NCBI GenBank assembly: GCA_951406725.2
Contig: OX597819.1
Coordinates: 41,292,001-41,356,000 of the forward strand
DNA length: 64,000 nt
DNA from: Octopus vulgaris
Taxonomy: Eukaryota
Direction of reading: 5' to 3'
Positions 1 through 64,000 of this stretch are shown here, one piece after another (position 1 is the stretch's first letter; each line of letters begins with the position of its first letter). Below the pieces are notes generated by a model. It worked only from the letters and a program-made list of their open reading frames with translations. It was not told the DNA's origin and searched no databases. The position numbers were made by a program, and so were the translations under genes.

Positions 1-216
1 CTTACCACACAGCTGCACCAGGTCCCAGTCGGATTTGGCATAGTTTCTACAGGAGGATACCCTTCCTTTCGCTAATCACTCCAAGACTCTAATATCCTTT
101 ACTTCTTGTTGCAATCATTGGACTGCAACCATTCTAGAGCACTGCCTTGAAGGGTTTTAGTCAAACAAATTGACCCCAGCACTTATTATTTACAGGACAT
201 AAACCAACGCCAGTTG

Positions 217-246
<30 letters not shown>

Positions 247-251
<5 letters not shown>

Positions 252-655
252 TTGAAAGGTATTGGTGTCAAGAAGACCCAAAGGTATCAGGTAATGCTGA
301 GTAAGTCCTATGGACAGACTATAGTTAAGCCCCAGGTTCGATAAGGATAAGAATGAGGAGTCCAATGTAGGTCATGTATATATATATATATATATATAAA
401 GGTACAGGAAACACATCATATATACCATTCTGCTTAAATAATGGAACTGCTGTTTTCATTATTTCACGTCTGTTCTTATTCTTCCACTTCACTCTGTATT
501 TCATATCTTCTCTATAACTATTACTTAAACCTTTCCTTGCACCGTCTCTGATGAAAGGATATATAAAATATCCCGGAAACAGCTGTAAGATTTTCTCTTT
601 ATAAATATTCTGAAAACTATTCACAGCCTTGGATTTTTTTTATCTCATTCTGTTA
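247..655 (+). mobile_element. Hammerhead-bearing short element flanked by (TA)n (copy 1)
   Basis: Shares agaagacccaaa, ataatggaactgc, the hammerhead core and the 3' flank with 8932-9300. Bounded by (TA)n on both sides. Confidence 0.5.
544..591 (+). ncRNA. Minimal type-I hammerhead ribozyme motif (Penelope/retrozyme style), slightly degenerate
   Basis: gtct-CTGATGA(548-554)-aa-ggatat/atatcc stem II-cg-GAAAC(576-580)-agct-GTA-agat. Stem III is the palindrome CAGCTG. Confidence 0.6.
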
Positions 656-688
656 ATATATATATATATATATATATATATTAATAAA

Positions 689-1020
689 TGATGCAACTGT
701 CCGTTATGGATAGGATTAGGTACATGCATAAAGAAGGGATGTCCCAGGCATGTTGTTTGTACCTGCTGTATCTTGGTTATGTATCTTGATGCAACACAGC
801 TAGTTGCACAAAAATCCTACCCATGATAGACAGTTGCAGGATGAGTCGAAATGATCATTGTACTGAATAAAGACAAGAACCAAATCTATCTTCTGTTTCC
901 TTCATCAATTATTACTATCTCAACTAACACTGTGGAATTCCCGAAGTAGATCCAGCAGAAATATACCCCAACTGTGGATGACACCAGGTAGCCCAAACTG
1001 TGAACATGCTTTACTCAACA
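689..1020 (+). mobile_element. Possible solo LTR-like element
   Basis: TGATG...CAACA ends, AATAAA at 866-871, and an internal 26-nt imperfect inverted repeat at 692-717/813-838. No TSD found. Confidence 0.3.
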
Positions 1021-1182
1021 CACTAATTGACACATATCCATTAATCCCCCAAAATTACACACACACACACACATATATGTGTGTGTGTGTGTGAATGAAA
1101 ATATTCACCTAAACTTTGAGCTGTACTTGACTGACTTGGTGCCTCAACTTAAGAACCTGACTCAACTGAATCTTAATTATTT

Positions 1183-1215
<33 letters not shown>

Positions 1216-1219
<4 letters not shown>

Positions 1220-1575
1220 CAAACTTACTAAGAAATGGATGCGTGCGTTCTGTCGTGTAATAACAAATTAATAAATAAAACATATGCATATATACATACA
1301 TATATGTACGTACCTACATCTACATGTATATATACATGCATATATGGGTACAGGACACCAAAAAAACTTCGAACACAATGAGAAAAGAAAACATAAACAC
1401 AAAACCAAGGAAATGGACATTTTTCTTAAACAACGAAAAAATAGAGTACACGACAAATAACACAAGGAAAATTCCCCTTCTTCAGTCGCCATGGTTTCAT
1501 CTACACTGCGTTTCGAAGGTGAAGGTGAGACGCATCTTCGACTGAAACTTTCCTTCCCGCGAAAAGCAAATTAAA
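1216..1575 (-). repeat. Interspersed repeat fragment adjoining (TA)n; its terminus recurs at about 35680-35720 (+)
   Basis: The reverse complement of gaacaaacttactaagaaatggatgcgtgcgttc matches ggaacgcacgcatccatttctaagtaagattgttc at about 35683. Both copies abut (TA)n. Confidence 0.45.
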
Positions 1576-2035
1576 TAAAATTTGAGATTTTTTTGTGGAG
1601 GGGCACCCATACACACACACACAACATTCTTCTTTCAATTTCTGTCTACCAAATCCACTCACAAGGCTTTTGTTTGCACAGGGATATAGAAGACAATTGC
1701 GCAAGGTGCCATTCAGTAGGTCTGAACCAAAGCTGGGAAGCAAACTTCTTACAAGACAGCCATGTCGGCACTTATAAAACATCTACATGTATATTATTAA
1801 AATTTTTAATTAAACATCTCTTTTTGTATTGAGTGCGCTTTTACTCATGTCTGTAAACACAAGTATTCATTTATACTCAAATGCGTGTGTGTGTGTGTGT
1901 ATGTGTGTGTGCATGTATGTATGTATGTATATTCTCTTCCACTTTTAACTGTTTGAAGACTTCCTGTAAGGAAGGATCCACTTTCTAACAAAGATACAAA
2001 GCTCCATTGTTGAAATGTACATAACAAAAACAATG

Positions 2036-2660
2036 TCACATGTTGAATTTGAGACAAATCTTGCATATTTTTACTGTTCCGCTTAAACAGTACTTGCAAT
2101 ATTTGTGTTAGCTGGTTAATTTCTTTTTCTGAAAACCCCAGCTTTTCCAGATTGTAACTCACAAAACCAAGTGCACTAATCTAGGTATAAATGCTGAAGG
2201 TTTTAACCCTTTAGTATTTAAACCGGCCATATCCGGCCAAAATATTTAATCTGTTTTATGTTCAAACTGACCAGATCCAGCCTCTCACACCTACCCTACA
2301 ATGTTATTCTACATTAGGTAATTACACCATCAAAATCTTGAAGATATGAGATAATGCATGATTAAATCAAATTAATGTGAATCATTTAGCATTATGTTTG
2401 ATAGAATAATCAGAACACTAAAGGATTAAAGCAGTTGTCTATAGTTACCTTCTTTCTCTTTGATTTCGAAGTGATATTCACATGAGGAGGACAGCTGACC
2501 TCTATGACAGTATCTACACTTTTTATTTTGTTTTTTTGTCTGTCACAAATTATATCCATGCTGCTATGTTGCACTTGGTAAAGTTTTTATGGAAATGTTC
2601 CATTAACATTCTTTGTGTTGATGTATATTCAATAACAGGGGGAATTCTTTATATTTAGCC
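2036..2660 (-). pseudogene. Decayed 3' end of an R4/Dong-like non-LTR element (restriction-like endonuclease region), split by a MITE at 2207-2425
   Basis: Minus-strand translation across frameshifts gives WNISIKT, TVIEVSCPPHVNITSKS, ALGFVSYNLEKLGFSEKEINQLTQILQV and GTVKICKICLKF*, matching the RLE-clade C-terminal pattern. Confidence 0.6.
2207..2425. mobile_element. piggyBac-like MITE, family 1
   Basis: TTAA on both sides; CCCTTTAG...CTAAAGGA ends. Related copies at 4138-4352, 28160-28365 and about 56375-56585 (reverse). Confidence 0.75.
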
Positions 2661-3143
2661 ACAATGCATTTTAGTTAAAATCTCTCTTTTCATTTCAGAT
2701 CTTAGACTTAAATAAATTCAAGATCTTGTGAAAGGAGTTTCTTAACAGTTATGTTTTTCTTTCTCATCTCTTGGATTGGAAGCAAATTTGAGATTTATAT
2801 TGGTTCGCTTAAATATTTTTCTACAACATCAAAGTTTTTCACTCAGCATCCTAAGTAGATGGTTTAAAGTAATTAGCATTCCCTCAAGTGCTTGGTATGA
2901 AGAATCACTATAGAGGTTTGTAATTTTTTTGCATAAAGTGTAATTGGTTAGGGTGTAAACTCGTTATTCCCATTACATTTTATTATCATGGTGAGATATC
3001 CAATATAGCAGCACAGATTGAGGTTTTCTTCCTACTTTTGTTTTTCCTCACATGTTGCTTCCATTTAGGAGTTTAATGTATGTATAATTATAGACACACA
3101 TACACAAATATACACATTTATAAATAATGGGCAGTACATTATT

Positions 3144-3572
3144 GGGATCTTTTCGGTTTGACCGGCAGTTTTTTCTAGCGGTGTCATATGAAATTGTCAC
3201 CCATAATTATGACCCTAGTATCGATCTATTGCATTTCAATCTGTTTTAGGGTTAGGGTTAGTAAGGGTTAGGGGTGAGGAAAAGGGTATCTTTTTTCTTC
3301 ACAAATGTAAATAAACCCAATCTGTTTCTTAAACGAGGGACATATTCATACGGCACAGAATGTTTTCACCACAATAGATGTCATTGACTGGTTGAAATTG
3401 CAGAAATTGAAGAAAAAAAAACAACAAATATCTTACAAACTATAGAATTTTCACAATAAAGCCAAGAGAAAAAGATGTTTTATAAACACATTCTACCAGT
3501 ATACAAAGTTTAAAAGTGTTTAGTTACGTGGAAATTATTTTAAAAAACTACCGGTCAAACCAAAAAGATCCC
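3144..3572. mobile_element. MITE with about 30-bp TIRs, 6-bp TSD and internal TTAGGG-like repeats
   Basis: TIR gggatcttttcggtttgaccggcagtttttt and its near-perfect reverse complement. TSD ATTATT at 3138-3143 and 3573-3578. ttagggttagggttag at about 3247. Confidence 0.8.
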
Positions 3573-3645
3573 ATTATTGTTTAGATGGAGGTCAGCCTGA
3601 TTGTGCTGACCGATGAATCAAAGGAATTACAGTCATGTCAATCTC

Positions 3646-4088
3646 GGGATTTTTTCAATTGCAATTCTAAAATTAAGTGAAAATTTTCAAATTTGGTATT
3701 TAGATGTAAATTTCCATTTATTCCACACAAAAAATAATAATTTTATCATTTTTAGCCAATCAAAACACAAGGAATCGAAAGTCACACATGTACAGTATCC
3801 TTGTTACAATGAAAACAGAGCAGACTATAGCTTTGCCTATTATTATGCAAACAGATACCAATGTGAGATTAGTGGTCTGTACAATATCACATTGGCTTTC
3901 AATTAGCTAAAATTTCCCAAAATTTGCAAATTTTAAAAGCAATTAACTTTCTATTTATTAACATATAACCAGAATATATTTCATTTTCATAATTAGCATA
4001 CAAAACTAAATCCGTAAAACCAAATTTGAAAACAATTGGAACAAAACAGAAAAAGTATGAAATTTGTGACAGCAACTGAAAAGATCCC
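3646..4088. mobile_element. MITE with GGGAT(C/T)TTTTC termini and 6-bp TSD
   Basis: TIR matches at 15/17 positions. TSD AATCTC at 3640-3645 and 4089-4094. Confidence 0.75.
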
Positions 4089-4137
4089 AATCTCAACTAT
4101 TATTATCCAATGAGTTGTTCTCCTTTCCATTGTTTAA

Positions 4138-4352
4138 CCTTTAGCATTTAAACTGGCCATATCCAGCCAAAATATTCTACATGTTTAATGTTCAAACTGG
4201 CTAGATCTGACATCTCACACCTACCCTAGAATGTCATTTTGAACATAAACAACTATATCAAAATCTCGAGGCTACAAATAATGCAGAATATATTCAAAAC
4301 AATGTGAATAAATACACATTACAGCTGATATAGAAACCTGAACACTAAAGGG
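4138..4352. mobile_element. piggyBac-like MITE, family 1 copy
   Basis: Homologous to 2207-2425, with cctttag...ctaaaggg ends next to ttaa. Confidence 0.7.
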
Positions 4353-4420
4353 TTTAAGATCCAATGTATGATTTTTAGGGAGATTTGGCTGCTCTTATGG
4401 TAAATGGAAGTACTGTAATA

Positions 4421-4823
4421 CTCTCTTTTATTTGTTTCAGTCATTTTGACTGCGACCATGCTGGAGCACCGCCTTTAATCGAGCAACTCGACCCCGGGAC
4501 TTATTCTTTGTAAGCCTAGTACTTATTCTATCGGTCTCTTTTGCCGAACCGCTAAGTGACGGGGACATAAACACACCAGCATTGGTTGTCAAGCAATGCT
4601 AGGGGGACAAACACAGACACGCACACACACACACATATATATATATATACACATATATATGACGGGCTTCTTTCAGTTTCCGTCTACCAAATCCACTCAC
4701 AAGGCTTTGGTTGGCCCGAGGCTATAGTAGAAGACACTTGCCCAAGGTGCCACGCAGTGGGACTGAACCCAGAACCATGTGGTTGGTAAGCAAGCTACTT
4801 ACCACACAGCCACTCCTGTGCCT
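4421..4823 (-). mobile_element. tRNA-derived CORE-like SINE, family A (full length)
   Basis: Head tggctgtgtgg...ggttcagtccc (A/B-box-like), core accttgggcaagtg, internal (TA)/(TG) tract, tail ggcggtgctccagcatgg...gactgaaac. Confidence 0.85.
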
Positions 4824-5056
4824 ATATCACTATATTTGTTTCCAAACATCATCGGAATGTTAGAGAAAACAAGAAAGAAAAGGTGTAGTAGTCAACAAAT
4901 TAGAATTTTTTTAAAGATAGATGGATATAGATGGATATATCAGCCACCAAACTGTGCCATATTGGATGACCCTTCCAACCACCAAATCAGTTGGTCTTAA
5001 GATGACAAACATAGACAGAACTGTGTTTGGTGATCAGCATCTGCCTTGTGTATATA

Positions 5057-5652
5057 CAGTAATCCCTTGACTATAGCAGGTGTCATGTTCTAAAAACCCT
5101 TGCGATACGTGAAAATCCATGAAGTAGAAACAGTACTCATCATCATCATCATTTAACGTCCGCTTTCCATACTAGCATGGGTTGGACGGTTTAACTGGGG
5201 TTTGGGAAGCCCGAAGGCTGCACCAGGCCAGTCAGATCTGGCAGTGTTTCTACAGCTGGATGCCCTTCCTAACGCCAACCACTCCGTGAGTGTAATGGGT
5301 GCTTTTTATGTGCCACTGACACAGGTGCCAGACGAGGCTGGCGAATGGCCATGCTCGGATGGTGCTTTTTACGTGCCACCGGCACGGAGGCCAGGCGAGG
5401 CTGGCAACGGCCACGATCGGATGGTGTTTGTTACATGCCACCAGCACGGAGGCCAGTCGATGCGGTACTGGCTACGGCCATGTTCGGATGGACCTCTTAT
5501 ATGCCACGGGCACTGGTATATTTTTTAAAATTATTTTTATAATTTGTATACATTTATTTTATTATAAATGCAAAACACCACCACAGAGGAATCAGGGTAA
5601 GCTTAAATAAAAAACCACAATAGGTGAACCACGATATGGTGAGGGATTACTG
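5057..5652. mobile_element. Tc1/mariner (Tigger-like) MITE interrupted by an RTE 3' fragment
   Basis: TA-CAGTAATCCCT at the left end and AGGGATTACTG at the right end. RTE tail inserted at 5138-5517. Confidence 0.6.
5138..5517 (-). mobile_element. RTE LINE 3' UTR fragment
   Basis: Highly similar to 19741-20150, with (GAT)n tail. Confidence 0.85.
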
Positions 5653-6039
5653 CCATCAGCCACGTTCAGATGGTGCTTTTTACATGCCACCAGCACAGGT
5701 ATCATATATATGTGTGTGTGTGTTTATATACACATTTTTCCATGCACAGAGTGAGATCTCATCACAAGACATGAGGTTTATGGGTCTTCTGTCCAAACTG
5801 AGGGTATGAGTGGTATTGGCATTGCTGGTTCAAAGTTAACTTATTTAACATGAGATGTTTTAATGGTTCTTTCTTTCTTTCGCTCCTTCTCTCTCTGCTT
5901 ATGTGCGCGAGCATATTTCTCTGGGTATGAGGTGTTTATCAGTCGTGTTCAATTAATAAACTGTAATGACTTTCTCTTTCTCCCTCACTCATTCAATAAT
6001 CACCATGTGTATATTTCGCATGTGCATGCCAGTGCCTGT

Positions 6040-6575
6040 GAAGGCGTGACTTTGTGGTTTGGATATTCGGCTCATGATCGTAAGGCAGTGCGTTCGATTC
6101 CTGGTGGCGTGTTGTGTCATTGAGCAAGACACTTTATTTCACGTTGCTTCAATCCACTCAGCTGGCAAAAACGACTAGTGTTTGTGCTGGCAGAGTCGTT
6201 AGCACGCTGGGCGAAATGCGTAGCCGTATTTCGTCTGCCGTTACGTTCTGAGTTCAAATTCCGCCGAGGTCGACTTTGCCTTTCATCCTTTCGGGGTCGA
6301 TAAATTAAGTACCAGTTACGCACTGGGGTCGATATAATCGACTTAATCCGTTTGTCTGTCCTTGTTTGTCCCCTCTGTGTTTAGCCCCTTGTGGGTGGTA
6401 AAGAAACATGTATTTCAAAGGGCCAGCCTTGTCACAGTATGTGTCAAACTGAATCTCCTCGAGAACTACATTAAGGGTAGGTGTCTCTCTAAAGTGCTCA
6501 GCCACTTGTACGTTAATTTCGCGAGCAAGCTGTTCCGTTGATCGGATCAACTGGAACCCTCATCGGAGTGCCTCT
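6040..6575 (+). mobile_element. tRNA-derived SINE, family D, interrupted by a family B copy
   Basis: Head ...gttcgattcc, core ttgagcaagacactttatttcacgttgc; the body resumes after 6406. Confidence 0.6.
6186..6406 (+). mobile_element. tRNA-derived SINE, family B (Meta-like central domain), nested in another SINE (6040-6575)
   Basis: gagttcaaattcc B-box followed by gtcgactttgcctttcatcctttcggggtcgataaattaagtaccag. Confidence 0.85.
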
Positions 6576-7853
6576 AGTATTAAAACATACTGACATCAAA
6601 ACAAGATGAATGTCTAGTCAGCCGTGATAAATCGTCAACAACACAACCGCCAAAATTGACTGGGCTTTATTTGTAATTCAAAGAGCCATCCTAGACCTCG
6701 TCACCAAATGTATGTCAGATTGGATTCTACCAGAGGATTACGTTACCTGTGGGATACTCTACTATTCATAACCATAATTCAATGAGTCTCGTTGATTGAA
6801 CAGTCACAATACCCGTCGAAAATCAATGGAGGATCCATTCATTATTTTTTATACACGTTCTCACGCACAAAAGTATGTAATTACCTGTCAATAAAATAAC
6901 CTGAAAGTTCATGTTCGGGAAAAATTCCACACTATATATGTACTCAAAATCCTCTACTTGGTAATATCTTTTAGCACGCTCAAAAGAAAAATCATAAACT
7001 GGGGTACATTTGAAATACACATATACATACACACAATGGGTTTCACACGCCAAACGAGAGGTACGCGGTGGCCACTCAATTAGCTAGACATAGCAGCAAA
7101 ATCTATTTTCACATGCTACTGCTTTAAAAAGTGTGGTCGTGAGTAGTTCTGTACATACAGAAGAACGAGATTGTCACGGCTGGAAACCCAGCGATTATAA
7201 GTTCGCTTGATAAGAATACCCAGGGCTAAACAAAAAACAACAACAAAGGATTTCAATAAACTGATAAAAAGCGGCTGTTAAAAGACTTGTTTTGCTTTGT
7301 TTTTTTTTTTATTTTATTTTGTGACTTGTTACTCGTAGGCAGATTACTAACAATTACTAACACACATACAATCAGAAACAATACAGAAGTTCATATATAC
7401 ACATATACACAATCAGAAAACACAACACTTTCACAATACAGTGGAACATACACTCTCTCTTTCTCTCTCTCACACAACGATCATAATATACAGGAATACA
7501 CATACACACGCACTCACAGCTTTTCCTTTCAGAAACAAGAATCAAGGAAAACAAAACAAAATATACATCTTATAAAGAATAAAACAAAAAAAAACAATAA
7601 TTTTCATCCTAACGAAATACTTTTATAAATTAAAAGATCCTTTATCAGGAAACATAATAAAAATGAATTTATCTGTTTACTTGATGTAATAAACAATTAC
7701 AAATACGTATTTTTTTTTTTCTTGCTAAAATTCAAAAACAGCGAAGATACAAAGAAAGTTAAAGAAGTGAATCGTAACAGAGGGGGAAAAAAAAGACGTG
7801 TTTATATGATGAACGGAGATGCAATTTAAATTTAAACACTTTTTTCTACTTAC

Positions 7854-7974
7854 AGTATGTTTTCCACTGTGGGAGCTGTTCATTACTGCTGTTGCCGCCA
7901 CCACTGCCATCTACGATACAATAAGAAGAAAGACTGTGGTTACGAGTTGAATTGCTGATGCGATATTTTGGCAT
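7854..7974 (-). CDS. Candidate first coding exon of an unidentified host gene (MPKYRISNSTRNHSLSSYCIVDGSGGGNSSNEQLPQWKTY, phase 1)
   Basis: Non-repetitive sequence, gccATG context, 40 open codons, consensus donor GTAAGT at 7853-7848. No homology recognised. Confidence 0.25.
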
Positions 7975-8398
7975 GGCTAAAACATCCACGGGTTAAGGAT
8001 TATCCAGGGATTACTGATAGGTGAAAATATAGATTCATTGCAATGCACAAGAAAGCCAGCGACAATTTTTTTGTTTGTTTGTTTTGTTTTAAAGCGCTGT
8101 GGCCTAAGTATGGTGTTGAAGTTGCTTGCGAGGTTGTTGCTTTGAGACTAAGTAGTGGCCGCTAGTAGTTTATAGTGGCCAACAAAATAACTTCTAAGTG
8201 CAAACAGTCTGACTATTCAGGAAGTGGTATGAAGAATAATAGAAAAAAAAAAAAGAACCACTTCTATACACACACACACACAACCCATACCCCCATACAC
8301 ACACTAATGATCATAAATAATGCCGTGAGAAACTCAGTATATTAATTAGTCAAGAGAATCTTGTACAGGGTTCAAAGCACAAGCAGGCTCTCTCTCTC

Positions 8399-8451
<53 letters not shown>

Positions 8452-8524
8452 GCTAAGAAAATCAAGAAAAATCGATAAGTTTTTAACAAATATTTTTATG
8501 AATTCCTTTTTGACTCATAGAAAA

Positions 8525-9300
<776 letters not shown>

Positions 9301-9323
9301 ACACACATGTGTGTCTGTGTATG

Positions 9324-9361
<38 letters not shown>

Positions 9362-9364
<3 letters not shown>

Positions 9365-9701
9365 GGTAAAGACCCCCTTCGGTCATGAATGACCATGGGA
9401 TTGCACCTAGAAAGTTACCCTCCTAGACACAAGTCCGGGCAAGGTTGTTTATGGAAGGCCAGCAGTCGCCCATGCATACCAGCCTCCCCTCTCCATGCCA
9501 CCAGTGTTATCCAAGGGAAAGACAAAGGTCGATACAGCTTGGCACCAGTGACGTCGCTACTCATTTCTACAGCTGAGTGAACTGGAGCAACGTAAAATAA
9601 AGTGCCTTGCTCGAGAACACAACACGCAGCCCAGTCCGGGATTCGAGCTCACAACCTCACGATCGTAAGCTCGACGCTCTAACCATTGAGCCATGCGCCT
9701 T
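9362..9701 (-). mobile_element. tRNA-derived SINE, family C
   Basis: Matches 39981-40320 and 56851-57176. Confidence 0.85.
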
Positions 9702-9737
9702 TATCTGTATGTGTATATATATATACACACACACATA

Positions 9738-10108
9738 CAGGAGTGGCTGTGTGGTAAGTAGCTTGCTTACCAACCACATGGTTCCAGGTTCAGTCCCACT
9801 GCGTGGCACCTTGGGCAAGTGTCGACCAAAGACTTGTGAGTAGATTTGGTAGACGGAAACTGAAAGAAGCCCGTCGTATATATGCATATATATATATATG
9901 TGTGTGTTTGTGTGTCTGTGTTTGTCCCCCTAGCATTGCTTGACAACTGATGCTGGTGTGTTTATGTCCCCGTTACTTAGCGGTTCGGCAAAAAAGACCA
10001 ATAGAATAAGTACTGGGCTTGCAAAGAATAAGTTCTGGGGTCGAGTTGCTCGATTAAAGGCGGTGCACCAGTATGGCCGCAGTCAAATGACTGAAACAAG
10101 TAAAAAAA
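9738..10108 (+). mobile_element. SINE family A
   Basis: Colinear with 4421-4823 and 37058-37494. Confidence 0.85.
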
Positions 10109-10303
10109 ATATATATATATATCATCTGAAACGTATAGTATTAAATATCGTGCCCACTCTACAGACAGACATATGAGTGCATCTTTTCCCTGACTTATGC
10201 TCTCTAAGGCGACTCACACGTGTGCATATATATATATATATTTATGTATGTATGTATATCTACACACACACACACATACATGTATTTATATGTATATATA
10301 TAT

Positions 10304-10677
10304 TCTTTATTCTTTTACTTGTTTCAGCCATTTGACTGCATCCATGGTGGGTTATCGCCTTCTGTCGAACAAATCAACCCCTGGACCTATTCTTTGTAAG
10401 CCCAGTACTTACTCTATCGCTCTCTTTTGCCAAACTGCTAAGTTATGGGGAAGTAAACACACCAACATCGGTTGTGAAGCGATGGTGGGGGCACAAACAG
10501 AGACACACAAATACATACATATATATTATACGACGGGCTTCTTTCAATGTCTGTCTACCAAATACACGCCCAAGGCTATAGTAGAAGACACTTGCCCAAG
10601 GTGCCACGCAGTGGGACTGAACCCAGAACCATGTGGTTGGGAAGCAAGCTTCTTATCACATAGGCACTTCTGCACCT
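10304..10677 (-). mobile_element. SINE family A (diverged)
   Basis: Inverted relative to 9738-10108. Confidence 0.8.
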
Positions 10678-10848
10678 ATATATTAATACTGAGCAGGAGC
10701 AACAGGGTGACTCAAGGGCTGAGAGTCAACACATAAAAACTGTCAGCCTTGAGTCAGTCTGTTGCTTATATATATATATATATATATATATATAACACAG
10801 GTAATATATATATATATACATAGCTAATATATATATAACATAGGTAAT

Positions 10849-10904
<56 letters not shown>

Positions 10905-11984
10905 TCATCATCATCATCATCATATATATATATATATATATATATTAAGATAAAAATAAGAACTTTTTTGTCTATAAACATCTGCTAAAATGTGTTTAGG
11001 AAATACTGAGCAGGTTCTTTTAAGTTCCAATCAATATCTTCAATGATAGAAAGGAATAAAAAAAAAAAAGAGTGAGCAGGAAAAATGCACTAGCACTCAA
11101 CACCTCTTTTCTGGAAGAAGGCAAAAAAAAAAAAAAGATGGTAGAAGGGGCTATTATGAAGAACATCAAACCATAAGAATTGTGTGTTTCAAGGAAAACG
11201 GTAGCTGCAATAGTGAAACTATCTGATCTTTGCCAACTCCCTTTGTATATATAGATGGAGAAAGAACAATGATAGGTGTTAAAAAAAAAAGGAAAGAAAG
11301 AAAGAAAAAAGTAGTATCTACTAGTCAGCTTGCTACTACTCTCATTAGAGGTCATTACAGTTTAGATGAGCAATAAATATTAACCAAAAAGAGAAAAAAG
11401 TAGGGGGTTTGGGCTGGTGTAAAAACACTATGGGAGAAGTGTGTTAATATTAGATAGGTGACTGTTATTGAACAATTGATATCTTACACATGGTTGTGTA
11501 TGTATGTATGCATGTATGTATGTATAGGTCTGTCTCAGTTTGTGTTTGTGTGTGTGAGCCTATTATTGAGCAAACCACAATCCATTCACTACCTTAAATA
11601 AAGAGTACATGGGGTTGGACAAAGTCATCGCTATACAAAAAGACAGAGTGGTCGGTCACAAGTAGAACATTTCTCTGATCAGGGATCATCGGGATCAAAG
11701 CTGACTGGAGAACTGGAGACTTAACAATGACAGAGAGAGAGACAGACAGACAGACAGAGTAAATATCTGATTTTAAAAAAGAAAAAAAAAAGCTATATAT
11801 AATAATGTAGAAAATAACACTGTTACTATGAAGGGAAAGGTATTAAAATTAATAAGGAAGTGGTGGTGGAGTGGAATGAGAATTACTAAAACATTCAGGA
11901 AGGCAACAATAAATTAGAAATGAATGTATAAATGTGTGTGTGTGCGTTTTGGGAAACAAATAAGTATTTGTTAGGATATTTGTT

Positions 11985-12203
11985 TTGTTTTGTTTTTCCA
12001 GTTTCAGCTCTTGAGCTGTGGCCATGCTGGGGCACCGCCATTGTGGTGAAAGAGTACAGCAGGGATCACCACCCCCTGCCGGAGCCTCGTAGAGCTTTTA
12101 GGTGTTTTCGCTCAATAAACACACACAACGCCCGGTCTGAGAATCGAAACCGCGATCCTGCGACCGCGAGTCCGCTGCCCTAACCACTAGGCCATTGCGC
12201 CTC
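11985..12203 (-). mobile_element. tRNA-derived SINE, family E, ending in the CR1-group LINE tail
   Basis: Head ggcgcaatggcctagtggttagggcagcggac...gtttcgattc; tail atggcggtgccccagcatggccacagctcaagagctgaaact. Confidence 0.8.
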
Positions 12204-13639
12204 TATAGTTAGTAAGTGATGTAAGTGTTAGTACTCATGTTAAACAAAAAAATAATTATAAATGACAGATTCTGATGTCAAATGAGGTATTTTGTGAGAC
12301 AAAAGGCAACAGAGAAGAGTGACTGATATAATACAAGATAGTTTATAAAAACATGTGGGGGGGGGGGTTAAAATCTGTGGGGGAGAGAGAGAGACAGATA
12401 GACAGACTGAGGGAGGTAAACATAGAGATAGCAAGAGAGACAGAGAGAGAGAAGGGGGGGGGGAGGAGAAGCATATAGCAGATTTCAAATGTGCAACGGG
12501 CATGCTGATACACAGTGCTGCAGCTTTAATAAAGAAAGAAAGAAGAGTTGAGAAAAGACAGATCAACATCATCATCAATACCAACATCATCAACAGGTGC
12601 TATGTCAAATCCACAGGTAATACATTTTGCAGTTGCAGTATGAACCAATCGGGTTATCCACTGCAGCTACATGTATCACCCTTAGATGTCAATAACAACA
12701 CCACAATGAAATTGCAGTATTAGAATCTCAACCTTTAACATCCTATCCACACAAAAAAAAAAAAAAACACTGAGGAAACCTCTGTACAAAGACCAAGACC
12801 TACAAGAAATCACAGCCAAATCTCCTACATCACTTACTAACATTTTAATATAAAGGCCACATAAAATACTGCAGTCTTTGCTACCTATATAAGAAGAAAA
12901 AAAAGAATTAAAAAACACTGGATTGTCATGGCTAGAATGCCTTTAGTCAAAGGTCTGCTTGATCAAGGTTGATCTGAAGCTTAACACCAATAAATAATTT
13001 TTATCATGGGCAAAAATCCAGAGTTTTCTGGAGAAGGAAACAGCCAATTATACGACCTCAGTACTGGACTATTTATTTATTGATGCTGAAAGGATGAAAG
13101 ACAATGTAGGAGGGGGGGGGAAATAGGGTGGGTCACAGTTTGAAAGGCCTAAATCATAGGTCTAGTGGATCAGAGCTGAGTTGTAGCTAAACAACACCAG
13201 ATTAGACTGTATCATGACATATATGCAATGCAGGATTTACTCCTAAATGTTTGAGTGACAACACAACATTGCAAATAAGACTAAATATAAATTAGACTGA
13301 TTCATGAAAGTAATTACGTTTGGGGTAGGCGATGTAAAGCAAGGCGAGTATGTCTGTTATCAATCATTCGTTGAATCACTGTAATCAATAAGTTATTAGT
13401 CAAAGATGGTGAACTGGCTAATCATTAAACCAGCTTTACTCAACAGAGGTTCCCCGGAACCCTAGGGTTCCGCAAAAGGTTCCTAGGGGTTCCACAAGAA
13501 AGAGTGAGATAAGTTAATGCTAATTTCATGATCGTAATATTAATATACATGCACAACATATCATTGGTTATTGTAATATAGATATCATCTTATTTAACCT
13601 ATTATGTTATCAAAAAAATATAACAACCATATATATATG

Positions 13640-14302
13640 TATGTATATATTCTTTCTTTCTCTCTCTTCTCCCCCCTTTGGTGCCTTCGTCCCTCTTTTT
13701 CTCTCTCTTCTTGATTCCTTTGCTCCCTTTTTTTTCTCTCTCTTCTCTTCTCACGTGACCGCTGGTCAACCAGCCTTTCGGCTTCTAACCAGCCTTTCGG
13801 CTTCTAACCAGCGCCACAAGAACATCGTTGTCTTCGTCTGCCGAAAAAGGCATTTTTTTCCAAATACACCAGCTAAACTAAGTTGTACTGTCTATAGTCG
13901 TAAGACACCCGCTGTTTTTGTCCTGTTATTACTATTATTGTTTTTTGTATTTATATTCGTGTGGCATCGTCCGTTTTTCTGTCCTTGTTTCGTATACATT
14001 CGATCCTTTTTCCAAGAAATCTAATGCTCGTAGCTTAGCTTTTCCTTCGGGCTGGCCAGATTGGAGCGATCTCAAGATTAATCAGCCGAAATTGCGAGGA
14101 TGATCCGGTTCTTGACTGAAGATTGAAGGCTTCGAATGTCCCGTCCGTGTTTTTTGTATCTCTTCTAAATGTTTTACGTTCTTGTCCCAGTTTGTATTTT
14201 TCTACATATAATATATATATACATATATATATATATATACATATATATACACATATATATACATATATATACATATATACATATATATATATACGTATAT
14301 AC

Positions 14303-14338
<36 letters not shown>

Positions 14339-14493
14339 CTGGGATCTTTCTTTCCTCTCTCTTCCTTCTTTATGTTTCCGACGAAGAGCTCCGCTCGAAA
14401 CGTCATACCTCCCTGCTTCCATTTCCTGAGCGCCTATTAATAATAATACTGTAATTGTTCCATTGTTGTTGTTTTTTGTTTCCCGTTTGGATT

Positions 14494-14497
<4 letters not shown>
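13640..14497 (+). mobile_element. Penelope-like pseudo-LTR fragment with a hammerhead-like motif at 14374-14408
   Basis: T/C-rich non-coding block bounded by TA repeats. Contains CCGACGA-a-gagc-tcc-gctc-GAAAC-GTC (14378-14404), the Penelope-type minimal hammerhead layout with a U-to-C change in the CUGA core. Confidence 0.5.
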
Positions 14498-14524
<27 letters not shown>

Positions 14525-14550
14525 CGTGACGCTAAATGATGATGATGATG

Positions 14551-14588
<38 letters not shown>

Positions 14589-14615
14589 TACATATATATA
14601 TACATATATATATAT

Positions 14616-14647
<32 letters not shown>

Positions 14648-14850
14648 GTATATACATATATATATATATATATATATACGTGACGCTAAATGATGATATG
14701 ATATACATATATATATACATATATATATATATATACATATATATATACATATATATATATACATATATACATATATATATATACGTATATACATATATAT
14801 ATACATATATATATATACGTATATACGCTAAATGATGATGATGATGATGA

Positions 14851-14928
<78 letters not shown>

Positions 14929-14971
14929 TACATATATATACATATATACATACATACATATATATACATAT

Positions 14972-15048
<77 letters not shown>

Positions 15049-15063
15049 CATATATATACATAC

Positions 15064-15096
<33 letters not shown>

Positions 15097-15270
15097 CAAT
15101 ATATATATATACATATCATTTTATTTCTATGTATTGGTTTATGTTTTTCACTGTTTGATTTGCCTAATAGTGGTTTTATCTCTAATTTAATATATATATA
15201 TACACACACAGACATATATATATGTCCAACCCATGCTAGCATGGAAAACGGACGCTAAACGATGATGATG

Positions 15271-15327
<57 letters not shown>

Positions 15328-15330
15328 TAT
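14205..15330. repeat. Large compound (TA)/(TACA)/(GAT) microsatellite field
   Basis: Direct reading; source of the YIYI ORFs. Confidence 0.95.
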
Positions 15331-15332
15331 AT

Positions 15333-15661
15333 AGGACAAGATACTGTGATAGCCTGGGCTTCAGAGGCCCACAGCTCTTCAATATCCTCCAAAAGAACCT
15401 GAGAGACCTGCATGGGGTGGATGCAGATGTTTTTAAAATAAAACCGGATCTCTTCCTGTCAGGTGTCCCAGATGAACCAACTTCACGGCATGAGGTGCAC
15501 ATGAGGGCAGCTGCATCAAACTCTCTCATGCACCAAATGGCAATTGCTAAAAAGCATTCGTGAAGTAAAATTATGTACCAACACCAAATGGCAGTGCCCC
15601 AGCATGGCCACAGCTCGTGAGCTGAAACTAGATAAAATAAAAAAATAAAATAAAATAAAAT
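15333..15661 (+). pseudogene. 3' end of a CR1-group LINE (ORF2 C-terminus, 3' UTR, (TAAAA)n tail)
   Basis: Open frame 15333-15563 RTRYCDSLGFRGPQLFNILQKNLRDL...VFKIKPDLFLSGVPDEP...*, then tail ggcagtgccccagcatggccacagctcgtgagctgaaact. Confidence 0.75.
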
Positions 15662-15674
15662 ATACATATATATA

Positions 15675-15856
15675 CATCATCATCATCATCATCATTTAGC
15701 GTCCGCTTTCCATGCTAGCATGGGTTGGACGGTTCAACTGGGGTCTGTGAAACCAGAAGGCTGCATCAGGCCCAGTCTGATCTGGCAGTGTTTCTACGGC
15801 TGGATGCCCTTCCTAACGCCAACCACTCCGTGAGTGTAGTGGGTGTTTTTTACGTG
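15675..15856 (-). mobile_element. RTE LINE 3' tail fragment
   Basis: Matches 19741-19920. Confidence 0.8.
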
Positions 15857-15920
15857 ATACATATATATATATATATTTATATACACATATATATATACAT
15901 ATATATATATTTATATGCAC

Positions 15921-15952
<32 letters not shown>

Positions 15953-16000
15953 GTATATAGATGTATGAATATCTATGTACGTATGTATATATGTATGTAA

Positions 16001-16035
<35 letters not shown>

Positions 16036-16161
16036 CATATATTTATATACACATATATATATACATATATATATATTTATATGCACATATATACACATAT
16101 ATATATTTATATACACATATATATATATATGAATATCTATGTACGTATGTATATATGTATG

Positions 16162-16197
<36 letters not shown>

Positions 16198-18523
16198 AGC
16201 TACCACCTGAACTATGATGAAAAAATATGAGAAAGATATGGTATATAATTTTTTTTGTGCAGGGGTTCCTTGAGATATATAATTTATTTTAAGGGTTGTG
16301 CAAAGGTAAAAAGGTTGAGGAACACTGCATTAAACCATCAGACAGATTGCCTTGCAGCTCCTTGCATCCGGAGTTCAAATCTCACTGAAGGCAACATTGT
16401 CATTCATCATTTCAGGGGTTAGTAAATAAAATATCAATCCTGAGTGGTGAATTGATGGAACTGGTGAAACACCAAAAGAGAGACCTCGAAGTATCTGTTC
16501 TGACTCCTCACGTTCTCATGGCTGTCCCTACAACAACACTAGTGCCATGTTGTACAAATCCTCACATTTGGATAGCATTGGTAGTATGAAAAAAGGAAAC
16601 TAAAGAAACCTTGCCTGAGACCATGTCCTAGAGTTCTCCTCCAACATAAATCCAGAGGCTGATAAGATTTATTGAGGGCCTTAGATAAATTGAGGGCCTT
16701 AAATAAAATAGGCCTTAGATAAATCACATTTTTAGTTTACTTTAATTCAAGTAATTCCATTTTAAGGTTTGTTCAAGGAAGTAGCTACAAGAGTATACAT
16801 AACACTCCATAAATTCATGCAAAGGCCATTACATTTCCTAATATGGTCATCTAATTCATGTTAATTAGATTTTAAAAATCTAAGAAGCAGGTAAGAAATC
16901 AGATGTAGATTCCTCTCCATATTGTAATCATTAGCTTTTATGTCCAGTTTTCGATGTTAGCTTGGGTTAAATGAATATGTATAGAGGCATTGTTGTATAA
17001 CCAAATACCTGAACCATTTTTTGTATAATGGATTTTACTTTATTTTATTTGTCATTGAAAGTACAGAGCTATAGGATGATCTGTTAAACAAGGAATGTCA
17101 ACAAACATCCCCGTTTTTAACTCAACAGTTTTCATGTGAGAATGCAGAATGTAAAGATATACATGGGGACACACACACACACACACACAACTAGGCTCTC
17201 ATACATATTCTGTCCACCATTTTCACTCACTAGGCATTAGTCAGCCCAAGGTTGCAATAGATGACATTTGCTCAAGTTGACATGCAGTGAGATGAGCTGA
17301 AGCAAATTCCATATTGATGCAGCTATACCTGGGCTTATATTGCAATATTACAAATATTAAAAGATTCAGTTTCAGGTAAGATATTTTCATTTAATTTATA
17401 TAAAGCTTTATCTCTCCAGTTCCATTCATTGAGATAGACAGATAGCAATCAACAGCAAGAATTGAGAACAAAATTTGTAGAAAATATGTTGGCAAATGAA
17501 CAGATTAAACATTGGAGTGTGTATATTTGAAGAAAATATTATATGGAGCATGTAAAGAAAACAGTGGTTTCTTACTTCATAGCAGATAGAGAGAACTATT
17601 TAACCTTGACTAACACATATAATTTTGATGCAATTGCTGGAAGATGAAGTAAAAAGATTGCAGATCAGAAATAGCTTTCTTCCATAATATTAATATTGAG
17701 GACAATTATCCAAAAACATATTGAGATTACTGCCAAATATTTTCGATAGCCAGACACCAGCAGTAGTCTTCCAACATCATAAAAATCTGATGATATCGCT
17801 CATGATATATACTATTAAATTAATTTCGAAAATTAGAGTAAGTTTATATCTAAATATGGACATTAGAAAATGAGAGGGTTTTTTTTAAGGGGTTCAAGGT
17901 ATTTCAAATTAAAAAGATTTCACAATTCCCTTTTCTGGATCTTGTTATGATTTACAGAAGAAAGGCAGCCAACTGGCAGAACTGAGTCGGACTAAACGCA
18001 TAGTGACATTTCCTCGATTCTACATTCTGAGCTCAAATTCCACTGAGATCAACTTTGCCTTTCATCATTTTTGAGATCAAGAAATGTAGTACTAGGGTTG
18101 ATATAATTGGCTTATCTCCCCACCGTCAAAATTTTTGGCCTAGTACCAAACATAGAAAGGAATATGATCTACAGGGGATGATAACAGTATGCTTGACATC
18201 GTTTTAGATATAGAGGAACTGATAAAAAGACATTCTGAAGTGTTGTCGAATTTTCTTTAAGCAGTCTTCATTTTCAGACAGCTGATAAGTTCCAGCAAGA
18301 GTTTTGTTGATAAATAGAGTTTTGTTGATTTAGGATTCAATACAATGATAAAAGAACGATGATGTGAACAACTTAATCTTATTCAGTAAACCTGAGTAGT
18401 TTTTATACTGTCGTATACAAACAACAGGGAAGTAATGAGCCAACAAAGAAGTTTTTACACAGTTGCTCACTATAATAAAAATAGCAGTTAAAATTTCCCT
18501 CAAAATTATATCCTATCATTTAA

Positions 18524-18743
18524 CCCTTTCGTTACTGTATTTATTGTGAGATGCTCTGTTTTTCTCTCAATTATTTTAAATATAACAAGGAATTTAGTAA
18601 AATAACTTGGTTATCATTAAGCTAGTGTTAGGAACATAAATTGTGACTAAGGTTTGGTGGAAGATTTTAATTCAAAACTTATGAAAGCATGGCATTTGTA
18701 CTCAGAGCCAGAGCCGGTATCAGCCGGGTTGGTAACGAAAGGG
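18524..18743. mobile_element. piggyBac-like MITE, family 2
   Basis: Perfect 12-bp TIR CCCTTTCGTTAC and TTAA TSD on both sides. Confidence 0.85.
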
Positions 18744-19309
18744 TTAAAGAAACAAAAAACGAAGCAATATTAGACACAGCATGTTCAATAGAAAATGTGA
18801 TGCTATTGATAGGAATGTCTTTGATTATAGGATCTTCAATCAAGAATGGCCTAGGGCTAAAGAATAATAATATCAACAACAATAGCAGAATTATGAAGTT
18901 ATATTTAAACTTGAAGATTTATAATTATAATTTAATCTCTATATAAAATATTTATAGTGTTTCTCAAATCATCCAAACAAGAAGGAATTTGTGGATCCTG
19001 GGATTGTTGTTTGTGAGAATAGATAACATTTTGAAAGACCAGCACAATTTGCAAAAAATTTCTGTCTAGTGGTAATGATTCTATGACCAACATTTTATAA
19101 TCTTTAATAGGTTTCATTCAGTTCAGTTTCTCAATATTCTACTGATGTGGATAAAACATAGATTATATGAAAAAGTAAAATATTTAAAAATAGAATCAAG
19201 TAGATCACTGAAATAAAAACATAGTGACAGAAAAATTGCTCAACTAGTTCTTCTTTTTCAACTTCATCAAACGTATGTCACATCTTAAGCCATGTGTGTT
19301 ACTCAACCT

Positions 19310-19565
19310 TCACTTCTCATGCAGCTGAAATGGGTTTCTTCCAAAAGAGCTCTCGAGCAGCGTTACTTGAAAGGGTGTGTTGTTCAGAGATTAGGGAGTT
19401 TCTCCAGGTCAAGGCACTAATTTCTCCATGATGAAAGGTCACAGCCCATGTACTACTGACATGTGGTTAGAATGCCACAGGAAAGAATCACAAGATGAGC
19501 CAACCAGCTGGGGACCTAAGCACAGACAATGAGTGAGATGGTTGGATAATATCCATAATCTCATT
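19310..19565 (+). pseudogene. Decayed RTE LINE ORF2 fragment
   Basis: AAEMGFF...SEIREFLQVK...HVVRMPQERI...RWLDNI. Confidence 0.6.
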
Positions 19566-19740
19566 TGTGTGAGTGGAGGGTGTTAGATTCATGATCATAT
19601 GTTTGCGATTTCAATTCCTTGACTGGGCGATGCATTGTGTTCTTAAGCAAAACACTTCATTTCACATTGCTCCAGTCCATTCAGCTGGCAAAAATGAGTA
19701 ACACTGCGATGGACTGGTGTCCCATCCAGGTGCAGAATAT

Positions 19741-20785
19741 CATCATCATCATCGTTTAACGTCCGTTCTCCATGCTAGCATGGGTTGGACGGTTCGACCG
19801 GGGATCTGGGAAGCCAGAAGGCTGCACCAGGCTCCGGTCTTATCTGGCAATGTTTCTACAGCTGGATGCCCTTCCTAACGCCAACCACTCCGTGAGTGTA
19901 GTGGGTGCTTTTTACGTGCCACCTGCACTGGTGCCAGGCGAGGCTGGCATCGGCCATGGTCGGATTGGTGCATTTTACGTGCCACCTGCACGGAAGCCAG
20001 TCGAGGCGGCACTGGCTTCGGCCACGATTCGGATGGTGCTTTTTACGTGCCACTGACACGGAAGCCAGTCAAGGCGGCGCTGGCATCAGCCACAATTCGG
20101 ATAGTGCTTTTTACGTATCTCCTGTCCAGGGGTCCTGGCATCTGCCGGGTGCCAGTCATAGGATTGGTTCAATTTCGATTCCGATTTCGATTTCACTTGC
20201 CCCAACAGGTCTTCGCAAGCAAAGGGGGTTGGCATAGGTGCCTGTCGTCGGATGAGGTTCGATATCGACTTCGCTTGCCTCAACAGGTCTTTGTGTGTCC
20301 AAGGGAGGAAAGGCATGCATAAGTGGGCTGGACTCACTTGTCCTGCCTGGTCTTTTCACGCACAGCATATTTCCAAAGGTCTCGGTCGCTGGTCATTTCC
20401 TCAGTGAGACCTAAAGTTTGAAGGTCATGCTTCACCACCTCGTCCCAAGTTTTCCTGGGTCTACATCTTCCATGGGTTCCCTCCACTGCTAGGGATTGGC
20501 ACTTTTTCACACACCTATCTTCATCCATTCTTGCCACATGACCATACCAGCGCAATCGTCTCTCTTGCACACCACAACTGATGCTCCTTAGGTTCAACAT
20601 TTCTCTCAGGGTACTAACGCTCTGTCGAGCATGCACACTGACATTACACATCCATCGGAACATACTGGCTTCATTTCTCGCGAGCTTACGCATGTCCTCA
20701 GCAGTCACGGCCCATGTTTCACTGCCATGTAGCATGGCTGTTCGTACACATGCATCATACAGTCTGCCTTTTACTCTGACTTTTA
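19741..20785 (-). pseudogene. 5'-truncated RTE-clade LINE (ORF2 C-terminus 20334-20785 plus 3' UTR with about 60-bp tandem units and (GAT)n tail)
   Basis: LYDACVRTAMLHGSETW...RRLRWYGHVARMDEDR...GRCRPRKTWDEVV...DRDLW is typical of the RTE region downstream of RT. Confidence 0.9.
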
Positions 20786-23700
20786 CTATATATATATATA
20801 TATATATATATGGAACCAACAAACCAGCCCTTGTAAGTGGGATAACTTGTAAGACATCAAGAAGATAACTTATTTGTTTTTTTATAGTCTCAATTGGTTC
20901 CACTTGGGAATGGTAATGATAGTTACTTCTGATAGGATCCTATGAAGGTGGTGCCTGAGGTCTCTACCCCCAACTCTCCTGGATGGTGAAAATGGCTGTA
21001 TGGATAAGATATAACCTTCATTTCATGTTTACTTTTGATTAGTTTCAGCTATTTCAAATTTTGATAAAAACCTACTTCTTGAAGGCAGTCAATTATTTAG
21101 GGGTGATCCATGAATTCACTTTCACCCCATCCCCACCTCCAATATGTAATGTTTGTAAAGGGCAGGCTGATTTACATGCAGATCAATAGTTAAGGTATGT
21201 TTTACTGTCTTTTAAATAGTGGTGACTGCAATGAAGACGAACTGAGATGGTCTCAGTCAACAAGGGATAAACTCAATACCTTAGAATTAACAAGGTGGTT
21301 GGCAGTCCAGCACTAAATTTGGGTTTAGTGTGACAATTGGCATCAAAGAATGTATTTTAGTTACCTGTAGGATTTGATTGATTACAGTAGATTGGAAAGA
21401 AATGGGGTAGCAATGCTGATATGGTGTGTTGTTAATGCAATTTAAGTGTTTGTAAATATGTAACCATATAGTTACAAGGATTATAACAGCTGAACTAGAC
21501 TGCACAGACATGAGCTCAATCCAGTGGAGTGGTTAGCTGTGGGAATGGCATTCTCCAACAGTAAATTATTTGGTCCTGCAACATATATGTAAATTTTCAA
21601 AAAATGTCATTGTGAAAAAATGTATAAAATTGGGAAAAATTCAATAATAATAATAAAATAGTCCTTGAGCTCTCAGATTTGAAACATTAACTATTTTGTT
21701 GGTCAGGAGTTAGTCTAATAGAACTAAATAACACTCCAGATAAATATTTACATTACACAGCAAAAGAAAAAAAAAATAAACATACACAAACACACATTCC
21801 TACATACTATATAGAGACTCACAAATATTTTGAATCAGATAACTGAATCATTAATTCAAATCCTGTAGCCAAGGTTTTTGGACAGAAGTTGTATGATTCA
21901 AGAGATTAAGCTAGAACTGGAGACAAGGAAATGAAGTTGAATCACTCTACAAACAATCCCCACCCAACAATCCCAAATCCAAAAAGAATTATTTATTATA
22001 TTTGTTTTTCAGTATAGAATAGTATTATTAATATAATACTATTTCAATATATTGTTATTGTTGTTTTGTTTTTTTTATGCTTTGATTGTAGTCATGTTTT
22101 TGGAACCAAGTCTACTGAGACTATGTGTTGAGTCTTGTCAAAGTAGAATACACAACAATTTGTAATGGACTGGAGTTAAAACATGATTTGCAATGATATT
22201 TGCTGCAGTGATCTCTTTGTTGTGTTTCTACTGAAGGGCCTCAAGTACTTTGTAGAAGGGTTGTTCTGTCTTCATGAAATGTATAGGTTTATAGAATAGT
22301 TGCTCTTTCTCTTCTTGCTCTAATCTGTTGTCAGTAAATATGCGAGAGCTAACCTAGCTTCCTGTATGGTATCTGATACACTACAAATCTTGTTTTAGAT
22401 ACCCTGTGAAGTTTCATTTCTTACAAACGTCAACCAGTGTTTTTAAAATCAAGCCATTTTGAAATTTGCAGAGTAGAGTGATCCAATTATTTTAAATTTA
22501 AAAGTAGTAGAATAAATTGGTCTAACAAGGAAACTTCCTCTCTCTCCACTACTTTGTTACACAGGCCTTGAAACGGATCATTCACTATCCTTCTGTCTCT
22601 GACTAAACTATAAAAATAAAAACCAAGAAAAATATAGTTATAGATACATAGAGGAACCCTGTTTATAAAAGGTAGTAACTTTTTAAATAAATAGGCTCGA
22701 TATAATCACTGGTTCTATTAGTGAGACATACTTTGTCTTCCATTTTTTGCTTGGTCTTCAGTTCTACGTCACTGCACAACACCTAGGGCATGTGTGTGTG
22801 TGTGCATGCACGTGCTTGTGTGTGAGTGTTTAGATTGTACATGTCTCATGACAGCATTGATCTAAATAAAAATCAGAGATGTATGTTGCCATTCCCTGCC
22901 AAAACAAAAAAAAAACACTTCTAGCAGTGTGCTTAAAGATGAATGGAATAATAAAATCCCTTATTTGTAACACAGGTAAAGACTAACGGCAAAAAGGGCA
23001 TCCAATTATAAAACATTACCTCAATAATAGGTATTCATCCAACCCATGCGATCATTGTAAAATAGATGTAAAAGCAAACAAATGAATCATAATACACTCA
23101 ACATTCAAAGTACTTACCAACATCAAAATTTCCACCTCATTCTCCCTAAACCCAGCAATTACAACAACCATAACTTTTTCTTCCTTCCCTCCTGGAATTC
23201 CCTATCTGTATATCCCAATCCAATTACTAATCATTATCAATTAAAATATCAAACTATTAACTGTTTGCTAGCCTCACCCATCTTCTACCTCTCTAATCTA
23301 AGCAGCCCTCATTAGGCTTAGTAGGATCTAATGCTATACAAGAAACTAACGACTCACACTCAATCTGCTTTTAATTTATTCATCTCATCTTGCTATCAAA
23401 CTTGTATGCCCTCATGTACTTGCAGGATGCCTACATGTGAAATAACTTCAACACAGATTTTAAGATAACCATACAGAAACTGTAGATAACATAGTTTTCA
23501 AAGAACGTCAGTTGTTTTCATTTTACACAATAGAAGTTACTGCTTCATCCTCTTTACACTATAATATCTTTACTTCATACTATATCCCTAAATAAGCTTG
23601 TGGGAAGATCTCTCTTAAGATATATCATCATTATCACGAACCTCATGACTGACTTCCCATCCCCACTACTTTTATGCTGGCCTAGATTCAATGTCATACA

Positions 23701-23988
23701 TTTTGACAACACACACATATATACATTTGAATGTGTGTGTGTGTGTGTGTGTGTGTGTTTGTGTACATGCCTCTATGTGTGTGTCGGGTAGGGTGTTAGC
23801 AGAAGTAAACAGGAAAGGAACATAATAAAAAGTTTTAAACCTAAAATCATAGCAATCAGAATTAAATACAAGACTGGATGTTATGATCCATAAAAGGGAA
23901 TGAATGGGTATCAATAAAAGAGTCATTATAAGGAAATGACTTGCAAAAAAAAAAAAAAAAACGTACATTGAAAATTACTGACATATGT

Positions 23989-24399
23989 CAGGAATGGCTG
24001 TGTGGTAAGTAGCTTGCTTACCAACCACATGGTTCCAGGTTCAGTCCCACTGCGTGGCACCTTGGGCAAGTGTCTTCCACTATAGTCTCAGGCTGACCAA
24101 AGCCTTGTGAGTGGATTTGGTAGATGGAAACTGAAAGAAGCCCGTCGTATATATATGTATATATATATATATATGTATGTGTATGTATGTTTGTGTGTCT
24201 GTCTTTGTCCCCCCCAACATCGCTTGACAACCGATGCTGGTGTGTTAATGTCCCCGTAACTTAGCAGTTCGGCAAAAGAGACCGATAGAATAAGTACTAG
24301 GCTTACAAAGAATAAGTCCTGGGGTCGATTTACTCGACTAAAGGCGGTGCTCCAGCATGGCCGCAGTCAAATGACTGAAACAAGTAAAAGAGTAAAGAG
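23989..24399 (+). mobile_element. SINE family A
   Basis: Full-length match. Confidence 0.85.
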
Positions 24400-26339
24400 A
24401 ATATGTAATAGTAAATTATTAGACCCATTAAAATAGTGCCTCAGCATAGCTGTAAGCTAATGACTGAAGCCAGCTAAAGACAAAATGAATAGCTGTGTGT
24501 GTGTGTGTGTGTGTGCACGCTTATATATAATGATTTATATTTCTACACGTTTAATATTTGTGTAAAGTAAGATGGTGTGTTGGCAGAATTGTTAGCACAC
24601 TGGGAAAATATGCTTAGTGCCATTTCACTTGTCCTTACATTCAGAGTTCAAATTCTGTCACAGTCAACCTTGCCTTTCATCCTTTTGGATTCAATAAAAT
24701 AGTTATCAGTCAAGTGCAAGGGTTGACATAATCCAAGTACTCCAGCCCATGAAATTTCTGGCCTAGTGCTAAAATTTGAAACCAATATTCATATAAAATG
24801 TATATGGACCTGTGTTATTCAGTAATGTGGATTCAGCTGTTTGATCTACTGGATTAGCATCTAAGTGGCTGAGTATTTCATGGACACATATACATTAATA
24901 TAATCAGTGTTTCATATTGAATTACAGATACAATCCATCCGACAGGCTTTTGCACAGTTCCATCTGTCCAATTTTATGCACAAAACTCAAGTCAACCCAA
25001 GACAATGGTGAGACATTTATCAAAGATATAATACACTGGGATTGAACCCAAAACTTCATGATTGCAAACTGAGCTCCTTAACCATTCAACCATTCATATA
25101 CTGATTTATTTATCCACACAATGAAGAAAAAAATTTAAACAATTGGGGTACAAACACTGACAATTAACTTTTTAATTAACTGATACTTAATATGTAATCT
25201 AACCTAATATTGTATTCAACACTAATCAGTGTTTTGTCATATCCACAGTACATATTGTTTAGCCTAAGATCAGATCTGACTGAATAGTATTCTGATCAAA
25301 GGCATTCCAACCATGACAATCCTGTTTTTTAAGGGTGTGTAAAATAACATTATCTAGCTCAGTGGTTCTCAGACTGGTAAATATCAGCTTTCACTATCTC
25401 AAAAAATAATATCTGCAAAGATTTTTGACTCTCCCCACCTCCACCTCTTTATTAATGAGAAGTCGAAATAGAGTTTGCATCTATACTATTCTTCTTTCTT
25501 CACTAATGTTGTTCCATTTTAAAAAAGCTTAAAGCTACCTTAATTTTATTAAATATGGCAACCTGAATCTCCTTTTCATTCCCCACAGAGCTCCTATGTG
25601 AAACACTGATCAAATACATACATCCTCTCCTTTTCCAAAACAGTAAGATAGGATCTGAAGTAAGTTTGGCTCCTATTTCTAGCTGGTCGAGTAACTAACA
25701 TAGAAGCTCAGAGTAGACGAAAGCTAAAACCTATTTCGCTTACGTAAAATAATAAAGGTGAAGGCTTGATATCAAACTGAACGAAATAGTTTTGACATTT
25801 AATTTTGACATAGACGAAGGAAAAACAAACAAAAAAAAAAGCACTTTCAACATAACTGAATGATTAACAGAGAAATTAATGTTTCCAAATTTTCTTTTCT
25901 TGGAAGAAAAAAATCGCTAACAATATCTATATTCTCTGTGTGTTTTACTTAATGTGACAGAACTATACTGTTTACAAACAACTATCAGTCCTAAAATATG
26001 GTAAACTATCAAGAAGACTGCAGCAGTATTTTAAGGGAATTCTATGATTTGTAAAAGACAAAACAAATTTGTCCATTACAGACAGGCTTATCTATGATAT
26101 AAACTATAGAACAATTCAGAAGAGGAACTGTCAGAAATCATTTAAAGAAAATAGATTATAACATTATGGTGTTAGAAAGGGCATCCAGTCATAGAAACGG
26201 TGCCAAAGAAGACACTGGAGCACAATGAAGTCTTTAGATCCATCAGGTCCTATTAAACCATCCCAATCCATGCCAACATCGAACATAGATGTTAAATCAT
26301 AATGATGTGGTCCATTTGGATCCATTTGGATCACTAGGC

Positions 26340-26600
26340 TCTTTACCCACAATCAGCCTCCATTTGTCAGTCTCACATATCCACAACAGCTCAAATCTTC
26401 TCTCTTCCGAGATATATCCAATTTCTCTTATACTCAGTTTTTCCTCTCAGTTCATTTTACTCAGATTAATATAATATTACGCATCCCGTAGAGCATACTT
26501 GATTCACTTCTTTCCAGCTTTCATGCATCTTGTGCATTCAATATTTGCATTATGCTACAATGCAACATTGCACTTCATACACAAACATCATACACTGAGC
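26340..26600 (-). pseudogene. Old RTE ORF2 fragment
   Basis: YDVCV*SAMLH...KLERSESSML resembles the 20334-20785 ORF. Confidence 0.5.
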
Positions 26601-28159
26601 TGCTAATCCAGTTACCTCACTAGGAACAGGACATCTGTGCTCCTGGTACAAACTTGAGTAGCATTTCATCAAAGTAAACTCTCTTCCCAATCACGTGCTG
26701 TAACTGCAGTTATTTTCATAATTTGGTTCATGTTTGATACCTCTGTTTCTTTTTAAAGCATTTTAAAGACTTATGTATTGCTAAAGGATTCTCCAAATTT
26801 CCATGCTTCCTTTCTCCAAATTTTCTCAGAGTCTGGCTTAACTCTTATAAGATCAGAGGTCACTAGGCTATATTGGGTTCAATATTCTTCACTAAGACAG
26901 GAGTTAGTATTCACATATGCATAAATAATAACAGTATACCTCCTCTACTTCTAAAAATTTGAGGGAAAAAATTCTGAAAGTGCGGCAAACAGGAATAAGA
27001 AGTAACTGATCACTTCAAAAATGTTTTGTTTTTTTGTTTAAAAACTATAAAAATTGAGTCTGGATAAGTTAAGTTCAAAAACAAGATCATATCAAACTGA
27101 TTATTTGGATTTCCCTGCCTTTTCATTTATGTTCATGAATAGTGAGTGAATTTATTCTGCGCACATCATGATCTTGACATGTTTTATTTATTTATTTTTA
27201 ACACAGTTCAGTGCTAGAATTCACTAAATATAGAAAAATCTGAAATAATAAGTTGCTGACAGTGAACACATTCAGATGAGCGAAGCATTAATTAATAGTT
27301 ACAGCTTTCACAAATCCCCAGAAAGGAAGGAAAAAAAAAAATTAGACACATGATAAAAAGAAGTGCAGGTAGAGAATTTAGCAATCTATTGTAAAAATGG
27401 TGGCAATTAATATTAAGGAAATTGTTTACCAAGAAAGCTGACACATTACATAGGCTTTATGTAATGTAAGACAGAACACTGAACATACATAGGTCAGTCA
27501 CATCAGCACCTTAAAGTCTTAAGTATCTATTAGGTAATTACTAAACTGAATAGCTTATAATAAATGTTTATTGTCACATGAGTAAATAAAGAAAAGATGA
27601 AAAAAACTTGGGAAGTTCTGTTTAATATGAAACAAAACATCTAGAAGTTGTTTTTTTTATATATTTTTATTTATTTATTTTTTAATATATATAATAAATT
27701 ATTTCAGGCATGCACAACATACATGTCTGAAAAAATATATATATATTTTTTTTTAGTTAATAAAGTTGTTGCCACCACTACTCTCACTATCATTGTTTTA
27801 TGCCTGTTTTACCACACTGACATATGTTGGACAGGCCATTGCAACTGTTTGCATCTGAGTTATCTTTCACACTCAGCAACAATGGAAACTGACTGACTTT
27901 GCTTTAATGTATGTTTTGTAGTGTTAACTAGATGTGTTTTATGCAACTGACAGAAGAAAGGCTGCCCCATACAGGAGAACTAAACAGAACTCTGCATCAG
28001 TCCTTATTCAGAGTTATTTCTTCCCTCCAAGACAAGTAGCCAGCAATGCAGCTTGTGGAGTCAATGTCTTACACATTATGATTTTCTAATGGTAAGGTTT
28101 CCACAGTTAGATAACTTTCCATGACCAACCCCTCTAGAGAGTTTCATGGATTCATTTAA

Positions 28160-28365
28160 CCCTTTATCATTTAAACCGGTCATATCCGGCCAAAAGTATT
28201 CTGCCTGTTTTATGTTCAAACTGGCCAGATCAGGTCTCTCACACCAACCCTACAATATCATTTTAAAAGTTAACAGTTACCTCATCAAAGATAATGCATG
28301 AATAGTTCAAAACAAAGTGGATGAAAAAGGATTAATTTTGGTAAAATAATGCACACACTAAAGGG
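28160..28365. mobile_element. piggyBac-like MITE, family 1 copy
   Basis: TTAA-CCCTTTA...TAAAGGG-TTAA. Confidence 0.75.
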
Positions 28366-28681
28366 TTAATTGTACTAAAAGAGATTATCCCTTCCAAGTG
28401 AACTGAAGAGTATCTCTTTACCTATTATTAATTCTCATTTGAAATTACTATCCACCTAAACAAGTTGCTTGCATTGAGTCTCATGGAGTCTGTGTCTCCT
28501 CTACTAACACTATTTTACAGCTGAATGTACTTATTCAGAAGCACTGTCACTCTAAACGGCTTACACACACATAGTATGGTGTCCTAAAGCACAGCAGGAT
28601 AACAGTTGACTCCATTATATATGTAAAGAAAGGAACCTACATTGCAATTGGGTATGAAGCTATTTTCATGACATAGGCCAA

Positions 28682-29092
28682 TCGAAATCGATCAACATCA
28701 ATGGAAATTGCAGCTGTGATACCAGTGCCGGTGGTACGTAAGAGAGCCATCCAAACGTGGCCATTGCTAGTGCCGCCCCGACTGGCCTCGTGCTGGTGGC
28801 ACGTAAAAAATACCATCCGATCATGGCCATTTGCCAGCCTTGCCTGGCCCCCGTACCAGTGACACGTAAAAAGCACCATCTGATCGTGGCCGTTTGCCAG
28901 CCTCGTCTGGCACGTAAAAAGCACCCACTACACTCACGGAGTGGTTGGCGTTAGGAAGGGCATCCAGCTGTAGAAACATTGCCAGATCAGACTGGGCCTG
29001 GTGCAGCCTTCTGGCTTCCCAGACCCCAGTCGAACCGTCCACCCCATGCTAGCATGGAAAGTGGATGCTAAACAAAGATGATGATGATGATG
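28682..29092 (+). mobile_element. RTE LINE 3' UTR fragment with TSD
   Basis: Reverse complement of the 5138 and 19741 copies. 7-bp TSD AGGCCAA at 28675-28681 and 29093-29099. Confidence 0.85.
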
Positions 29093-29859
29093 AGGCCAAG
29101 AGAAATTAGTTATCAAGTGAGTTTATCACCCTTTGCTGAAGACAGCCAGGCATATTTTCACACTGTTAGGTTCTACAGCCTAATATAGTACCTCATTCTC
29201 GCCTATGGATTAAAAAAAAAAAGCAAGAAAGTTATGAGGTATTAAATATATTAACCAAATAAAAATGGGTTACCAGTGTTAGTTGGAGGCTGTCTGTATG
29301 ATGTAGGTTATGGGTGAAGTACAAAGTTAATTTATGGAGGAGATATCTCCATGATTGCAGGTAGAGAGGGTGCTATTAAAAGATACTGCTTCAACAAATT
29401 AGAATTAGTCTACACATGCATGTGTGTGTGTGTGTCTGTGTGTATGCGCACATGTGTGTGTGTGTGTGTGTATGTATGTACATATGTGTATGTGTATGTA
29501 TGTACATATGTGTATGTATGTATGTCGAAGATCAGGAAAATATTTTCGGTATAAATGACAGTATTAAAAGTGAAATCGTATACATAGATTACATGTAAGA
29601 AAATTAACATGGTTCTTCCAAACTGAGCCCCATTTCTATCTGAAACTACCTACTGCTGTCTTTTTTCTACTTCTAAGTAACACACTCCTGTCTCTTTTAA
29701 ATGCCGCCATTAATTTCATGAATCATTTTAATGTGAAACTTCTTTCCGTCATCATTCCCTATATTCCCACTACCCTTATTCATATTTCACTATTCCTATT
29801 TCAGACTATCCTCACAGATAAGTATGTTTCTCTGCCTTAAACAAAATCTATGTCTTTTT

Positions 29860-30085
29860 ATCTTTTCCTTGTTTCAGTTATTAGACTGCAGCCATGCTGG
29901 AGCACCACCTTGAAAAAGTTTTTAGTCAAATGAATCAAACCTAGTCCTTTTTTTTTTTTTTTTTTTTACCTTTTTAAAGCCCGGAACTTATTCTATTAGT
30001 CTCTTTGCCGAAGCTACAGGAACATAAACACACCAACACTGTCAAGCAGTCAAGCAGTGGCAGCAGACAAACACTTACACGCAAA

Positions 30086-30123
<38 letters not shown>

Positions 30124-30283
30124 AGGCTTCTTTCAGTTTCTGCCTACCAAATCCACTCACAAGGCTTTGATCAGCCCAAGGCTATAGTAGAAAACACTTG
30201 CCTAAGATGCCACGCAGTGGGACTGAACCCAAAACCATGTGATAGGAAAGCAAGCTTTTTACCACACAGCCATGTCTGCACCT
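29860..30283 (-). mobile_element. SINE family A (older copy)
   Basis: Head, core and tail are all recognisable. Confidence 0.75.
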
Positions 30284-30925
30284 ATGCTAAAAGAAAGAAG
30301 ACAACTGAAAAAGTAATATAGGAACAAGTATGGCTGTGTGGTAAAGGAATTCACTTCACAATGATGTGGCTTCAGGTTCAATACCACTATGTGGAACTTG
30401 GGATAAATAAATGTCATCCACCATAGTTTCTTGACAACAAAAATCAAATGAGAGAAACCTTGGTGGACAAAAACCACGTGAATCCTCAAAGAGACAATTC
30501 CTATTCTTCACTGGCAAACTTATTCCATCTGGCCCCTGGATACCTTCATCAGAGTCAACTACTGCAAACATTCAGTATAGGTTTCTTGCATAAGGATAAA
30601 TCCCTCCCTTATTACAACTGATCTCAGAGACCTTGAAAAGACTCATGTACAGTCTTTTCCTTCTGTGACAAAGCCATCATATAATATGTGTGTGTGTGTG
30701 TGTATGATCTAAGAGTCCATAAGTCAGGAAAAAAATTCACTCATATATTTTCCAATAGAGTAGGTATATTAATCGAAGTGTACAATATTATACATCCTTT
30801 ATGGTCGATCTTATCAATCATCTTTTTGCTAGGGATTCAACAGAGTGTTAGGCAGCAATCCGATTATGTAACCCTGCGCTCATCAGAGGTAGATGTTATG
30901 GAATGAAATATGGTAACTGCTCTCT

Positions 30926-30965
<40 letters not shown>

Positions 30966-31974
30966 CGTATATATATATATATATACTGGAGTAAACACAT
31001 AAATGTGAAACAAGGTGGAAAAAAGAGTACTCAAATACCAGTGGTAGAGTAATATGCTTGCATGGACCAGACAGAGTTTATTGAGGCAGAGATTTTCAAC
31101 AGGCAGATGCCCTTCCTGTTGTCAACCCTCACCTGTTTCTATGCAAGGTAATATTTCCCCATGGCCAGACATCACACTGATATGACAGTGACTATCATTT
31201 CATGACTATCATGTGATGTCAAGACAAGATACACAAACATAGCCTCACTCACACCCACACAGAGCAAAGTTTCTGTCTACCAAATATATTCACAAAGCTT
31301 TAGTTGGCCAGGAGCTTATAGTAGAAGATACTTGCCCAAGGTGCCAAGCTTAGCTGTCACATGCAAGCAAGTATGACACTGTAGCTTGTACCAAGTTGTT
31401 TTAGGTGTCTATGTTGTTACAAGCAGATACAGATATCCACTTAGCTCTCCTACTTTTGATCTAGTAAAACATCATGTGACAACTGGAAGAAGAGAGAGCA
31501 GCACCAGCACTTGGCTGGAATACATTTTCAGCTGAGTAGACTGGTGAAATTTAGGACAACACTTATTGTGTCCTTCATTTTTTTTAAGACAGTCAGGTAT
31601 GATCTTGGTTGCTATTTCTCATAGGCCTAGCAACTATGTAGAGGCTTCATAGTTTAACTCCTGGGCTACCCTGGGCTATCCAAGCAGACTTATGACCAAA
31701 TGTTTTCAAACTATGACCATCTCATCTTTTTAGAGGAATGTTAGATTAGATTAGCTTATGTACCTTGCATTTATGTAAGAGAATGTAATTTGAGAGAGGT
31801 TTGACTGTTATTTTTAGTAAACAAAATATGTTTGTACAGGCTCCACATCAGTGAGTGAAACACTTTGGTTTCAAAATTCTGTTAAAATAAATAATAGCGA
31901 CGATAAGTGTTTAAAAACTGTCGTTGCCTGTATTGGTCTGTTTGATAGCCAACATTATTTGTGGCCAAGGGGTA

Positions 31975-32037
<63 letters not shown>

Positions 32038-34624
32038 TGGTTGCCTGCTACAAATTCAATTTAGTGTTTGCATATGTAATCCAGTCATACTTATAATCAG
32101 ATAATTTATATAAGCGATAAACCCTTGGATTCTAGGAGACTAGTGTTGGTGTGAATCATGTTGGCATACTAATGTATCATACTTTAGATATTTTACAAAC
32201 CAACAAGAATTAAAAGGCGTGCAAGTATCTGGTAGAAATTGTACCTAAAATCAGTTAACCATTGAATAGCCTCTCAGTTAATATACTGACAAAACTAACA
32301 CTGCATCTTTAAGTTTACTCTCTTCCCTTATTACTAAATCTAGTGTGTTGGACAAACATTATGAAGTAGTGTTGTTTTAGTATGCTATCCTAAACTTGAA
32401 ATATATATTATCCCAGTCCTTAAGAGGAAGTGCATGGACTCATGATCGAAAGATTGTGCTTTTGATACCTGGATCAGACAAAGAATTGTGTCCTTGAGCA
32501 AAACACTTAATTTCACATTGCTCCAGTTCACTCAGCTGGTGAAAATGAGTAATCCCGTAATGGGTCCCATTTAGGGAGGAATATATATACCAGAGAAACT
32601 CAGAAACTGGCCCTATGCCCATTAAGGAGTAATGTGCACTAACCATAACAGTCCTTAAGATGGTATTGGTTTGAACAAAGATTTGGTTTAACTAATACAG
32701 AAATCATTATCTTCTATCTTTAACTTCAAATATGATGCTGTTTGTTGCTTCTGTACTGTGGTACTACTGAACCGGAGAGAGAACCATGACTGCTTAAAAA
32801 GCCACTGCAAACAGATAAACAAAACATGAACGTAAATGGTGTTGAGACAGTTAATTCACTTGGGCTAATATATCATTTAGAACATAATCAAAATATCAAA
32901 AGACAAACATCATCATTATTATCATTGCTTTAATATCCATATTTCCATGTTTGTAAGGGTTAGACAAAGTTTCTTGGGTCAGACTTTCTACAGCTGGATG
33001 CTTTTCCAGGCACCAACCCTCATCTGCAAGGTAATATTTCCCCTAGCCTTTTGAACACTAACAGCTCAATACCCAGACATTTTCATGAAAGACTGCAGAA
33101 CATTTATGTATGAATGTCGACTTTTCTTACAATAAGAGCACAAAAATATCAAAACAAGGACACACACACCCACACATACAGTTGGCTCAAGACTATAGCA
33201 AAAGACGTTTTTCCAAGGTACCATGCATAAGGACTGAACCTCAAACCGCACTGTTGCGAAGCAAACAACATAATCACACATCCAAACTCATAATTACTTT
33301 GATGCCTGTTATTTTATTTTACTTTGTGCTTCTTGATGTTGCTTTCACAAGCAATGGAAAACATCACAGCACAATCTCTTCACTGTTTATTCTGTCTGTT
33401 CAAGCCAATTTATAAAAGCACTAATATAAGATCATATTTTTACTACTTCCTCTAGCATTTTTCACAACTTATCTCAATATCCCATAGTCAAATTGTAAAG
33501 CAGCTGCTCAACTAATTTTCTATTCCCTACCTCCAGCCCCCTCCCCTGATCCATTCTCCCCATGTAGTCATAGGCATTCAGTCTTCCATGCAGTCCTTCA
33601 GATAACACTTGATATCTTAACTTCCAGGCCCCTTACACTTATTGAAATTTAGTTTATTCCTTGAATGTTCATGGTACACCAAGCATATCATTCGTGCTCT
33701 ATTCTTTTTCAATTGCTAAAATAGACAATTCAAACATCAAAACTCTCACCACCTATGATCTGCATTGATGTTTTACAAAAACAAAACAACTAAACAAACC
33801 CCGTTCTAAATTCATGTCTGAACCAGTTAATAAGAACCCTTATATGAAACACAGTCGCTTGTACATACAGTATTAAAATTTTCAAGTAAGAAATTGCTGT
33901 TTCAACTCTGTCAAGTAGAAAAGGAAGAACTTAAACGACTAATGAGAAAGCCTGAAAGTAGAAGCAACACATGTAACAGCTCAGGTTTCACAAGTTCATC
34001 AAGAGTTTATTTCTAGTCTCTGCTAACGATCATTTTGGAACAAAGTTAGCTGATAGTCATTTAATATTTTGCCTTTTACTTAATAAAATTAATTTTACAT
34101 CTTATCAATTTATATTAAATTTTTTTTTTTTTTATCACTAATTCTTTTCAAAGGGAAAAATTATAACATAGATTAAGTTTCAACAAACTCAGTGTGATTA
34201 TATATGCACAGACACAAGCATGACTATTTAGTTCAGCTGTTCACTTTCCAGCCATGTGCTTTCAGATTCAGTCTAAACTAAAATCTTGGATCCATCAAGG
34301 AAGCTTCTTTGTAGTCATTTGACTTGCTAGAAATATCAGCTAAATCCTCTTTAAATCACATGACCTTATACGTTATAAAAAGGCGAAAAAGACTTTGGAT
34401 AATGTAGTACTAGATAAGGAGGGACTTCTCTTGGTTAATCCTGATCATATATGTGCATATTCAGGCCTATCTTGTTATTATAGACATAGATCAACAAATG
34501 CCATGTGAGTGACAAGACAGAAACAGCGGGAAGCCCATCATGCATGTGTGTGTACGTGTGTGTGTGTGCACGAGCGTGCACGCACATGTTCATATCTGTC
34601 TATATCAATATTTGTATATGAAAA

Positions 34625-35050
34625 AATGAAAATGAAAATCGAAATCGATCAACATCAATGAAAATTGTAGCTGTGATACCAGTGCCGGTGGCATGTAAGA
34701 GAACCATCCGAACGTGACAGTTGCCATTGCCGCACCGACTGGCCTCCGTGCTGGTGGCACGTAAAATGCACCATCCGATTGTGGCCATTGCCAGCCTCGT
34801 CTGGCCCCCGTGCCGGTGACATGTAAAAAGCACCATCCAATCGTGGCCGTTTGCCAGACGAGGCTGGCACCTGTGCAGGTGGCACATAAAAAGCACCCAC
34901 TACACTCACGGAGTGGTTGGCGTTAGGAAAGGCATCCAGCTGTAGAAACATTGCCAGATTAGACTGGGCCTGGTGCAGCCTTCTGACTTCCCAGTTGAAC
35001 CGTCCAACCCATGCTAGCATGGAAAACAAACGTTAAACGATGATAATGAT
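34625..35050 (+). mobile_element. RTE LINE 3' UTR fragment
   Basis: Colinear with 28682-29092. Confidence 0.85.
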
Positions 35051-35717
35051 GGCTTGAAAAAAAAAAGCAAAAACAATGTCTGTGTTTATATTCCATAACT
35101 TAGAAATGACTTAAGTATTAAAAAAAAAAACACTAAATAAGAACTGAACTTTAAAAAGAAATTCACACTGGAATCAAGCTGAACGACTAAAACTCTTGAA
35201 GGCAATGCCCTAGCATGGCTGCAGTCTAATGACTAAATAATAATTACAAGTTTAATTGGTTCAGCAATAATTTACTTTTAATGACCTTACTAATTTTCCC
35301 AAATTTCTGTTACAATGTTTTTATTTCTATTCGTTATAAGTGCTGGCATTACTACAATGAACAGTGCCAGCCTTCTTATTCTGCTCTTAGAAGTATTTGT
35401 GTTTAAGAAAAGGTCAGCAACAGTCAGTAAAAGAGATACTTTAAAGAAATGTTACAAAATGATATAAAACCTAATTCACTATCTACTGAATTGAAAGAAA
35501 CATTCTGAAGACTAAACCAACTCAAAAGTTGTCCATGTGTTCCTGTTTTATCAAACAACTTGAATACAATTCTGTTTCTATATATACTGGGTTATGTTTT
35601 ACTAGTAACTGCTACTCTAAATGACAAAATCATTGTAACTTAAATTCTCAACTAAATTATCTAACACACACACACATATGACGGAACGCACGCATCCATT
35701 TCTAAGTAAGATTGTTC

Positions 35718-35766
<49 letters not shown>

Positions 35767-36817
35767 ACACATACGATACTAGGTTACTAACAGTTTTCAA
35801 CTAATTAGTGAATTTTATTTGCTTTTATTTGAGGACTTCAAAAGAACAATTTTGTTTCACATATAAGATGAAGGAGGTGAAATCTGAATTTGTAATGTAG
35901 TTTTTCTATGTATTTATGTGAGTTGTGTTTAAGTGGCTGCTCAATTACAGTTTTTGACCAATAGTGATATAGGTCCCACCCACCTCAAATAATGACTTCC
36001 TCTCACTTCATTCTCTTGTGCTAATACAAAACTTTTAGTGTATTTGTGTGTGTGTGTGGAAGAAATATTATGTGCGTCACTGTGTACAGGGAAAGAGTTT
36101 GGAACTCTCTCTCTCTCTCTCTCTCTCTGCACCATAAATGCAAAAACTAGAAAGTCATGACTAAATCTGAAACAAAATTTTCACAAAAAAAATCATTTTG
36201 TTTTCTTTTAAACAAGCACACACCTATATTTCTGTATTTCTACTCTATGCTATCCATAATGTATGACTCTGAAAATTTGGAAATTTACATATAAATTGCA
36301 AGAACTTTTTTATGCATGCTTATAGAAATTCATGACCTTAAATAATGAAGCAGTCAACCATGAAGTCAGAATCATTAATGTGAGAAGGACACCCATCAAG
36401 ATACACTGAGTCATGTAGTGTAGTGGTGTTCTTTGTGGTCATTCTTTTATTATTATTACTATGATTATTATTATTGTTATTATTATTATTTGGAGTCACT
36501 GTAAAATAACCTGAACAGTCGTAGGTTGTAACTCCAAATAAAGAATAATGTCACAGTTATTTGTCCACATGATCTTCACACCAAAGAGGTTCATATCATG
36601 AATGATAAAACTGCGTTACAAGTTATGGTACTACCGCACAACAGTTAAATGTGTGCTTGATAGAGTAAAGCAGAATCGGAATTCATGTGGTTTGGTGGCG
36701 TTCATTCCCATTACATGGCACTGTGAACAGGTGTCGCCTATACTCGCCTTGGGTTGTTCAATTTTCTGAGTGGATTTTGTAAATAGAAACTGCAAGAAGC
36801 TTGCTTAGTGTGTGTGT

Positions 36818-36868
<51 letters not shown>

Positions 36869-37057
36869 TGCATGTAGAATATTTAATCTGTGATTATTAG
36901 TTTGGAAAAGTATATTTTGGCAAACTAATGAATATTTTACTCATTATCAGACTTGTCTTTCAGTACTTTATTTTAAGTGGCCAGATACATAGCTTCTTTT
37001 AAATTTGCCACACCCTGGAATATTGACATATGTATGCATGCGTGCATGTGTATATAT

Positions 37058-37229
37058 AGGCGCAGAAGTGGCTGTGTGGTAAGTGGCTTGTTTACCAACC
37101 ACATGGTTCCGGGTTCAGTCCCACTGCGTGGCATCTTGGGCAAGTGTCTTCTGCTATAGCCCCGGGCCGACCAATGCCTTGTGAGTAGTTTTGGTAGACG
37201 GAAACTAAAAGAAGCCTGTCGTATATATG

Positions 37230-37289
<60 letters not shown>

Positions 37290-37494
37290 TGTGTCTGTGT
37301 TTGTCCCCCTAGTATTGCTTGACAACCAATGCTGGTGTGTTTACGTCCCCGTCACTTAGCGGTTCAGCAAAAGAGACCGATAGAATAAGTACTGGGCTTA
37401 CAAAGAATAAGTCCCGGGTTCGATTTGCTCGATTAAAGGCGGTGCTCCAGCATGGCCGCAGTCAAATGACTGAAACAAGTAAAAGAGTAAAAGA
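37058..37494 (+). mobile_element. SINE family A
   Basis: Full-length match. Confidence 0.85.
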
Positions 37495-37552
37495 TATACA
37501 TATATATATATATATATATATTTACACACACACACACACACACACTAATGAA

Positions 37553-37594
<42 letters not shown>

Positions 37595-38224
37595 CATCAT
37601 CATCATTACTTTAATCATCACTTTCCATGCTTGCATGAGTTAGATGGAGTTTATTGAGACAGATGTTCTATGGCTGGATGCCCTTCCTGTTGCCAACCCT
37701 TACCTATTTCCAAGCAAGGTAATATTTCCCAATGGCTAATCATGTTTTCACAGAATATTGAAAATGGATGACACTGCTTGTATGACAGTGACACTCATTT
37801 ACAACTACCATGTAATGTCACGACAAGGAGACACAAATGTACACTTGCACTCACACACATATGTATATTTAAATATACAACAGGATTCTTTCAGTTTTCG
37901 TCTCTTAAATCCGCTCACAAGGCTTTGGTTAACCCAGAAAGACACCTGCCCGAGGTGTCCCACAGTAGGATTGAACCAAAAACTATGTGGTTGGGAAGCA
38001 AACTTCATAACCACATAGCCATGCCCATGCGTATCATAAATACTTTGACAAAAGTAAATCCACCAACCAATGTCCCTCTAATTCTTTCTTCAGTGGGCAT
38101 ACATAGAAATTTGCTACTACTGTGCAAATGTTGTCTTTGTGTGCACAACCATGTGAATAACCATCACTCAAATTTCTTCAATTACAAAAAAAAATCTAAT
38201 TTCATCTTGAAAACATTTTTATTC

Positions 38225-38610
38225 TTTTACTCTTTTACTTCTTTCTGTCATTTGACGGTGGCTATGCTGGGATATCACCTTGAAGGTTTTTCAGTCGAAC
38301 AAATTGACTCCAGGACTTTTTTTTTAAAGCTAGTACTTATTCTATCAGTCTCCATTGCTGAACCACTAAGTTACAGGGATGTAAACACACCAACACCAAT
38401 TGTCAAGTGGTGGTGGGGGACAAACACAGAAACAAAGACACACACATACATACATATACACACAATGGGATTCTTTCAGTTTCTGTTTATCAAATCCACT
38501 CACAAGGCTTTGGTTGGCCCGACGCTATATATAGAAGATACTTGCTCAAGGTGCCACGCAGTAGACTGAACCCAAATCCATGTGGTTGGGAAGTAAGCTT
38601 CTTATAAATC
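38225..38610 (-). mobile_element. SINE family A (older copy)
   Basis: Diverged match; accounts for part of the 263-aa ORF at 37778-38569. Confidence 0.7.
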
Positions 38611-39299
38611 ATGTGCACACACATGCACAAAGCCTAGAGGAAACACTGCCTCTAACCCATGTCAGCATGAAAACTTACATTTTAAAATATACAGAACTAG
38701 TGATCATTCAAATCTATTTCAATTGTGGCCATTTCCATAATTCTATTATAACATTTTATACATTTTATTAAAAAAAAAAAGAAGAGTTTTAGAGGAATCT
38801 TAGATATTTATTGAAACGGTTAAGTCAGACCCAGCTTAACTCATGTTTCTATTATATTCAGTGACAGAGTTTTACCTTAAAATCAGTAAAAGTTGTTGAA
38901 GGAGAGTAACACAATGCTAAGTTTAGGAAGAAAAGTACAATGGAAATAACAACAGATGGATATTATAGATAGTTTTTGTTCAAGATTAGCTGCAGATAAG
39001 CTCTGAATGAGCAGACCTACAATGATAGATATCCCAGCCTGACTATCCTGTCTTTATTTCAGGTAGTGTATCTAGGACTACATTATCTGTTTCTTTCCTT
39101 CTATTTTTTAAAATAGTAAGTATGATAAAGAAAAGATTTAGTTGCTATTTCTAGCTATGTAAAGTCTCTTTTGGAGTAAAGTTGGAGAATAGCTAGGATA
39201 TTTCAAATATGATTTGGTAAAAACAGACATTCTAACAACAATGCAATGACGCAGCAGAGATTGAAGAATTTTTCAATAAAGGATGGATAATGGCTTTCT

Positions 39300-39720
39300 T
39301 TGACTTTGAAATATTTGTGGGTGTGTGCAAAGAGAGTACTTGTCAACGGAGCCAAAATATGGACTATGAAGGAGCTTCAATAACGCCTTGGATGATATGC
39401 ATGAGGTTTCTCATGATGACTCAAAACATCTCGTGGTATGAGTAAAAGACCAAAGAGGAGATTCATAAACACAATTCTATCTCTACTATTGTTACTCACC
39501 AAAGGGTAGGCTTTGGTATCCACTGCTATCATGCTAGATACTGAGCTGTACAGGATGCAATATTTTGGAGACTTCTGCACCCTAACAGATGATGGCAAAT
39601 ACTGAAACGACATTGATGTTATTGGTAGACGCACAACATGAAGTTGGGGACCTGCCAAAACCAATGGGAGATAGAGATACCTGGTGCAACATGATGAAAC
39701 AGATCTCAATTGTAGCCACT
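39300..39720 (+). pseudogene. Decayed RTE-type LINE 3' ORF fragment
   Basis: NGAKIWTMK...QNISW...HCYHA...DLPKPMGDRDTW read across frameshifts. Confidence 0.55.
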
Positions 39721-39980
39721 TGAAGAGGAAGGGTAGCTTCCTATTTAAAGTTAAATGGTTATGTTCAAGATGCCTGTGATTCAAACAGGAATGTGGTACC
39801 AGAAATATTAAAACAATAACAAAGTCAGAACCTCAAGATTGCAAAACAAACTTCTTAATCACTGCTTAATACACAATAAAAAGCCTGTAATGGATTTTGG
39901 GATGAAATACAAGACTTATCAGCTGGTAGTCCAATTACCTTATCTATTCAGATATTTAACTGCTACCTACAAAAAGAGTG

Positions 39981-40320
39981 AAGGCGCATGGCTCAGTGGT
40001 TAGAGCGTCGAGCTTACAATCATGAGGTTGAGAGCTCGAATCCCGGACCGGGCTGCATGTTGTGTTCTTGAGCAAGACACTTTATCTCACGTTGCTCCAG
40101 ATAACTCAGCTGTAGAAATGACTTGCGACGTTATGGGTACCAAGCTGTATTGGCCTTTGCCTTTCCCTTGGATAACACTGGTGGTGTGGAGAGGGGAGGC
40201 CAGTATGCATGGGCGACTGCTGGTCTTCCATAAACAACCTTGCCCAGACTTGTGACTAGGAAGGTAACTTTCTAGGTGCAATCCCATGGTCAGTGTCGTG
40301 ACCAAAGGGGGTCCCGACCG
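39981..40320 (+). mobile_element. SINE family C with 16-bp TSD
   Basis: TSD ACCTACAAAAAGAGTG at 39965-39980 and 40321-40336. A-box tggctcagtgg and B-box-like gctcgaatccc. Confidence 0.9.
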
Positions 40321-41411
40321 ACCTACAAAAAGAGTGCCTATACTTTGTTTAGATATTGATATGGTTGCAGGGACAACCATATTGTTAAAGTTCATTTAAC
40401 AACAGTAGGATTTTAGAGACAATCCCATTGTGAGAGGCAAGATTCTCCATTAACCCTTCTATTTTGACTTAAATCACCCACAGTATATAAGATTGCTATA
40501 CACCTATAGTGTATAACAATCTTAAAGAGAATAAGCAATAGTTCAGACCTAAATAATTTACGTTCTTTATTATTTAGTTTTAGTACTAAGCACAGACATG
40601 GCTGTGTAGTTAAAGAGTTCACAAGCATGTAGTTTAGGGTTTAGTCCAACTGTGTGGCATTTTGAGCAAGTGTCTTCCACTATGGATCCAAGCTGGCCAA
40701 TGCCTTGAGAGTGGATTTGCTAGACAGAAACTCAAAGCCAATTATGTGTGTTTACATTGTCTAAAAAGCCCATTGAGCTACAGATTATGTTGCTGTAATT
40801 TCCTCTGTCAATAGGTCATCCAATGTCTTTGCACCCAAGTAGATGTGTTGAATAAGATAAGCCTTACTTGAAAAACAAATGAAGGTTAAGCAACAAGGAC
40901 ATCTAGTTGTAAAATCATGCCTAAATAATATATTTGTCTAACCCATACTAGCTTGGAAAAAAGTACATAAAAACAAATGAATAAATTACCACAACCTGAA
41001 CCTTTCGAGAGAGATCACAGGATATGGTAAGTCACAATTCAAAGTAATTCTTCAGAATTAAAGCGAGTCATACTAAGCTACAGATTAATAGTATTATGCA
41101 GATAAGAAATCAGTCTCTGCACCTCTAGGTAAGAGGTAATAGTCTCAATCAGATACCATTTTAGTAACAACAGCTTAGTAAACTAGGGCATGTAATTTCT
41201 CAATCAATTAGGCATCCAGACAGTTAAATTAACATATAAGTGATCGAATATTCCACAGACACATATACTTTTCACATAATGATCTGATTGAATCAGTTGT
41301 GGTACAATACATAAGAAAGCTGGACCTTAGAATTGTAAGTGCAATCTGTCTCATGGATTTCCTCAGCATCCATCTTGCCAAATTTTGTTATATGGATTGG
41401 ATCAAACCAAG

Positions 41412-41526
41412 GCTTCCCCAAAATCAATCCCCTCCTCACCGTGGTGGGGACGCTGGCAACGGGTAGTGTCAGAGCTATGCCGTCGGGAACTTCGGTTCCT
41501 GGTAGGGCCACCCAAGGCGGATTGGT
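41412..41526 (+). ncRNA. Candidate HDV-like self-cleaving ribozyme
   Basis: Hand fold: P1 41412-41419/41446-41453 (one mismatch); P2 41423-41432/41516-41526 (one bulge); P3 41433-41435/41443-41445 (one U-U); L3 UCACCGU; P1.1 CA 41437-38/UG 41454-55; long P4 with a C(UUCG)G hairpin at 41485-41500; J4/2 CCAA 41512-41515. Confidence 0.6.
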
Positions 41527-41809
41527 CTGACACTGAGTGATATTAGGGCCACAACCCGGCAGACGGGGCTCTGGTGAAAATCCTCAGAGTGTCTGTTTCG
41601 GCAACCGGTGGCTCCTCGGTCGTTCTGTCCCTGCGGACAATCTGCATCAAACAGGATGTCTCTACATGCGGGATTGTTGGGGATCGCTCGTGAAATTCAT
41701 ATTCCCATGAAACTTCTTCCACTGCCATGGTTCAAGATGCCTCGAGGGTGGTGGAAGAAGCCGACTCAACTCGCCCAGGGTGAATGACGTCACAAGTGAA
41801 AGTAAGTAA
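41412..41809 (+). mobile_element. Short non-autonomous RTE-derived retroposon (398 bp) with a 5' HDV-like ribozyme and (AAGT)n tail
   Basis: Perfect 12-bp TSD GATCAAACCAAG at 41400-41411 and 41810-41821. GC-rich body in AT-rich surroundings. The 5' part (gagctatgccgt...agggccacccaaggcgg) resembles RTE/BovB 5' UTRs. It ends in caagtgaaagtaagtaa. No Pol III A/B box or RT ORF seen. Confidence 0.8.
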
Positions 41810-43677
41810 GATCAAACCAAGACTAAAGTAAAGACACTTGTCCAAGGTGTCTCACACAGTAGGATCAAAACCAGGATCCCATGATTGCAAAGCAAACTTC
41901 TTAACCACTGCCTAATACACAATAAAAAGCCTGCAATGGATTTGGAGCTTTAACACAAGATTTATTAGCTGGTAGTCCAATACATTATCTATATTAAAAT
42001 TTAACTTCTACTTACAAAAGGAGTGACTATATTTTGTTTAAACTTTGATACTGCTGCAGGCACAGCCACACTGTTATAAGTTCATTTAGCAACTATGGGT
42101 TTCAGCCTTTGCCGGTTCTTTGAGAATGTGTTCTCTATCTTAGCCTTAGGTCTACCAAAACCTTGTAAGTGAAAATTGGTTGATGGAAACAGTGTGGCAT
42201 CCAACTTCTGTTACTGGGAGGAAGATTTAATCAATCACCTCAAGAAGAGTTTCTCTCTCTAGTCTGAGCATAACTTCCTCTCCCACACCCAACAGTCTCA
42301 GAGACCTTGAAATAAAAATCATGTGTTGCTGCTCTCCTCCTCTGATCAAACAATTAAAGAAAAGAAAGGGAGAATATTGAAGAGTTAACACAGATACAAG
42401 TGACTATGGTAGGTAACAAGTGAGGAAACAGTGAATGCAGACAATTACTTTGAAGCACAAATTATAGGAAGTGAGATTTGACTTGGGCATACTACGCTTG
42501 GCTAGAGACCTTGATAATATTGAATTCAACAGCTCTAATTCCATCATGGTTTTTCTAAATCTAGAGATTATATATGTGTGTCATATAAGAAAATAGATCA
42601 CAAATATTTGTATATGTTTGGAAGCCATTCTAATGACTGTTAATGAAAAGAAAAGATTTGATATAGTGTAAAAGGAACTGGTTGCTTTGAACACTTAAAA
42701 GTGTTTGCAGTGAGAGAACTAGTATTGTTGTTAGTCTGAGATCAGAAGGGCTTCTTTTTCCTAGAGATGGCGTATACATTTGTGAGCTTTTGTAGAGAAT
42801 GAATGGTTATAAATTTTAATATGTATCTGGTTCTGGGGCACACTGTTAGAGAGACCTACATGCTTGAAGAAATGAAGTAAGAAAATAATCTAGTGAACTC
42901 AGCAACTGGCAAAATAAGAGATTAAATAAGAGAAGGTTCTAAGGTAGCAGGAATGGTAAGACAGGGAAAATTTTTTAGTGTTACAAGTGGGATAGGTGAA
43001 GAAGACAAGTAGATTGAAGTGGTGTTGACCTTGACAATGAGATGCTGTTAATAGAACCGTATTGATTGAATAGGAGAGAAAAAGAAGACTGTCTGAAGTT
43101 CATGGATAAGCATTTAGGAAATAGTCAGTGGATGGGTTGGTGGGTGTCTTTAGAATGCATGGCTGCAGCTGAGAAAGTAAAAGAGTATTTTTTGGCAGTC
43201 AGCTTGGCAATGCACTGACTGCAAGTGCATTTTGCATTCCCTATGTCTGCTTGCAGTAATGATGGGAAGTGACAGAAGATTGCCAGTTGGTATATATTAA
43301 TTGGTAGTTTCCATGCTTTGAAAGTCCTGGTTTTTGTTTTTGATCTGCTTTGTTTGTTTGTTTGTTTGTTTTTCCTAAATATTTTTTTAATGTTGTTGTT
43401 GTTGTTCACACAGCAACAACAACTGAAGAAAATTTTCAGATCAACTTACTAACATTAACCTTGTTTCTAACACTAACTCCTCTGACATTTACATACATTA
43501 TTGTTCATAACATTTATCTAAAAAAGAGTTTTAAACATGGTTATTTAGGTAAAAGTAGAAATTAACATCAATCATTAAGAGTACACACACACAGACATAC
43601 AATCTCACTGCACATTTTGAAATTACTTTAATGGTTATATTATTTTTCAGGCGCCACCATCCAAGCTGTTGCCCGCC

Positions 43678-43716
<39 letters not shown>

Positions 43717-44274
43717 CGATGACGGCGGCGGCGGCAACGACGATGACAACAACAATAATAATAATAATTTCATGTGATTAATTTCTCTACTCAGTACAAT
43801 TACATCATGACATTACTAGTTTTTTTTTTTAATCCGAGATTCAGCTTTGATTGAGCAAACCTATGATCAGATATGATCCAGCCATGACACTCCTGTCTTT
43901 TGTATATCTACCGCTACACTACCCAATATACCTTTCCTTTAAGACATTAGGGTGTGCTATTTCTAGTAAAGTGAGAGCTCACAGAGACATTTCCTTGATG
44001 GCAGTAATGTAATTATAATTAAACTCTTTCTACGATAGGAAGGGATTTAATCAATTATATCAACTCCAGAACTTGACTAGCACTTTATGGTAATGACACT
44101 GAAAAGATGAAAGGTGAAGTTGACTTTGATGGGGTTTGAACTCAAAACATAAATGAGCCACAAGAAATATTTGTGTTCAGCTTCCAAGCAACTGTGCCAA
44201 TCCACCACTCTTAAACATAAGCAATTTCCCGATATTACAAATATGTATTTCAAATTCCATTGAATTTGAAATGA

Positions 44275-44880
44275 TGACGTCAGGTCAGCAATGCTTGGGC
44301 ACTGGACAAGTGCATGTAGGGCCGTCTTGTCCTGCACGCATCTCAAACATGCTTGGCTGACAGCACTTCCATGCCTGTAAAGTTTATCTCACAGGCAAAG
44401 CTCCCTGGTAGCACTGCCAAGCGAGAGATTTTTGGAAATAATCCATCGGTCGTAGGTCGAAAGTTCTCCGGAAAAGAATGGTTAGTTATCTTCATTGACA
44501 CTCAAGGTCTCCTCAAGAACACTGTCTCACTTTTCCTCCACTAATCCTCTATAAAAAGCTAAAGTGGACGTTCCACCTATCACAGTGTCCAATTGGCTAA
44601 GGGCTGTGAGCACCTGAAGACATTCCACTTTCCAAATGCTCCCCCTCTGTCTCTGTTTTACCCAAGACTGCAGCTCTGTTAAAGAAATTAGCTGCAGAAA
44701 TACATGTCAGGTGAACGGCGACCACACCTTTTCACTGTCGAGGAAACACTGGAGAGCCGTAACCTCAGTGCATGTCTGCACATCATCAGCCATGGCATGC
44801 CCAGGCCACCACTCAATTATATTGTACAAGTTTTGTCTTGGCATATAAAAGGTGTGCTACAGCAAATATTCTGCTCAATA
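44275..44880 (-). pseudogene. L1/Tx1-like LINE fragment (zf-RVT region)
   Basis: CLRCVQDKTALHALVQCPSI fits the CxxC...H....C cysteine-rich motif of Tx1/L1 ORF2. Confidence 0.55.
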
Positions 44881-45285
44881 CCACAGATTCATTTGTCAGT
44901 TGCTTAACCAGTTGAGAATGTCCCTTGGTGGCTGATATGTGCATCTCTGATCATGAGAAGTTGTGAGAGAGCAACATAGCCTTGTCTTGAAAGATAATTG
45001 TTTAGGGTTTGAATATATTTCACCTCTGGAAACATGGGTGTTTTGTTCATTATCCTTAAAAAAACTCTATTCAAGGATTTTTTGTGCAGGATGGACTACT
45101 CGAGCTGAAGAAAATTCTAACTGGGCCCCACTTGCAAGGTAATGTGCTGTTTATCTTGATATGAGATCACCATTATGCGCACGGATGGGTAGCCATAATA
45201 GGCATATTGGGCTTTGTATATTTGTACCCCAGTGTCACTCTGATGGCATGTGCTGGTTTCTCACTCAATGATGATAATAATAATA
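44881..45285 (+). repeat. Interspersed repeat ending in a (TAA)n tail, probably a LINE 3' UTR
   Basis: Ends ctctcactcaatgatgataataataataa. Recalled as a common octopus repeat; not verified. Confidence 0.4.
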
Positions 45286-45316
45286 AAAATTTTAGTAGTA
45301 ATCTCTACTAAAGGCA

Positions 45317-45822
45317 TAGCAGGTGGATGTGCAAAACTGATGGGATGTGCACAACCAATGGCATACCCACAGCTGATGGGATAAATGCAACTGATGGGAT
45401 ATATACAGCAGATGGGATAGGCACAACTGATGACATGAGCATAGCTGGTGGGATGTGCACAGCGGATGGGATGTGCATAGCTGATTGGATGCAAACAGCT
45501 GATTGGATATGCACAACTGATGGGATATGTACAGTGGATAAGATATGCACAACTGATGGGATGAGCACATGGGATGCTCACACAGCTTTAGCATACTTGT
45601 AGCCAATAGGATATGCATGGTTGATGGGATACATGCAACTGATGGGATACACACAGCTGATGACATACATGTAGCTGATGGGATATGCACAGCTGACAGG
45701 ATATGCACAGCCAATGGGACACACACAGCTGATGTGATACATGCAGCTGATGGGGGACACACAGTTGATTGGATAAGCACAGATGACGGGATAAGTGCAG
45801 CTGATGTGATACACACAGCTGA
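45317..45822. repeat. Degenerate 18-bp minisatellite (consensus about CACAGCTGATGGGATATG), roughly 28 units
   Basis: Visible periodicity; translates as TADGIC/HPISCA hexapeptide repeats. Confidence 0.85.
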
Positions 45823-46973
45823 ATCATAAGCTAGTAGATCAGCATCCTAACAATTTGAGTGCTGACATGATTGGGTAATTAAGAAGGTCAGCAAATGTAT
45901 TCCACTATAGTCTAAGAGTGGTCAAAGCATTGTGAGAGAAATTTGATAGGCAGAAACTGTATGGAAGCCTGTTGGATGAACTACTCTTGTTGCTGGATGA
46001 TTAATTTAAGCCATCACATTGTGTGAAACCAACACCTGGCACCTGCTTGCCATTAGTGGAATACATTCTGATACAACTATTTAGGGTATGTCTTCTGTTA
46101 GAAACTAACCTACCCACTCCCTCCCACCAGTCACAGATGCTCTGAATAAAGCCATGGATGCTGCTCTTCCTTCTCTGACTAAGCAATTAAAAATAGAAAT
46201 TAAAACAGCAGAGACATTCAGCTAAGAAACTGCTGATCAAAGGAATACTTGACAAAGTTCTAAGTTTCTTCTAAACTAAATTATGTAATTACAATAACTT
46301 AATTCAAACTAATTAACCAAATTGAAAAAAATAAATAAATAAACTAGCAATATTCATTACACAGGATTGGTCCAGCTACAAAGATATTTTAATAAATAAG
46401 CATGAAACTTTTGATATTTTATGGATATAGGAGAGATTATGTTCTTACCATTCCCAAAAGGAATTTGCAATTTAAGTGAAATGAAGCAGTACCGTTGGAC
46501 TAAGAACTTCTCATCAACACCTAAACAACTGTCACATTTATAAAGATAAGGATATTATTTATAAATGAAGCCCATCCTGAACAGACTCGAGTTATCTTGT
46601 AAAAGTTTATTGTCTGATTAGGATGGCTGAATGGTGAACTGACAGTGTTGCCAGAGTACTAGAAGAAATGCACTGGCAGTATTTATTCCAGTACTTTGAA
46701 TTCTGAGTTCAAATTTCACCAAGGACAACTTTGCTTTTCGTTCTGCTGGGTTCAATAAAGTACCAGTCTTGAGCAGTAGACTAGCGGAATCATTAGAGTG
46801 TGGCACAGAATCTGTAACAGTATTTGTTCTGGCTCTTAGCATTCCGAGTTCAAATCCCACCATGACCTATGTGAGTGATAGACTTCATCTGTCACCTTGT
46901 TTAACATCACCGCCTTGGGTGCTTTTAGTAGAGTTCATTCTGTTGCAAGTATTTAGGACAGATCTCTTTCTCT

Positions 46974-47005
<32 letters not shown>

Positions 47006-47276
47006 TCCTCCCATCAATCTCAAAGGCTAAAAAGTCACAGGTACTGCTCTTCCCTTCTGACTAAAAAATAAAAAAAGAGATATGCAGTTTGTGTTCTGTC
47101 ACCAGAAATGCGTTTTCTCAGTGGTAAATAAATGACCCAGTCCACCTAGCTGTAAATAGGTGCCACAATGTATAAACAACTCACCATTTTTCCAAGCTTT
47201 TTGTTTCTTCTAGCTGAGTTAATAGACCCATGGTTTATAATATTCCAGCTGTGATCATCCCATCCTTTGGGATGAT

Positions 47277-47651
47277 CACATGGTTCCATGTTCAGTCCCA
47301 CTGCCTGGCACCTTGGGCAAGTGTCTTCTACTATAGCCTTGGGGCAACCAAAACCTTGTGAGTGGATTTGGTAGACGGAAAATGAAAGAAGCCCATCGTA
47401 TATATATATATATATACATGTATGTATATGTATGTGTGTGTATATGTTTGTGTGTCTGTGTTTGTGTCCCCCAACATCGCTTGACAACTGATGCTGGTGT
47501 GTTTACATCCCCGTAACTTAGCGGCTCAGCAAAAGTGGCCGATAGAATAAGTACTAGGCTTACAAAGAATAAGTCATGGGGTCGATTTGCTCGACTAAAA
47601 GCAGTGCTCCAGCATGGCCACAGTCAAATGACTGAAACAAGTAAAAGAGAG
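47277..47651 (+). mobile_element. SINE family A, 5'-truncated
   Basis: Match from cacatggttc to the tail. Confidence 0.85.
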
Positions 47652-49151
47652 TAAGTTTTAACAAAGTTTTTTTTTTCTCTCCTAAAACAAATTAATTCAA
47701 CTATGAAGTAGTAATTTGAACTTATTTTCAACTATTTAGAGCAAAAAATATATCGTGTGTTTTTGCCATAGGACATATAGTGATACAGGTCCTGTAAGCA
47801 AGCATGACCAAATAGTTAAAAAGTTTGCTAAGCAATAATGTAGTTCTGGATTTGATCCAAAAGTGTAGCACCTCAAGTAAATATCTTCTACTATAACTTC
47901 AAGTTGACCCAAATCCTGTGTTTAAATTGGGATAACTGATAGAAACTGTGCAGAAGCCGTCAGATGTTATTCAAAGGGTTAACCTAGCTACTTACAAGGT
48001 GATTCTGATAATGCATGAAGATTGTATAAAGAGAAGGTAGAAGGGTCTGTGTAATATACAGCCAATTGCACCAAGTCAAATAGCTCCATAGACCAAGCTG
48101 GAATATTCATTGCTGAAACCAACACGGCATTCATATTCAGGTAGTGTTATTATCTAGCTATAATTTAACTACCCTGTCCTCAAAACTGCTGGCCTAGTAC
48201 CTAAATTAGAAACAATTATATCTTTATTTTCATCTTTAAATATAGCATTTTAGAGAGTATAGACAAATCAATACAGTAAGAAACAATAAGCTGAGATGTT
48301 ATTAGTGTATACCTATGGCTAAGACATTTTTGATGTGGCTGTTTAGCCCTAAGTCAGCCCAGATCCAGTAGACCTGTGATTAGAAACATCATAGCTGCAA
48401 CCATCCTGTCCTTTACTCAGACATGGTGTATTGAGGACTACATTTTCCATTTAAGATGGCAAATTGTGATGAAAAGGATTAGGCTGCTATTTTTCCTTGG
48501 TTAAGCTCAACACTTAACTCCTAACAGTCAAGTTAACTGAGCTTTATGTAGGCCTGTTAGTATATAAGTAGAGCTACACTAAAAATTGCCACATATCCCT
48601 CAAGAAAAAATTAACTGAGTTAGGCAAGCTATTAAAGGTAGGATAAAGTGGGTAGGATTGACATGTTAAAATGGTGACTGCAGGCTGGTAGGAAGGGGCA
48701 CAATATGGATGACAAAAAGAGGAGAGACAAATGAATAATGACTGCATAAGCTGAGGTGGCATGCAACCAGCCAGCACCAAGGAGCAGATGCATGCATAGT
48801 AGCAGCAGAAAAGACAGAGGAAGAAGATAGACCTGTGAGAGAGAGCACTGAATGTTTATTGGTTGACTTCATGCCAATCAGTCAAGTAGCCTTTCTTTAG
48901 ATGCAGTCTAGGATGTCTGTGAGGCAGTACCACCATCCCATATGTAGAAGCAGTAAGTACCCCACTGTCAGTTGCTCCTGAATTTATCCAGAGTTAAATA
49001 ATACTTGCAGCTTCAATAGAGTTATATATATAAACCCAACTAAAATATGTACAAAAATGGTTAAAAATCCCAGTAGTGGATATGTAATACATAAAATAGC
49101 TACACTGAAAATGTACTTTTATATTTGGCAAATGTGGAACTAGGATTTATA

Positions 49152-49552
49152 TACTCTTTACTCTTTTACTTGTTTCAGTCATTTGACTGCAGCCATGCTG
49201 GAGCACCGCCTTTAATTGAGCAACTCGACCCTGGGACTTATTCTTTTGTAAGCCCAGTACTAATTCTATCGGTCTCTTTTGCTGAACTGCTAAGTAACAG
49301 GGACGTAAACACACCAGCATCGGTTGTCAAGCAATGCTAGGGGGACAAACACAGACACACAAACACACACACACGCATATATATATACATATATACAACG
49401 GGCTTCTTTCAGTTTCCGTCTTCCAAATCCACTCACAAGGTTTTGGTTGTGCCCGAGGCTATAGTAGAAGACACTTGCCCAAGGTGCCACACAGTGGGAC
49501 TGAACCCAGAACCATGTGGTTGGTAAACAAGCTACTTACCACACAGCCACTC
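49152..49552 (-). mobile_element. SINE family A
   Basis: Full-length match. Confidence 0.85.
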
Positions 49553-49917
49553 ATGTAAATACAAGGATGGTAATTCCAAAGAGGAACCTGTAAAACCCTG
49601 AAATAACCAATTGTTCTCGGAAATAATTTCCATGGTTCAATGTATTAAAAAGATAATAGTGTTAAAGCCTGCCATGGTTGCCCAAACTTATTTCGATCTT
49701 ATATACAAACAGAAAATAGATGGTTGTGTGGTAAGAAGTTTGCATCATCACCACATGGTTCTGGATTCAGCAATACCGCATGGCACTTTCAGTAAATATT
49801 ACAGTCACAGGTTGACAAAAGCATTGAGTAGAATTGGTAAACAGAAACTGAAAGAAGCTCATCATATATAATATATACACACACACACATATATATACAT
49901 ACATAAAGACAGACATA

Positions 49918-50128
49918 CACAAGGTGGGGCTAAAAAGCTTCTGGCTTTAAGAGTATTGCAAAAGGCCTGGTTGGAGGCCCAACCTTCTGAGTTCTTTTGC
50001 AGGGCTTAGAAAAACTGAAGGACTGCTGCAATAAGTGTGTGAATGTGAGTGGGGAATATGTTGTATAAAATCATAATTGACTGATCCGCCTGTATTTTCT
50101 GTTACTCAAGACCAGGAACTTTTCAACA
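49918..50128 (+). mobile_element. Internally deleted mariner element retaining the transposase C-terminus
   Basis: Encodes WLEAQPSEFF / GLEKLKDCCNKCVNVSGEYVV* (mariner C-terminal KC..xGxY motif). TIR remnants aaaagcttctgg / ccaggaactttt. It splits a SINE (about 49718-49865 and 50145-50355). Confidence 0.7.
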
Positions 50129-50694
50129 ATATACAAATGTATATTTGTGTGTGTGTGTGTGTGTATGACCATTGTTCTTGACAACTGGTGTCAGTTTGTT
50201 TACATCCTCATAATTTAACAGTTCAGCAAAAGAAACCAATAGAATAAGAACCAAGCTTTAAAAGAAAATAAATTTGGGACTGATTTGTTTGACTAAACCC
50301 TGCAAGGCAGTGCCCCCGCATGGCCGTAGTCCAGTGAATGAAACAAGTAAAAGATAACAAATAAAAAAAAAATCAAAAGGAGTAAAAGCAATTAATGATA
50401 TTTAATTGTTGATTAAGGACCAGAATGGAATGAAAATGACACATTTGATATATGATGCAACTGCAAAGTATATTCTGGACAACAAGAGCAGCTTACATTT
50501 TGAAGTCCAAAGAAAATTTCAATTATTACAAAGATCACTCAACATCTATTTCTTCTCCTCATTCAATGTACATGCATTTGCAGGTGTGTACGTGACACAA
50601 GGATAGATACATAAATAGCTAGCTAGCTAGGCATACACAGTGAAATAAGTTTGAACTCATTAGCAACAGTGTAGATAAATCTATAGCTAATATC

Positions 50695-50883
50695 AAGGCG
50701 GCGAGCTGGTAGAAACGTTAGCACTGTCGTTACGTTCCGAGTTCAAATTCCGGCGAGGTTGACTTTGCCTTTCATCCTTTTTGGGTTGATAAATTAAGTA
50801 CCAGTTACGCACTGGCGTCAATGTAGTCGACTTAATCCCTTTGTCCCCTCTGTGTTTAGCCCCTTGTGGGTAGTAAAGAAATA
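50695..50883 (+). mobile_element. SINE family B
   Basis: Matches 6186-6406 with small deletions. Confidence 0.85.
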
Positions 50884-50896
50884 TATAGCTGATATG

Positions 50897-51129
50897 TATT
50901 TCTTTATTACCCACAAGGAGCTAAACATAGAGGGGACAAACAAGGACAGACAAAGGTATTAAGTCGATTACATTGACCCCAGTGCGTAACTGGTACTTAA
51001 TTTATCGACCCCAAAAGGATGAAAGGCAAAGTCGACCTCGGCGGAATTCGAACTCACAATGTAACGGTAGACGAAATACCGCTAAGCATCTCACCCGACA
51101 TGCTAACATTTCTGCCAGCTCACCGCCTT
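50897..51129 (-). mobile_element. SINE family B
   Basis: Full-length reverse copy. Confidence 0.85.
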
Positions 51130-51144
51130 AAAAAGTGATAGTGA

Positions 51145-51193
51145 TGCATCAGCCGGGAGTTGAACCTGGATCGACTGCTTGGAAAGCAACCAT
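51145..51193 (-). pseudogene. tRNA-Gly(TCC) 3' fragment (pseudogene)
   Basis: Reverse complement atggttgctTTCCAagcagtcgatccaggttcaactcccggctgatgca matches metazoan tRNA-Gly(TCC) from the anticodon arm to the acceptor end, followed by a trailer and TTTTT. The 5' third is missing. Confidence 0.7.
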
Positions 51194-52516
51194 ATGGCCA
51201 GATGAAGTCACAACCTAATTAAACTTTACATACACACACATACATACATATATAAAGAAGAGAGAGAGAGAGAAAGTGTAGTTAAATAACATTATATAGA
51301 CATTTTAAGTGCTGTCAAAAGTCATGACCTTAAAATGGTAAAATCATTAGTTTGTAAAAGACAAAACCTATAGTTTTCATGAGAGTTTGAGTAGGGATGT
51401 CTTTTAGAAATATCTCACGAGTAAAATAGATTAATACAAAAAAATCTAAGCCATTCATTGAAAATATATACATGAGGAACCTGTTCTAAGCACTAGATAC
51501 AGTGGGAAGGAGAGAGAGAAAGAAAAATTTTGCACATGTGTCTATGTTTGTGTGAGGCAGCATGAGTATGTTTATGTGTGTGCATATATATGTGTATGTA
51601 TATAGGTGTATGTATGTATGTATGTATGTATAAACATATATATATATCAGCATCATTTCAAATCTATTTCCCATGCTGGCATGGGTTGGATGGTTTGACA
51701 GGAGCTGGCAAAGCCAGGAGCAACACCAGGTTCCATTGTGCTTTGGTTGGATGCCCTTCCTAATGCCATCCACCACAGAGTGTACTGGGTGCTTTTTATG
51801 TGACACCAGCACCAGTGCTTTTTATGTGGTATCATCACCAATACTTTTATGTGGCACCAGCACTAACAGGGTTATCAAGTACCTTGCAAGACAGAAACCC
51901 ATTGGTTGGGAGTGGGGAGTAGTTTTGAGGCAGGGTGGCTTTTTGCCAGCTGAGAGATTTAAGGTAAAGAGGGGACAGACATAGGTGTCTTGCTGTAGAG
52001 TAGAATGGAGAGTGAGTTTGAGAGTAAGATAAAGAGAGTGATATATGGATATACATAAATATATGTGTGTGTGTATATATATATATTTATATATATATGG
52101 ATATATACGAATGTGTGTATATATATACATACATATAGAAATGTTTGTGTGTATAGGTTTTTTTAATTCTTTTTATTTCAGTTATTAGGGATTTATAGTC
52201 AAATGAATCAATCCCAGCACATTTTTTTAAGCCTGGTACTTATTCTATCGGTCATGTTTGCTGAAAGCCAAGTTACAGGGATGTAAACACACCATTACTG
52301 GTTGGACAAACATAAGACAAGCAAAAGACACACACAGGAGACAAACAAGATACACACACACACGGTGGGCTTCTTTCAGTTTCTGTCAACCAAATCTACC
52401 CACAAGGCTTTGCTCAACCCATAGCTATGGTAGAAGACACCTGGCCAAGGTGCTACACAGTGGGACCGAACCCAGAACCACGTGGTTGGGAAGTGAGCTG
52501 CTTACCACACAGTCAC

Positions 52517-54210
52517 ATGGTGGTTGTCTACTCCTTATGCAGAGTTTGACCACCTCTTGTACCTACACCTTAGAACCATCATGGCATCTGTTGTGGCTTT
52601 ACCAGACATAGATTGCACATCCAATTTGGACCACCAAGAGCTGCAGATAAGTTCTGACCTTTGTGGATCTTAAAATGTCTTTTGAGGCCTCTGTTAGATT
52701 TGCAAACCTACTGGCATACACTGCACAAGGTGTGCACAGACATATAGGCAGAATAGTTGGTGGAGGTTCCTTTTCCCATGGGTTCGCAAATGAGATTTGA
52801 GCCCAGCAAAAGAAAGGCATGGTCTGTCACAAACTGTGCACACAAAAAGGTCATTGTCATTCACCTTTTCAATCGTAGCATTTTTCCTTAGATCTCTTTT
52901 GAGTCTTACATGTGTTATCCTGGCCTCTTCAAACACTTTCACCCCACTCCACATTTTTGCTTGCCATCCAGCTCGATCTGAAGCAAGGGTCTTTATGTTT
53001 TCTGGATCCATTCCAAGTGACTTAATAGTAGTCCTTATACCGTCCTTAAAGCTTTTTTTAGGTTTACGCCGATAGTGTTTCCCTTTAGCAAGCTCACCAT
53101 AAAACAGCTGTTTTAGCATGCGTTCATCTGCCATTCAAACAATATGGCCACACCATCTCATTTGGTTCCTCAAAATCATAGCTTTAATCGAGGTGATGCC
53201 TGAAGATGCAAGGACATCTGTGTTTGGAGTAAAAGAACTTCATTTAATGTTTAAAATGCGATGAAAGCATTTTTGGTGGAATTGTTCTAACAATTTAAAA
53301 TGCCTTTCATAACAAGTTCAAGTTCCACAAGAATACAACAGGGATGGTAAGACAAATGATTTGTAAAGAGCCAGCTTTGTATTCTTATCTATATGTCACT
53401 GGCACCAAATGCATGACTCCAAGCCACCAAATGCTTTTGCTGCCCTTTGAATTTGCAGCTGTATTTCTGTATCAAGATTTCCATCATTTTGTACAGAGCT
53501 TCTAAGGTAGATGAACGAATCAACAACCTCAAGTAACTAACCCTTCGCAAAAATTTTAGAGGGGTTACAAACAGCACCGCATGCAAGTTGATGCATTACA
53601 ACTGTGTTTTCTTTTTTTTCAAGTTGATGGTCAAGTCAAAATCAACACAAGCTAAGTCAAATGCAGATACAAGAGATTGCAGACCTGTTTCAGAATGACT
53701 GACTAGATCGCAATCATCAGCGTATAAAAGTTCCCTAATGAGTGAAGTAAAGACCTTTGTTTTGAAATTCAGTCTGGTCGGATAAAAAACATTCCCTGTT
53801 GTTCCATATTTTATGTAAATTCCCTCCTCAGACTTTTTAAAAGCATGTGACAACACAACAGCAAAGTATATTGCAAAGAAGGGTGGGTGCAAGAGGTCTC
53901 CCTGCTTTACTCCATTTTCCATGGCAAAGGATTCAGAGAGCCTCCCACCTGCAAAGCCCTAATCACGTTTACAAATTTTTCTGGACAACCTATTTTCCTT
54001 AGAATTAGCTACAGAGCATTTCGATTAACAGTATTGAACGCTTTGCTCAAATCAACAAAGCAATGATATAGAGCAAGATTCTGTTCAATGCACTTTTCTT
54101 GTAATTGTCTGATAGTAAAGATACAATCAGCTGTGCCCCTGGATGAACGAAAACCACACTGAGACTCAGACACTATATTTAGAACTATGAAAGCATTTAA
54201 ATGTTCTAAC
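52517..54210 (-). pseudogene. RTE-BovB-like LINE fragment: RT domain through C-terminal C2H2-like fingers
   Basis: QCGFRSSRGTADCIFTIRQLQEK, FVDLSKAF, NGVKQG, LLYADDCDL, RWCGHIV*MADERMLKQLFYGEL and CTVCDRPCLSFAGLKSHLRTH, with stops and frameshifts. Confidence 0.92.
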
Positions 54211-56057
54211 AAAATAAATAAATAACTACATAAATACATACATGCATGCATACATACATACATACATATACACACACACATCTTGACATCCTATGAAAGT
54301 TGTAAATGAATGTCACTGTCATACAAGCAGTGTCATTTATTTCCAATATACTACGAAAATATGTTTAGGCATGGGGAAAGATTACCTTGCTTGGAATGAG
54401 ATGAGGGATGGTGACAGGAAGGGCATCCAACAATAGAAAATCAGTCTCAAAAATACTGAATCACTAAATATTTCTAATTAGAAAAAATTAGTTGAAATGA
54501 ATAAACAAACTCATATTCAGCAAGAACAAAGATAAGTCAAGAAGAGACATAGATAGAAATAAAGCAATACAGGATAAACCTGACAAAATCTCTTCGCCTC
54601 CATCCCTTCCTGCATAACATATACTAACATACAAGTCAACAAAGCAGACATGTCTTAACTTGAAGGTATTTTATGTAAAAGCATTCAAAATATCAACATT
54701 TTTTTAAAGATACATTTAAAAAAAACTCTGAAACAAAAAGCTGTTTCACAAAGAGATTGTAATATTATTTAGACAAAAAAATATATATATATTTAGTGAC
54801 AACAAACACAATAAGGAAATTGAATAATAGGTCAACTGCTGCTCAAAATTGTACATCGTTTTGTCATCATACTGAATACAATCTACATAACAAAAATAAC
54901 AGCTAAGCTAGTAGTAACCCCATTAGAACAGCACCATGTTTACAGAAGGGATTATTATGTAAGGAATGAGCAATTATTGATTATCAAAATAGTAAATGAC
55001 ATCTATTTATCTATGTTTGCAGGAAACCCAACAACAAAAATATCTGAGAATTATAACTACAAATTAAAACTAGTTGTTATTCCTTAGATGCAAAAAAAAT
55101 CACTGGAATCAACTTTTAACTTACAAATCTACACATCCTAAATGAAAATAATACAACATTAGTAATACACGCAACAGTGAAAAACAATATTATTTCTGCA
55201 TAATAGTGAGCAAGGGGTAAATCCAGAACTTGATTTCAACCCCTAGCTCAAGAAGATATTATTATTATTATTATCATCATCATCATTATTATTAGGCGCA
55301 GGCATGGCTGTGTGGCTAGGGAGCTTGCTTCCTAGCTACATGGTTTCGGGTTCAGTCCCACCGCGTGGCACTTTGGGAAAGTGTCTTCTGCTATAGCCCC
55401 AAGCCGACCGAAGCTTTGTGATTGAATTTGGTAGGCAGAAGTTACTGCCATGTGTGTATATGTGTGTGTAGGTGCTTGTGCCTCTCTGAGAAAAACTACC
55501 CTAGGCTACTGCGTCTGGTAGGGATTTTGGTAGGGATTTTACAGCCAGATACTCTTCCTAACACCTTACACACATATATATATATATATATATATATGGA
55601 TCAAAACAGTTTAATTCAAATTCTGTATTATCTAAAGTTTCAAAGCTCATGTAGCTTATCATCAGGCAATGGAAATGCGTTGAGTGCCCTTCTTTCATTT
55701 GTCCACCCACTCTCGTATATACAGTATTATTTGGGATGCTCAGCTGTAACTACTTGAGGAAACTGAGAACATCTATGTCGTTGATGTAAACTGGCCTCAG
55801 TACTTGACTGGCACTTTATTTCTCAATACTCTAAGGATGAAAGACAAAGTTGACCTTGCTGGGATTTGAACTCAAAATATATAGGACCAAAACATATAAC
55901 ACAAGGCATTTTGTCTGATGCTTTACTAATTTTGCCAATCCACTGCTGGGACAGACCATTAAAACATGTTCAAATATTTCTACAACAATTAGGACTGGTT
56001 TGAGATAAGAAGAGTGTCGTAAAACTTCTTGCTTAAATAATTCACTGGCACAATTCC

Positions 56058-56301
56058 ATATCTCTAACTATTTCAATCCTTGATTGTAATAAAAATTGGA
56101 CATATGAGTTAAATTACTATAAAATTATAGATTAAATAGGTCACCATCACCAGAAACAACCTGAGACATGTTTTACTTTATATCTCTAACTATTTCAATC
56201 CTTGATTGTAATAAAAATTGGACATATGAGTTAAATTACTATAAAATTATAGATTAAATAGGTCACCATCACCAGAAACAACCTGAGACATGTTTTACTT
56301 T
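56058..56301. repeat. Perfect tandem duplication of a 122-bp unit
   Basis: 56058-56179 appears identical to 56180-56301. Confidence 0.9.
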
Positions 56302-56850
56302 GCTGGAATGGTTTTTGACAGGTCACCAAAACCCACATCTTCAACTGATTAGTTTACACTAACATTTCAGCAGCATTCAGGTTACTCTGTCAATGCTTAT
56401 TTATTCACATTGTTTTGATTGTTTTGAATTAATCATGCAATATCTCATACCTTTAAGATTTGAATGATATGTCTGTTTATTTTTAGAATGACATTATAAG
56501 ATAGGTACGAGAGGCCAGATATGGCTGATCTGAACATAAAACAAGTGGAATATTTGGGGGTGGATATGGCTGGTTTAAATGCTTAATTGTCAAAACTAAA
56601 ATCATCACCACAAGCATCATCATCATCATGTAACATCTATTTTCCATGCTGGCATGGGTTGGACAGCTTGGCAAGAACTGGCAAGCCCAGGGGCCACATC
56701 AGTCTGTTTTGGCTTGTTTTTAAAGCTGAAAGTGTTCCTAACACCAAGTACTTTACAGAGTGTACGGGGTACTTTTTTATTTGGTACTATCATCACAGCT
56801 TTTATCCTAAGATTTAAATTACTTCATTTGTAATCTTAAACAAGAGGAGG

Positions 56851-57176
56851 CGGTCCCCTTCGGTCATGAATGACAATGGTATTGCACATAGAAAGTTACC
56901 CTCCAAGGCACAAGTCTGGGCAAGGTTGTTTTGTGGAAGGCCAGCAGTCATCCATGCATACCAGGCTTCCCTCTCCACACCACTGATGTTGTCCAAGGAA
57001 AAGGCAAAGGGGCCGATACAGCTTGGCACCAGTGATGTTGCAACTCATTTCTACAGCTGAGTTAACTGGAGCAACATGAAATAAAGTGTCTTGCTCAAGA
57101 ACACAACACACAGCCCGGTCCGGGAATCGAACTCACAACCTCATGATCGTAAGCTCTATGCTCTAACCACTGAGCC
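56851..57176 (-). mobile_element. SINE family C
   Basis: Reverse copy. Confidence 0.85.
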
Positions 57177-58151
57177 AACAAACATATCATAACATAATGA
57201 TTCCCTTTTCACTTAATAAAAAAAGAAATGACAGAACACCAGCTATATTATAGTTTAAACTGAATTCATTATATCATCTCTATTTTTATCAATCAAGCTC
57301 ACCTAAGTTGACTCACATCCCAACCATTAACATCTCACCTTACTTTTCAGTCCTATATCTATGACCATGTTATTCAGCATTTATTTTCTGTTTTGAAAAA
57401 GAGTTTTTGAATGATAAGGTATTTTGAACAGTGTGTGGAGTTAGATGAAAATTTCAACAGGCCTCTCCTCTGCTCAATAAGAGCTAACCTGGAACTAAAC
57501 AACCAAGATCACATGAAAGCTGACTTCAATTGTATTCAAAGGTGGAAACTAGAATACAATAACCTATCTAGAGCAACATGCTACTGCTTTCTAACCAACT
57601 CATACACGAAATAATAATGTCAAACATAGAAAATAACATAAGCTTGAGCTGTGGTATGCGCACAGCCATATTTATAATACTATATAGAGGAGGTGAGTGG
57701 GTGGCTTGACAAACAAACAAACAAACATTGAGCCAATTTACAGAGGTTCTTGTGATCCATTTTAGTATAGAAAAACAAATGGAAAAGTGTGCAGTATGTG
57801 TTATATATGTAATAAATGATATGACATTTATAGCAGTATATAGCCATGTCTGTAGAAGTGGAACAGGATATAAATACAAAATGCAGAAATAACTCAGGGA
57901 AACAATTCTAAAAAAGCGAGATGGAGATATGGTTGTTTGGATAAGAAGCCAATTTTCTAACTATGTGGCTTTGGGTTCAGTCCTCATTCCCGGCACCTTG
58001 GGCATATGGTTTGTACTATAGCCCCAGACTGACACTGGTTGTAAACAATGGCCTTGCAAGCAAATGGTATCATTTGCTTGCAGTCTACCAGAAAAGCATG
58101 TTTGGGTTTCTTCACAGGTTGCATAACTTTTGTAAGCAAAAGGCTCATTAA

Positions 58152-58363
58152 CCCTTTCGTTACCAACCCAGCTCTGGCTCTTGAGTACAAATGTCTTGTT
58201 TTCATAAGTTTTGAATTAAAATCTTCCACCAAACCTTAGTCACAATTTATGTTCCTAACAGTGACTTAATGATAACTAAGTTATTTTACTAAATTCTTTG
58301 TTATATCTAAAATTAATTGAAAGAAATACAAAGCATCTCAAAATAAATACGGTAACGAAAGGG
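58152..58363. mobile_element. piggyBac-like MITE, family 2 (opposite orientation)
   Basis: Same 12-bp TIR. The internal sequence is the reverse complement of 18524-18743. Flanks are TTAA/CTAA. Confidence 0.8.
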
Positions 58364-59203
58364 CTAAATCAGTGTCATCTGTTTCCAGTTCTCCGCTCAA
58401 TCATGTTCAGGCTGGTTTTTTTTTTTTTTTTGATAGGCTGGAAGATTAGTATCTCACTTGGAAACAAGTAGGGTTTGATGTCAAGAAGAGAAAAAGGGCA
58501 TCTGCTTATAGAAAATTTGTCCCTACTTACTCTCATCTGACACATACAAGAATGGGAAAAATAGATGTTATGATGATAAGCTGAACAGATGTGTTTGATC
58601 ATAACTACAATATATTTGCAGGTATGATAAACGTTTGTTAAAACATTGTATGTTAAGATTCAGATATAATCAAAATACTGGAGTTAGATGTACAGTGAAA
58701 TGGTAGTCATTTGAGTGTTGGACAAAACATTTCAGAATGTTCGTTCTGACCCTATGCATTCTGAGTTCAAATCCCATCAAGGTTAGCTTTGTCTTTCATC
58801 CTTTTATGGGTGAATAAAACGGTACTAATCTGGAGTGGTGGATTGGCAGATAGAGTGTAGGGTAAGATGCTTTGCGGTATCTTTTCAGACTGTATAAATT
58901 GGGAGTTCAAATTGTACTCCATCACCAAATGATGACATTCCTGTTAAAAGTTGAAACTAACAGATAGTATTAGCAATCTGAAAAACTAATGGAAACACAG
59001 TTTCCAAGGGGTGATAGGAAGATAAACATCCATCACATATATATAGGAGCAGGCATGGCTGTGTGCAAATAAGTTTGCTTCTTAAGCACATGGTTCTGGG
59101 TTCAGTCTCACTGCATGGCACCTTGGGCAAGCATCTTCTACTGCAGTCTCAGGCCAACCAAAACCATGAGTGGATTTGGTAGATGGAAACTGAAAGAATC
59201 CCA

Positions 59204-61905
59204 TCATATATAAAAATTAACTACATATGTGGAAAAATTGGTGTGTGTTTGTGGCGTTTTTAGCTAACTACTCCTACATCGTTTTATTGAGTTTGATGAA
59301 ACTTGACATGTGAGTAGAACGCATGTCTGGAAACCTCATGATATACATATTTGAAAAAATTGATAATAAAGCCCCTGGAAGGGACCTTTATACCTCATAT
59401 AACTAATTATTTTTCAAAACACCCAAGGGAAATAACTCATAGCACCTGCACAATATTTTTTTTAAACACTCAAGGGAAATAACACATTTCATTGTTTATG
59501 TTCGATTACTTTGAATATTGATTTTTTTGTGTGTCCAATTTCTAATTTTTGCAGACAATATCACTTTTATACTCTATTTGACACTTGAGTAGAACTCATG
59601 TCTGGAAACCTCGTGACATACTTAGATTGTTGAAAAAAAAATTGATAATAGGGCCCTTCCAATGGATCCTTCTATCTACTACATATTACTAATATTTTAT
59701 TTAAACAATCCAAGGGTAATAACCCATACCACCTGCAGTCTTTAGCAAAGCGATCAATATTTCATTCTCTCGATCAACCGACCTAATTCTGCATTTCGCT
59801 ACTCATAGTTTTGAACTGCTAAACATTATTATCGCACTTCTTTAATTTGAATCTTAAACCTTAAAGACTTCATTCATACATTTCTATACAAACATACTTT
59901 TTTGAATGCCCATTACTCTGATAATTCTGCCTTTTACAGTTACACTTTTTCCATGACAGTAGATAAATTTTTTTTTTCCACAATGTATTTGTAGCGGCTT
60001 CATGCAGGCATAGCGTGGATTCGATCCTCAATTACCAAATTTCCCTTAACACTTCAACAGCGCTTTTCACACAGTAAAACAATAGTTTTTCTGTGAATGA
60101 CAGTAGTTGTACATTTCCTAGATGCCTTCATTAAGCAGAATAATGTCTTTGCCACTTGACCCTTCTAACCTCTTCTAGGCCACCAGGGACTGGAATGGAG
60201 ATAACAGACCTCCAACAAAATCATTTGTTCTCAACAATATGTTTTATCCTTCTGGCTGCTTTTCGATAATTATAAAAACAAGAACTCCTGTAAGCTAAAG
60301 GCAGTTACTGAGAGCAACCATCAGTGAGTGTGAATGTTATTATCCCCACAATGAATCATCAAGTGCCTATTGGCAAAATGAATGCTGTTTGTTCTTATTG
60401 CAAGGATCTAAAACGGCCAAATGAAACTCCTTCTATATGCTGCTTCAAAGGCAGTATGAGGCTGGTCAGACAGCAAGATCCACCAGATGTATTACTGCAG
60501 CTTCTTCTACAAAACACTCCCGATGATATCAATTTCCATCATAAAATATGGAAATACAACGCATCCTTCATGATGACATCATTCGGTGCTGAGGGTGAGT
60601 TCACCCGACAAGGTCACTTTTCAACTTTCAAAATGAGGGGTCAATGCTATCATTCAGTAGGAGCCTAAGACCATTACCAGATGCAGAGTCGAAATTTGTC
60701 CAGGTGTATTCTATGGGCGGTGACGATGAGTAAGTTGACCAATGGTGCAGGCTGAATGAAGGTGTTGACAAACGTTTGATTGCAAAATTACAGACAATGT
60801 TTCATTCAACTCATACCTATGTGAATAGCTTGAAATGTGCTCTAGAGAGGATGGATGAGCTGCCTGATCTCAGTCATCCACTGAGTGCAAATTGATCATT
60901 ACTCCTTGATCAGTACTCCTTGCAGATGACTTTCTACAAACACTCCCAGTCGTTCCAAAGGGGACAAGAGCATATGAGGTAAATGTGAGAATCAAATCTT
61001 CATACCTTTGGAGCAAGGTTAGAAAGTTGAAACTCACAACAAACACTAGAGTGCAGTTAGGTGGTGATGTGCACATGAAATGCTGTTAATCATTTTGTCT
61101 GAAAAAAAAAATGTAAAGGCGGTGAGCTGGCAGAAACATTAGCATGCTGGGTGAAATGCTTAGCAGTATTTCGTCTGCTGCTACGTTCTGAGTTCAAATT
61201 CCACCAAGGTCAACTTTGCCTTTCATCCTTTCAGGGTCGATAAATAAAGTACAAGTTTCACACAGGGGTCGATGTAATCGACTTAATCCCTTTGTCTGTC
61301 CTTGTTTGTCCCCTCTATGTTTAACCCCTTGTGGGCAGTAAAGAAATAGATGTGCACATGGAGAACTTCTACAGGCAATTAATGGATATTGGAACTGGTG
61401 CTGTAATTGTTGAGCAGAAGGGGAAGATTAGTTTACCCTTTGGCAATTTGGTGTCAAATATACATGAACTATTGGCGAGAGTTTTCCCTAATCTGAACAC
61501 ACGATTCACAGACCACTGTTGGCTGAGAAAACATGCAATTTTGGTGCCAAAAAATGTTGCAGTCGATGGCGTAAACAATCACCTTCTGGAACAACTACCT
61601 GGCAATCGTCGCACATACAAGTCAATTGATACTGTGCTCCACACCAGTGATGCTGTTCATTACCCCATTGAATTCCTCAATAGCCTTGCACCTTCAGGTC
61701 TTCTACCACATGAATTTCATCTAAAGGTTGGAGCCCCAGTTATGCTTTTAAGAAGTCTCGATCCCCCAAAATTATGCAATGGCATGAGATTTGCCAACCT
61801 CCAACAATCTCTCTCTCCTCCAGCTGACAGCTTTTTGTACATTTTCATGATGGAAAATACACCTTTTGTGGCGTTTATAACGAAATTGCTTTCTTATATC
61901 AGAGT
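59204..61905 (+). mobile_element. Internally deleted Helitron inserted in a SINE
   Basis: 5' TC-ATATATAAAA start. N-terminal CSYC...SICC...YNASFMMTSFG...FKMRGQCYHSVG (60324-60870). PIF1-like helicase pieces PVVPKG...IKSSYLW...LTTNTRV (about 60945-61077) and AILVPKN...YPIEFLNSLAPSGLLPHEFHLKVGAPVMLLRSLDPPKLCNG (61361-61795). No HUH Rep domain or 3' CTAG hairpin seen. Confidence 0.85.
61116..61348 (+). mobile_element. SINE family B inserted in the Helitron helicase region
   Basis: 12-bp direct repeat GATGTGCACATG at 61066-61077 and 61349-61360. Confidence 0.85.
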
Positions 61906-64000
61906 AATAAGGCATTTGTCCCTACCACTGCTTCATAACCAGCGCTGATGTGTCTATGTCCCCATAACTTAGCAGTTCAGCAAAAGAGGCCGATAGAATA
62001 CGTATCAGTCTTAAAAAAATAGGTAAGTACTGGGGTTGATTTGACTAAAAATTCAAGGTGGTGCCCCAGCATGGCCACAGTCTAATGACTGAAACTAAAA
62101 GTTAAGTGACAAAAGATATCACATAAAACATTGTACTAGATCAAGTATCCATAAATATTCATATGATCTTATCTTCCTCATTATCTTGAAAGATAAGAAT
62201 TTTGGTTAACCCGGCTACTTGCAGAAATCTGATATATTCACTCAAAATTCCATTGCTTATAACTGTGGAGAGAAGTTTTATATACCAATCTATCTTTTGT
62301 CAAGTTTATTAAAGCAATGTGACTTGTAGAAAATAGTTTTACTTTTATTCATTTTTATAGCTGGAATAACCATGAAATTTAATTTCACAGTTAAAAGGTT
62401 AACACAATAAAACTAGAAATTAGTAGGAATTATATAAAATATTAAAACATTTTGTATAATTTCTATCAATTTCAAGTTTCTACAAGCTCGGAAACTAAAC
62501 CTTTTACCTAGAAGGATGATAACCTATTAGATAACAAATTAGCATACCTAACTGCACATGACACTAATTTCCAGCCGGATAACTCTGATTAGATGTACAT
62601 GAGCAGAGAAATGACACAAATGCAGTCAACAGATTAACATTTGATTAACCTATCAAGTAACAGTGCATATTCTCCTATTTATTTTATTCCAATTCTCATA
62701 TTAGAGGTGATTACACAGGTCAGATGAAAATCAGTGAAGCAGGTTTTCTACAGTTGGATACTTTTCCTGTTGCTAACCTTCACTTGTTTCCAAGCAAGGT
62801 AATATTTGTCCAAGTCCTCTGAACACAAACAACACAATGGCCAGTAATGTTTTCATGGAAGTTTGCAGACAAGCACCGCTAGTATGATTGTGACATTTGT
62901 TTACAACTGGTGCATGATGTGAAGCTAAAATGTACCTGCACGCACACACACACACACACACACGATAGGCTTCCTACATTTTCCACTCACAAGGCTTTGG
63001 TCAGTTCAGGCTACAGAAGAAGTCACTCATACAAAATGCTGTGCAGTGGGAATGAACCCTGAAACAATGTTGTCAAGTGAGATTCTTAACCACACAACCA
63101 AGCCTGTGCCAAAACAGAATATGGAACTGAGTTTTGCATCTTGTCTTTAATCTTTGATACAGTAATCAGCAATATTACATCATGGCAAATGCAAAAGATA
63201 AAAAAATGTTAATATGATTTATAGCCAGATATTTCAAAATACGAACAACAGCAACACTGTTCCTTAGCAACAATATCAGCATAATCCTTCAATGTAGGAC
63301 CAACATTAGATTATTTCTTGAACACTTACTCTTCTCCCTCCTCACATCTCTCTCTGCTGTCAATTGTTGGTTATTCATAGTTATTCAACCACAACCATCC
63401 AGACATCCCTTTGAAGGTATAAGTATGCATAATCACAAAGGCTGATTGCAACAGGGGTTTTTTTCTTTTTCTTTTTTTTTTTTTCGTTTAGCTTTGCTAG
63501 CTTTTGTAAGTTACTAACAGCACTCCATCAGGGAGCTGCAAATGTTTCTCAGTTGCAATAACAGGTCAAAAAAAAGGGTGTGAGTTGTGGTCCCTGCTTA
63601 TCACATACATACATAAATACCAAATACAACAAAAGGTACAAATTCAAGAAGTCATATTCCAATACCTTTGCTTTGCTTTATATCACACTATACCAATCTC
63701 TGAGACTGACACTGACATTGACACATACACACGCACACGTATATTTTCATGCTTTGTATGCAGACATGGTTTGGACAGGTTATCACAGTCCAAGTCAGTT
63801 CTTATTTAAAGTTACTGCACTCCTAGATTGGTAGGAGGACCATATCATGGTTTGTTTTATATGGCAGTATGCATTTCCTGCCACCAACCTCTTTATAAGA
63901 GTTATAGAGTGCATATGTTCACAGCACTATCACTAGAGATTTTGTCATATTCTTGGACAAAACTACAGAGTCACAAACACACACACATTAGTGCCCAGCT

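Follow-up and report, generated by a model that had tools for sequence, protein, structure and literature searches.

A bipartite retroposon of probable RTE origin with a predicted HDV-like ribozyme at its 5' end in Octopus vulgaris

Introduction

Non-autonomous retroposons headed by a ribozyme are already known, as are bipartite RTEs. The R2 SIDEs and the R2/R1 SIDE of Drosophila, as presented by Eickbush and Eickbush (2012, PMC3414825), are non-autonomous elements that combine a 5' HDV-like ribozyme, shown to cleave, with a LINE 3' end and need the protein of the full-length element. In trypanosomatids, NARTc, RIME and SIDER are described as short, dispersed elements that share the ribozyme head of their LINE (PMC3185411, PMC4035085). 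The NARTc ribozyme cleaves at +1, and L1Tc transcripts come from read-through as well as from an internal Pol II promoter (PMC3185411); L1Tc target-site duplications (TSDs) are given as ~12 bp (PMC6765202). For RTE LINEs, HDV-like ribozymes have been proposed to release the RNA from host co-transcripts (Ruminski et al. 2011, as cited in PMC6765202 and PMC5786205). Kojima (2018, PMC5786205) describes RTE-N2_Lch, RTESINE1/2, WALLSI3 and Bov-A as an RTE 5' part and 3' end brought together by internal deletion, reports that the LINE 5' end is retained in bipartite RTEs, and suggests that the RTE ribozyme may be the cause.

Here we analyze an element of this kind in a 64-kb stretch of the Octopus vulgaris genome (contig OX597819.1; hereafter, the window). 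Like the R2 SIDEs, it is non-autonomous and joins a predicted 5' HDV-like ribozyme to a LINE 3' end. The R2 SIDEs, however, are described as low-copy residents of 28S rDNA cut from an rRNA co-transcript, whereas the octopus element is dispersed in hundreds of copies, comes from an APE-type LINE, probably an RTE, and retains the entire 310-nt 5' UTR. It resembles the trypanosomatid set in being short, dispersed and headed by its LINE's predicted ribozyme; those elements are reported to belong to the Ingi/L1Tc clade and to have a compact 77-nt ribozyme with a one-pair P1.1 and promoter activity, in contrast to the probable RTE clade, the predicted 163-nt fold, the two-pair CA/UG P1.1 and the branched P4 found here. 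The closest likeness in build is to Kojima's elements (310 + 88 nt here, 214 + 70 bp in RTE-N2_Lch); the available text of PMC5786205 works out no fold for them and names no octopus member. That text also describes Ceph-SINEs, in which a tRNA head, absent from our element, precedes pieces of RTE 5' UTR. In the title-and-abstract-start literature search, no HDV-like ribozyme or bipartite RTE turned up in a cephalopod, and neither PMC13282606 nor PMC9115989 uses the word "ribozyme" in its main text. Repbase, Dfam, Ruminski et al. (2011) or the library or supplement of PMC13282606 may already hold the family. The first-pass annotation of the locus, which knew of no such element in cephalopods, overstated its novelty, since the kind had been described in the parts of PMC3414825, PMC3185411, PMC4035085 and PMC5786205 drawn on here.

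Results and Discussion

The element at the locus joins the two ends of an RTE-type LINE

The window holds a single copy of the element (Table 1). Its basic description was borne out by measurement: a 398-nt retroposon copy, GC-rich (0.55, where the flanks have 0.33 and 0.38), with an exact 12-bp direct repeat and with G41412 as the first base after the left repeat. Two further descriptors needed qualification. The supposed (AAGT)n tail is a tandem tail, but with just two to three AAGT-like units, and the "non-coding" element has no coding capacity yet includes, on translation, what is left of a LINE ORF's C-terminus, with its stop codon (41724-41783). The copy belongs to the 403-nt subfamily of family A, departs from the subfamily majority by 4.5% and lacks 6 nt after 41630. 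The insertion occurs in contigs of X18 and X19, and no empty-site joint is listed in the public-run contigs. The window has 177 longer open frames; a Pfam scan of 98 of them returned transposon domains only.

Table 1. Features of the element and its predicted ribozyme (window coordinates)
Feature	Position	Strand	Detail or basis
Left target-site duplication, 12 bp	41400..41411	+	identity to 41810-41821
Whole bipartite non-autonomous RTE derivative	41412..41809	+	403-nt subfamily, family A
Predicted HDV-like ribozyme, 163 nt	41412..41574	+	cleavage predicted 5' of G41412
P1 5' strand	41412..41419	+	partner 41446-41453; mismatch at 41414 copy-specific
P2 5' strand	41425..41432	+	CCCC 41429-41432 with GGGG 41565-41568; three distal bases with 41572-41574
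P3 and L3	41433..41445	+	two C-G pairs + U-U; L3 41436-41442, U41436 and G41441 conserved
P1 3' strand, P1.1, J1.1/4	41446..41459	+	P1 41446-41453; P1.1 UG 41454-41455 with CA 41437-41438; GCAA 41456-41459
Branched P4	41460..41558	+	base 41460-41464/41554-41558; long stem 41466-41478/41521-41533
P4 hairpins	41482..41503; 41537..41552	+	UUCG hairpin; small hairpin
J4/2	41559..41564	+	predicted catalytic C41560; pattern C-N-R-A
P2 3' strand	41565..41574	+	
Remaining RTE 5' UTR, up to A of the LINE's first AUG	41575..41721	+	LINE matches, junction table
RTE 3' end	41722..41809	+	last 19 codons + stop 41724-41783, 9-nt 3' UTR, tandem-repeat tail 41793-41809
Right target-site duplication, 12 bp	41810..41821	+	identity to left duplication

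Both parts of the element are found in one LINE. Element nt 1-310 match the 5' UTR of six LINE copies at 86-92%, and nt 311-398 match the last 19 codons, 3' UTR and tail of the same six at 84-89%. One LINE copy (L151) has the head, a broken endonuclease-RT frame and the tail, and is flanked by a separate 12-bp TSD that contains one mismatch. Judged from these matches, the element arose through internal deletion from an RTE-type LINE of the same genome, with the LINE's own two ends joined. It had been called SINE-like. A separately derived SINE was rejected, as LINE 5' UTR makes up the head from nt 1. A tRNA-, 5S- or 7SL-headed SINE, including Ceph-SINE, was rejected as well, with no tRNA, no Rfam match and a LINE head. 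The suggestion that the element does without a Pol III promoter is supported: there is no tRNA head by tRNA scan and no A box in copy L004, and B-box-like matches stay at chance level.

The partner LINE has one ORF with APE and RT, no ORF1, a 9-nt 3' UTR and a tandem tail; in L151 the APE domain begins ~110 nt past the first AUG of the ORF, which leaves no space for ORF1. RTE-X elements have a separate ORF1 ahead of the APE-RT ORF. Relatives of the LINE carry CFDP2-like names, and we take CFDP2 to contain a Bov-B RTE endonuclease. Because the ORF is single and ORF1 absent, the architecture, together with the relatives' names, points to an RTE-type partner rather than the RTE-X proposed at first. 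A PDB search returned L1 and R2 proteins only. RTE-2_OV, a brain-expressed octopus LINE, also has a single ORF and belongs to the RTE clade, but as described in PMC9115989 it has 1109 aa, a C2H2 finger and UTRs of ~600 nt, in contrast to the fingerless end and 9-nt 3' UTR of the parent.

The first-pass annotation had called for a search for an autonomous RTE sharing both ends. The RTE-type LINE does share both, but each of the five family-A LINE copies examined is disrupted, with longest open frames of 183-415 aa, and no intact one occurred among the 44 scored of 64786 candidates in a stricter look or the 40 scored of the 72 genome candidates for the LINE interior. The family therefore looks dormant. 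RTE fragments elsewhere in the window do not share the element's ends, and an intact 1095-aa family of this genome (L150) has neither end in common with it.

The 5' end is predicted to form an HDV-like fold

Refolding retained P1, P3, L3 and P1.1 as the first-pass annotation had drawn them and replaced its 115-nt fold with one of 163 nt, in which P4 is a branched domain of ~90 nt. The model has P1, P1.1, P2, P3 and P4 in HDV-type order in a nested double pseudoknot, as reported for the 5' ends of single-ORF RTEs. P1 opens at the predicted cleavage site with G41412-C41453 in family A and with G-U in family D.

We compared five lineages, namely families A-D of this genome (A being that of the element) and one outside RTE head (L217). 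Outside relatives came from two metagenome loci, of which L217 was useful, and one from prokaryote genomes; none was found in viral contigs. Across 22 aligned homologous heads, C41560, a purine at 41562 and A41563 are each present in 22/22 while 41561 varies; in L3, U41436 is kept in 22/22 and G41441 in 21/22, and C41440 is present in the locus copy. Core pairs are paired in 95.9% of 390 cells over the five lineages, against 32-54% in slid controls. The covariation that had been called for is there: 50 double-sided changes in core pairs, compared with 16.8 in shuffles, although the cells are not independent events. Compensatory changes between heads fall in P1, P1.1, P2 and P4; P1.1 shifts from A-U to C-G and distal P2 from C-G to U-A, both of them regions left out of the alignment model. 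The P4 interior, a branched insert of ~90 nt in A-C, is missing in compact relatives.

A motif descriptor gave a similar picture. J4/2 reads CAGA (41560-41563), which fits the PMC6326823 descriptor (RRA after a catalytic C), and the sole descriptor site on the + strand of the window combines a start at G41412 with C41560; one site was also matched on the - strand. A site at nt 1-2 arose in 1/20000 shuffles, an optimistic figure, as the descriptor was drawn up after the sequence was seen. Applied to copies, it selected the C41560 equivalent in 20/52 of family A, 6/18 of B and 2/4 of C, and never another C. Family D heads come near to a textbook form, with G1-U, a CC/GG P1.1 and GGCAAA, and 10/14 fetched copies start at that G. 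A family D homolog (L263) scores 40.2 bits (E 0.0024) against Rfam RF00094, whose gathering score is 50. A 163-nt HDV-like fold at the element's 5' end is thus, as a model, well supported, and it likely cuts the RNA free at the first base of the element.

Departures from the canonical fold and the promoter alternative

Families A-C are not canonical. Rfam gave no ribozyme match at E<=1 for the window's head and none for L004, and family D falls below the HDV gathering score of 50. The only Rfam match at the locus was to a CRISPR repeat outside the element, which we judged to be chance. P1.1 in A-C is C-G + A-U, where the descriptor of PMC6326823 wants the two C-G pairs seen in D and L217; we regard this as a variant feature because active L1Tc is reported to have a one-pair P1.1 (PMC3185411). 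In A-D, P3 consists of two pairs and a U-U in place of three pairs (three in L217), P1 in family A has eight pairs in place of seven (seven if G41446 pairs in P3), and one extra base follows C-N-R-A. The first base is C in family B and A in family C, so that neither has a G1-Y pair. As far as the citing papers describe the RTE HDV-like ribozymes, the CA/UG P1.1, the P3 U-U and the 90-nt P4 insert set the A-C variant apart from them.

When pairs that carry double changes are counted, their number does not exceed that in shuffles (reached by 148/500, and by 49/500 in another test), and neither the four proximal P2 pairs nor the two P3 pairs show a double change. Unconstrained minimum-energy folds form P1 and P4 and not P2, with a program that cannot make pseudoknots.

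For the locus copy itself, partial inactivation had been suspected from an 8-bp P1 with a mismatch and from the U-U pair. The 8-bp P1 is common to the whole of family A and the U-U to all four families; the mismatch at 41414 is the sole copy-specific flaw in P1/P3, and 41426 on the P2 5' strand is also altered. The modeled core is intact, and the ribozyme is probably impaired because of the P1 mismatch.

These departures lend some weight to an alternative in which the same bipartite element has its 5' end set by an internal Pol II promoter at G1, and the A-C fold is a relic kept for protein binding, packaging or translation initiation that cuts poorly or not at all. Such a reading would account for the non-canonical P1.1, P3 and first bases and for a 90-nt P4 domain that was gained and conserved in A-C though unneeded for cleavage; the L1Tc head is reported to be promoter and ribozyme both (PMC3185411), and according to Kojima (PMC5786205) bipartite LINEs should be transcribed by Pol II. 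Against it, five lineages keep the C, R and A of J4/2 and the U and G of L3 while the base between varies. Moreover, the 5' boundary tracks the P1 strand in all four families of this genome despite their differing P1 sequences, which a promoter would not explain. We consider it unlikely, and prefer cleavage by the predicted ribozyme.

Copies share a 5' start and were probably mobilized as short RNAs

Hundreds of dispersed copies share the G41412 start, and the TSDs detected are distinct, as the first-pass annotation expected. Among the 40 matches scored of 1590 genome candidates, the 39 non-self copies are 90-93% identical. Exact genome matches number 187 for the 21-nt family 5' end and 95 for the internal junction of this subfamily (reversed-pattern controls, 0 for both). 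TSDs, all different and 8-16 bp long (mode 12), were detected in 47/108 distinct copies, with 0/430 in swapped-flank controls. Nt 1-13 are reached by 20/30 copies chosen via the 3' end and 24/30 chosen via an internal piece. The base at +1 is G in 46/66 copies, the top base at upstream positions reaching at most 31/66, and in 39/45 the end of the left TSD falls between nt -1 and 3. Similarity ends at the same 5' point in contigs of three public runs (42, 42 and 36 contigs). Ragged ends are nonetheless frequent, with exact nt 1 alignment in just 9/30 and 12/30 unselected copies. In seven copies a second start at nt 1-2 comes after a 5' fragment, and L249 repeats nt 1-25 in tandem; an RNA with a discrete 5' end would be expected to give both arrangements.

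Several junctions join the two ends. Besides the 403-nt type with its 95 exact matches, the 108 aligned distinct copies include types of ~376 nt (n=8), 373 nt (n=4), 409 nt (n=4) and 505 nt (n=30), and family B has further junctions. Several types cluster around nt 311-345 in A and B, like a recurrent skip, and this bunching favors a reading in which short copies are dead on arrival, made by template skipping in reverse transcription or by DNA-level duplication and never retrotransposed as short RNA. But 95 dispersed copies have one exact junction, compared with 72 candidates for the LINE interior, and 47 different TSDs exclude DNA duplication. That reading is very improbable.

We therefore favor mobilization of the joined-end RNA. 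Internal deletions, visible in the junctions, fused the LINE's ends on at least five occasions in family A and also in B, each time retaining the 5' UTR as far as the vicinity of the first AUG. Pol II would then transcribe a copy, most likely through host read-through; the ribozyme is predicted to self-cleave with C41560 as general acid, so that the RNA starts at G1. The common tail and the TSDs suggest that the LINE's endonuclease and RT bind the 3' end in trans and that a new copy is inserted through target-primed reverse transcription. As a whole, this account of a joined-end mini-RTE with a 5' HDV-like ribozyme and LINE mobilization in trans seems to us highly probable.

A bolder proposal is that the non-canonical HDV-like ribozymes of this genome, marked by the P1.1 A-U, the P3 U-U and the gain of a branched 90-nt P4, make up a whole clade, borne by mini-RTEs of repeated origin that outnumber their parents, at an estimated hundreds to a few thousand dispersed copies. 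Many sense copies would still cut host pre-mRNAs, and the gained P4 would be a packaging or switch element out-competing the LINE. We put this forward as doubtful.

The locus adds no new class of element or ribozyme. The covariation over five lineages supports the suggestion, as put in PMC5786205, that RTE LINEs repeatedly yield bipartite parasites without a Pol III head because of a 5' ribozyme. The minimal cis sequence for RTE mobilization would be ~370 nt, and the families offer the bench a natural series, from the near-textbook head of D to the CA/UG P1.1 and large P4 of A-C.

The predicted catalytic residue is C41560

Least credible as an active ribozyme is the compact 115-nt fold, in which J4/2 is CCAA and the catalytic base C41512. 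The majority sequences of A, B and C all have CCAA with GG directly after it, and they allow a bulged P2 to be drawn, but the stretch lies within the branched P4 and is gone in 10/22 heads that retain the remaining core, two of the four other heads keep that core entirely without it, CCAA does not fit CRRA, the descriptor never selects C41512, and the P2 reconstructed from the earlier description has 75.5% of cells paired, where the revised one has 94.6-98.6%, at a cost in stability of 5-13 kcal/mol relative to the revised P2/P4. Another candidate, C41518 (CGGA), was dropped because it lies inside P4 and is absent in compact relatives. With the catalytic C misassigned, the cleavage assay first proposed would mislead: its C41512U control would alter a peripheral P4 base, and the right substitution is C41560U.

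The element is dispersed and bipartite in origin

The element at 41412-41809 (398 nt; GC 0.55) occurs once in the 64-kb window, flanked by identical 12-mers at 41400-41411 and 41810-41821. Searching the genome (2.8 Gb, 227 contigs) with this sequence returned 1590 candidates; 40 were scored, and the 39 non-self copies among them share 90-93% identity with the element across almost all of its length. The 21-nt 5′ end of family A, the RTE-type family to which the element belongs, has 187 exact-pattern matches in the genome, and the junction of its subfamily has 95 (reversed-pattern controls, 0 for each). Recognisable target-site duplications (TSDs) border 47 of 108 distinct copies, all different and 8-16 bp long, versus 0/430 swapped-flank controls. 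The element is real and has dispersed with distinct TSDs, as the first-pass annotation had anticipated.

A 505-nt subfamily retains 103 extra nt, readable as an ORF C-terminus, and this peptide led to P0001, a 1035-aa protein with endonuclease and RT domains (75% identity), which as a query located LINE copies in the genome. In six of these, the 5′ UTR matches element nt 1-310 at 86-92% identity and the 3′ end matches nt 311-398 at 84-89%; the element is bipartite in origin, and the postulated LINE sharing both its ends is present. One LINE copy, L151, spans the full length and is bordered by a TSD of its own. The parent has the layout of an RTE (a single ORF, no ORF1, a tandem tail and a 9-nt 3′ UTR) and is a putative member of that clade. 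Its interior gave only 72 candidates, and no unbroken family-A LINE was found among five copies read. Junction types recur in family A (403, about 376, 373, 409 and 505 nt), and family B has further types of its own; all retain the 5′ UTR as far as the vicinity of the first AUG. Divergence from their own majority sequence is 1-6% in the short copies (4.5% for the element's copy). Short bipartite copies with several junctions also occur in families B and C (L161-L190; L205-L216).

Copies share a 5′ start

Copies start in common at G41412, as had been proposed. Twenty of 30 copies picked by their 3′ end extend to nt 1-13 (nine align exactly from nt 1), as do 24 of 30 picked by an internal piece (12 exactly). 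Conservation sets in at +1, which is G in 46/66 copies, and no base upstream exceeds 31/66; the left TSD ends at nt -1 to 3 in 39/45. In contigs of three public runs, similarity to the element ends at the same point. Seven copies carry a 5′ fragment followed by a second start at nt 1-2, and at L249 (G000:C2:189320200-189320520) about 13 tandem units of nt 1-25 precede a short copy. These arrangements would fit a reverse transcriptase that leaves a discrete RNA end and jumps back.

We propose that Pol II read-through would transcribe a copy, that the predicted ribozyme would cleave the RNA 5′ of G1, and that an RTE protein would mobilise the element RNA in trans. The start may alternatively be set by an internal promoter. 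Scans of the element and copies found no tRNA head, Pol III A box or Rfam match, in agreement with the earlier view that no Pol III promoter is needed. The element would operate in the manner of R2 SIDEs (PMC3414825) and of NARTc, RIME and SIDER (PMC3185411; PMC4035085), and belongs with bipartite non-autonomous RTEs (PMC5786205); RTE ribozymes are credited to Ruminski 2011 in PMC6765202 and PMC5786205. No cephalopod case was found among the papers that literature searches listed; Repbase, Dfam and the PMC13282606 library may already contain the family. The kind of element is already known, and the octopus element adds another case.

A revised HDV-like fold

Comparison of families A, B and C upheld the 5′ half of the fold first drawn and replaced its 3′ half. 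The revised model is 5-13 kcal/mol more stable in constrained folding, and its P2 is paired at 94.6-98.6%, versus 75.5% for the earlier P2 (23 real copies). The P4 domain appears in the unconstrained fold of the family A and B majority sequences. A descriptor drawn up after the sequence was seen, with HDV-like features taken from PMC6326823, matched only G41412 with C41560 on the window's + strand and one extra site, at chance level, on the - strand; among 20000 shuffles, 19 had any match and 1 had a match at nt 1-2. The corrected ribozyme model is well supported.

Predicted ribozyme features in the window copy
Feature	Position	Strand	Remark
P1	41412-41419 with 41446-41453	+	
P2	41425-41432 with 41565-41574	+	
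P3 around L3	L3 = 41436-41442	+	
P1.1	41437-41438 with 41454-41455	+	
J1.1/4	41456-41459	+	
P4 base	41460-41464 with 41554-41558	+	closes 90-nt branched domain
J4/2	41559-41564	+	contains C41560

The 5′ boundary tracks P1 in two sister families that have the same head and a different P1 sequence: family B (47 exact matches) and, from few copies, family C (12 matches). In a family C variant (5/12 matches), the first ~20 head bases are replaced, by the same ~170-nt sequence in four of the five, and the P1 5′ strand is lost.

A covariance model built without P2 and P1.1 picked up two homologues of compact form, in which the interior of P4 is missing. One, L217, lies outside this genome, upstream of an RTE-like ORF (RCNI01045407.1); the other, family D, belongs to the element's genome, shows G1-U, CC/GG, GCAA and GGCAAA, and starts at the G of G1-U in 10/14 fetched copies. 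Against Rfam RF00094, the family D member L263 reaches 40.2 bits (E 0.0024), below the cut-off of 50. Loci L149:4788-4879 (+) and L255-L268 are suited as positive controls in assays.

All 22 aligned heads, drawn from five lineages, carry C41560, A41563 and a purine at 41562, and 41561 varies. The CCAA first assigned to J4/2 is absent in 10/22. Core pairs are 95.9% paired across the lineages, and the predicted fold is shown by this comparison to be conserved. Double-sided changes occur in P1 (4 pairs), P1.1, distal P2 and P4. Covariation, a proposed check, was compared with 500 shuffles: cells with a double-sided change exceed all 500, related copies not being independent events, but the number of such pairs is reached in 148/500.

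Condition of the window copy

The window copy has an intact ribozyme core, with changes disrupting a P1 pair (41414), a distal P2 pair (41426) and a P4 hairpin pair (41540). It is probably impaired as a ribozyme because of the P1 mismatch at 41414, since P1 mismatches reduce activity in R2 ribozymes (PMC3774820). The earlier suspicion of partial inactivation probably holds for this mismatch and not for the P3 U-U or the 8-bp P1, which are common to families A-D and to all of family A, respectively.

Sixteen of 31 non-junction deletions of at least 5 nt overlap J4/2 and P2′ (element nt 140-175; 41551-41586); since other regions had served to select the copies, the excess may be only about twofold. 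At this stretch an advancing reverse transcriptase would come up against the pseudoknot for the first time.

Other repeats

A separate RTE family (L150, L250-L252) has several copies with intact frames of ~1095 aa, and its length and C-terminal finger resemble RTE-2_OV; its 5′ end takes an HDV-like shape by hand-folding, with an unusual L3 and no descriptor match. Within the window, 19740-20939 (-) holds the end of a 5′-truncated, RTE-1-like LINE; its tail is (GAT)n, and its 3′ UTR has 62-68-bp tandem repeats also present at 5298-5491, 34723-34897 and 51789-51863. An RTE-like broken RT fragment with a C-terminal zinc finger (52697-54290, -) has ends unrelated to the element. The remaining repeats are a Pif1 helicase fragment, likely of a Helitron (61325-61948, +), an 18/36-bp tandem array (45325-45822) and a 122-bp tandem duplication in two perfect copies (56058-56301).
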